A stretch of DNA of 55,589 nucleotides, filler included, from Asterionella formosa (Eukaryota): NCBI GenBank assembly GCA_002256025.1. It is 4 parts of 4 records of this genome, joined end to end, with 100 filler letters (N's around TTAATTAATTAA, not from the genome) between each part and the next. Parts side by side here need not be neighbours in the genome. Positions count along the whole stretch, not along the records: positions 27,862 to 41,678 come from NKIB01006397.1; 3 more parts are not named here. One strand, given 5' to 3'. Position 1 is the stretch's first letter. Each line of letters begins with the position of its first letter. Below the pieces are notes generated by a model that had not been told where the DNA came from, did no database searches, and saw only the letters and a list, made by a program, of their open reading frames with translations. Shown one piece after another: positions 1 through 55,589 of this stretch. Position numbers and translations under genes: made by a program.

Positions 1-1277
1 GATTTTTTCACTCCTCCCATGGAGGAAGTGCCGATGGATACAGGAGTCGTGGACAGAGCCTTGAACGGACGCGCCAAGGAAATGATGATTATAAACGATG
101 AACATGAGCCATTGTTTCAGGTCCCTTCCAAAGAGGTCATGGATGAGTTCATGAAAAACCACCAAATGAAACAGGGTATAGACTTGCCCATGATAAAGAT
201 TTCTGAACGTAATACAATCAAGGTCAACGGCGCTGTACACTCAATGGATGATCTCCTCCCGATGGATGTGTTTTCGCCTGACGCCACATATATGGATGAT
301 GGAAAGGAGAAGCCACTTCCTGCGGTTGCAATGTTTATGAAAGTTGCTTCTGATAACACCATGTTGGTGACAAAGGGACCTGGAGGAAACGTGCAAACAA
401 TTGACATTACCTATGCCGATGGATCAAATACGTTCATGGAAGAAGTTTCAGGTGGAGTACTTGCTGTCATGCTCCCTGAGGCTCGTGATAAAGAAGCAAT
501 GAGTAAATTCATAATGGCTGAGACTAAATTACTTGGTGAGAGTGGTAACAATTCCAGTGAACCTCAAATTGGACGAAGTAGCAGCGGCAACGCGAAGGAA
601 ATTGGCCTTGGGTGGCGAAAGTTGATGGAACAATCGGATTCCTCACGGGAAGAAAGGCACTTGCAATCCGGGTGCTCGATGCTCAGGGTTATTGAAGTTG
701 CTATTGCGTATGATTCATCATTTTGCTCGAAAATGAATGGGGCTAGCAATGCCAATGCCGCAGCTCAGCAGATTGTTGCTAGGGCCTCCACCCTGTATCA
801 GAACAACTTTTGTGGCAAGATCCAGATTACTTACTTAGAGGGCTTTTGTGATCCATCTACCGACCCATACGCAGCCGGTGTGAGGCCCAACCAATCTGGA
901 TGTGGAAATAGTGGTCTGCTCCAATTCTTTTCAAGTTTCTGGGGCACCAACAGAGGCTCAGTCAGGCGAGACACGGCTCATTTATTCTCTGGGACTGCTT
1001 TGGAATGCAACAATGCTGGTTGTGTTATTGGTTGTGCAAGCGTTCAAAGTCTTTGTAGTACAAGCTCCTCATATGGTGTGAACCATATAACCTTCTCTAC
1101 AGATGGCCAAATTCAGTCAAATCTCTTTGCTCATGAATTGGGACACAATTCTGGTACGTTTTGAATGCCGGTCATGATCGCTTACTTATTATTCCCAACA
1201 CTGAACCTGTCTTGTATTTGCAACAGGTTCCAGTCATGATAATCAAACCGATGGTGTGGAGTGGATCATGGAGCCGT
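1..1277 (+). CDS. M12B/reprolysin-like (metzincin) zinc metalloprotease, partial; join(<1..1153,1227..>1277), continues into N gap
   Basis: The frame is open from base 1. It contains IEVAIAYDSSFC and RDTAHLFSG. Splicing a GT..AG intron at 1154-1226 restores HELGHNSGSSHD (HExxHxxGxxH/D) followed by the Met-turn WIMEP. Confidence 0.85.
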
Positions 1278-2039
1278 NNNNNNNNNNNNNNNNNNNNNNN
1301 NNNNNNNNNNNNNNNNNNNNNNNNNNNNNNNNNNNNNNNNNNNNNNNNNNNNNNNNNNNNNNNNNNNNNNNNNNNNNNNNNNNNNNNNNNNNNNNNNNNN
1401 NNNNNNNNNNNNNNNNNNNNNNNNNNNNNNNNNNNNNNNNNNNNNNNNNNNNNNNNNNNNNNNNNNNNNNNNNNNNNNNNNNNNNNNNNNNNNNNNNNNN
1501 NNNNNNNNNNNNNNNNNNNNNNNNNNNNNNNNNNNNNNNNNNNNNNNNNNNNNNNNNNNNNNNNNNNNNNNNNNNNNNNNNNNNNNNNNNNNNNNNNNNN
1601 NNNNNNNNNNNNNNNNNNNNNNNNNNNNNNNNNNNNNNNNNNNNNNNNNNNNNNNNNNNNNNNNNNNNNNNNNNNNNNNNNNNNNNNNNNNNNNNNNNNA
1701 AGGTATACCTGCTGTGTGGCACCCGCTGACGCGAGCAGTGGTAAAACAACTTGCTGACCTACGAGTGGTGGATGGTGTGCTGCATGAAGTTGGACACAGT
1801 CCTGGATACTCATTCAGGAGGTCGATGGAAGAACTTTATGTACAAGCAAAGAGAAAAAGTAGATTTGAAATTGCGCGCTAACTAGACTGAAATGCGGCCG
1901 GCAATACCTTTAAGGGGGGAGTTAAATTGATGTGTGATACTTAGTTCTTCTTTACTGCCAAAATACCATTTGCCCAGTCAACTTTGATCGTGTCACATAC
2001 ACGTCGCCATTTGCATGTTATGCTAGCAATCAATGTATT

Positions 2040-2684
2040 TAATTCCTGAAACAAGGAAATCCAAACCCAACATAAGGTGCCAGCATACTTTCAAATCAAC
2101 CGCAGTCACAGTGTATGGGATAGTAGTTTTTTCATTGGATCCTCAGTAATGGCAAAATTCGTTGTTCTTATTTCAATGCACCTGGAGTTCTCCATGACTC
2201 CACCATGGCAATTTGGTCATCAATCTATGATTAAATTGAAATGGCTTACAGGGATACAGGTAAAAAAGTAGTTGTGGATTCAGCATTGCATCTAAGAAAT
2301 CAAATGCAATGCTGAAATCCTAATAAAATAACGTTGATGCATGTGGTGGTTGCATCTAAGAAATCAAATGCAATGCTGAAATCCTATCAAAATAACGTTG
2401 ATGCTAATGGAAATTCTTGATAAAGATTTGGTGTGCGTTAAGCAACCATCAAGCAACTTCAGTATGACAGCAGTTGTCGCAGCCAATGAGGAATGCGATG
2501 CCTTCAGGGGTACTTTCCTAGGATGAAAGATAAATTTTGTTATGAAGAGAAAAGGGAAAGAAAACTAATCACACAAATGATTGTTTTGCATAATAATTTT
2601 CGGACAAGTAAAGTTGGTCAGTATCAAATTGCTCCTGTTGAAATGCCTTATTCGCATAGAAGTGCTAACAGTTATGCATTGTAG
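2040..2684 (+). mobile_element. Decayed PIF/Harbinger (DDE_Tnp_4-like) transposase, C-terminal fragment
   Basis: Across frames: NAPGVLHDST (2176-2205), KVVVDSA (~2265-2285) and MRCLQGYFPRMKDKFCYEEKRERK..VLHNNFR..VGQYQI. Frameshifted, with an internal duplication. Confidence 0.65.
2286..2404 (+). repeat. Two-copy tandem duplication of ~55 bp
   Basis: ttgcatctaagaaatcaaatgcaatgctgaaatccta..aaataacgttgatgc at ~2286-2340 and ~2350-2404. Confidence 0.9.
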
Positions 2685-2899
2685 AGCCTTACGAACCAGA
2701 GTTAATAAGTTTGGTCAAAAGAAACACAAATTTCAACATTATGAGTACAACAATTTAGGTTACAATACAAATGATATAATGGGAGCGCTTCGAGATTAAA
2801 AAATATTAAGATTGCTTGCACCTTGTTCAAAGTTATTGTTCAATCCATACCAAGCTTGTAATAGAATTTTTTTTTTCGTGTGTATGTTATTAATGACAA

Positions 2900-3270
2900 G
2901 GGGATGGAATCATGCCTTACGGTAGTTGGTTGATCACGTTGCCTTTGATCTGAGGTTGTGAGGTTCGATTCTCGCACATATTTTTGAGAAGCAATTGTTG
3001 GGTTCGACTCCCACACTCCTTAGCATCCCGCACGGTCTTGCCTGGTGTGCAAGAAATAGTGGGTTGCCCCCATACAAGCAGCTTGTGCCGCCTTCCTAGG
3101 CGGGCGGAGTTTCCCCTAACACTGTGGCTAAGACAATCATCTTTCGTGAAGGGTGGTTGGGAACTCACCTATGCTGTCAAAACTAGGGAAGCACAGGTCT
3201 TGTCGGCAGACAGCACAATGAATACTTGCCTTGAAAAAGGGGGTAGAAATGGGCTGTAAAAGAGATTATC
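2900..3270 (+). mobile_element. tRNA-headed SINE family 1, copy A
   Basis: A-box-like tagttggt and two B boxes (GGTTCGATTC at 2962, GGTTCGACTCC at 3001). The body is shared with 32628-32970 and 34238-34465. AT-rich tail. Confidence 0.75.
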
Positions 3271-5192
3271 ATTTATCTTAATCAAGGCATATGCGAAGAA
3301 TGGAGGTGACAAAGCAACTCTTGCTAAATTTTCAATCTTGTCGAAGAAGCAGGGAGTTTTGCTGGATTCTGTTTTTCAGCGGTAGAACATCGTCTTTTTT
3401 ATGTTTCGAGTTGCATGGGGCTTTGGCAACAGCCAAGAAAAATGACCAGGAGACCAGAACAAAAATGATGGCGCACTCAGTAGCCTATTCTCCCTTCTCT
3501 GTCAGGTCCATAAAACAAGACATAGTAGCCTAGTCTGCCTAAGAAGAAGTTTGTTGTAGATCTGCACAGTAGAAATTTCCCTTTGTGCGTGGGATCCCGC
3601 ATTGGAAACCCATCTTGGTGATGGATCAGGGTAAACTCTTGATCAAGGTTGGGAAACTGTGGAAGCCCGACACCCAGAAGACCGTTTTCGCCCCCATATG
3701 GCTGTTTCGTTGTGACAAGTTGCTCATCACTCAAGGCACAGGCTGATTTCGATTTCATTTTATGGCCAATCTGCCAGCAGCAAAAGCTGTATTTATATTT
3801 GACCTGGTGATTAAAGCTGATGTGGTCAGTGACCAACAATGGTGAAATGATGCACCTCAATTATATTATATATCATGTAAAGAAATGTATAAGAGGAGGC
3901 AAAACAAACAAGAGCATGCATTGCTATGAAAATTTAACTTTTAAAAATTATGGTTAGATTTTTATTTTAGGTCAGATAAGTTACCTAAAATAATTCAAGT
4001 ATCAGACCGCAATGACAGTACTGGTATTAATTATTAAATCACGAAAGAATATTTGTCACTTAATAATTTATCACAAACAAATTTGGTGTCACTTCGAAGC
4101 GTGCCCAATTTTTTTTTAATCAGAGCGCACCCAGTATCAGACGTACGACGCACAAATGCTTCACAGGAACAAACAAACATCCGTTTTGCTGTACTCTAAC
4201 GAACGTCGTCTACTTTGGGAAGACAAAACTCCCCATTTTTCTGTCCTGATTAAGAAGCGGTTGTCGTCCGATGAGTCACTATTGCTGGCAATTTCTTCAT
4301 TATGCAAAAATTTTGTAGCCATCTGCCAAAAGGATTGTACCTGGACATCATGATTTTTCATTTACAACAATGTCCCTTACACAACATTCTCTACCTATTT
4401 CTACTCATACTCTACCTATTTCTACTCATGGATTTTTTGTCTTTTTCATGTTTTGCTCGATAGTGTCGGAAAACAACATTCGCATATTCATGATGATCAT
4501 TATTTCTTCAACCAAGTGACGTGTTCTGATATTTCAACTTCAATGGCTTTTCGCTTTTGGTCGTTATGATGAAGATGTTCTTATGTATATAAAGATAAGG
4601 GATCATGGTCTTTTCTGGATAAATTAATTTTTCAAAGACATATTGTACATTTTCGGTAATGGCGTCTCAATGTCTGCAACACCCGAACCATCAGGTCAGC
4701 GTCAAACGAACAAGTCGAAGTCATTATCACTTTTCAGCAGTGATCATTCCTAATAATTGTACATGAAAGTCTCGCTTATAAGTGCAATTAGATTGAATGA
4801 CTAAATTTGGAGAGATCTGTTTATTTAGGTAGACAGGCTTTTAATTCCTCTCCCTTGTTTCGTATGTATGTATACTCCGGAGTACCGGTATTCTTACTTT
4901 TCGTCCGCTTGGTAGTCTGGGCACCTCAGGAGCTCGTGTCACGTGCACTTGGCATTTGTGGAATCATTCCTGTGGCCAACTACGTGTATCCCATTTGATC
5001 AATTATCTATAACTCACTTTGAGATAGAAAGTAAAGTGAAGAAAGGCTGCCGACGTTGCTGCTATCCAGCGAGACGATTTCGATTGCATTTCCTTTCCCA
5101 TCCTGCCTGTTGTCGCTCAGCAATCGCTTTATCGACCCACTTTCTTGAATCCCTAATAAAGAAACAAGAACTGCCACTAAATACTTTTCATC

Positions 5193-7750
5193 ATGAGCAG
5201 CAATTTACTTTCGATCCTCCCTTTAGTCAGCATCCTGACAGCGGCCGTATTTATTTCCGTGCACGTGGCGTCAAGCGGAACAAAGTCGGTTTCGTCAGCA
5301 TCCGCCAATGAAAACGTTGTTGGAGGACCATTGAGCAACGGGGGAGGACTCGTATCATTTACCTACACACCGACGACAGCACCAAACTCTGATTTACAGT
5401 TTGTACCAGTCCCCACTGCCATGGTGTTTGCACATATTATACCACAAATCAGTGACGTAATACCAACTGCACCCCCCAAGCCACAACTTGTGAATAATCC
5501 TCCGACACAACCAACCATGTAAGTACGCTGTTGGAAGAAACAATCAGGTTGTTGTTTGCGAGCGTGTCTGTGTTTTCCAGTTTCATGGATTGATTGCAAT
5601 ATATGCTTTGCCTTTTTCGGACATTGCCTGTGTCAATGCAGGTACTTGTCCATTTATTCTAGACATGATCCAACGTATGTTGGATGAGGAAAGTTGGATT
5701 GTCATCCGAAACTAACTCAATCTACACCCCTCCCCTTTACAATTTCTCCTTCAGTGATTCTGCACTTTTAAACAACAATGGATCACCTGTTCAGCAAGGT
5801 TTGAACATTCCCCTAGGACAACCGACTCTAGATCCAACGTTGTTGGCACCTGTTAGCCTTGGTTGGAACATACCAAAGGGTGAACCGACTCCAGATCCAG
5901 CACTGTTACCCAAGCAAGGGACACCTTCTGCTGTACAAGGTTGGAACATACCAAAGGGTGAACCGACTCCAGATCCAGCACTTTTACCTAAGCAAGGGAC
6001 ACCTTCCGCTGTACAAGGTTGGAACATACCAAAGGGTGAACCGACTCCGGATCCAGCGTTGTTACCCGAGCAAGGGACACCATCTGTTGTTCTTGGTTGG
6101 AACATACCAAAGGGTGAACCGACTCCAGATCCAGCGTTGTTGCCTACTCTCATAGGATCCCCACTGGTACAGTATTCGCAAACTCCGAGAAAGCCTCATT
6201 CTACTGTGCGTCCTTTGGAATTTGGTACTTCAGCACCATCAATAAATTCATCCCCTTCACTTCCATCCCTTCCTGTCGGTAAACCCACCAAATCACCTAC
6301 CAAGAAACCTAGTCCACCGAAGCGATCGCCAACAGTTAGTCCTGTGTTATCCCCTCCAGTGTTTCGTCCCACAACAAGTCCAGGGCCATCGTCCCTGCCA
6401 TATGGCGGTCCTGCCATAGTTGCCCCCACTTCGACAAGACAGCCTGTCGCTAAACCATCTCGACCACCTGCAACATCAGTGGCGAAGACGCCATCGCCGA
6501 CAAAGGGGGTGCCGACAAATGTTTCGCCATCGTATCCTTCTCCGATACAACCTACCAAGGGAAATGCGCCTTCGACTTCGACTGTCCCTTTTCCGCCTTC
6601 AGTGTCACCTCCTACTCCTTTAGTTCGTCCTCCAAGTCCGCCTTCGGTACCAGGTCCGGCAACGTTACCAAGTCCGCCTTCGGTACCAGGTCCGCCTACG
6701 TTTCCAGGTCCGCCTACGTTACCAAGTCCGCCTTCGGTACCAGGACCTCCTGTGTCGCCTTCACAAGTAACTGGTGGACTACCAACTGAAATCTTAATCC
6801 AAACTGGTGGGGAAGGGGCACAAGTTGTTATTGGGATCAACGTCGATCCCAACGCCGATCCTAAAGTGGTAGTTTCCTCCGGCAGCGGTGTTGGTAGTAA
6901 CCCCTGGTGGAATGTCACGTCGACCGTCCCTCCGACTTCCGAACCACTTATTGCAAAGCACAATGAAGTTTTTCTCAAGGGTTGTGATCCACTTCAGTGT
7001 GTCTTGAATGAAACAGCTACATTTAATAGCATGTCAAACGAAGATGAGTCCATTTACGAAATCTTTTACACTAATCCTATCAAGTGTTGTCGAGTTATTG
7101 TAGAGATTGGCGTTGGTAACGGAGAACGCCATTCGGTATCGAAATTCTTTGAAGATGCCTTGAAATGGCGACCACTTCTGATTGAGGCCAATCCAGACAT
7201 TTATAAAGAATTACAAGTCAACCGTCCGAACACTACAAAAGTCAACGGTGCCTTTTGCGAAAGTCATTCCATGACGTTTGAAAATGGAAAGTTTCATGCC
7301 GTTGGTGGGTCCGTAGAGGTTACTTCAGAGTTGCAAACTTTGAGTAATAGTACAAACGGTGCGAACCAAACAATTCCATGCCTTCAAATGGACAGTGTCT
7401 TTAGTGAAAACGGGATAACCAAAGTGGATGTTATGGTGATACGTGTACCTGGTGATGCTCTTGCTTACATTCGGTCCATGGACTGGACGGTTCGAGTCGA
7501 CATTTGGATAATACTTATGCATGGACAGCAGTCTAAACAAGATCGAGATGACTTAGTTCGTACTGTGCTGTCGAAGAATGAATATGTCCAAGCAGAATGG
7601 GATATCAAGAGGTGGTGTGCTGATACTGGTGCGTGTTTAAACAATGAAGTATTTTTGAGAAAGGGGTTCAACCCTTTGCCTGGTGAGCTTGCTGAGTTAC
7701 AGCGAGGGTTGAGACAAAATCTGAGGGGAAGACATGGAAAGCAAGAATAG
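5193..7750 (+). CDS. Membrane-anchored or secreted Pro-rich repeat protein with C-terminal FkbM (Methyltransf_21)-like domain; join(5193..5518,5755..7750)
   Basis: GTAAGT donor at 5519, ACTAAC branch at 5711 and TTCAG acceptor at 5754 join the two ORFs in frame. Hydrophobic N-terminus. C-terminal IVEIGVGNG..SKFFEDALKWRPLLIEANP motif. Confidence 0.8.
5861..6145 (+). repeat. Coding tandem repeat, 78 bp/26 aa (GWNIPKGEPTPDPALLPKQGTPSAVQ), ~3.7 copies plus a degenerate upstream copy
   Basis: Units start at 5861, 5939, 6017 and 6095. Confidence 0.95.
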
Positions 7751-8159
7751 AGCCATGTAAATTTGTGTAAAGTATAACTATGCGGCTTCTGTTTGGACTG
7801 CTCCTGGGATAAAATAATGAAAGATCTATAAAACTATTATAAAGCTGCATGATAAGCAAGGAACCTGAACTAATATGCTTGAAAATTTTTCAATTACATC
7901 ATAAAGTACATTAAAGCTATCCAATAAGCATACTTGGGAATAATAAATGGACAAAATTAGAACTGGCTTTATTCATCCAAACATTACAACTGGGAACTAT
8001 CTCTTCTTCAGCCACACACCCCGGCACCTGAAGGACTACACAAAAAGAAAGGTGGAGAATGCAGGAATCAAACCCACCCTTTCAGAAGGTGTGCTAACCA
8101 ATCATAATAATCAATGACATTCAACATTGTCATTGTCATCAATGTCATTATTATTATTT

Positions 8160-8279
8160 TTTTGTTGTTGTTGTTGTTGTTGTTGCTGTTGTTGCTGTTG
8201 TTGCTGTTGTTGCTGTTGCTGCTGTTGTTGCTGTTGTTGCTGTTGTTGCTGTTGCTGCTGTTGCTGCTGTTGTTGCTGA
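8160..8279 (+). repeat. Compound (TTG/CTG)n microsatellite
   Basis: Directly visible trinucleotide run. Confidence 0.95.
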
Positions 8280-8449
8280 TGTTTCTCTCTATTGCAGGTA
8301 CTAAGGGCGTCTCAAATGGTACAGCACTGGAGTACAACCATCAGATCTTATCATCGACCTCTTTCATCATTTTAGCCAATGGTCCCTCATCCCTTTCATC
8401 GTATAATTCCTCATTTCGGTGTATCAAAAAATCGATACCTACTTGACAT

Positions 8450-11400
8450 AAGCCCATTATTAGATCTTGGATCCTCCTTCCACTAGAGTGTCATAGCTGG
8501 TCTCAACATTGTCTGGTAAGCTATGAGGACCTCATGACAATGTAATTTGAATGTGGAAATATAGCAACTCATTTTGTCCAACAGTATTTATCTTATATTC
8601 ATCTTGATTGCTTCCCTATGGAGATTACATGGCCCCAAGATTGCATGCCCTGCTTTTACATCCCTTTGAGGGATATTCATGAAAGTGGTATATTTGTTCC
8701 ATGAAGTTAGCTTGATCTCGACATTTGTCTCATCTTTACTCAAAATTGAATATTATATTTATCATGTTGGTACTTCCAAACCAGAGCAACAAAGAAAGAT
8801 TTCTCCAGAGCCAACAAAGCTCCACTTGTGGTGTATAACAACTGCTCTCAAAACTGTGCAATATCCTGCATACCTGACAATGAGAATGATTGTCTATTGC
8901 AAGAAAAAGCTCAGTATCATCAACGTAGGTTTCTGTTGCAAAGGATAGACTTTGTCTTCTTCTGGGGTTGGTGAGGAATAACATACCTGGGGACAGTTTG
9001 CTTCGATATTGCTCCTAGAAATGCAAACGTAATTGCTAGCCAAAGACTGGGGGAAGCACCTGATCCCTGTAGTGTGCCAAGAACCCAATCTTGAAGGTTG
9101 GAATAGGAATCTGCTGATATACCTGAAGCTGTTTCAGCCTTTTATTTCATGTGTTCCAAAGTACTACGAAGTGCTCAGACCGAGTTTTCACAGTCCCCCA
9201 GACGTTGCAGCACTATACTAGCTCCAACCAATGGAATCATCCAATCAAATGCCGCTTCGCCATCATTGTTAAAAATTATCGTTGCATATCCTGATATCAT
9301 CATAAAAGTCAATCGTTTCATAATACTTGCGTCTTCAGATGATTGATTTGGTCGTGATCCCCATTGTAATGGTGATGTAATATTGCAGTCCAATGCCTGG
9401 CGGTGCATGAGCCATTGGCCAAAAACTGTATTTAGGTCTACTTCTAATAACTGAATCACATGGAATTTTTCCAGACAGATAGTGCCAACTACCTTCTAAA
9501 ACATCACCTGCAGAATGCTGGTCCACTGTGCCAATGTGAAACCATATTCAAATGGGCAGGGACAAAAATTTCGAATATACGAAAATACATGGATCAGATG
9601 TCAAAGTGGCTTGGTAATGACCTAAGTGTCTCCTACTTGGTTAAGATGATGTTTTTTCTGATGCCTTCAAAAATCCAGATTTCTAATCTTCCACAGAGAT
9701 TGCTGCCAATACCAGATCCTTTCCATTCTCCTGGTTGGGGTATGCCATTACTTGAATACATGCTACAATAGCTTCATTTAAAGATCAGCTGTGCCCTTGA
9801 GAAATGATTCAGAAAATTGATTAAATTGAAATGGATGAACCTGAATTCCAAAGTATCCCTCCACAATGGGAGTTTGACTGGCTTCGTTCGAGAATCTGGC
9901 TTAATATTGCACTTGAGTCTGTAATAGTTTGGAATGATGTAATTTCTCCTGTCTCGTCACATATATGTTTCTCAACTCTTTTCAAGCTTGTGTGGATTAC
10001 TCCTTTTCCATACCTTGCTCTTCAATTTCGGTCATAACTTCTTTGGTTTGTTACCATGAGAGAACTCCTCATGTACACGTTTGTCCAGGTATGCTTTCCG
10101 AAGGGATATGGATTTGTCTTGAACTACTAAGTTGAAAATAAACCATGCATCCTCTAATGTGCGTAAAAATTTCTCGTCAGGGTTGATCATTGTCAGGCCT
10201 TATAGATGCCTTTGATTTTGTGAAATATGTTCTACACTGTTGAGGCCTGCTTTGTAACTTCGCAAACAATTATTCAAAAAGTGACCACCTTTCCTGCTGA
10301 TGCTAGCTCTGGAGACCAACCGTATCCAAGTTTTTGCGTAATTTTTTCTTCTCAGCGTGAAAAACAGCGGCAGTAATCTGATGGTCAAATATGTCAGCTT
10401 CTTGTTTAATTGACTGAACATTATGGTTGGTGCAGACTCTTTCAATTTCATACATTTTTCAAAAATATCATGTGCCAACATTGTGTATATGCTATTTCCG
10501 AATATGGCCTGTTTTGTTCTTTATTTTTAGTCCTCAAACCACGGTTTTTTGGGGCAGTCGGATTGGAGCTTTTGTCCGCAAAAAAACACTCTCCTTTAAG
10601 TCGATGAATAATGCCCTGTGATCAGAGAATTTTAACCCATCTTCATTAGTATTCATTCTTCCTTTGGTAGCTGTTGCAGAAATTTTTTGGTTCTCAGGAT
10701 GTAGTCTATTTTTTGGTTCTCCCTTGTATACTACGTTGGAGGTAGTTGGGTTGGGGGTTAATCCTCATGAAGATCCACTAAATACATTGATTCAATAAAT
10801 GTATAAAATTTCTTCTTTATATTCAGAGTTCGCATCCATTAGGAGAAAATGTTTGTTACCCTGAGCCTGAAAACCTTGTATTTGTTGACATCAGTTGCTC
10901 CAAAAGTGATGGTATGGATTACAGTTATCATCAAACATTGGTTCAAGTTTCCTCCATTGTTGCATATATGTAGTCTCCATACCTAGACCGGAATGAGTTT
11001 TCTGGCTCACCTGGTATGCCTTAATGATCACTCATTGAAATCATCATTCATTTAAAATCGTGCCCAGCTCCTGATCCGAGCCTTCTTGTTCCACCAGTCT
11101 CCAAAACAAATGGGAAGTACACATCGCTCATGCTTACACCTCCACGTTGCAAAACCCTAGTATTGGACCCCTGGTTGCAAAATGCATGATTAAACCTCAA
11201 TTCTGTGTATCCCATTGACATTAATAGCCGGCATGGGAGCAAACTTCATTTGCTGCCTTGTCCAGTCTCTATTAATCTTGTCGTTGCCATAGATAATTTG
11301 AAGTGCATTGAAAATTTCATTAAGTTTTGTCTCAAAATGACTTGTTAAACTTCTCCTGTCTTTATGTTCCAAAGAGCCATACATGCGCCTACGATGACTG

Positions 11401-13240
11401 TTTGAGAGATTCCAAAGGTCGATTCTTGTAGTCGTAAGGAAGGGTGAGTCATGAAAAAAAATTTCATTTTTGGCGTGGTTGTAAGAATGTCGCTACTTCC
11501 GCAAATTTTCCGTTTTGCGTTGCCCTTGTTGATGGATCAACTTTATTTCCACCGATTTAGGTAACATTCTATTACTGCGCATTTTAGCTGGTCGCATATC
11601 TTTGTGCTCCGCTGGGTTAATAGACATGTATGTTGTTGATTTCAATATGATTTCATCAAACCCCGAACAATTGAAATTAGGGATTTGTCAGCAGATGTGT
11701 CATCTCGAGAAATATGAATGTTGTTCATTTTACAGTTGAGTGTAGCAGGACCAGTGTGGTTGGGACCATGTTCAACTTTGATCTTTATCCTGTGGACTTT
11801 TTTAGTGTTCATTGAGTCCCTTATGATTCCTTTCTTGTACAATTCTTCTTTAGTTGTATATTGTGGTAATTGTATATTCTTGCGTTTCTCGTTGATGCTA
11901 CTAGGAGAAATCACTGATGCATGTTGCAATCAATAAGTGGGGACCGCGATTTTCTTAGTAATATACAGGTATGTAACGGTAATGGAAAACAATTATATCC
12001 TTATGAATTGCATAAAATTGCGAAGAAAAGTTTTAAGTACGCGTTATAGTCCCTTGACTATAGTGGAGTTTGTTGGGTCGCACTGTGGCCAAGAAGGCCA
12101 GGATTGTAGATGTAGGACATTGGAGTCGGGCAAGAAGCTCATGTGGCTCTTAGAGTGTGGAGGAGAAATTTTTTGTAAGAGTAGTAATAGTTGTGATTCA
12201 GGCAAGGAGCCCATGTGGCTTTTAGAGTATGGTGAATACATTGATTGAACAGGAAGTAATGAGTGAGGATAGAACTGACAACATAAGTTGTCCAAACAGA
12301 TTTAAAGTAGGGCTTGAAGAAAACTTGAAAAGATATGTGATGTGTTGTATGCATTGGAAGAAAGAAGAGAGAGATTGAAAAATAGATTGGAAGCAATGGA
12401 AGACAAAATTGATAAGAGATCAATAATCAGAGGAATGAAAGGCTGCTGTCAATATGAATTGATAGCTAATGGAACTTTGGAAGTTTGTTTACACTACAGC
12501 TGATTTGATTTGCTGGTAACCAAAAGAACGATAGGGTAAAACCGGGATGGAAGCATATTATTGCTGGAAGGGAGGTCTTGACAGTGCTGGGATCCTCGAC
12601 TTGCTTGTTTTTGAGGTGTCATTGAGTAAATTGGACGAGTGTTGTCAGGTTTTGGCAATAAACAAATGAGCAATACTTGATGAAATGATGAATTCAACAG
12701 TAGATTAGTTGAGACAAGAAGATAGCTTGGATTGCCAATGAAGTAGATAGATCAGAGGAAAATGAAATTCCTACAGCCTTTGGTACCCGGTGGCAGAGAG
12801 TGTGGGGCGCAGCAATAGAAAACAGTATTTTGGAATTTCCGGAGGGTCTTGGGATCTTCAAGGTGAAAATGAGAGGACTAGAAGTGGTAGAGAGGGACAG
12901 GAAGCTGGTGGGATTAAGAATAAGCAGTCGTTTGACAAATGTGCTGTCAGAGGCGCGCAAAGTAGGCGAAAGTTGTTTCCTCAGGAAGAAACAGGTGGAT
13001 TTGACTAATTTTTGCTGTGGAGTGACCAGCAGGTTTAACAGTGAAAGTTGAGCATGAAAAAGAGTGGAGGAGGGGTAAACAAAAGGAGTGGCAGTGTCCA
13101 AAGAGGACATGGTGACTGAGGAGGGGCTCAGCAGCAGCGCTACAGACTGCCAACGTAGGCTAAGTACAAAGAAAAATAGAGGAAAGTCGGGATTGTAACC
13201 CGGAAAGTTCAATGTTGCGACGTTGAAACTATCATGCATT
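8450..13240 (-). mobile_element. Decayed non-LTR retrotransposon (Ambal-like LINE): RT plus probable AP-endonuclease and ORF1 remnants
   Basis: Minus-strand RT motifs QWGSRPNQSSEDA..K.LT..FNNDGEAAFDWMIP (9175-9459) and YVDDT (~8915-8930). Endonuclease-like LQRGG and HSGLG fragments at ~10980-11160. Many stops and frameshifts. Boundaries approximate. Confidence 0.7.
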
Positions 13241-13836
13241 GCCTATATTTGAATTATATATAAGCTTAATTGATGATAAGATACACATTATGTATGATAT
13301 AAAGAGTGTCTTTGAACTATGAAAGTGTTTAACTATATATATAGTGATACATTTATAAATTTTTATCAATGTATTCATGGCTCATACATTTGAAATCATG
13401 TTTAACCACTCCTTGTCATGTATACCTGTACAGATCCTAGAATGAAAGATCATATCTGCCACATCAAAAGGAAAAATGAACTGACAAGGAAACAACACAG
13501 CAATATGACATCTTGAGGCTTAGAGAAGGAATGATAATGGAAAAGTTAATGGAATCAAGGGAATCAAGCTATGGTACTATCATCAAAGGCGCATGCCAAG
13601 ATGATCGATTGTTTGGTTCACAAAGACTAAACGATTGCTTACTTCTCAGGCAATTCAACAGCTTATTTTGCATTTGGTGGGAAATCACCAATGTTGACAA
13701 AACAAAATTGGTAAGTGCTCTTGTTATCTGGTAAGTGTGAACAACTGTTAGAACATAACTTTCAACCTATTTTCAACGGTGATTTCGATTAGAATTCTTA
13801 CCATCATGGTAGTAAGTTAGATATATGATGAAAGAA

Positions 13837-13936
13837 NNNNNNNNNNNNNNNNNNNNNNNNNNNNNNNNNNNNNNNNNNNNTTAATTAATTAANNNNNNNN
13901 NNNNNNNNNNNNNNNNNNNNNNNNNNNNNNNNNNNN
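13837..13936. other. Artificial scaffold spacer N44-TTAATTAATTAA-N44 (also 27762-27861 and 41679-41778)
   Basis: Identical 100-bp spacers with six-frame stops separate pieces of 13836, 13825, 13817 and 13811 bp. Confidence 0.97.
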
Positions 13937-15130
13937 CTCCCTCTGGTCACAGCCAACGATGGCGCTATTATTCGTTCCTTTGAATTGTCCAATAGCAGTG
14001 GGATTGTTGTTGTCCTTTCCTCGGTCGGTGCTTCCATTCAATCCATCCTAGTTCCTAATTATTCCTCAACAGGCGAACATGGCATTCCTTCCAATGTCGT
14101 TTTGGGATACTCAAGTCCCAAGGAAATGTACGAAACGAACAATCCTGCCTATATGGGAGTTATTGTTGGTCGTGTAGCCAATCGTATCGAACGAGGACAA
14201 TTTGAACTCAACAATGGTACTCACTATGCTTTGGATACCAACAATGGTCCAAATCATTTACATGGGGGAAGGGTGGGATTTTCTCATGCCATTTGGGATG
14301 TTGCTGTCAATGACGACGACCAAACTGTTGTCTTTACTCACTTTTCTCCAAATGGTGATCAAGGGTATCCTGCTAGTATTGTCGTGACTGCCACGTATTC
14401 ATTGGTAACATTGCAAGAAGAACATGGAGCGAAATTAGTATTGACCATGACTGGAAAACTTGTCAACGACACAGCCAATGATAAAGATGATGACAATGAG
14501 GATCAACCAGTACTTTCTACTCCAATTAATTTGGCGCAACATTCCTATTTCAATTTATCTGGGATCGAGTCTCCCAATGTATTTTCCAAACAGTTGATCC
14601 AACTACCACACTATTATACTCCCAATGATGTCAATTCTATCCCTACTCGCGAGGTTTGTCCAATCCCATCATCTCTCCAAGTCGATGGACCTGGAATTAC
14701 CATGGCCAATGCTATTTACCATTGGGCTGTGGATGCTTGTCATGTTCCTACCAATGATGTTGCACTTGCACTTGAACATCAAGTACCATGTCCCATTGGA
14801 ATCGATCATAATTTTGTAGTCATGGACGATGGAGTAGCGGGTACTATTTCTTGTCCCATGACTCATCGAAAAGTTACTGTCCGGACCAGTGCTCCTGGTG
14901 TACAAATTTACACTGCCAATTGGTTAGATATTGCTGTACATGATGAGCAACAACGAACCTACAAACCATGGCAAGGGATATGTTTGGAAACACAACATTA
15001 TCCTAATAGTATCATGAATGATACTGAATGTGAACAATTTCCAGAATTTGCAAAAGGGAAATGTTTTATACTAACACCAGGTGGACCAGACTATTACCAT
15101 CAAGTGGAATATCAATTTGAACCAATGTAA
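13937..15130 (+). CDS. GALM: Aldose 1-epimerase (galactose mutarotase), 5'-truncated by scaffold edge
   Basis: Motifs YMGVIVGRVANRI, NNGPNHLHGG, GDQGYP, TPINLAQHSYFNL, IDHNF, PGVQIYTAN and GICLETQHYPNS. The frame is open from 13937. Confidence 0.93.
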   Translation, partial: LPLVTANDGAIIRSFELSNSSGIVVVLSSVGASIQSILVPNYSSTGEHGIPSNVVLGYSSPKEMYETNNPAYMGVIVGRVANRIERGQFELNNGTHYALDTNNGPNHLHGGRVGFSHAIWDVAVNDDDQTVVFTHFSPNGDQGYPASIVVTATYSLVTLQEEHGAKLVLTMTGKLVNDTANDKDDDNEDQPVLSTPINLAQHSYFNLSGIESPNVFSKQLIQLPHYYTPNDVNSIPTREVCPIPSSLQVDGPGITMANAIYHWAVDACHVPTNDVALALEHQVPCPIGIDHNFVVMDDGVAGTISCPMTHRKVTVRTSAPGVQIYTANWLDIAVHDEQQRTYKPWQGICLETQHYPNSIMNDTECEQFPEFAKGKCFILTPGGPDYYHQVEYQFEPM

Positions 15131-15419
15131 ACATGATGTGATGGGTCAGAAAACATGGCAGATGTGATGTGTGCATGGGTATTGTATAGTAGTTATAATG
15201 CAGTATCCTTACAACCAGTTAGGAATAGTTTTTTTAAATAACACACATGAATAGTTTAGTCCCTTGGTAAAACTACCTTCACTTTTGGAAACATTATATT
15301 CAAATAAGTTATAGAAACATATACACACCCATTGCTGAATCAGCAAAACAAAAATTTGAAGAAAAATAAATGGTGTTCTACAAATACCAATAGTTTTAGT
15401 ACTATTATCGATTTTGCCT

Positions 15420-17382
15420 TCAAACATATTCAATTTGATACCCCATAATGTGTTTCAATAATACCAAACCAAATCTCACAGACCCGAGAGAATACAAAAA
15501 TACAATGGCAGCTAGGGTTGCACTTTCCTTGAGTTGTGTTTGCAAAACTTTCACAACATCTTCCAAGGACCATTCAGGACATTTGGGGAGCTCATTGGAA
15601 TTGTCACATTGTGTACAAGAGTTCACAGCATCAATGGAACATGCCAAATCTCCACGTTGTGTATCAGTTAAACTGAAATTGACCAAATCAACACTCCACA
15701 GTATAGATACGCAAAAAATGGTTCCAATCAAAATAATGGTAGTCATCATTAGCCCAATAAATAAAACGACAGCACCAATTTTATATTTCTTGTCTCGTGA
15801 ATTCAATATACTAAAGGATGAAATGAACCAACCCAACAATGCTGAGATTAGAAAAGTAATACCACAGATAAGGTACACAACACCAATCCATGCAGAACTT
15901 GAATTTGATGCAATCTGAAAAACAGAGGATGGGGAGTAGAGTAGGATACAACCAACTGTTAAACACCCCAAAGTAGGTACTGAAAGCCACAATGGAACAT
16001 TTGATTCTCGGGATGCCTGAACCACTGGTTTGGTAATAATTTCTTCCAATACTGCAATGGTCAAATAAAGCTTCATATATATATATAGTGAGAGAAAAAC
16101 ATGTATAAGAATAGGAAGAAAGATTTTTGTTAGTTAGCCTCACTGGTTTACTCAAATACGAAATGCCTCAACATTCCTCTCATTTTGCACATACCAGTAT
16201 AATGAGCAAAAGTCCCCAAACCCCATTGAGATTGAAAAAGACTGAATAAAAGTTAAACATATCAGCTTGTGCTTCTTCTCGAATCATAGTACAATCAGAT
16301 GCATTAAAATGATATTGACACCATGCAATCTCTGATTGTAGCATTGCATCCCCATCACCACCCTCTGGTACCAAACACTTGGTATTGAATGTATTATTGG
16401 CACAAAATGCATATCTAAAGTATGCCATACTTGGAACTCTCCACCAATGGGTAATCCAAACATTCATAACATGACGATAATCAAACAATCCAATGACAAA
16501 GAATGCTTCCAGTGGTAATATCCATACCAATGTCCACATATACCGAATGGCTCCAGTAAGATTAACTTCTCGTACAACTGGGATTGTAAATATCATTGTA
16601 AAAAACACTGCAACACTGACAAATCCCAAGAGGAATAACGTCACATTTGAATTCCATAAATCAGGTGTCACCTTATCTGATTGTCGTTGTGAGCCATAGG
16701 GTGAATCCCGTTGTACAATACCATTGGCATATAGTACTATTGATAACCAAATTGCACATGTCATTTGGACTAGTGCAAAGACAGCACATAAGATATTCAT
16801 TCGAAGGAGGATGGATCGATTGGTGGATGTTGCAGCAGCAGCACCACCACCACCACAACCATGATGTTGTTGATCATGACAAAGTATAGTACTACTACAC
16901 CAAAAACATGGTGCATGTTGGACAACCCAATGTGCTATTCGATTCCAAGATGGTTCATTGGTGCACCAAAGTGGTAAAGTAATTCTTCCACAAAATAAAG
17001 TAACCACACGATTGTTGGAAGAGTTGGTACTGTGATCATCTTCATTATCCTCCATGCGGCGACTCATGGGATAATCGTCATGATCCAACTCTGTCATATC
17101 ATCGTCAATAATATCATGATGATTATGATGATGGATAGTCCCAAGGGATGGATAATGGTTATTACTGGGAGAAAATTTGGATGGCACAAAGGAGGTTTGA
17201 TTCAATGTGCTGAATGAGTCGTCGTTTGTAGTGTCAATCGTTGTTGTAGTCGTACGATTTGGAGTCCTGACTGTTGGAGGGGATTGATTCAATCTTGTTG
17301 TTGTATCAAAACTTTCATCTGTACCATGTGGTCTTTCAAAGTCTTTACTAGATGATGATGATGATGATGATGATGATATCAT
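15420..17382 (-). CDS. Multi-pass (about 8 TM) membrane protein, ~612 aa; complement(join(15420..16070,16195..17382))
   Basis: A phase-0 GTATGT..AAG intron at 16071-16194 with CTAAC branch points joins the two ORFs (IIL|LYLTI). Eight hydrophobic segments and two Cys-rich loops. Confidence 0.8.
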
Positions 17383-19094
17383 GTTGGATGGTGGTTGGAA
17401 AAGTGTCTTGTTCGTTTTGGGTCTTTGTTGGTTGAATCATGTAACTTGTTCGCCGTTGATCTTGTTCTTGTTCTTGCCGTTGTCCTGCCCTTCCAATTTT
17501 GTCTCGATGTCGTTATGAATTATAGATATAGATATATATAAATGACAACGANNNNNNNNNNNNNNNNNNNNNNNNNNNNNNNNNNNNNNNNNNNNNNNNN
17601 NNNNNNNNNNNNNNNNNNNNNNNNNNNNNNNNNNNNNNNNNNNNNNNNNNNNNNNNNNNNNNNNNNNNNNNNNNNNNNNNNNNNNNNNNNNNNNNNNNNN
17701 NNNNNNNNNNNNNNNNNNNNNNNNNNNNNNNNNNNNNNNNNNNNNNNNNNNNNNNNNNNNNNNNNNNNNNNNNNNNNNNNNNNNNNNNNNNNNNNNNNNN
17801 NNNNNNNNNNNNNNNNNNNNNNNNNNNNNNNNNNNNNNNNNNNNNNNNNNNNNNNNNNNNNNNNNNNNNNNNNNNNNNNNNNNNNNNNNNNNNNNNNNNN
17901 NNNNNNNNNNNNNNNNNNNNNNNNNNNNNNNNNNNNNNNNNNNNNNNNNNNNNNNNNNNNNNNNNNNNNNNNNNNNNNNNNNNNNNNNNNNNNNNNNNNN
18001 NNNNNNNNNNNNNNNNNNNNNNNNNNNNNNNNNNNNNNNNNNNNNNNNNNNNNNNNNNNNNNNNNNNNNNNNNNNNNNNNNNNNNNNNNNNNNNNNNNNN
18101 NNNNNNNNNNNNNNNNNNNNNNNNNNNNNNNNNNNNNNNNNNNNNNNNNNNNNNNNNNNNNNNNNNNNNNNNNNNNNNNNNNNNNNNNNNNNNNNNNNNN
18201 NNNNNNNNNNNNNNNNNNNNNNNNNNNNNNNNNNNNNNNNNNNNNNNNNNNNNNNNNNNNNNNNNNNNNNNNNNNNNNNNNNNNNNNNNNNNNNNNNNNN
18301 NNNNNNNNNNNNNNNNNNNNNNNNNNNNNNNNNNNNNNNNNNNNNNNNNNNNNNNNNNNNNNNNNNNNNNNNNNNNNNNNNNNNNNNNNNNNNNNNNNNN
18401 NNNNNNNNNNNNNNNNNNNNNNNNNNNNNNNNNNNNNNNNTCCAGTACCTGGTGTACCAAGTAGTCGATATTTCGTACTACCGGTGCTGTACGTATCAAT
18501 ACGTAAGAATCCCTATTTCTGCCTAAATATTACCGTTAAATATGTAATTAGAATTAGCATGAATTGATGAATCAACGGGATGACTGACCTTGCACGCAAA
18601 TTCTATTCCACAAAGCACCAGGTACGACAGCGAGTGTAAAATAAATAGCCATGATTCTTGATTACCGGTATATATTTAGAGTGTTTTTTGCTAATTATTT
18701 TTTTAAGGAGAACAAGAATTTGCTGACGATGCATGTGAGAGTGCTTTTTGTGAATGACACCACTTTCTTAAGGATAATATATGATGATATACCATGTCAA
18801 CAATACTATCGTCAGTTTTGCCCATGCTGGTGATGATGATGATGATGAGACAGAGATCATCACATCATCATTTTCATAAAATTATAGAGTCAGCACTGCC
18901 TGCGCCAGAACAACAATCGAAGCAGAGTAAAGGCAATCATCAAGAGGGCGGCACACATTATTACACACAAAAACACACACGAACTTTGTGGTACCACCAC
19001 CAGAGTCATCTCTCATCTATTGTGTATATATACATTGCTGACTAAACTACTTCTATTAACAAGCCTACAATCATACCCCGAGATCATAATAATC

Positions 19095-20297
19095 ATGCGG
19101 AAATTTAGAGGATTACAGGTAGTAAAAGTGATTCCGTGGAACTTTCGACTGTTACTATTTGCTACGGTTTGCATGTTACAACAACAACAACAACTTCATG
19201 GTCTTGTTGTGAGTGCCTTGTTGTTGCCATGTCCCTCTCAAACCTCCTTGACATTTTCTCATTTTAAGAAAATGACACACCTCTATGCGACGACTACCGG
19301 CACAGACAATAGTGATCATAAAAATGATGCTGTCAGTATTGCCAAGAAATTACGAGAACAAGCAATGAAACTCCGGGAGGAGATTGCTGCCCTAGAAGGG
19401 AAGTCATTGCAAGATGTAGAACAAGAAGCCAAGGACAAGAAGGAACAACAAGCTCAAGCTACTCAGACCGCATCATTCGCCAAGTCATATTCCTCTACTA
19501 GTGATAAAAATAAAGTGGTGGACTATGGGAAATTGATGGACGTACCAAATGGAGCTGCTGACATGGTACATCAAGCTGCACGAGCCATTGAACGAGCCTA
19601 TGCCGATGGGATCAAACGGCAAACAGTAAGATTGGCGTTGCTTGCCGAGGGGCAGAGTGTTCAAGAACAGAATGAATGGCCAGGTGGGGCGGCACAAATG
19701 TACCGAGAAGCGGCCAAACCTCTCACATTGGATTTATTGCGAGATATATCCATTTCGAAAACACCCATGGCATTGGAAGTGACGGCTCAAGATATTTGGG
19801 ACTTTGATGGATCAGCTCTAATCGCCGCGAAAGTTAAGAATAGTACGAGTCCTCCTCACATTCAAGCCATGGTCTTTCCCAATACAGATGTCAAGTACAT
19901 TCGCGACATTGACGAGATGGACAAGTCCATTGGCGAAGATGTGCTCTTTTTACTTGTCAATCCCTTTTGGAGAAATCTGGATTCGTGGGGGTACAACATT
20001 TTGGCACCAGGTGCCAAACAAAAGGCACAAGATGTTATTTTTGACAAGGGGTACGAAGAAACGTACTCGTTGATGCGATTTAGTGTTCGAGGAGAAGATT
20101 GTGTGGCGATCAAGGCATATCCTTATGATTGGCAACTCTATGTATACCTAGAGAATGATATGGGATGGGCAGAAACGGCCATTCGAATAGGGTCATGCAA
20201 GGAAGAACCCAAGACGGACTACTTCACATCCTTGATCAATGCACGACCTGAATTCAAGCTCTCCAAAACCATGAGACAACTTACTCGAGGACGCTAG
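19095..20297 (+). CDS. DUF1995-type protein, probably plastid-targeted
   Basis: Hydrophobic leader followed by a S/T-rich transit-like stretch. Motifs QAARAIERAYADGIKRQTV, WPGGAAQ, LLVNP and KAYPYDWQLY. First ATG at 19095. Confidence 0.7.
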   Translation: MRKFRGLQVVKVIPWNFRLLLFATVCMLQQQQQLHGLVVSALLLPCPSQTSLTFSHFKKMTHLYATTTGTDNSDHKNDAVSIAKKLREQAMKLREEIAALEGKSLQDVEQEAKDKKEQQAQATQTASFAKSYSSTSDKNKVVDYGKLMDVPNGAADMVHQAARAIERAYADGIKRQTVRLALLAEGQSVQEQNEWPGGAAQMYREAAKPLTLDLLRDISISKTPMALEVTAQDIWDFDGSALIAAKVKNSTSPPHIQAMVFPNTDVKYIRDIDEMDKSIGEDVLFLLVNPFWRNLDSWGYNILAPGAKQKAQDVIFDKGYEETYSLMRFSVRGEDCVAIKAYPYDWQLYVYLENDMGWAETAIRIGSCKEEPKTDYFTSLINARPEFKLSKTMRQLTRGR

Positions 20298-20691
20298 TAG
20301 TTAAAGCAGGTTCTCTCGTGGTACGCGCGACTAGCTACTCTATACGCGTTCATCGTAAAAAGCTACATAAAATAATGCTGCGGAAGACGTAGCAACTACC
20401 CTCAAAATACTTTAAAGAGCTTCATATCTCGTATTCAACATTACAAACCTATGCAACAGTCACCCTCAAGTTACCAGCTACAGCAATCTGACAATGCAAA
20501 AGTACAGGAAAGTCTTATTGTTAGTAAATCATTTTCAAGTTGGTGCAGATAATAAATAGCCCTGGCTGCTTGCCCTTATTATCCTGATCCTCCTCAAGAG
20601 AAAGGCTAGAAGTGACTACAGCATTTCTTGATAACAGTTAGTGTAATGATCGGAAAGTGTGACACAATGTGAAATTATTCATTACTGTTAA

Positions 20692-21261
20692 TTATACAAG
20701 ACTACCGTGTCCCTGGCCTTTATCCATTCGCGGCTCGCTCATGATGTGGGTTGCAGAACCAGCTTGGTTTAATGACATTGATCTTGACCTGAGTGTCTTT
20801 GCTAGAGAATGAGACTGTAATCGATTAGATTTCCTTTCCTCTCGGTTGAAGAACTCTCGTAACTTATGAACCTTTTCTGTTGACTTTCCAAGATCTTTCG
20901 GGATCTTTATGAAGAAATTGACCATGGGATCATCAGTATGATTAGTACTGCTGCTCCTGCCTGCTAGCTCAGCATTAGACGAGACCTTCCATATCTCTGA
21001 AGATGGCTTCTTGTTCCAGATCTCAAAAGGAGGAAGATTCAAAGAGGTGCAACCTCTTCGGGCAGATATCAATGCTGTACGATTGTCAAGCTTTCGGGGC
21101 CACTCTGTACCACAGGAAACAACAACATGTTCTCTAGGATGTTTAGTGTAATCGACTAGCATCACTCTGTGTTCTGAAGAAGGAGGATCCTCTGCTGGAG
21201 GTGGCAAGATATGAAAATCAATGCCGGCAACAGGGGCAACTGATTTGGATAGTTGCATCAT
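20692..21261 (-). CDS. Hypothetical protein (paralog A)
   Basis: 189-aa ATG-initiated ORF. A homologous ORF at 23333-23755 keeps the same frame. Confidence 0.6.
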   Translation of the reverse strand: MMQLSKSVAPVAGIDFHILPPPAEDPPSSEHRVMLVDYTKHPREHVVVSCGTEWPRKLDNRTALISARRGCTSLNLPPFEIWNKKPSSEIWKVSSNAELAGRSSSTNHTDDPMVNFFIKIPKDLGKSTEKVHKLREFFNREERKSNRLQSHSLAKTLRSRSMSLNQAGSATHIMSEPRMDKGQGHGSLV

Positions 21262-22555
21262 TCTTGTTATTGTATCTAGTTTTTCAAATCTTCCTTGTCT
21301 GCCTCACTTTGTGTGAGCATTGTACAGGAGAGGAAACAACGAATTATAATTAAGTACCAAGTATCACATGAACAAATAGGAATATCGGAGCGTAACACCT
21401 TGTAAAATCTGCATTCTCAGGAGGGCGCGAGTCAATTATGACGATTTTAAACGAGCGAAATACGCTGACGACGATGCAATATGCCATACATCAATGCAAA
21501 AATGGTTCGCTCGATGACAACCCGGGGGGGGGGGGCAAAAAATGAAGTATTTCGTAACTTGTTTCTACATGCTCATAAACCACCACCGGTACTCACAGAA
21601 TCTTTGTTGTGTGAATCGTGTCTTCCACAGTAGAAAACGACATGTACTTCCGGTATCTTGATGTCAGCATCAGAAATTGTTGAACCCTGGTAACTGGTAC
21701 TACGACAAAACAATGCATGACCGGTAGGAACCTCACGGAATTCGAACACTTTCAAACTACCATGCGCACGAAACTTCCGTTTCGAAAGGAATCATTTTAA
21801 GCACCAGATACCTTCGTATATAATGGTTCTTTTGCTCTCCTCCCGATTGTAGAGCTCCTAATTCCTAAGGTCACTATGTATCAGCAAACATTATTGCTAT
21901 CTCTATTATTGTCCGGTACTTTGATAGATATTTTTCGCACCCTAGTCATCGCCATTGGCTATGCATCATGTATACTGCGTCATACTAAGCCATGAGCGAG
22001 AATTTTAGATAAAGGAGGACAAAATTGAAACAGTAAGACACAAATGCGACATCATGTCGATTAAATGCTATGACAGCAGAAATACCAGTTGGGTGCGTCA
22101 CCTGCTCGCAGTCTCAACTCGAATGATGCATTTATACCACCACGGCAGCAATACCGTTGTTGTTGCTCCTGCGTGGTGACTCCTGACACAATATAGCCTC
22201 TACCACTTCATAGACTACTAGCCCCAAGATTTTATTATAGACACAAGTGCGATTATCAGTTTAGTTTTAACGTCATTTAAAATTTTTTTATCTCCTAGGC
22301 AGCCTATACATATATATACTACCGATACTAGCTACTAGACTTTGTTAAAGTGTTTAACCTCCTAGTAGCTGCTCGCTTCACTTCCTATCATTGCTCACAT
22401 TGACAATTGTGCTCGTCTAGCAAGACAATTCCCATTTGGCATCATGGGGATGACTCACACTTTCTACACTAGCTAGCGAGACATACACCAACAATCAGCA
22501 TATCAAAATCGTCATGGCAGCTCGAATATGCTGGCTTTGATGATCTACTATCAAC

Positions 22556-22615
22556 GCATATCCTTATGATTGGCAACTCTATGTATACCTAGTAGAGAAT
22601 GACATGGGATGGGCA
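22556..22615 (+). pseudogene. Duplicated 3' fragment of the DUF1995-type gene
   Basis: gcatatccttatgattggcaactctatgtatacctag..gggatgggca repeats 20115-20171. There is no upstream gene body. Confidence 0.8.
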
Positions 22616-23332
22616 NNNNNNNNNNNNNNNNNNNNNNNNNNNNNNNNNNNNNNNNNNNNNNNNNNNNNNNNNNNNNNNNNNNNNNNNNNNNNNNNNNNNN
22701 NNNNNNNNNNNNNNNNNNNNNNNNNNNNNNNNNNNNNNNNNNNNNNNNNNNNNNNNNNNNNNNNNNNNNNNNNNNNNNNNNNNNNNNNNNNNNNNNNNNN
22801 NNNNNNNNNNNNNNNNNNNNNNNNNNNNNNNNNNNNNNNNNNNNNNNNNNNNNNNNNNNNNNNNNNNNNNNNNNNNNNNNNNNNNNNNNNNNNNNNNNNN
22901 NNNNNNNNNNNNNNNNNNNNNNNNNNNNNNNNNNNNNNNNNNNNNNNNNNNNNNNNNNNNNNNNNNNNNNNNNNNNNNNNNNNNNNNNNNNNNNNNNNNN
23001 NNNNNNNNNNNNNNNNNNNNNNNNNNNNNNNNNNNNNNNNNNNNNNNNNNNNNNNNNNNNNNNNNNNNNNNNNNNNNNNNNNNNNNNNNNNNNNNNNNNN
23101 NNNNNNNNNNNNNNNNNNNNNNNNNNNNNNNNNNNNNNNNNNNNNNNNNNNNNNNNNNNNNNNNNNNNNNNNNNNNNNNNNNNNNNNNNNNNNNNNNNNN
23201 NNNNNNNNNNNNNNNNNNNNNNNNNNNNNNNNNNNNNNNNNNNNNNNNNNNNNNNNNNNNNNNNNNNNNNNNNNNNNNNNNNNNNNNNNNNNNNNNNNNN
23301 NNNNNNNNNNNNNNNNNNNNNNNNNNNNNNNN

Positions 23333-23755
23333 TTGGTTGAAGAACTCTCGTAACTTATGAACCTTTTCTGTTGACTTTCCAAGATCCTTCGGGATCTTTA
23401 TGAAGAAATTGACCATGGGATCATTAGTATGATTAGTACTGCTGCTCCTGCCTGCTAGCTCAGCATTAGACGAGACCTTCCATATCTCTGAAGATGGCTT
23501 CTTGTTCCACATCTCAAAAGGAGGAAGATTCAAAGAGGTGCAACCTCTTCGGGCAGATATCAATGCTGTACGATTGTCAAGCTTTCGGGGCCAGTCTATT
23601 GCTGTGCTGGGAAAGAAAGGATGCTGTCTGGGATACTTGGCGTAATCCACTAGAATTCTATTTTCAGCATGTTCGGTTGGAGGAGCCTTGGATAAACCTT
23701 GAGAATCGCCATCAAGAGTGACAGGGGGGGGGGCGACTGCTTTTGTCAGTGCCAT
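23333..23755 (-). CDS. Hypothetical protein (paralog B), 3' end in gap
   Basis: Nearly identical to paralog A from WPRKLDN onward. The N-terminus is diverged but alignable. Confidence 0.6.
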
Positions 23756-23968
23756 GATTTTTGGGGAAATAAGTGGAATGAAAAATATAATGTAGAATAA
23801 TTCTAGATATCATGGTATTGTGTAGCATACCAGCCAGTAATTGTCGACATCTGGTATAGTACGGAAAACACCTACCTGTAATAAATATACAGTCTTTCGG
23901 TTTATGTTTTTGACCTATCATAGGTATAATGATGATGCTCTAATTCATGATTTAGGTCGAAACTTATC

Positions 23969-24100
23969 TACCGGTAGGTATTCTGGCCCCAAGGTACTTG
24001 GTACCAGGTACTGGTACCTGGTACCATACTTTTACCGGTGCCTGGTACCTGGTCCTACCGGTATTCGATACTGGTGCCAGGCACCGGTCTGTATACTGTA
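23969..24100. repeat. TACCAGGTA/TACCTGGTA/TACCGGTA motif cluster (others at ~18441-18495, 26254-26363, 27520-27544, 30412-30468, 42070-42093)
   Basis: Directly visible, e.g. (TACCAGG)3 at ~26338-26358. Confidence 0.85.
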
Positions 24101-26837
24101 GCTTAAATGGCATGTTTACACACCTACGATATGGATCATACCCCTAAGTCGAGCAATGACAGTATCCAAGCATATGCAAAGTGGTTGTGATGGTGAAAGC
24201 TAATTTAACCTATAACAATTTTATTAACTTGTACCGGATGTGTGGATTGACGTACATCAAAAAAATATTTTGGGAAAAAAGGACCTCGCAATTTGTAACT
24301 GCGGGGCCGCAACCTTACCGTAGTAACAATATCCGGGATTAGCCTTCTGGTAAACAATACATTGAGTCGGCCATGTGCGATATTTCAACAAACTCGAAAG
24401 TTTACTCAGTTTAGCCTCAGCTGTTCTTCTCATCAACCAATGCATTATTGGATGTTCCTGCATCGGTGATGACGTTCAGCCGATACATTAAAGGGCAATC
24501 CTGCATTGTGATGACGTGTATTAGGATTTTTGGGAGGAAACAGCACCTCTCATCGAACAGATGCATTAATCTGGCCAACAGTGCACAGACTTCGCTTTTT
24601 TCTATCGTGCTCCTGTTGTTTCATTGTGCTTGCGTTTCTGTTACTTTTCAATGTCATACGGTTTCTGGCTGCCCTGCGTCATCATTTTCGATGAAAGATT
24701 CTTGTTCGCGTCATTTTGTTCCTGCCAACCGGGATCCACATTACCTGTAGCTACATACTATGTATTTTCGAGAACGATTGTTCTCATCATTTTTAGTTCC
24801 TTGTTCTAGGGACCGGGACTGTCGCACTAGCTAGGATCCCCATTATGTAGGTCTTCTTTGCGTTAGTAGCCGAATACTCTCACTATTCATACATACGATA
24901 TTGGAAGCATTAGACCTACTTCTATTAATCTATACAATGAATTTCAGACAGATAGCTGGCTGATATGAATTGCACACATCAGGAGTAATTACTTGCAGTT
25001 AACTAGCTAGCTCTGAAAATCATAGTTGTGCTAGCAATAGCATAGAATCTGGAACATTAGCTTGAAACTTGCTGTGGATCAACACGCATTCTATCCACTG
25101 TATCTTTGCGTTTGTTCTTTTTAAATCATTTGCGTCATACACAGCACTCATGCCCGGAGAGGCAATACTTGACTCCGGAGCTCCAACTACTGAACATACT
25201 TTCATTACAAAGCAGGAGAGAATGGTTCATCGGCTCCATAGCCGTGTCCTCGTTGCCCCGGCCGCCAGCCACAAAGTGAATTAAGAATTCTTGTGCCTCT
25301 CCCATTGCTTGATGCAACTGGATGATATAAATCGACAAGAAATCCATGTTATAGAGGACTGACTGGCTAGTGATGACTGACTCCTAAGGACTCCGAAAAT
25401 GGTATGTGCATGCTCTACCCACAAGAATCTACAGCGAGGCCACCATTTTTTTCTCAGAAAGGTAGATGTATGGCTACCAAACGACTCTGCGCAGTCTGAG
25501 GCATTGTTTAGTCAGAATACTTATGAAAAATTTTAAACTTCATGAGTGACTAGTAATATAATCGATCAAAACAGGTCATTGTATCTTTCCTGGCGGTTGA
25601 AGGTTGTGGGCTCTTTCCTGATAATGTGCCTATCAGAGTAGGTAGTAAGTAGAAGTTGCTTTGTTGTTGGGAATGGAAGATTGCCTGCTCGCTTGTAACA
25701 TGTTGCCATTGTTTTCGATTACACCACTGTCCACTCTGTTGACTGTTTGTTCAGAATTGTGATTGCATCAACCTTGTTTTGCAAGCGCTGTGTGTGCATC
25801 TATTTTCTTATACTCTCTCTCACTCTGCACTTCTTCCGCAAACCTCTTCCTTTTCAGCTCTTCATCAACCACTTCAAAAGTTGAAGTACCTACCTGCAAC
25901 AACATGATTACCGGCTGTGTATTGTTTATTGCTTGCAATCGCCCTTCGTGATGTTTCTTTTCATTGGTCCTCGTGATCAACAAGTGTTCCAGTGATGCCT
26001 TGGCTCAAGTTTAGTCCGGATGGGGGAATGGAAGAGACTGGTTGATTATTGTTTGCTTCTGTTTGCAGATTCGGGGTTTTTCAGTTGAATTTCCGGGTGG
26101 AAGAAGAAGTTGTAGTTCATTGAACCTCATTCAGCAATAGCTTTTTGGTTTGTAACGAAATGGGCAAGGTATTCATCCCATGATTTCAACACCAGATCAC
26201 ACAATAGTACTAGTATGGCCATTAGTAGGGTTAATGTAAATGCATGTGTTCCACCGGTATGGATTCTACACCACCTGGTACTCCTACCTGGTACCAGTTA
26301 CTACTACCGGTAACTGCCTACCGGGATAGATGACTGGTACCAGGTACCAGGTACCAGGTTACCACTTCTTGGACTGCCAAACGATATCAGTAGAATTACA
26401 AACTGGGTATCCCGGTTGTTCTGTATATACCGGGCAACAATCTGATGCTCTCCTGGAAATTCCGTGGTGGCAGAATTTTGTTTTTTTTACAAAATATCAG
26501 TTACAACTGCTAATTATGTACTTCGGAGTATCTGTTGCTAAGTCTGTTATTTATTTATTTACATCAGCTCTATACGTAGAGTAGTATGTTGTACAGGTAG
26601 CATGCAAAAAATGTATTATTAACAGGACGTAAATAGACCATTTGTATCATTATGTATTACCAGGGGTACCAGGCATTGTAATGACATCTATACCATTCCC
26701 AGGTCTTTCATCGCTCTATGTAGTCATGTTTGTAGACCGGTATATGCCAGCACGATGTGCAATAATGAGGAGAATGGTTTTGAGATGCAACAACTCTTAT
26801 TGTGGGTGAGGGGGAGATATTCCGAGGAGTAGTGTAT

Positions 26838-27437
26838 CACCCCTAGCAGAACCACCAATTGGTATCATGAAAGCTACCAAGGCTATGCCAAAGCTTTGGC
26901 AAAGCTTTGTGATAGATTTGGACATATTTTGACTAAAAAGATTTGGAACTCCATTTCGAAAAAATTTCGAAATCACCTTTGCTGAGATTCAACACGAACT
27001 AAAGCTTCATTCCGACAAAGCTTGAAAGAAGAGTTCAGCAGCAATAAAGATTTGCTACCAACGGAAATGAGGCTTCCTGGTAGTTCTTTCGACATGGTAC
27101 CAAATATCCAAAGCTTTGGATGAATCATAAGAATTTCCTATTTTGAATCAATGCCACAACCTGGAAAATGCGTGAACGACAATTTATTAAGACGTAATAT
27201 TGCAGTTAAAGCATACGGTAAAGGATATTTGTAGACTACTTTAAGAAAACCGTGGTTTGTTTGTGAACTAGGCCATGATGAAGTTGGTCTCAAAAAAGCT
27301 TTGCCAAAGCTTTGGAAAATATCTGTCCAAATATTTCAATGCACCTCTCGTGGAATAACACGATGAAGCTAGAGGTATCTCCGTTTCAAATCATCCAAAG
27401 CTTTGGCAAAGCTTTGGACAATTCGAAACGGAGATAC
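26838..27437. repeat. Palindrome-rich element with repeated CCAAAGCTTTGG; probable non-autonomous DNA transposon
   Basis: Motif clusters at ~26888, 27108, 27296 and 27394. Hairpin GTATCTCCGTTTC..GAAACGGAGATAC at 27375-27437. Confidence 0.6.
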
Positions 27438-27861
27438 AATAATGATACCAGAAGTTTTTTTTCGGATTATTTGCAGTTAGTCTACTGAATGTGTGGTATG
27501 CACGGTTTATTGTAACATACCCCGGTAGCAGTACCAGGTACCAGACGAGATATACAATTCTCTCCGTATGGACTTGGCAGTGGTAATTTGTCAGTAGCTA
27601 CATAGAAACATTTTTAGGCTAGCATCATGTTTCCACGACCAAATCAATTCCAAAATCCAAACCGGGAACAAAATGTTCTTAGCTCTTGATTCCTTCATAC
27701 ACAAAAGCAAAGCAGCTTAAGGTTGCGGCCCTCGGCTGAGTAATAATAATCACGTAAAAAANNNNNNNNNNNNNNNNNNNNNNNNNNNNNNNNNNNNNNN
27801 NNNNNTTAATTAATTAANNNNNNNNNNNNNNNNNNNNNNNNNNNNNNNNNNNNNNNNNNNN

Positions 27862-28143
27862 TCGCTAGTATTTCGTTGTTGTTGCAAAAATCAGAGTGAT
27901 GATGGATGGAAATGATGAGCCAAATTACATTACTTCAGCTGGTACATTATCCTACCAAGAAAATCGAATACAGGAATCTAATAGAAACAATACATATAAT
28001 AATTAAATATATGTAGTCAACAGGGTTACTATTTAAATTACAAGGGCATTTATCAAAATTATTAGATGATGTAACAAAAAATTACGATCAGATGATCACA
28101 ATCCTATGATGCATCATGGGAATATGATAGTTTTTATTTGCAG
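27862..28143 (+). repeat. Dispersed repeat, copy 1 (copy 2 at 44383-44651)
   Basis: Colinear high similarity over ~270 bp between two different scaffolds. Confidence 0.9.
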
Positions 28144-29151
28144 ACTTATCCACCAATTCATGGCCCGATTCCATTCAAACCATTTGTATAGTCGATAATA
28201 TACATTAAAACTTAAAGAGAAAAGTCATTTATTAGAATTCGGATAGTAAATGATTCAATAGAGCATATTCATTCCGATCTGATGATTTTTGATTTCATCA
28301 GCCATGTATGAAGTATTTTGTTGGTACCTTTCTCATAGATAGGCACTTCATTTCGTTTTCTCTATCAATTCATACCCGATTCCACTCAAACAATTTGTAT
28401 TTGATAGTAGACATTAACTCCAAAAGACTATAAGTCCAACACTTCAAATCTGTTATGAAATGATTCGTTCTGCAGCTTTTACGTTGATTGTGATGTGATA
28501 TTTTGTTCGTTCTCTTTGTATTTCTTGTCCAATCATTCTACAAGTCAATTCAGAACCGCTTCGTAATGTTAATTTAAATCATTGTTAAAAGGATTTGTAG
28601 TATGAGATAACAAAAATTCTTTCAGAAATGAGTGGTTTATTGCCATAAACATGATTTGATAGAAGCTGATAAGGGAAAGAAGATGAAAAAATGCCGATAC
28701 ACAAAAAGTATGCATTTTTCGCAAGCTTTTTTAAAATCATACACTGATCTGTGTATAATCATTTTTAAGCAATACATTCCCTTGAGCTAACAGAATTGAT
28801 TCTTGATACATAGAAATGTTTCATGATATAATAAAAATGTAGCTTAATCCAAAAGATTTTGATCAGAATCTAAGTAAAACGTTAGATACAATGGGAGTTT
28901 AATTTACAATTGCTCGCTTTTTTCCTGAACACCCCTTTTGACCTAAACCTAGCTAAACAATGGAAGAATTGACACCCTACTATTGGTTGCGAGCAAACAG
29001 CACAACATAATCAGGTAAATGATTATGATACATTCTACATAGGTCTTAATAAGAAATTAGAAAATAAATCATTTCGATCAAAAATTTTAATGCCATTAGT
29101 GGGTCGATTCATCCTGTAGTTTTCTCTTATCCTAAAAATTAGCAGTCGACA

Positions 29152-30084
29152 CTATCTTTTCCTCTCTTTCTGACATTGATAGATATGTAACACATCAGGC
29201 TTTGATAAACCACATGAAGCAATGTCTACCTCAAGAATAATTGAAAATAGTTGGTGCATTCCTTGCCAAAATAATTCATGAGCTGCCTTACCTCGCTGCT
29301 GATAGGACACCAGCACAATTGGAGTATGCTGGATCATAAATTTTTCCAATGTAGCTATCAAGGGCGGGACAAGTTCTTGGACCCACACACAATCAGCCAA
29401 CAACACTACATCTGCCAACCAATCATTGCCACTAAAGTCAGGAGGATGAAACCAATCACATTTCCGACACTCAACTTCAGTTGATGTTACAATGTTCTTT
29501 TGAACATTTGCTTGCATCAATGGCAATGCATATGGCAAATCCGTCATAATAACGCGTTTGGCACCCAAATGAGCTGCGGCAATACCCACTAAACCAGTTC
29601 CAGACCCAAATTCCAAAATGTTTTTGCCTTGCACGAGGCTACTACAACTATGCTCCAAGTAGTTAGTAAGTAACAAGGCTCCATCCCACACTGTTGAACC
29701 AGTACTACTACAATGATGGCTGGGCCGTTCATCCACATGTATTACATGTCCACGGATACTCTTGGTTCCGTTGTAATCAAAGTATCGCCCGACGAGTTGC
29801 AACGGGGGATGAGTTAACGGTGGGGTATTCTCCACAACGATACACCTCAACCGTGTCCCAAAGGGACCCTTGAGATTCTGTAGTCTTACAAACGTATGAT
29901 CATAATATACTTCAATGACAGCATCGCTGCGATGGATGTGATCTAAAATGGCTTGTTGAAGGGCAGTGCCTGAGACCACTACAGGACCATCACATGAATC
30001 GTCGTGAAGTAGCGAGAGTCGAATCTTCTGAGTTGCTGCTCCTTCGTTGTTCAATAATACAATGAGAAAGGAGACGACTGGCAT
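29152..30084 (-). CDS. METTL21-like protein-lysine methyltransferase (Methyltransf_16)
   Basis: TGSTVWDGALLLTNYL, GKNILEFGSGTGLVGI, VIMTDL and DVVLLADCVW. Confidence 0.88.
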   Translation of the reverse strand: MPVVSFLIVLLNNEGAATQKIRLSLLHDDSCDGPVVVSGTALQQAILDHIHRSDAVIEVYYDHTFVRLQNLKGPFGTRLRCIVVENTPPLTHPPLQLVGRYFDYNGTKSIRGHVIHVDERPSHHCSSTGSTVWDGALLLTNYLEHSCSSLVQGKNILEFGSGTGLVGIAAAHLGAKRVIMTDLPYALPLMQANVQKNIVTSTEVECRKCDWFHPPDFSGNDWLADVVLLADCVWVQELVPPLIATLEKFMIQHTPIVLVSYQQRGKAAHELFWQGMHQLFSIILEVDIASCGLSKPDVLHIYQCQKERKR

Positions 30085-30836
30085 GAGAATTCAGGTATGG
30101 CACCAGTTGGAAGGAGAGGTACACATTGTCTGCAAAGACAGGGGTATATCACAGGTAATGGATTTTCCTCATGTGTATTTGCATTTTGTATTTTGATTCG
30201 ACGTGGTGCCATTTTCCTCCTCTGTGCGGGAGGAGAGCGATCATGGCGTTTACTCTATGCTGTATACAGGTATGTTAACTTAATTAATTAGACCACGGTG
30301 GACTACTCCTTTGGTCTACTCCGTGTTTGAATCCCGATCAGCCGAACTCAGCAAGAATACCGGTGTGTATTTATTCACGCTCACGTATGATACATTAAAG
30401 CAAGTGGGATCCCGGTACTTCCATGAATGCACAGGTAACTACCGGGTACCCTGGTACCTGGTACTGTAATTGGAAATACCACGTATATTTAGTTGTTCCG
30501 GAACATAACGGCAACTGGCATGTGCGGTACCTGCATAGGTAATCCTCTACGACACAACCATGAAACAGTGTCGGCTTGACTTGCACCAAACAAACAAGCA
30601 ACCCATGTATGATACATATACCGGCACGTGTGTAAGTGTGACATCATCTGGATTGTTCGAGTCTATTGACTCAAACAGTTACCTCTTTACCACTTTCTAA
30701 AATATACGACGGCTCAATTCGATCACCCACCAACAAACAGAAAAAAGTGCTCACTCACTGGAGCTTTTGTTTTGCCGAGAAGGTTGAGCCATCGTTATAC
30801 TTTCCTTTTATCTTTCTCTATTTTAAATTTCGCACC

Positions 30837-31572
30837 ATGGTTTCCAAGAAGCAAGTAAGTAACAACCGGAGGAGGCAACAATGCACCACTGTGCCTGCCT
30901 GAGATGGTTGTTTTTCGCTGTTGTGTTGGCGGTGGCCATAGCTCTATGTACGCACATGGCATCCCGTTAGGAGTCACGAAAATCGATGGAATACATCGCG
31001 TTCTACGGGACCACTGTATGTACTCCCACAATACGCCCGACTGTGGTGGAGTAGAATCGATTTGGCTTCTATTCGAGGATGTGGCCCTGGCCCATGATGC
31101 TACTGCTGCTGCAATACCACAACAACAAACGATAACATCCATCTCTACAGAATGAGGTGGTCATGAGTTTCCATCACTGCTACCTGTTTCAGGCCACGGA
31201 CCATATACATACAGTAACGACCATGGTGCTAACTCTTTTAATCCATTACACCAAGTACAGAAGAAGAGTCAAGACTCGATGAACTCCCGCCTTCAGCTTG
31301 TCATGAAGTCTGGAAAGGCCATTTTGGGATACAAGGCCACTGTCAAGGCGCTTCGAAAGTCCAAGGCCAAGATGATTCTCATTGCTTCCAACTGCCCTCA
31401 TTTGCGCAAATCGGAAATTGAGTATTATGCTATGTTGGCCAAATGTACTGTTCATCATTATGCTGGTGACAATGCTGCTCTCGGTACTGCCTGCGGTAAA
31501 TTCTTCAACACCTCCGTCATGTCCATCATTGATGCAGGTGACTCTGATATTTTGACCAATACTAAGGAATAA
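30837..31572 (+). CDS. RPL30: 60S ribosomal protein L30 (eL30); join(30837..30854,31261..31572)
   Basis: [54 protein letters not shown]. 406-nt GTAAGT..TACAG intron with a GCTAAC branch. Confidence 0.97.
30861..30912 (+). promoter_or_regulatory. L30-type kink-turn RNA element at intron position +7
   Basis: AACAACC-G-GA-GG-AGGCA / UGCCU-G-CC-UGA-GA-U-GGUUGUU: 7-bp stem, G.U pair, tandem G.A/A.G pairs, 3-nt bulge, canonical stem. Confidence 0.75.
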
Positions 31573-32198
31573 ACAGTAAATAAGTAAATCGTTCAAAATA
31601 ACTAGCTATTTATTGTGTTTTTTAGGTTTGTTGCACCTACAGTATCATCATTTACAATGAATTCGCAATGTTCAGGCAAACCAGTTACTACATTCCAAAA
31701 CATCCTTGTTCTCAACAACCAAGAAATGGAGTTGAAAGCTCAGCCGCACTCCTTGTGTCAAAGTGGCACCTTTCAGTATGAATGAAGGTCCAATGCGGTT
31801 TACAAATTTTAGTCACAGCATCCAAATCCTATTTGCACACAACAACAGCTCCATGTGCTACAATCGAAATTTTCAATAGCCCTAGATTTGCCTGACAAAT
31901 TCAACTGCCGTTTACTCAAGGGAATTGGATTGCTGATATCTATAGCCCCTCGATTAGCTTGCCTTTCACTTAATAAGGAAATTGGACTCCCAAAATCAGA
32001 AGAGAGTGGAATGAACCAAGATTTGAATGCAGGAAATGATGGCTTTCTGAGAAGTGTCAATGGTATATACATCCCTGCTACCTTCCAGCGTGTTTCAGAC
32101 TCATATTATTTTCGTTGATGAAACAAGTAACGGTTCATCTATAAAAGTATGTGGCTTGTGGTTGGAAGGGACGCAAGGCAGTAGAGGAAAGCCACATG

Positions 32199-32422
32199 GG
32201 GGCACCATTCCAGCTTGTTTTTGCGCAGCTCTATTTTCACCTCCTCCTGATAACAGCAGCACTGCCATTTCACAAGCTCTTCTTGAATCTTGATTAAAAA
32301 TAGCAATATGTAATCATGGTAAGGCAGTTGATCAAGATCAAATGAGGGCACTACCATTCCAGTTTGGTTTCGTGCACTATTCTTTTCACCTCCTCCTGAT
32401 AACAGCAGCACTGCCATTTCAC
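32199..32422 (+). repeat. Direct repeat of ~75 bp, two copies
   Basis: accattccag..ttttcacctcctcctgataacagcagcactgccatttcac at ~32204-32273 and ~32353-32422. Confidence 0.9.
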
Positions 32423-32627
32423 CAGATATTTCAGTAGATATATGCCTAAGCAACAAGAAATCATGGTTTAATGTATATGAGAAACACAGGAGAGGCGATT
32501 AAAGTGAGTTAGTGTTGCTTTAGAAATTGCAAATTTATCACCACATCGACATCGCATCCACGATTCTTACCTTTAATTTCCTTTAATTTACTTCTCTAGT
32601 ATCTATGTACTGTTTACCACATCACAA

Positions 32628-32970
32628 GGGAATGGCTTACAGTAGTGGGTTGAGCACCTTGTCTTTGATCTAAGGTTGTGAGGTTTGATTCCCGCAATTT
32701 TTTTGAGAGTCATTCCCTACTGTCCTGCATGGTCTTGCTTGGTGTGCAAGAAAAAGTGGGTTCGCCCCCTACAAGCAGCTTGAGCCGCCTTCCTAGGCGG
32801 TCGCAGTTTCCCCTAACTCTGCGGCTAAGACAATCACCTTTCATGAAAGGTGGTTGGGGACTCACCAACGCTAACAAAACTAGGGGAGCACAGGTCTTGT
32901 TGGCGGGCAGCACAAGGACTGCTTGCCTTGAAAAGGGAGAGTAGGAATGGGCTATAAAATAGATTATAAC
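32628..32970 (+). mobile_element. tRNA-headed SINE family 1, copy B
   Basis: Colinear with copy A. Possible degenerate target-site duplication tttaccacatcaca / tttacaccattaca. Confidence 0.75.
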
Positions 32971-34237
32971 TTTATATTTACACCATTACATTTGCGGATC
33001 ATCGCTGAATGGTATTACGATAGAGAAGTAACTTGTTAGTTCATACAGCAGGGAAAGGCAAAGAAATAAACAATGCCAACATACCAAGAAAAGCGCGACA
33101 ATTGAGGTTGACCTGAGAGAAGAAGCTCAGAAAGAAGAACAATTTCATCAAACCTTATCATGTAGAGGCCATCATTGTCATTGCGAAGATTTCCTTTCAG
33201 TATGAATTTCCAATTATATGGTGCAAGAGTGATGACAATAGCATGAATAATTAATTAATAGTTTGATAGTCAAATGTACCAGACTGCTATAAAATGAACA
33301 CACAAAAATACTGGCACGGTCTGCAGTGTTGTACGAGTCTACAATGAGGACCTATAATTTTAACACCACGCTTCAAACTAGTACCATCAGTAGTAGAGGA
33401 TGAATAAGGACAAAAAGTATGAATGTATTCCTGCTCAGGGTTTGTTGTCCAAGGTAGTAGCCCTTGTAAGCGCTACAAAGTACATGATTATTTAGCTGAG
33501 ATAATGTGAAATTTCTTGTACATTCAAAATCCTACAGTGTAGTCGTTGTGATCAGCTGGAGCATCCTGCATCATGTACTATCAGCCTTGACCATGACGAA
33601 ATAGCGGAAATCTCTACAATAATTGAGAACAACGCTTTACTTTTCGGTATCTATAGACTATCAAGCACAACAAAGAAAATACAATCAAAATAAAATAATT
33701 TAAATAACAATAATATTGACAACGGAAACTGAAGCCACCAATGGCACATTTTTCTACATTATCTAGAGCTACACAATTCAAAACGACGCTGTTGCAAACA
33801 GATTTGACATTTTCGCAATAGCTGAGCAATGAATAAGACAACAACTATAGAAAAAACATGATAGGTTAAAGCAAAAGATGTTAAAATAGATATTTATCAA
33901 CTGAGAGTTGATTGATTGTACTGTACAGACAATTTGTGTGGTTGTGGATTCAGGTATTGGCGCAAACAGCTCTTTGGCAGTTGATATCAAAGAAATCAGA
34001 AAAAAAATAATTGTATTCGAAATTGGGGACTCATCATTTAATTTTATAGTGAGACCAGCATAATGTTACTGTGAAATGACGTCATTTCGCCATAATACTG
34101 TTGCGAAGTCTATTTGGTGAAAAAAATTGTTGCGAACTCACATAATTGATGGTTTGATCACATAAAAGGTTAATCACTTATAACGCGCTTTCTAAGACGC
34201 CCCTTGTGGTTACACGTAGGTTTTTTCGTAGCACGGC

Positions 34238-34465
34238 CTGCCGACAAGACCTGCGCTTGTTAGGGGGAACTCCGACCGCCTAGGAAGGCGGCTCAAGCTG
34301 CTTGTAGGGGGTGAACCCACTTTTTCTTGCACACCAGGCAAGACTGTGCGGGACAGTAGGGATTTTGGGAATCCAACCCAACAATTTCTTCTCAAAAAAT
34401 TGCGGGAATAAAACCTCACAACTTCAGATCAAAGGCAATGTGCCAAACCAACTGAGGCATTCCCC
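34238..34465 (-). mobile_element. tRNA-headed SINE family 1, copy C (internal ~70-bp deletion, 3' truncated)
   Basis: The reverse complement starts GGGGAATGCCTCAGTTGG and matches copies A and B. It jumps from cccctaac to aagcgcaggtcttgtcggcag. Confidence 0.75.
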
Positions 34466-36193
34466 TGTTTTGATAACATAATTATTTGTCATTTTAGACA
34501 TAAACTCGAAAAAGTTTCAGAGAAACGGCGTCTTTGGTGGAACCATCATTTTCGTAGATATGATCAGCCCTACAGTTGAAACTGACTCCACTATTCCATA
34601 CAAGAACACATCCACTATGATGTTGACTTTGATCGCGTCTTTTGTAACTCCAAACATCCAGGTCTTTCTTCTCCTACTCCTAAATCATAGTAAAATCACG
34701 CTGCACCATCACCACCAAAAGATACAATCGCGCCTATGCTCCTCCACAACTACCACACCAAGTGAAAATTAATTCAGCACCAGACATCTCCTTCTAAGCC
34801 AATTTAATAATCGGTTGCTGCTTCTCCTGGCCTGATTGAAAATTTCATTTATTTCGCTTTGTCGATGTGAAGAATATGAAAGTTGAGAATTCTTAATCAA
34901 CACACATTGACAATTATCACACAAACTTTATCCTAACCCATTTCCGTTTTCACTGTTGATTCTATTCCCTGCTTGTGATTGTTGCTTCATACCTTTTGAT
35001 TTGCATTTTATTTTTTGGTTCCTTAAAGATATCATGTCGAATTTTCGATGCTTGTCACAATCATTTGTGTGTGCTCATTTATCATTCATCTTTGGTGCTC
35101 CATGCAATTCTGATGCTGTGTTGATTTCTAAACTTCCTTATCAAAATTCTACACCTTATATTATCTGATGGTCCCTGCATATTCATAGTATTGGCAATGC
35201 TGTCAGTGGCAGTGGTTGGGTTTGTTCATGTGTATACTTTGTATTCATAAGGGTCATTCAGAGAATCCATTGCTTGGTATTTGCAAATTCTAGTTGTTGT
35301 CAGCAAATTATAGGTATTGCTAACAAGTTTCAAATGTAGAAGGAGATTCATTTTCATATTCTGAAACAAGAAGATGCGTTTGTTGAAATGGGTTGTCCTC
35401 ATTTGTCAGCAAATCCAAGTCGTGTTCAGTAGCTAGCTGGCAGTTCTGCAAATCTTCATCGGTCAATTAAGATTACTAATGTTTTGCTAAATTGCTTAAA
35501 GGAATATTTCTTCAATCAAAATTGGCCTATCTTGCCCAGCAGGCATGGCATGAATTGGGAAGGAGTAGAAAAATTGAAATGGTGCACAGAAAACGTGTAT
35601 CATGCAGTCTGCATTTACCTACAGGTATTGAGCAGTTGAGTATAGGCGCTGCTAGTGGTACATACAAATACCGAGAGGTATCTGTTGTTCAAGTATATGG
35701 CGCCTACTCCAGCGCGCTCCAGTACTGCCCTGGAATGACCGGTCAAGATCTTTCTCACGCCGGTCGTCTGCAGATTCTTCTGCTATTTAAATCCTGTCTA
35801 TGTCCGTTTAGACATTCCTCAGACTACCTAGTCTTCGGACACCTGTCGACATCAACAGCCTAACAGACACACTCTGACAATCATGTGCATTAGAGCTCCT
35901 ACATAGTCTCTATGCATCTCGTAGGTCCTTGGTCTGTCGTCACCATCAGGGGGATCAGATCACTAAATCAGGGTGAATGAGACGACAACGTGAGGTTATC
36001 GGCCATGAGAATGAGCAGATCTGAAAGCCACCCTTGCAAAGTTGTCATTGTGAACTCCCCAAAACTCCGATATGATCCCCTTCACCCACCTGCTCCATAT
36101 TAATGATGGTCTTTCCAATTTTCTTTCTATTGATGAGGGTATTGAATCGTCATTGATAAAAAACAGTTCATTGGTTCGATTCCATAACACGCC

Positions 36194-37337
36194 ATGGCCC
36201 CATCCAACGCAGCACCTCTTTCGAATGAAGCCATCTTGTACATGATCTTGTTGGCCTTTCAGTTTGGCCTTCAACCAATAGTGACACGAAAGTTTACACC
36301 ACCCACCGTCTGCCGATCGACTGTCATTTTATGTCAAGAAGGACTTAAATTTGGTTTGGCATTATTCATGTTAAATTTAAGTGGGAAACGAAAGGATGCT
36401 CTACGAGGTAAGGATGATGTTGAGTGCTAAGCATGTTGGTTACTTAATTCATGTGAGATATGGAGGGCAAATGTATGTATGGATGCTACAAAGGACTTTC
36501 TAACCCACGTTCATCTGTGGAAAAAATCCAATGCATCAAAACAATTAAGGTTGGTCGATAAAAACATGGATCAGCGTGGCTGGAATCCCGGCGGCGTTGT
36601 ATGCGGTTCAGAATCTGGCTGCATTAATGGCCTATCAAAATCTGGATGCGCTGACATTCAACGTCTTGAATCAAACCAAGACATTGAGTGCTGCTTTGTG
36701 TTGCTATCTGGTCATGGGTAGGAAGCAATCTCCTCTTCAAATTTTTGCTCTTTTACTTTTGTTGCTCAGTGCAATAATTATGGAAGGAATCATATCCCTG
36801 GATAGTTTATTGGGACGGCAAGCCGTAGTTTCCATGGAACTGCTGGACGCCCACCATTTCACAAATGGTGTCCTTCCAATCCTTGTGGCAAGTTTCATTT
36901 CTGGTCTAGCAGGTGCTCTCTGCCAGACCAATTTACAATCGGCTGGTGGAGGTCGCAATCCATATCTCTTTAGCATGGAACTTTGTGCAGCCTCCAGTAT
37001 ATTCTTGACGGTGTCCTTGTGGCAGTCGCCAGATGGGAAAATGATTGCTGCAAACGGATTTTGGGATGGTTGGACTACCACCACATGGATACCTATTTTG
37101 ACCAATAGTATAGGTGGCATTATTGTTGGATTAGTTACCAAGTATGCAGGATCGGTTCGAAAGGGATTCGCTTTGATTTTCGGGATTTTTATTAGTGGAT
37201 TGATCCAAGCACCTGATACGGGTGTATCACGAGAGCAAATTATTGGAGGGGCCTTGGCAGCTGTCAGTTTATGGATGCATGCCACGAACCCGTACAAGGC
37301 GGCTATTGTTGATTCAGCGAAGCGCAAGGAGGAGTAA
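36194..37337 (+). CDS. Nucleotide-sugar transporter (SLC35A, UDP-Gal/CMP-Sia family); join(36194..36407,36550..37337)
   Basis: IPAALYAVQN, LDALTFNVLNQTKTLSAA, SGLAG and GGIIVGLVTKYAGSVRKGFA. Phase-1 GTAAGG..TAAG intron. Confidence 0.9.
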
Positions 37338-37676
37338 GAGAAGGTCAATTTTCCTACACTTTTGTGTGAAATCTACAGATTTCCCAAAAGTTGTTACATT
37401 TCATATGACTACAAATTCTGCACAATAATGGGAAAGGTATAAAACTCTAGCAAATAAAAAAGGAGAAAGAATTCCTAATTGATAGGCGTAATGAGGTCGG
37501 CATTGCATGGTACCATCACCGAAAAATGAAGAAAAATAGATAGCTTGATAATTTATTTTGTGATTAGATGACACCAGCATAGGTGCAAGAAGGAAAATAG
37601 GTTGCTTGATATTGTATTTTGTATTGATTGTCGGTAACAACGCAAAAATCGTATCAGCCAAACGCTTCATGATTGT

Positions 37677-39044
37677 TTATTGTCGTGATCGTTTCGAAAA
37701 GGCAAAGAATGTGAGTGCGATTCCTCCTACAACACCAGTCAACAATACCAATGCTTCAAAGTGCTCGTGATACCACGGAACAAGAGCCTCGTCCTCCGAT
37801 GGAGAATCACTATCATCGTTATCGGACAAGGGGTCTTTGAATGATACTTTCTTCTTGAAAGCTGGAATCGATCGTGCTACGGAACCGTCCACAGACGTTG
37901 GAGTTTCTACGGTGATGGGTGGTGTCAAGTTATTTGTTGTTGGTATTTTGATTTCTTCTTCAAGCCCACGACTTGTTGCTCCAAACATGGCTTGAGCTCG
38001 TAGTTTCTCCTTCTTCTTTTCCAATTTGCGTTTGACCATACAATGTGTTTGCAATCGTTTGACTTCCTTCTCTTGAGTTAGTAAGTTGTGATTCGAGTTT
38101 TTGAGATTGTTCGCTTTAGTGTCTGTCTCAGTAGGTGGAGTAGCATACTGTACAATCATGTCTTGTGCCGTCTTAAGTGCTTCCAAGGCTTGTTGATATT
38201 CATGTTTTTCAACCCAGGCCCGTCCCGTCAAAATATATGATTTGACTCGCCATTCCCCAAAAAGTTGAGCATCATGTATGCCCTCCTGATTTAGTATGGT
38301 ATGCAATTTCATTCCTCTCTTGGCATACAATGCATCCAACAACACCAACGCATTTCGACTAAACTTAATGGCCTCGTCCCATTTGGAAAGTTGAATACAA
38401 CATGTTCCAGCATTGTTGCAACATGTAATCATCACAACGACTAAATCAGCCCGGACGTAGTTGTTGGAATTGGAATCATGTTGTACATATCGTACCGCAT
38501 CAACGGCTTCGGCATACATTGTCAACGCCTTGTCGTAGTGTTTGGACACAAACATGGCACTAGCGGAGTTCTTCATAGTTTGAGCCTGTTCCACGCGTTC
38601 GTAGGTGTCCATCTCGGCCAATGTTTTTGGACGAACGACATGCACCTCTTGCGGTTGTAAATAGCAAGTGACACGAGATCGCTGTGCCAATCGCCAGTTC
38701 GTCAATGTGACTACGACTACACCTGCTTCAGCATCGGCTCCGGACCGTAGCTCCACAACTATCCCTCTTCCAAATGAGGTCATGACAGGATCGCCAATCG
38801 TAGGTGCTACAGAAGGGTACTTTTGAGCCGTATACAACATGGCTGTTCGCTTGCTACTCATAGCCATGTCCCAATCCAGCAAACGAACTTCCTTGATGCC
38901 ATCCGCTCTGGTTCGGACGACCAATCCGCGACCTCCAAATGGAGTTTCGACAATGGCTTGATTCATGTCTTCTGGTTGATATGGCGCCATACTGTGAAGA
39001 GGCAGATGTGTATGTGGGGTGGATCTACCTGTATGTGATTGCAA
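37677..39044 (-). CDS. TPR-containing protein with C-terminal membrane anchor
   Basis: 455-aa ORF. TPR-like helices (KNSASAMFVSKHYDKALTMYAEA, NNAGTCCIQLSKWDEAI), two TPFG/TSFG-containing N-terminal modules, hydrophobic tail followed by KR. Confidence 0.8.
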   Translation of the reverse strand: MQSHTGRSTPHTHLPLHSMAPYQPEDMNQAIVETPFGGRGLVVRTRADGIKEVRLLDWDMAMSSKRTAMLYTAQKYPSVAPTIGDPVMTSFGRGIVVELRSGADAEAGVVVVTLTNWRLAQRSRVTCYLQPQEVHVVRPKTLAEMDTYERVEQAQTMKNSASAMFVSKHYDKALTMYAEAVDAVRYVQHDSNSNNYVRADLVVVMITCCNNAGTCCIQLSKWDEAIKFSRNALVLLDALYAKRGMKLHTILNQEGIHDAQLFGEWRVKSYILTGRAWVEKHEYQQALEALKTAQDMIVQYATPPTETDTKANNLKNSNHNLLTQEKEVKRLQTHCMVKRKLEKKKEKLRAQAMFGATSRGLEEEIKIPTTNNLTPPITVETPTSVDGSVARSIPAFKKKVSFKDPLSDNDDSDSPSEDEALVPWYHEHFEALVLLTGVVGGIALTFFAFSKRSRQ

Positions 39045-39419
39045 AGTTGCAAAGGATCAAAGCGTGCGTTGTGAGCTATTTGAGTCGGAGCGCCATAAAT
39101 TAATTGTGATTTTTGTGGATCTCGGCTGCTGTGGTGGACAATTATAGACGACTCCTGTCATGTAAATGGTGCAAGCATTCCGGTATATAAACGTCACATT
39201 TGCATACCGGTATACAGTGCACATAAATACATGTATACCGTAGCTATGTGTGGCATGGGTGCAACAACTAAACACACAGGAAACGAAAGTACTGCACCTG
39301 TATTGGCATTTTTGGGACGTTTTCAACGGGTTTTCGTCCTCCAAATCCAGGCATAACTTCTATTGGGCATTGCAACATTTTCCGATACCGCTACAAAGGT
39401 ATTGGTCATTTGATTTTTT

Positions 39420-39805
39420 CAATACAAGGTGATATACTATTCCAATACAATGTTCACTTTGTATTGCTGGCGAAAGGTCAGTACACCAAGTCCAATCTAA
39501 GGTGAAAACAACTCCTGGTCACTCCAATTCAAGGTGTTCCCTTATTCCCTGTATTGGGCTCTGTTCATTTCCCAATACTAGGTGGCAGCATTTTGCAATT
39601 CAAGGTCGCCCCTGTATATGGTTTTGGCTGCACCACGTCCATCCCAACACAAGGTCATGAGTTCCTATACAAGGTGACAGTAATTTCAATTCAAGGTTGC
39701 CCCTGTATTGCGTTTTGGCAGCACTACATCACATCCTAATGCAAGGTCATAAGTCCAAAAAATGGTGACAATATTTTGCAATTCAAGGCCGACCCTTTAT
39801 TGTTC
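39420..39805 (+). repeat. Degenerate ~91-bp tandem repeat (core CAATTCAAGG..CCCTGTATTG)
   Basis: Cores at ~39525, 39596, 39687 and 39779. Confidence 0.7.
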
Positions 39806-41778
39806 TTTAGTGCTGGTAAAGTGTACATACAATATCATAGTAATGGATATTGATTGAATAATACCGTTATTTCTTGACCATTCAGTAATGTATACTTTCA
39901 AAATTTGGCTATGTGTCTGCAAGCGTATTGATCATATCAAGCCGTCTTTTTTCATATGATTATTATGTATTAATTAATCATTTTTATAGCGCATTATTAC
40001 TACTCTATTTCTAGAGTTGCTGTCTCTATTTCTAGAGTTGCTGTCATTGAGCTCCATGGCCCATATAAGGTGGGGCAGTGGAAAGGTTTGGTTGGTAGTC
40101 ACTTCCTTGTGTGGAAGTCGTGGTCTAAAAAGTTGTGGTAGCTTTGTTCTTGGTTCAGCTCTCTATGACTGCACTTCTCATGTCAGCCTGAGAATTGGAT
40201 GGTGAGTGTGGATTGGGTTAAGATTCCCATTTTGGCTCCACTTCTGGTGATTCCAGGGCTTCCAACTCATCATTTTGTCTTTGTTTACTTTATTTTCATT
40301 GTCTTTGTTATCACAAAAATTATTGCTTTGGGCAGTACATTCAGCTCTGGCGCAATTTCTCCATCAGTGACTTCTCTCTATAACTCTGTCTTCTTCTTTA
40401 TTCTTGTTAATATTTAGCATATCGCCATTCTTGTATTCTTTTTGCTTCTTGCACTGTATTAAAAAAGGGTAAAACTTCTCCTTTTCTGTTCTCTTGTTGC
40501 TATCTTTGCTTGGTTCTTCTTCTGTTTGCGTTGTGTTGATTCCATTGTCATGAATTCCCCAACTGTGCATAGTGTGTGTGTAAAACGCCAAATCGACATC
40601 CATGCAATCGCCTTTTTCACTGCTCCTGAGTTCAGCTTTGTTTGCTTTTCTGTCGTATTTCATTACTATCTTATGACTTTTTCCCACATGCATGATTTGT
40701 TCTTTCTTTGCTTGATTGGCCGCTTGGATAGCGCTTTTCGTCAAGGTGAATATATCGGGACCCGGGGGTCGCTCTCTGTTGCTTCAGTAACACTCCTTCA
40801 TTGTCAACATTAATGCAGAAAAATATTTTCTGCAAAAGTTGTCTTACTACATTTGTCGAAGAATGTAGTTAAAAAGATGTTTGTGACTTTGTAACTTATC
40901 TTCATAGCAACAGTGCCTACTACATTTAAACAGAAGGAAATGTGAATCCTTCTTGGAACAGGCCTTGTTAGAAACCACAGTAAAGTAAATGTCGATTGTC
41001 ATCATTTCAGTTGATTGACGTGGCATCAGAGACCTACGGGTTGTTGGCAAGTGCAATCAAAATGTTTGAGCTTCCAGAAACAGGTTGCTAAGCTCAGATC
41101 TGCAAGAAGCAACAATGATGAAGACCATGGTGCGATATCAAATAAGAAAATAGAAGCGAAAAACTTTCCAATCAACTAACAGTTTATTCTTGGTTGTCAC
41201 GAAGCTGGAATGGGACCTGGTGATGCAGGCATTGTTTGTTCGGCAATCTACTTACCTCTTACAGTTGAATTTTGGTCCAACTAAGGTAATTTTACTGCTG
41301 TAGAAGATGTGGTTGGTAAGGCGGAAGTGGCAACCGCAGCTCTTGCTACTATGGAAGAGAATTGTCAGGAAGAAATGTTTCACACACTCAATGTGCATAA
41401 ACGAGGCAATTGGGCAGACAAAGGAAAAGGTTTTCAGTGCATCTAAGACGCGAAATACGCCACTTTTCGAAATTTCGTCTACGTATGACTGTTAATTATG
41501 TGGTACTTCACATGCATTAATGCCACTCTTCACGTAAAAAAGATTACTTTTAACGGTTTCATGTGAAGTTTTAACTGCTTCATGTGAAGTTTTCACAATG
41601 AATTTTGAACGCGAGACTGAATTAGTTGATGTTTCAAATAATTCATTTGACTTTTCGAAATTTCGTTTACGTACGAGTNNNNNNNNNNNNNNNNNNNNNN
41701 NNNNNNNNNNNNNNNNNNNNNNTTAATTAATTAANNNNNNNNNNNNNNNNNNNNNNNNNNNNNNNNNNNNNNNNNNNN

Positions 41779-41905
41779 CACGCTCCAATTTCAGTGCGGC
41801 CGACATGGGACGTCTCGCGACAGTCTTGGCTTCATCCAGGCACAGATGGTAATGGCCCATCCAGTACTGAGCACGGAGGGTGTAGAGATCATCGGGGTCT
41901 GACAT
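41779..41905 (-). CDS. COPE: Coatomer subunit epsilon, N-terminal fragment (cut by scaffold edge)
   Basis: MSDPDDLYTLRAQYWMGHYHLCLDEA..KLER resembles the epsilon-COP N-terminus (D.LF...N.FY.G.YQ.CI.EA). Confidence 0.7.
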
Positions 41906-41994
41906 AATCAATAGTGGATCGATTGTTGTAATCAAAGCAAGGAGACTCTACCTTGAAACGGTACTCTGAATAATAATGATGGATGATGATTGCT

Positions 41995-44311
41995 TGTCGG
42001 CAACAGCGGTTATTGCGCAGACAGAGATCTGGCTGATGATGTTGATTTCTACAGGCTACGTGGTGAAACTACCCGGTATACCGATACCAGGTAGAGCAAG
42101 CACACTGCAATCATATGTATGAAACCAAACCATAGGTGGGAATCGAGGAGACGATAAGGAAATTGGACCAACACACAGACAAGCGAGCTGAAGCAACGAT
42201 ATTATACATAGCTAAATCGTACCTGGTACCCGTAGTTGAAGCTAGTGCACTAAGTAATTTACTAGCACCGTGTGCAAAGCTGAACGAATATTGCAGTGCA
42301 GTGTGGGCGCGTGGATGAACGTACCTGGTACCGTGTCATACGGTACAGGGGACTAACTAGCCGTTAGAGTGTTTTAGCGATAGTACAACGTGCAAGCTTG
42401 GAGCAGCGAATGCGCTAGAACGGCGTAGGTATATATATCTTTAAGTCTATCTTTTCAACCTTTATCTTTCTTTCCTTGTGCACCATGTAAGTTGTTCTGC
42501 CGACAACACTAGCGTATTTATTCGGTTTATCAGACCCAGCGCTCTACTGATGACCACTTGAGTTATCTTTGAATTGGAGAAGAGCGTACAGTGCGAGCGA
42601 ATAGGAGCGTCGAATTCAAACCATCGAGACAAGGCGTCTGGCGTTACGTGTTCGTAACGAATTTTTCATATTCAGTATGTAGTGTCACGTGTGCATACCG
42701 AATTTGGATGATGACGATCATTCGCAGGCGTCAGTGACCATGTGCACTCAAGTCGTACCGACGGGTATCCGCAGACGACCAGCGAGCGATAGCGATTGTG
42801 GCCGGAGTTGAACTGATCACTCAACGACGGCATTGGCGTAACTGTGCTGCCTGCACACAAGTACTATTCGTTACAGTGGGAATCCACTGACGACATGCGT
42901 TTGCGAAAATCGTTACAGCGGGAATCCACTGACGACATGCGTTTGCGTTTGCGAATTACTATCATTCTCTTTTCCCAGCAAATCCACTCATTATCATGGC
43001 GAATAACTTGGTCGGAGTCGCCCACGTTCTGTTGGCAATCGGTTTTGAGGTCGCTGTCGAATGTATGAACATCATGGCAGCAGGTATTAGCGAGTTTGAG
43101 GACTTCCGTTATCTAGTAGAAAAGGACATTCGTGACATGGCGGACGAATTTGCGAAGCGTAGCGTGGCAAACGGACGTGCCTGCGATGTCATTCCATACA
43201 ACGCAGGTGCTTACGAACCAGAACGAGACATCCCTATTGTTTGCGGAGCGACAGCATTTACTTGCCAACAAAGCGGAGAGACCTTCATTTTAATTATTAA
43301 TGAGGGACTTTATTTTGGCGACAAGCTTGAACACAGCCTCCTCAACCCTAACCAATTGCGATTTTCCGGGGTGGTTGTCAACGACAATCCTTTCGATAAA
43401 GCGGCACCACTGTTAATCTCGACAACGGAAATCGATATTCCGCTGCAGATCAGCGGAACAAACATCTTCTTGGAGACTACCACTCCCACCCAGCGTGAAC
43501 TTGATACTTGTACTCACATTCATTTAACCTGCGACACCGAATGGAATCCACAGACTGTCAACCTTTCCCTCATACAATCTGTGGAGGCGGAGGACACGAT
43601 CGGCGTCAAGCCTTTCTTGTCCCAAATATCGTCCATCTACTGCTTCAAGGAGATGGCGGAGGCTTTAAGAGATGTTCGATACATTAAATCAACCCAAGTG
43701 GACGTACCGGCCACCAGGACTTTTGTTTCGTCGGACCGGCATGCTCAAGTGAATTATGAGACACTTAGCGAAAGGTGGAATATCGGACTGACTCAAGCGA
43801 AACAGACCCTAGAGGTCACGACTCAGAAAGGCATTCGGTCAGCAATACTCCCATTGAGCAGGCGGTACCGAACAGATAGGATGTATGGCCAGCGGAAGTT
43901 ACGGAACCAACGGTTCTACACTGACACCATTTTCGGGAAATGCAAATCACTGACTAACAACACATGTGCTCAAATCTTTGCAAATGAAGCGTATTTCGTA
44001 AAAGCGTACCCGATGGAGAAGAAGTCTGGCGCTCCAACAATTCATTCGTGATTACGGAGCACCTGAGTACCTCACGTCTGACGGGGCGTCCGAACAGACT
44101 GGACCGAAAACGGAATTCATCAAGAACGTAAGGAAGTATGGGATTGAACATCTCGTGAGCGAAACTAAACAGCATCGACAGAATCGAGCGGAGTCAGTTA
44201 TTCGCGAAGTGAAGAAGCGATGGTTTCGACAAATGATGAAGCGTCGGGTTCCGAAGCGTTTGTGGGATTACGGAATCGTGTGGGTGTGTGAAACAATGTC
44301 TCTCACTGCTA
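41995..44311 (+). mobile_element. Ty1/copia (CoDi-like) LTR retrotransposon, 5' part: LTR, PBS, internally deleted gag-pol, truncated integrase
   Basis: Candidate LTR bounded by TGTCGGCA (41995) and TGCCGACA (42505), ends uncertain. TATA at ~42431, PBS-like site at 42527. ORF 42996-44051 has ILIINEGLYFG..HSLLNPNQLR, LSERWNIGL..A..TL.VTTQ.G and FYTDT. Integrase QNRAE..IRE.K.RW..VPKRLWDY. Confidence 0.85.
42869..42947 (+). repeat. Two-copy ~38-bp tandem repeat in the copia leader
   Basis: tcgttacag(t/c)gggaatccactgacgacatgcgtttgcg occurs twice. Confidence 0.9.
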
Positions 44312-44382
44312 CTCAAAGATATAATGATCACTTGACCAACAATTGAAGACGTCATTATCGCAAACAATCATTCCACTCGTCA

Positions 44383-44651
44383 TCGCTACTATTTCGTTGT
44401 TGTTACAAAAATCGGAGTGATGACGGATGGAAATGACGAGCCAAATTACATTACTTTAGCTGGTAAATTATCCTACCAAGAAATTCAAATACAGGAATCT
44501 AATAGAAACAATACATGCAATAATAAAATATACATAGTCAAAAGAGTTACTATTTAAATTACAATGGCATTTATCCAAATTATTAGATGATACAACAAAA
44601 AATTATGATCAGATGATCACAATCCTATGATGCATCGTTTTCATTTGCAGA
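44383..44651 (+). repeat. Dispersed repeat, copy 2, just after the point where the copia integrase stops
   Basis: Matches 27862-28143. Confidence 0.9.
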
Positions 44652-46074
44652 TGTGACAGTACCAGTAATATATTTGTCAAGTATTCGTTCAGAGCTTGCA
44701 AATCAATCACTTCAAGTTCTCATCTGCCTGGTGGTCCTTCTCTTGTTTCATCTCATTGCACGGGTGATTTTTGTGAATTACTTAGAGATAACAAAAATTA
44801 CTTAGATCCCCATAGATCTCTTCAAAAAGCAATTCCCGCTTCATCTATTGTCTTGCCGTTCGGGTACTTCTAAGAAATTTTTAGGTTCTAAGGAGTTTCT
44901 TAAGTAATTTTTATTTGGGGCAATATGGGGCACATCGAATTTTTCGGCATTAAAATTGCCGATTTTAGCATGACAGCCAGAATAACGGTAAAATACATGA
45001 AAAGGGGACAACAAACGTAAAACACAGGAGAATGATTGTAACATGCAACATCAATGAAATTTGAACATTATGTTTGGATCAACCCAAGTGTGAAGGTGAT
45101 GTGATGAGTACTAGCGTCAAATGAGAAATAGTAAAAATTGTTTTGGGTTAGAAATGAAGTAAAAAAATAGAGTTTCAATGGAGATTTATGCATTGTAGCA
45201 CTTACACATGCAACAATGACTTTCCATCACACCATCGAAGAGCGAAATGAACCAGATAAGAAAAAAAGCTCATCCCGATTGAAATCTGCATCGTGATGTA
45301 GCGTAGATGATCTGGTTTCTGCAACCATGAACATCGCTGTAGTAGCCTGGCTGACCCAAGGTGCTTGCAGTCCTTCCGCCCACAGTTGTTCCTCCCATCA
45401 AATAGCAGCCCTGATCATTTCATTCCAATCCGTTCTGATTGATCGTGATCGCCAGGAAGCTCCAGCACTATTGAATCCCTCTAGCTGAGTATTTATGTAG
45501 CTATTGATACGAGCACAAAGTAGAAATCTAGCAAAGCGCGTTATTACAAGAAAAGCATTGTTGCTTGGTGGCACTATTGACGTCATGGCAAACGACTATA
45601 CAATTCAACAAATATGATCAACAACAATACATCGTCAAAGAGTAGTCATCGATAAATACATTGGTTCTTATGTAGATTAATACAATCGACACAAAATGAC
45701 TGTGCGGAACTACAAACAACGATGGAAGCGATCAAAACGGACCATGGAAGCAATCAAATCGGAAATTCGACAATAAGTACTATCTACGATCACATTCAGT
45801 GTTTCACTGTTGTACTCACCGAACCGCTCGAGCAAGCGTAACATGCAGCAGACCATGCTCTCATAAGAAAGTCGAAAGTTCCTGTTGCAAGCCCGAATTG
45901 AGCAACGGCAGGCAGCAGGATAGAGTGAGAATTATAATTGTGAGGACGAAATCGGGCACACGGTACGTAAAATCAATCAATATGTGAATGATACAATATA
46001 CCTTAAACCATGCATGCTTGTTTTCAGTACCACGTACGCATGTAGACCTTATTCAAATAGCTGTCCTTCCTTGG

Positions 46075-46757
46075 CTTCTGCTTTAAAATAGATGAAAATC
46101 TCTTAAATTGATTGTGACCAGGGAATAAGCAACTATTTCCTTTAGCAACATTATTGAATCTTCCCAAGTATACACCAAAATAAAATGTAGGATACACTAC
46201 CCACTCAATTGGATTCGCATAAAAATGTCTGGGATATTTTGATTGAGTCTCTTTCTGATCTGTCTTGGTGTTTGCAAAGTATTTACGCAGAGCATCGTCA
46301 GTCCACTCCGTGTTATTGACCCTGAAAATAAAATTCCAAGTAAAAACCAGGAATAGGTGACCCCAAATGCCATCACCAGTTCCTAACTCAATGATCCAAG
46401 TAGGGGAATGGCTTAATTGGTTAGCACACCTCATGAGGTATCGGGTTCGATTCCTGCATTCTCCACCTGTATTTCTTTTATGTAGTCCCTAGGATTCTAG
46501 AGGGAGGCTGACAAAAAGACAGGTACTGTTGTACCATACGGGCAAATAAAACTGGTACTAATTGTTTCCATTCAAGTGGGCACAAGTGCGATTATTGGAT
46601 AGCTTTAACATACTATAAAAATTTGATTAACATTAACTCAATGAACCAAGTACAAAATAAGTGATATAGTTGATTGTTCATGGGGTCCTTACCCTCACAA
46701 ATGTTTCCTAACCTATAATGATTCTCTACTGCAATAATCTGATAAAAACCATGCAAA
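46075..46757 (-). mobile_element. CryptonS-like tyrosine recombinase fragment split by a SINE
   Basis: Removing the SINE gives EGKDPM...LY...CTWFIELG...HLFLVFTWN...RVNNT.W..DAL..YFA.TKTDQ.....YPRH.YANP...LFPG.NQF.RF. This is the pattern of stramenopile Crypton recombinases. The C-terminal HxxR/Y region is absent. Confidence 0.65.
46403..46633 (+). mobile_element. tRNA(Ala)-derived SINE family 2, 231 bp, with 19-bp target-site duplication
   Basis: Head GGGGAAT..GGTTCGATTCC..ATTCTCCA (46403-46465) with a G3.U70-type acceptor stem. Duplication taactcaatga(t/a)ccaagta at 46384-46402 and 46634-46652. Confidence 0.85.
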
Positions 46758-47980
46758 TACCGTATGCCCGATTTCGTCCTCACAATTATCCTTCTCACTC
46801 TATCCTGCCTGTCGTTGCTCTCAATTCAGGCTCGCAACCGGGACCTTTCGACTTTCTTTTGATAACATCGTCTGCTGTTTGTTCTGCTAGTTAGAGCAGA
46901 TCGGTGAGTACAACACCGAAACAATGCATGTAGAATGTATATACTATTTGTCGAATTTCCGATTTGGTTGCTTCCATGGTCCATTTTGATCGCTTCCGCC
47001 ATTGTTTGTCATTCCGCACAGTCATTTTGTTTCAATTGTTTCTGTCTACATAAGAACCAATGTATTTATCGATGACTACTCTTTGAAGATGTATTGTTGT
47101 TAATTATATTTGTTGATTTGTATAGTCGTTGACCATGATGTCAATATTGCCGCCAAGCAATGCTTTGTTGTACTAACGCGCATTGCTACATGTTTACCAC
47201 GAGTTCTTATCACAAGCTACGTACATCCAGCTAGAGGGAGTCGATAGTGCTGGAGCTTCCTGGCTATCAGTCAGGAAAATGAAGATGCATTTCCCTAATA
47301 CTAGCTATCTACCATAGATTGATGTAAATTTAATTAGTTCTACAGGATAGCGTACATTTTTCTAATATACCGGTATATATGTATTAATATGACAAATACT
47401 ATATCTACGTTTTTTCCGTCCAGTGAAAAATGGGAGTGTTCTTCACCGCCTGCTCGCAATAAAATCGCGACTTATTCTCCTATCAAACAGACGATGGGGA
47501 GAATACTTAAGCTATTGTTGCAATTAGCCCTATTGAAGGAGACCACATTAAAAAAACAAATATGCAAGGGAACTTGTTGCCTGGGAAAACTCGAAATATT
47601 CCAGACAAGAATTAACCCACCCAGAGAGTGTCAAATGTTGCGATAATCTTCCTGGCGATTTGTAACAAGACAGACCTCGCAGGCCTACACCAAACGGTTT
47701 TCCCCATTGAGCCTGCGCCCAACATACACTGAGGTGTACCAAGAATTTAACAGTCCCCACACAGTGGTAACCACACTGGATGTCACTGGGAAACACTCAT
47801 ACATTCCAACAATGACGACCGGTTCTGCCAGTGACCTGCATCACTAAGTCCATTTTGAACTGTGCCATGTATTACAATTCGCAACCCACTGTCTCCCTAT
47901 TCAATTTTGGAAAGGACCAGTAGTTATTGAACCTTGTTCTGTTTCAAACACCACTCAATATTGCTGTCAAGCAGAGTTCC

Positions 47981-48238
47981 AATAGATAACAGAAACAACT
48001 TATTTTAAAACACTCCTAGAAAAATGATAAAACGGCACCCCACTGAGTTTTTTCGTTAAACTACCAGAACAGCTAGCCTTACCAGGTTCATGGGCAATAC
48101 GGGCTTATAATAGATAACAGAAACAACTTAATATGCAACACTCCTAGAAAAATGATAAAACGGCACCCCAGTGAGTATTTTCGTTAAACTATCAGAACAG
48201 CTAGCCTTACCAGGTCCATGGGCAATATGGGCTTATCT
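47981..48238 (+). repeat. Two-copy 128-bp tandem duplication at the copia 3' end
   Basis: aatagataacagaaacaactta..gggcaata.gggcttat starting at 47981 and 48109. Confidence 0.9.
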
Positions 48239-48910
48239 GCATGCACAATCTTCAAGACACTTATGAAAAGCAATTGCAATTCGCCATTATTTGAAATTGA
48301 CTCAGGTCTAGTCACATTCTTTACCACCCTTGCGTTGTCACCAAACACATTTGCAGCACCATCGATGGGCACACCTATCATATGTAAGTTGTACTATGTG
48401 AGGGCGTCATTCATTTCAATAGCAACTTTCATCGCTACAAACTCGCACCCAAAAGTTGAAATTTCGACAGCATTTTTGGAATACCACCTCACAGCACACC
48501 ATTTAAGAATACCAATACACCTGTTGTTGATCTGCAAGTAGCAAGGCAGGTTGCATGCGCAGCGTCACAAACGATGTTGATCTGTACCTCATTTCCAAGA
48601 GCCTCTGGTGCCCCTGGTGGAATCAACTCAACAGCATCAGAGTAGAATTCTTTCCAATCAGCACCATCACACTAATCGAATGTAGTCTAATCTTTATAAG
48701 CTGGATCGAAGACAAGCCTAACCCCAGATGCCCTTTCATATAACCAAATATGCGAAGCATTGCCCCCATGTGTACCTCAAGTGGAGCATTCATAAATCTC
48801 GACATAAGCCCTGGATCCTCAACAACCTTAAGTGGAAAGTAATAAGCTAATTCCTTGACTAACTCATTAGAGTTTGCTGAAATGAGAATCACGTCATCAA
48901 CATAGACCAA

Positions 48911-49486
48911 TCGTTGTCGTTGTATGCTGAGCCATGATCCGGCTTCGTCTGTGAATAAAATTTCCGTTAGATCTAACGTTTTACGAAAAAAAATTTATTA
49001 AGCTAAATTTTTATTCTACCGAAATAATTTTGATACATCAATAATTGATTCTGTTTGATCAATCAAATTTTTATCTCAGGTTAAGGTTTCACACATATGA
49101 CGTTAGTTCTGCATATGTAAAAACCTATCAAACGTATGTACCAAAAGTTGTTGATTTTGCAAATTTGCTGTTTCATCGTAAATTATTTTGATATATGAAC
49201 GTCATTTTCTGTTCGATCAATAGAATCTATATCTGGTTATGACATCATTATACGTATCACCTCACGCATATGTAAAAAGTTGTACTCTGTAGAGTACCGG
49301 TAGTACCAGATGACTACATACTGATTTTTGTGCATAGGATCCTTGTTGCCATTCCGACTTGATCACTTGCGTTGATGCACTTAATGTACAGGTACTCCTC
49401 TCTCCTCTTTCCATTCTCATATCAGCAATCGAAATTTTACCTTTTGACTAAGTCATGTGCGCTCGTCGAGTCCCTCACGAGCTGCC
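48911..49486. mobile_element. AT-rich insertion with internal ~160-bp repeats, interrupting the copia RT
   Basis: It separates DPDLWLR (~49500-49520) from VYVDD (~48895-48910). gatcaat..tatct..gtta and gcatatgtaaaa each occur twice. Confidence 0.55.
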
Positions 49487-52400
49487 TTCATTGCTTTCCT
49501 TAGCCACAAATCTGGATCGACTTAACAAGCATGGAAGTGCAAATGGTCACGTAATACAGAAGCCAGGTGTGCCAAAAAGGCGGTACTGGCAGACTTCAGA
49601 CCAAAAAGAGCATGGACAATCTTTAGCACACAACCTTGCTTTCAGCGGGCCAAATTCGTCTCCTGCCACAACATAAGAGCTCCCTGTCACAGACGCCGTC
49701 AAATAAGCATTCCCAATGTCTGTTAGCCATAGGTTCAAGCCATTTAAACCGGCAACCAACAGGGCAATCCAAATTGTCTCCCTTGAAACAACACTTGCAT
49801 ACATAATTGCCTTTGGGGGGTCAGTCGTATGACCCCCCGCCACATACCTAGTAGCCTTGGGCATGAAGTCTATCTTGTAATCCCAAGCTAAATGTCCTGG
49901 AGTCTTTTTGTATCCAGCAACAAGGGTTTTCTTTTCTGACTGAACTTCGAAACCTATCATCACTGCAGACTTGCATCTCCTTGCAGAGTGCATGCATTCA
50001 AAATGTATTACCTTTTTCATTGTCCAACCTTGCTGCATCGGGAATGTTACTTGGAATCTGAACCTCAAATTTGAAGACAGCTTGGTGGCTTCTACTCTTT
50101 GTTGCCTTGATGATTCGTTTCTTGAGTTTTAAGACCATTGTAACCCACCAATCAAAAGCAGGCTCGATTTTGACTCGGTTTGCTTTGGCATAGTCTATTC
50201 AGCAACTTCAATTGCATTTGGTTCCTTCATAGTCTTTAATGGGAGCCAGGATGTAGACCCATCCCTCCATTGGACTTCTAGATCTCAACCAGTTGTTGTC
50301 TTCTTCTTATGATGTTTATCATTCCTCTTGAACTATTGATCACTCTTCTCCACAGCCTGGTTCACGATTTCAGTGAAGAGTTGGTACTGATTACCCTCCT
50401 CGTCTACCTGACTGAGAAGATGCTCTGCCAAGATATTGTATGCGATTTGCTGTCTTTCACCATCTAAGAATTCGAACTCATAAACCCTGGAATCTAACCT
50501 CGGAAACCTGTGCTTTCGCCAAACCAGGTTCCCGTTCGCATCCCGCTTTCGTTTCATGACCATCGCAATCATTTCTCCTTTATCCTAATCTCAAATTCCT
50601 TCATTTCATCTCAGCATTGAATATTTCACATAATAATCAGCATCAACAATTGGCCTCACATTTGATCGAGCGATGTTCCGTCCATTTGCCTTAAGTATGC
50701 AATAACATAAAGCTTGCCCAACACTTGTGGAGGGGCCAACAAGCCATCTCCCAAGTTTCCGCTGGGCCAGGCCACTCTTTTTCATATCATCTGGATCATA
50801 ATAAAATACAAACTGATAGAATTCTAAAAATCCGTTTACTCCAAAATGTCAGGAGTCTCATCTGTCATCACTTTGTATGGAGATCGGCCATCAAGTGCAG
50901 ATCTAAACATGATTTCACAGATGTCGGAGGTATCTTCTGCTCCAAAGGACCATAGCATCATGTCTAGACAAAACCAGTATATATTCATGATATGACGCCA
51001 ATGAGTCTTGAATTGTCCAACTTCACTCTCAGCTCTGATCATCCAGAGACTGTGGGGCTCTGTTGTAGTGCAAGGAATTGAGTAGGTCTTCCAGACTCTC
51101 TCGAACTCTGTGAAGTCCCCTGTTTCCGCAGCTGCATTGTCTAAGTGGTACCTAGTTCCGGAATACGACCATATTGCAGGATGATGGCATCATTGAATCT
51201 TTTCATCATTGATTCTATTCCCAAATCTGTCTTGGAGCGCGTTGGATACACCTTGGCCCAACACTAATCATTGTAGAAAGTTGTGCACATATGTGTCCCT
51301 TCACCAACTTCACCTTGTCCTTGGGAAACATGGTATCAGTATACCACTTAAGTCCAAAGGTGCGAAACCGGCGGGAAAACTCTTCCATTTGTGGGCAAAA
51401 TCTTACTGTTGTTGTAGATGCCTGCAGGGTACTCGCTGCAGTTGCCAAACTTTTCCCCCATCGTTGGGCCAGTGTGGCTGCATCCACAGTTGAGCGTAGA
51501 TCTGTGCTGGAAGTGGCTCCAACCCAGTGCACGATGTCCCCATATGTGCTGAGAAACTCCCCAGTTGTATCTCCACAAACAACATTATCTTAACAAACCC
51601 TCTTGAGGTCAGCAAAGGACTGCGAATAGGGGTCCCATGCTGACTCGGAAGTAAATGTGACATGCCATCAGTTGATTAGTTCATCGTCGGTAGTAGGGAG
51701 GCGAGTAGTGAGATAGGTGATGCATTCATGCATCTCCTTGAACGGGAGGAAAAGAACTTTCTCAGGGACATAAATTACATGCATAGACTTTCCTTGGGAA
51801 TATTGCTTGGGACAGGTGTCGACTACAATACCATATGCTTGACACTGTTAGCTAGGTTTGAGGAGGGAATCGTCTAAACACTTGCCAAAGTAAAGGCCTT
51901 TGTTCCAGAAACCAATGATGGTTTCCTGTACCCCTGGTAGATCAATCGCTGTTGCACACATACCAATTGGGACATCCAAGAATTATCCCAGATCCCCAGA
52001 GAGGACCTAAACATCCACCACACGATCACTCTGTTTAAGTAGGCGGAATGTCCTTCCGAAGTGAGCAATATGTGTCGGCTCTGGAATCCACTTCCAGATG
52101 AGCTGTGACTTTATATTCACTAGGATGTTCTATGACTAGTGCCTTTCCAAACTTGTAGCTCACTTTACAGTTAGTCACAACTCCGGCAAGCTCCCTATGG
52201 GTGCTGCTCATTGAGCTGACTTTTTGCTTTGTGGTTTCTTGGAATGCCTATTCCAAGAGTCACGACCAAATGATGCGGAAGCAGCATCACTTGTTGGCAT
52301 GTGGCTGGGACCTTCTGTCGCATCATCTTCAGAATCGGCTTGCTTGCCATCGTGTCCTTCACTTGATACCAATTTAACAACACGGTCTTCCTCTTTATTT

Positions 52401-55158
52401 CCACCCCTACCTAAGTAACTCACATATTTGCTCCCAAGTTTCCCTCCAGCTTTCTTCTCTGCCTCAATTACATTATCTGATGTAATTGTTCTCGCCTTGA
52501 TGTTTCTTATCGCCATTCTCCTACCCTATGTCTGAATCTTTCATCTTTAATGCCTTGAACTTGATTTTAGTTTCTTGATTTGCCGACTTGTATAGTGCTA
52601 CCGGTCCCCTACAATTTTTGCACAAAAGTCTCGGGAAACGCACAATGAGTTAGTCCTGGAAATTCGGGACTACCCTTTTTGACTAAATATGGAGCAAATC
52701 AATATTCATGTTTATCAATGATAGATTATTTTCGTAACTAAGTTTTAAATGACTCTTTTCGATTATGAAATGGAGATCGAAAAATATAAACATTTTTCGT
52801 ACTACAGTCTATCATTTCAAGAATTCGGATGCATAATGATGTACTGACGTTTTCGACATGGAACAGTCATGCAGCAGGCATTAAGACGTCGTGATACAAT
52901 ACCGATAGTCTTCATACAACAAGCATTAAGAAGTCGCAACAGCCACAATAGTATACAACTTACACTATTACTGGTGTACGGTGTACATCAGAGTACCCTC
53001 TACCTTATTCAATCATGAGTGCCTCCCAAACCAGTATCCATTGAATTACATGTATATATAAATATAAATAATGAAGGTATACATGTTATAAATGTATAAC
53101 CAAAAGACTGCTCATAACGGCTCATGGTATCACTTGTCAAGAATTAAACAAATCCTCGGCCTTTACATTTGTTGATGGTATCCCACCATAATTTGCCCAA
53201 GTCATTCCTCTACTTGAGCAGTAAATGATGCTAAGTCGACTCATCTTTTTATCGTGTGATTGTATGATCTTGTTCTCAAAGGTATAGGCAGATCATTACT
53301 GCTACCGAAGTCAATTCCAAACATATAGCAAATGATCAACCTAAAAAATGACAGCTGGTCTATATCAAGTTGAAGGTCCTGTCAAATCCCATCAACTTAT
53401 GATCTAAAGGGTATCCAAAATCATCGTCCACCCTAATGAGGAAGTTTCTTGATGTTGTATGGTTGTGTCCATCAGCAGCTAAATAACAACCAACAAAACG
53501 TGATATTCACGGCAACTTTGGTTGTGAGGTGAATTATTGAGGGAATCATCACCAAATCTATAAAAACAGTCTGTACACTCAATAAATTTTGGCATGATAA
53601 TGCTAGGCACGCCAGAGCAACAATCACATCACGAAGGATGGAGCAACAGTGTAAGTTGGATGTTATTGGACAAACAATCAAGTCATTGGTGTCAATTCTT
53701 TGCTGGTCTACAGTTTTGAACACAGTTTGCTACAGCTCACCTTTGTCATTGCTAGGTACGGTTGTGCTCATTTGTATGAAGCGACGATCCCTTATCATAG
53801 CAATCCACCGAAGTCCATGCTGTCTCGTCAATCTCTGAAATACTAGCTAGTACGCAGCAAAATTGTAAGTGAACTTTGGGTTGTAGCTAGTATGCTGTGA
53901 CAGTTGCATGTTGGTAATGCGACCACCACTCTAACATCTCATTGCATGTATGCATGAAAATGTTCGTTTGATTATCTAGTCATCTGATTTATTCTGTTTA
54001 CCATCCATGCCTAGTATAGAGTCATACTTCTTTGTTTTCATCGCCAATTCAAGCCCAATTGATTGCCAGATATCATCAATTAACAACCCTGTTCTTATTG
54101 CTAGAAAACCCTTCGAATGTGTTTGTCTATTAATTACCGACTTTTTTCAAGTTTTTAAACTCTGGCGCATTTTTGATTGTTGAATTGACTAAAGCTTTCT
54201 GGTTTCTCTATCACGATTTCATGCAAATTTGTCACTGAGGGTCCACCATTTGTTACAAGCTGATAAGCAGGTCGGGTTGTTAAAAATTCATACAAATAAC
54301 ATGATTCATTGATAGATTTAAGAGATAATTGAACTCACTCCATAAGCCTATCATTGAAACTTCATGAGCAATGCAAGGAGTGCATGAAGCTAAACTCACA
54401 ATGTGCAAGCTTATTCAAACTAGCTAGCAGTATGGATAAATCAACTACTAAAGACTACAATGTTAACATCGAAACTATGATTTAAAATTTTTGATGCTAA
54501 TGAATTGAACAAGGGAATTAATTTGTTTCAAGCAGCCAACCGAAGAATCATGCCATTGTTCAATGTTGTCAACAATTTTCGACAGAACAAGTAGTACTGA
54601 CATTTCTAATAGCTAGCTATTAAATATTCATGAATCATTTCATCTACATTCTATGATTTCGTTGAGGTTGAATGAAGTGATGGTGAGTCGTAATTGATTG
54701 TGTGCATCAAACATAAGGACAATAACTTTGTCCCCCTGCAACATATTACTTTAGGAACAAGTAGTCTTTACAAAAAACCTTCCACTTCTACAATCTAGAA
54801 CAGCCTCCAGAGTCTACTTTATCCAGTCTCATTGCAAGAGCTGTCGACAGTACTATGACCCTGTAAAAAGTTTGATGGTGCCGCAGTCTGCAGGTGTAAG
54901 TTGAATAACAGTAAGGATAGTGGAACATTTGACATTTATACTGACCACTTCAGCATATATATATCAATTTAATTATGAAAACAAACCATCAATTTATGTA
55001 TTACACAGATTGATACTACCATTGCCATTGGCGCCCGTTGTTATTGGAGGTGGTGTCGTGATGATTCAATGACAAATGTTATGCATCCTTTAAAATATAA
55101 AATAAAGCCATGACTGTGGCAAATGATATTGCAAAATGAATGAAAAAGGAACTCATGG

Positions 55159-55589
55159 TCATGTTTCTTGCAAATACAGACAATGAATGATTTTGCATAG
55201 AAGCATGATTGCGACTATTCCACTCACTTTGGCAATCACAACCTTGTTGTCAGTATTGCAATCAAAGTTCCTAAGTGCTTTATGACCCTTTTCTTGAACA
55301 CCAGCATTCAAAGAATGATTCTTCAGAGCAGCCTGAATTGCAGTGATACCTCCTGCTGCAGCTATCCTCACCCTGATGTAGTCATTCACAGCCAAGTTGC
55401 TAAGTGTTCCACAACCATAGTATTGCACATAGGCATTGGATGAAAAACTCTTCATAGCAAAGAGAATCATATTGGAAACTCCTGCTGCAACCATCAACAC
55501 CTTGTTGTTCTTATTCAAAGCCAAGTTCCCAAGTGCACCACAGCCATAGTGATGAACATTAGCATTGGATGAATAATTCTTCATAGCAG
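55159..55589 (-). pseudogene. Armadillo-repeat protein fragment (aardvark-like), 5' cut by window end, degenerating 3' end
   Basis: ~42-aa repeats AMK..SSNA.V..YGCG.L.NLA.N..N.V...AAG. The repeat pattern breaks down near 55200. Confidence 0.7.

What the first reader, a model, noticed from the sequence alone, without database searches (positions are those of the whole stretch)
30855..30912. Yeast-type L30 kink-turn immediately after the 5' splice site of RPL30: candidate splicing autoregulation in a stramenopile
Seen: the GTAAGT donor is followed directly by AACAACC-G-GA-GG-AGGCA...UGCCU-G-CC-UGA-GA-U-GGUUGUU. This gives a perfect 7-bp stem, a G.U pair, tandem G.A/A.G pairs, a 3-nt bulge and a canonical stem. 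Established: S. cerevisiae L30 represses splicing of its own pre-mRNA by binding GACCGGAGUGUC...GACGCAGAGAUGGUC. The core ACCGGAG / C(A/U)GAGAUGGU is the same here apart from the first bulge base. Differences: the element lies wholly inside the intron at +7 instead of spanning exon 1 and the donor, and the bulged UGA (30900-30902) is the first in-frame stop if the intron is retained. Inference: an eL30 feedback element, either deeply conserved or convergent. I am not aware of it being described in diatoms but could not check.
Basis: partly seen in the sequence, partly recalled or inferred. Interest (0 to 1): 0.82.

Follow-up and report, generated by a model that had tools for sequence, protein, structure and literature searches.

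The report
Diatom RPL30 intron kink-turn feedback element
The first intron of a diatom ribosomal-protein L30 gene opens with a conserved kink-turn RNA hairpin of the kind through which yeast L30 blocks splicing of its own message, so this textbook feedback loop seems much more widespread than was known.

Summary
Window 30837-31572 is an eL30 gene with an 18-nt first coding exon. RNA contigs show the exact GT..AG junction 30854>31261. The hairpin 30861-30912 has standard K-turn anatomy.

It is not chance. Among 25 diatom-like RPL30 loci (the window plus 24 metagenome loci), 18 hold the complete intron, and 15 of these carry the same element 14-18 nt after the donor. The core GGAGG / CC-NGA-GA-(U/A)-GG is invariant and the stems covary. 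One locus encodes the Phaeodactylum tricornutum protein. The rest of the intron is unconserved. Intron-retaining poly(A) transcripts exist.

Most likely it is an eL30-binding autoregulatory K-turn that represses splicing. Binding and regulation remain untested.

New here:
- A second, related K-turn candidate lies in the 5'UTR (30749-30790). It is shared with L003/L004 and L005.
- L30-type K-turns also sit at the RPL30 5' ends of two non-diatom lineages (L036, L061).
- The in-frame UGA in the bulge is not conserved.

I found no description in diatoms. The mechanism is known from yeast, and a similar 5'UTR motif is predicted in fungi.

The parts
30749..30790 (+). Second K-turn candidate, in the 5'UTR. 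Non-bulged strand: ..CUCACU-G-GA-GC (3n G at 30760). Nine-nt loop 30765-73. Bulged strand: GC-CGA-GA-A-GGU-(U)-GAG (bulge 30776-78, GA 30779-80).
   Evidence: Found by the descriptor scans. The pattern GGAGC..GCNNAGAAGGT hits once in the window with 0.00 expected. Among the 80 loci it hits only L003, L004 and L005, always on the + strand and no more than 110 nt upstream of the RPL30 ATG. It lies inside the mRNA: the spliced contig of X7 starts at 30734. Its fold is not better than shuffles (z = -0.13).
30837..30854 (+). RPL30 coding exon 1 (ATG GTT TCC AAG AAG CAA = MVSKKQ)
   Evidence: The spliced RNA contigs join 30854 to 31261.
30855..31260 (+). Intron 1 (406 nt, GTAAGT...ACAG, phase 0)
   Evidence: Joint 'skips 406, GT..AG' in X1, X7 and X8. 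An intron sits at the same codon position in all diatom-like genomic loci L001-L017, L020, L023 and L024.
30855..30860 (+). 5' splice site GTAAGT. It is only weakly drawn into the helix here (pairing probability 0.89/0.84 for +1/+2, 0.6/0.54 for +4/+5).
30861..30868 (+). 5' strand of the NC stem (AACAACC + G). It pairs with 30905-30912, and G30868.U30905 is the 3n.3b pair.
   Evidence: Covarying pairs are shown.
30869..30872 (+). Non-bulged K-turn core: G2n A1n (30869-70), then GG (-1n, -2n)
   Evidence: GGAGG is invariant in 12 of 12 distinct sequences.
30873..30897 (+). Distal C-stem AGGCA/UGCCU with a 14-nt apical loop (30878-91) and bulged G30897
   Evidence: The A-U pair here stands where relatives have G-C or G-U (pair 28-85). 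The apical part varies in length from 10 to about 55 nt.
30898..30904 (+). Bulged K-turn core: CC (-2b, -1b), 3-nt bulge UGA (30900-02; also the first in-frame stop of the retained intron), G1b A2b (30903-04)
   Evidence: CC and GAGA are invariant in 12 of 12 sequences. L1 is C in 10, A in 1 and U in 1. Stop codon.
30905..30912 (+). 3' strand of the NC stem (U + GGUUGUU)
31261..31572 (+). RPL30 exon 2 (103 codons + TAA), eL30 / Ribosomal_L7Ae fold
   Evidence: P0001; PDB eL30, E 1.9e-42; yeast 1ck2/1t0k E about 7e-36; PF01248 on all listed relatives.

Best explanation
The hairpin is a binding site for free eL30, the product of this same gene, and it sets the splicing of intron 1.

Proposed mechanism: when eL30 exceeds what ribosome assembly uses, it binds the K-turn 14-18 nt downstream of the donor. 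Binding locks the kinked stem-loop. In most diatoms the lower helix of that stem-loop contains donor nucleotides +2 to +6. Early spliceosome assembly is hindered, and the intron stays in. The retained intron brings an in-frame stop after 10-22 codons, so no eL30 is made. A second, related K-turn candidate in the 5'UTR could let the same protein damp translation of the spliced mRNA.

Shown: gene identity, intron borders, K-turn sequence anatomy, position-specific conservation with covariation across diatoms, and the existence of intron-retaining poly(A) RNA.

Inferred: that eL30 is the ligand, that binding represses splicing, which step is blocked, and the role of the 5'UTR copy.
For: (1) Anatomy. 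The element has a 3-nt bulge, GA/GA, -1b:-1n = C:G and 3n = G. By the published K-turn rules, the last two features favour folding (passages read in PMC6298567).

(2) Host gene. The element sits in the RPL30 transcript itself. eL30 is a K-turn binder that regulates its own pre-mRNA and mRNA in yeast (passages in PMC3706390; PMC11585973; PMC8047918). The aromatic residue named as the main RNA contact (yeast F85, rat Y89) appears from the sequence to be F in the GKFF of P0001. I matched it by eye and did not align it.

(3) Conservation. A covariance model built on 11 sequences found the element in the window and 14 loci at E <= 1e-9. That includes L008, which was not used to build the model. L015 gave one weak match (E 4.8). 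Nothing else in 270,397 bases matched on either strand. The 3n G lies at +17 or +18 from the donor in 11 relatives and at +14 here.

(4) Covariation on 12 distinct sequences and 21 pairs. 84.1% of cells pair, against 26-49% when partners are slid. 9 pairs change on both sides (shuffled mean 5.1; 6 of 500 shuffles reach 9). The covariation score is 0.252 against 0.151 (0 of 500). GGAGG, CC, GAGA and GG are invariant.

(5) Island of conservation. Identity to the window is 0.71 and 0.75 over the two K-turn strands, against 0.06-0.32 over the rest of the intron.

(6) Specific descriptor. An L30-type descriptor gives 26 hits on the gene strand and 2 on the opposite strand over the window plus 80 loci. 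All but two distinct gene-strand hits lie at RPL30 5' ends.

(7) Donor occlusion. Donor positions +3 to +6 have pairing probability of at least 0.6 in 8 of 12 K-turn-bearing sequences (structures).

(8) RNA. In poly(A) run X1, an intron-containing contig (466 nt, depth 2,278.9) stands beside the spliced junction contig (depth 10,092.6). In poly(A) run X5, the only contig laid (755 nt, 30825-31579, depth 302.6) carries the whole intron joined to exon 2.
Against: - No binding or functional data exist.
- Three diatom-like loci with complete introns lack the intronic element (L005, L015, L020). It is therefore dispensable or replaceable. L005 keeps only the 5'UTR copy.
- The alignment used for covariation was fitted to the model, and several sequences are close relatives. 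The tool warns that both inflate such measures.
- In the window the donor itself is barely sequestered.
- Thermodynamic support is modest: z = -2.08 for the hairpin and 0.21 for the 161-nt context.
- Intron retention cannot be quantified from contigs. DNA carry-over in RNA libraries is not excluded by the tool. The X1 and X5 intron contigs reach only 30 letters upstream of the donor, one short of the tool's bridging rule.
- Other L7Ae-family proteins bind K-turns too.
- Identity to the yeast site was not verified by any search.
Confidence: 0.75

Rival explanations
1. The K-turn is bound by another L7Ae-family protein (Snu13/15.5K, Nhp2-like) and not by eL30. It might be an intron-derived K-turn or K-loop RNA, or a snoRNA-like particle that modulates excision of its host intron.
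For: K-turns are generally bound by L7Ae-family proteins (PMC6298567 passages). A 2026 preprint reports thousands of intronic 15.5K-bound K-loop RNAs that repress splicing of the host intron in mammals (abstract of 10.64898/2026.08.03.742641). The window's bulged strand contains CUGA, which resembles a D box.
Against: CUGA is not conserved: relatives have CCGA or CAGA at that place. No C box is conserved. Rfam gives no snoRNA or other hit at E <= 10 on 30500-31700, apart from a meaningless 11-bit SCARNA7 match outside the intron, and nothing for L001, L011 or L036. The element was found only at RPL30 5' ends in everything searched. That fits a gene-specific ligand.
Confidence: 0.1
2. The hairpin is a protein-independent structural element. 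It presents or masks the donor of an unusually short (18-nt coding) first exon and tunes constitutive splicing efficiency without feedback.
For: The lower helix pairs with donor nucleotides in most relatives. Structured 'zipper' or enhancer stems are known in yeast ribosomal-protein introns (abstract of PMC12311795, listing).
Against: A purely structural stem would not need an invariant asymmetric purine loop (GGAGG / CC-NGA-GA) while both flanking helices drift and covary. The same loop recurs in the 5'UTR, away from any donor, in the window, L003/L004, L005 and L036.
Confidence: 0.08
3. The conservation reflects a DNA-level element, such as a transcription-factor site or an intronic promoter element of a ribosomal-protein gene, and not an RNA structure.
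For: First introns of ribosomal-protein genes can hold transcriptional motifs (passage in PMC8047918).
Against: Compensatory changes keep pairing between two segments 20-70 nt apart. Hits are specific to the gene strand: 26 against 2. G.U pairs are tolerated where A.C would be the DNA equivalent.
Confidence: 0.03
4. The match is a chance resemblance to the yeast L30 site.
For: Loosely defined K-turn-like motifs are common: a generic descriptor gave 118 hits on the + strand and 125 on the - strand.
Against: Only 0.01 matches per window are expected for the specific pattern. The element is conserved at the same place in 15 of 18 complete diatom-like introns.
Confidence: 0.01

Closest known systems
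S. cerevisiae RPL30 (formerly L32) autoregulatory K-turn
   Same: The same protein family regulates its own transcript. A purine-rich internal loop or K-turn lies next to the 5' splice site at the very start of the gene. The outcome is unspliced RNA that cannot make the protein. A second level of control acts on the mature mRNA in yeast, and a 5'UTR K-turn candidate exists here. (Passages in PMC3706390, PMC11585973 and PMC8047918.)
   Different: In yeast the structure is formed by exon 1 and the beginning of the intron. Here the whole K-turn hairpin is intronic and starts at +7. In relatives the lower helix reaches donor positions +2 to +6. Exon 1 here codes for six residues. The C-stem carries a conserved bulged G and a variable apical extension.
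Fungal 'rpl30 motif' (Li and Breaker 2017, PMC5640933)
   Same: A conserved hairpin with a purine-rich internal loop, associated with L30 genes and proposed as an eL30 autoregulatory site. 47 examples from 26 species are reported (passage read). L036/37/39, whose nearest named relatives are chytrid fungi at 72-79%, has such a 5'UTR hairpin.
   Different: The fungal motif is described as mostly in 5'UTRs and only in fungi. The diatom element is intronic. Neither is in Rfam 15 as far as searches show, so membership could not be scored. I did not see the figure with the fungal consensus.
Archaeal L7Ae leader K-turn (translational autoregulation)
   Same: An L7Ae-family ribosomal protein binds a K-turn in its own mRNA. 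Binding stabilises a stem-loop that hides a functional site (PMC6298567 passages). This matches the proposed occlusion of the donor here.
   Different: There the hidden site is the ribosome-binding site, and those K-turns are predicted not to fold without protein. The diatom K-turn has 3n = G and -1b:-1n = C:G, which by the same rules favour ion-induced folding.
Mammalian intronic K-loop RNAs bound by 15.5K (preprint 10.64898/2026.08.03.742641)
   Same: An intron-encoded K-type motif that represses excision of its host intron (abstract).
   Different: Those elements carry terminal C/D motifs, bind 15.5K and are genome-wide. Here there are no conserved C/D boxes, and the element is specific to RPL30.

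Membership tests
Standard (simple) kink-turn RNA motif | A three-nucleotide bulge followed on the same strand by G then A, facing 5'-GA-3' on the other strand (tandem sheared G.A / A.G) | tested here: met
   Bulge 30900-02, GA 30903-04, GA 30869-70. GAGA and GGA are invariant in 12 of 12 distinct sequences. Tested at sequence level only.
Standard (simple) kink-turn RNA motif | A Watson-Crick C-stem ending at the bulge (-1b:-1n, usually C:G), and an NC stem continuing after the G.A pairs | tested here: met
   C30899:G30871 and C30898:G30872 are invariant (pairs 26-88 and 27-87, 12 of 12). The NC stem is G.U plus 7 bp, with covariation.
Standard (simple) kink-turn RNA motif | Tightly kinked three-dimensional geometry with cross-strand A-minor contacts | not testable with these tools
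   No RNA 3D prediction or probing data are available.
eL30 autoregulatory site of RPL30 transcripts (yeast type / fungal rpl30 motif) | Located in the 5' part of the RPL30 transcript itself | tested here: met
   The host gene is eL30. The element lies 7 nt after the first donor.
eL30 autoregulatory site of RPL30 transcripts (yeast type / fungal rpl30 motif) | The structure is built from exon 1/5'UTR plus the start of the intron (yeast), or lies in the 5'UTR (fungal motif) | tested here: not met
   The element 30861-30912 is wholly intronic. A separate 5'UTR candidate (30749-30790) does meet the 5'UTR criterion.
eL30 autoregulatory site of RPL30 transcripts (yeast type / fungal rpl30 motif) | Specific binding by eL30 | not testable with these tools
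   Needs EMSA, filter binding or CLIP. The complex predictor offered takes no RNA.
eL30 autoregulatory site of RPL30 transcripts (yeast type / fungal rpl30 motif) | Excess eL30 lowers splicing, and unspliced RNA accumulates | tested here: inconclusive
   Intron-containing contigs occur in poly(A) RNA runs X1 and X5 beside or instead of the spliced form. Dependence on eL30 level is not addressed, and contigs give no levels.
eL30 autoregulatory site of RPL30 transcripts (yeast type / fungal rpl30 motif) | Sequence or profile match to the described family | not testable with these tools
   No such family matched in Rfam 15.
Box C/D-type K-turn or K-loop RNA (Snu13/15.5K ligands) | Conserved C box (RUGAUGA) and D box (CUGA) forming the K-turn | tested here: not met
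   There is no C box. CUGA occurs only in the window, and relatives read CCGA or CAGA. No snoRNA family hit falls inside the intron.

The most novel reading that the evidence does not exclude
The eL30 K-turn feedback may be an ancestral eukaryotic module, and not a yeast or fungal speciality.

The same GGAG / C-NGA-GA-(U/A) core sits at the 5' end of RPL30 in several lineages. In diatoms it occurs as an intronic copy plus a 5'UTR copy, which would allow dual control of splicing and translation. In a chytrid-like lineage (L036) it lies in the 5'UTR. In an unplaced GC-rich eukaryote (L061) its two strands appear to bracket a putative 149-nt 5'UTR intron.

All these genes share a phase-0 intron just before the conserved KK. 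On this reading the module has slid around an ancient first intron for more than a billion years.
Probability: 0.3. Interest if true: 0.82.

Novelty: new member of a known kind. Interest (0 to 1): 0.66.

Why it matters
L30 autoregulation of splicing is a classic yeast paradigm. The reviews I read cite only yeast for it, and one survey predicts a related 5'UTR motif within fungi.

Finding the same core next to the first donor of RPL30 across diatoms has three consequences:
- The circuit is either very old or has evolved repeatedly.
- Diatom biology gains a first concrete, testable case of ribosomal-protein feedback through regulated intron retention.
- It is testable in a transformable model: one locus here encodes the Phaeodactylum tricornutum protein (100% over 104 residues).

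The natural sequence variants are 3b U/A, L1 C/A/U, a conserved bulged G and variable apical inserts. They amount to a ready-made mutational series for the specificity of eL30 for K-turns.

Tried and rejected
- Own genome: none is held for this window. I could not look for paralogues, for the rRNA helix-58 K-turn, or for other eL30 targets.
- Earlier findings of this scan: nothing by place, words or sequence.
- Rfam: no family matches the element or its relatives.
- Generic K-turn descriptor (any NGA bulge, both topologies): 118 hits on the + strand against 125 on the - strand. It carries no information.
- For that reason I reject as unsupported the reversed-topology K-turn-like sites that I saw by eye in the 5'UTRs of L015 and L020, and the site in L024's 5'UTR.
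- L029 5'UTR hit (999-1023): only 3 NC pairs, and the fold does not support it.
- L018 hit at 196-252: it lies in a GC-rich coding region of an upstream gene that I read by eye as DnaJ-like, so it is chance. L018's 5'UTR GGAGC..GCAGAGAAGG has no NC stem.
- The in-frame UGA in the bulge as a designed stop is rejected. 9 relatives (counting L003 and L004 separately) have their first stop at codon 10 in the lower stem, and the bulge reads CGA or AGA.
- Cross-pairing of the 5'UTR non-bulged strand with the intronic bulged strand (a yeast-like arrangement): by hand I find only 3 NC pairs and a C.C mismatch at -2. Rejected.
- Parts of the stretch without RNA contig cover (upstream of 30734, or the flanks in X5) are not used as evidence, as the tool advises.
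- Non-diatom stramenopile L019 (nearest named a brown alga, 73%): an intron is present but I recognised no K-turn. The exon 1 assignment there is uncertain.
Full report
**What is there.**
Window 30837-31572 (+) is a two-exon eL30 gene. Exon 1 codes for MVSKKQ (30837-30854). The intron runs from GTAAGT (30855) to ACAG (31260). Exon 2 (31261-31572) encodes 103 residues.

The product matches eL30 chains of solved ribosomes, at E 1.9e-42 for the best and about 7e-36 for the yeast entries 1ck2/1t0k. Its nearest named relatives are diatom L30 proteins. These are an MMETSP transcript labelled 'Gra..' (86%), Nitzschia sp. Nitz4 (83%) and Phaeodactylum tricornutum (83%). Seminavis, Ditylum, Mayamaea and others are also in the list. 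The organism is therefore a diatom. The RNA runs that hold the stretch are labelled lake or freshwater samples.

The splice junction is experimental. Contigs of three of the four RNA runs laid join 30854 to 31261, reported as 'skips 406, GT..AG'.

**The observation.**
The hairpin is as described:
- NC stem: AACAACC (30861-67) pairs with GGUUGUU (30906-12).
- 3n.3b pair: G30868.U30905.
- GA 30869-70 faces GA 30903-04.
- Three-nucleotide bulge: UGA 30900-02.
- C-stem: GG 30871-72 pairs with CC 30898-99. A bulged G30897 follows, then AGGCA/UGCCU and a 14-nt loop.

The specific two-part pattern occurs once in 55.6 kb, against 0.01 expected. The 61-nt hairpin folds at -20 kcal/mol (z = -2.08; 6 of 200 shuffles fold as well). 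The minimum-energy fold slips the distal stem by one repeat of UGCC(U). Nearest-neighbour energies do not model K-turns, so the register rests on comparison with relatives.

Rfam 15 has no matching family. UGA 30900-02 is the first in-frame stop of the retained intron.

**Relatives.**
One scan of metagenome contigs with the exon-2 protein gave 586 pattern matches. Of these, 491 encode a relative, and the best 80 were kept.

I classified the window plus L001-L024, which is 25 loci:
- 15 carry the hairpin directly after the donor: the window, L001-L004, L006-L008, L011-L014, L016, L017 and L024.
- 3 have the complete intron but no such hairpin: L005, L015 and L020.
- 3 are cut off before the place: L009, L010 and L023.
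- 3 have no intron there: L018, L021 and L022.
- 1 (L019) is not diatom-like and shows none.

Collapsing near-identical contigs gives 11 of 14 distinct complete introns with the hairpin.

A covariance model built from 11 sequences recovered all of them. It also found L008 (E 1e-9), which was not in the model. Apart from one weak match in L015 (E 4.8), nothing else in 270,397 bases matched on either strand.

L001's exon-2 product is 100% identical over 104 residues to the protein named 'predicted protein [Phaeodactylum tricornutum CCAP 1055/1]'. The nearest named relatives of the other carriers are:
- Nitzschia (L002, 89%)
- Cylindrotheca (L003/L004, 89%)
- Seminavis (L011/L012, 92%)
- Mayamaea (L014, 83%)
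- Helicotheca/Ditylum (L006, 89%)
- Coscinodiscus (L024, 82%)

These labels are rough. They suggest that the element spans pennate and probably centric diatoms.

**Pattern of conservation.**
In 12 distinct sequences GGAGG, CC, GAGA and GG are invariant. L1 of the bulge is C in 10, A in 1 (L006) and U in 1 (the window). Position 3b is U in 11 and A in L008, and there 4n changes from C to U, which keeps a wobble pair.

Both helices vary and stay paired:
- 84.1% of 252 cells form standard pairs, against 26-49% when partners are slid by 1-3 columns.
- 9 of 21 pairs change on both sides (shuffled mean 5.1; 6 of 500 shuffles reach 9).
- The covariation score is 0.252 against 0.151 (0 of 500 shuffles reach it).

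The alignment was fitted to the model and some sequences are close kin, so these figures lean towards the structure.

The 3n G lies at +17 or +18 from the donor in the 11 relatives and at +14 in the window. Across whole introns (201-588 nt), identity to the window is 0.71 and 0.75 over the two K-turn strands and 0.72 at the acceptor. Elsewhere it is 0.06-0.32.

**Link to the donor.**
In most relatives the lower helix continues into the splice site. GUACGU or GUAUGU positions +2/+3 to +6 pair with a downstream ACGU(A). Pairing probabilities for +3 to +6 are at least 0.6 in 8 of the 12 carriers. In the window only +1/+2 (0.89/0.84) and +4/+5 (0.6/0.54) are partly paired.

This is not discriminating on its own. 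Among the non-carriers, L015 is fully paired by other sequence, while L005 is mostly open.

**RNA.**
- X1 (poly(A) metatranscriptome): a 57-nt spliced-junction contig (depth 10,092.6) and a 466-nt contig, 30825-31290, containing the whole intron (depth 2,278.9).
- X5 (poly(A) transcriptome, a different study): the only contig laid is 755 nt, 30825-31579, with the intron joined to all of exon 2 (depth 302.6). No spliced joint was seen.
- X7: a spliced contig from 30734 to 31602 (depth 53.2) and an intron piece (depth 3.4).
- X8 (random-primed): a spliced contig (6.7) and an intron-exon 2 piece (4.55).

Intron-retaining transcripts of this gene therefore exist and are not rare in some samples.

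Limits stated by the tool:
- Contig depths are not levels.
- DNA may be present in RNA libraries.
They do bridge the acceptor.

I could not lay a control intron, because the cap was one call.

**A second element.**
A stricter L30-type descriptor requires GGAG and C-NGA-GA-(U/A), a -2 pair, pairs 4 and 5, and at least 6 pairs in the next 10 nt with one bulge allowed. It gives 26 hits on the gene strand and 2 on the other strand over the window plus 80 loci.

Besides the intronic hairpins, it finds a site in the window's 5'UTR at 30749-30790. This reads CUCACU-G-GA-GC, a 9-nt loop, then GC-CGA-GA-A-GGU-(U)-GAG. The site lies 53 nt upstream of the ATG and inside the mRNA, since the spliced X7 contig starts at 30734.

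The same arrangement occurs in L005, 66 nt upstream of its ATG. In L003/L004 it occurs 30 nt upstream, with bulge UAA. The pattern derived from these hits nothing else in the window (0.00 expected) or in the 80 loci. The pattern is circular by construction, but the shared position is not.

The folds are not better than shuffles. L005 is one of the three loci without the intronic copy.

**Outside diatoms.**
L036/L037/L039 carry a compact 5'UTR hairpin about 25 nt before the ATG. It reads CAAAG-G-GA-GC, a tetraloop, then GC-AGA-GA-U-CUUUG. The nearest named relatives are chytrid fungi at 72-79%, and unnamed marine transcripts score 76-80%, so placement is uncertain. If fungal, this probably belongs to the published fungal rpl30 motif.

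L061/L066/L070 form one GC-rich lineage. The best match is 83% to an unnamed transcript and 77% to Tetraselmis. Here the two K-turn strands lie 158 nt apart. The non-bulged strand ends just before CAG|GTGCGC. The bulged strand begins just after CCCACAG|. Their outer arms can form 8 pairs with one bulged A. If that 149-nt piece is a 5'UTR intron, which I infer from consensus only, the K-turn brackets it.

A phase-0 intron immediately before the conserved KK is also present in L036, L047 (green-plant-like), L056 (87% to Acanthamoeba) and L061. L047 and L056 show no K-turn. Many other loci are cDNA-like or lack upstream sequence, so absence there means little.

**Mechanism proposed.**
Free eL30 binds the K-turn and fixes the stem-loop. 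In most diatoms the base of that stem-loop contains the donor. Spliceosome assembly stalls and the intron is retained. A stop follows within 10-22 codons in the carriers: TGA at codon 10 in 9 relatives (L003 and L004 counted separately), codon 12 in L024, and codon 22 in L007 and the window.

This follows the yeast precedent. There, L30 binds a structure in exon 1 and the start of the intron, allows U1 binding, and blocks U2 (PMC11585973 section 5.3 and the Figure 9 legend, passages; PMC8047918 passage). It also follows the archaeal L7Ae leader, where protein binding stabilises a K-turn stem-loop that hides a functional site (PMC6298567 passages).

By the rules quoted in that paper, 3n = G and -1b:-1n = C:G favour folding of the K-turn.

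The 5'UTR copy could repress translation of spliced mRNA, as reported for yeast (PMC3706390 Background passage).

All ligand and effect steps are inferred.

**Prior knowledge.**
Searches of the held library gave:
- RPL30 + diatom + intron retention: 0 papers.
- 'ribosomal protein L30' + kink-turn + diatom: 0 papers.
- 'rpl30 motif': only Li and Breaker 2017.
- eL30/autoregulation/K-turn/algae/protist and Phaeodactylum + ribosomal protein + intron retention + NMD: nothing relevant in the listings.

Subscription journals are mostly not covered. I therefore rate this as a new member of a known kind of system, with a variant architecture: it is intronic, and it is possibly duplicated.

**Not done.**
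- The yeast and fungal RNA sequences were not seen.
- There was no comparison with the rRNA helix-58 K-turn, because no genome was available.
- Intron retention was not quantified from raw reads.

Noticed in passing
window 30749-30790: A second L30-type K-turn candidate lies in the 5'UTR of the same gene (GGAGC ... GC-CGA-GA-A-GGU). L003/L004 and L005 share it at the equivalent place. It may give translational control of the spliced mRNA.
   Followed up: partly
window 31252-31260; last 9 nt of intron 1 in L001-L024: The intron ends with a conserved YGAGYRYAG just before AAGAAG in 12 of 17 diatom-like loci (CAAGTACAG in the window). It is too close to the acceptor for a usual branch point and is unexplained.
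   Followed up: no
L061 2090-2285 (same in L066, L070): In a GC-rich non-diatom lineage the two K-turn strands are 158 nt apart. They flank what looks like a 149-nt 5'UTR intron (CAG|GTGCGC ... CACAG|GC). Outer arms of 8 pairs can close it, so the K-turn would bracket both splice sites. There is no RNA evidence for that intron.
   Followed up: partly
L036 2369-2395 (same in L037, L039): A compact 5'UTR K-turn hairpin with a 2-bp C-stem and a tetraloop lies about 25 nt before the ATG of a chytrid-like RPL30. The gene also has the phase-0 intron before KK.
   Followed up: partly
L005 1946-1996 and its intron 2075-2500: A close diatom relative (82% amino-acid identity) lacks the intronic K-turn but keeps the 5'UTR one. 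The two copies can therefore be lost independently.
   Followed up: partly
window 31259-31266: The acceptor is a NAGNAG-type CAG|AAG|AAG. One odd X1 contig (record 1) aligns to exon 1 and then to 31264-31287 on the other strand. It may be a chimera or may hint at use of the next AG. It is not listed among the joints.
   Followed up: no
window 31175: A contig of run X8 lacks 12 nt of the intron at 31175 (depth 4.55). This is probably strain variation in a non-conserved part of the intron.
   Followed up: no
L021, L022, L018: Three diatom-like RPL30 loci have the ATG contiguous with exon 2. L018 is genomic, with another gene upstream, so it looks like a true loss of intron 1. Its 5'UTR keeps GGAGC..GCAGAGAAGG without a supporting stem.
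   Followed up: partly
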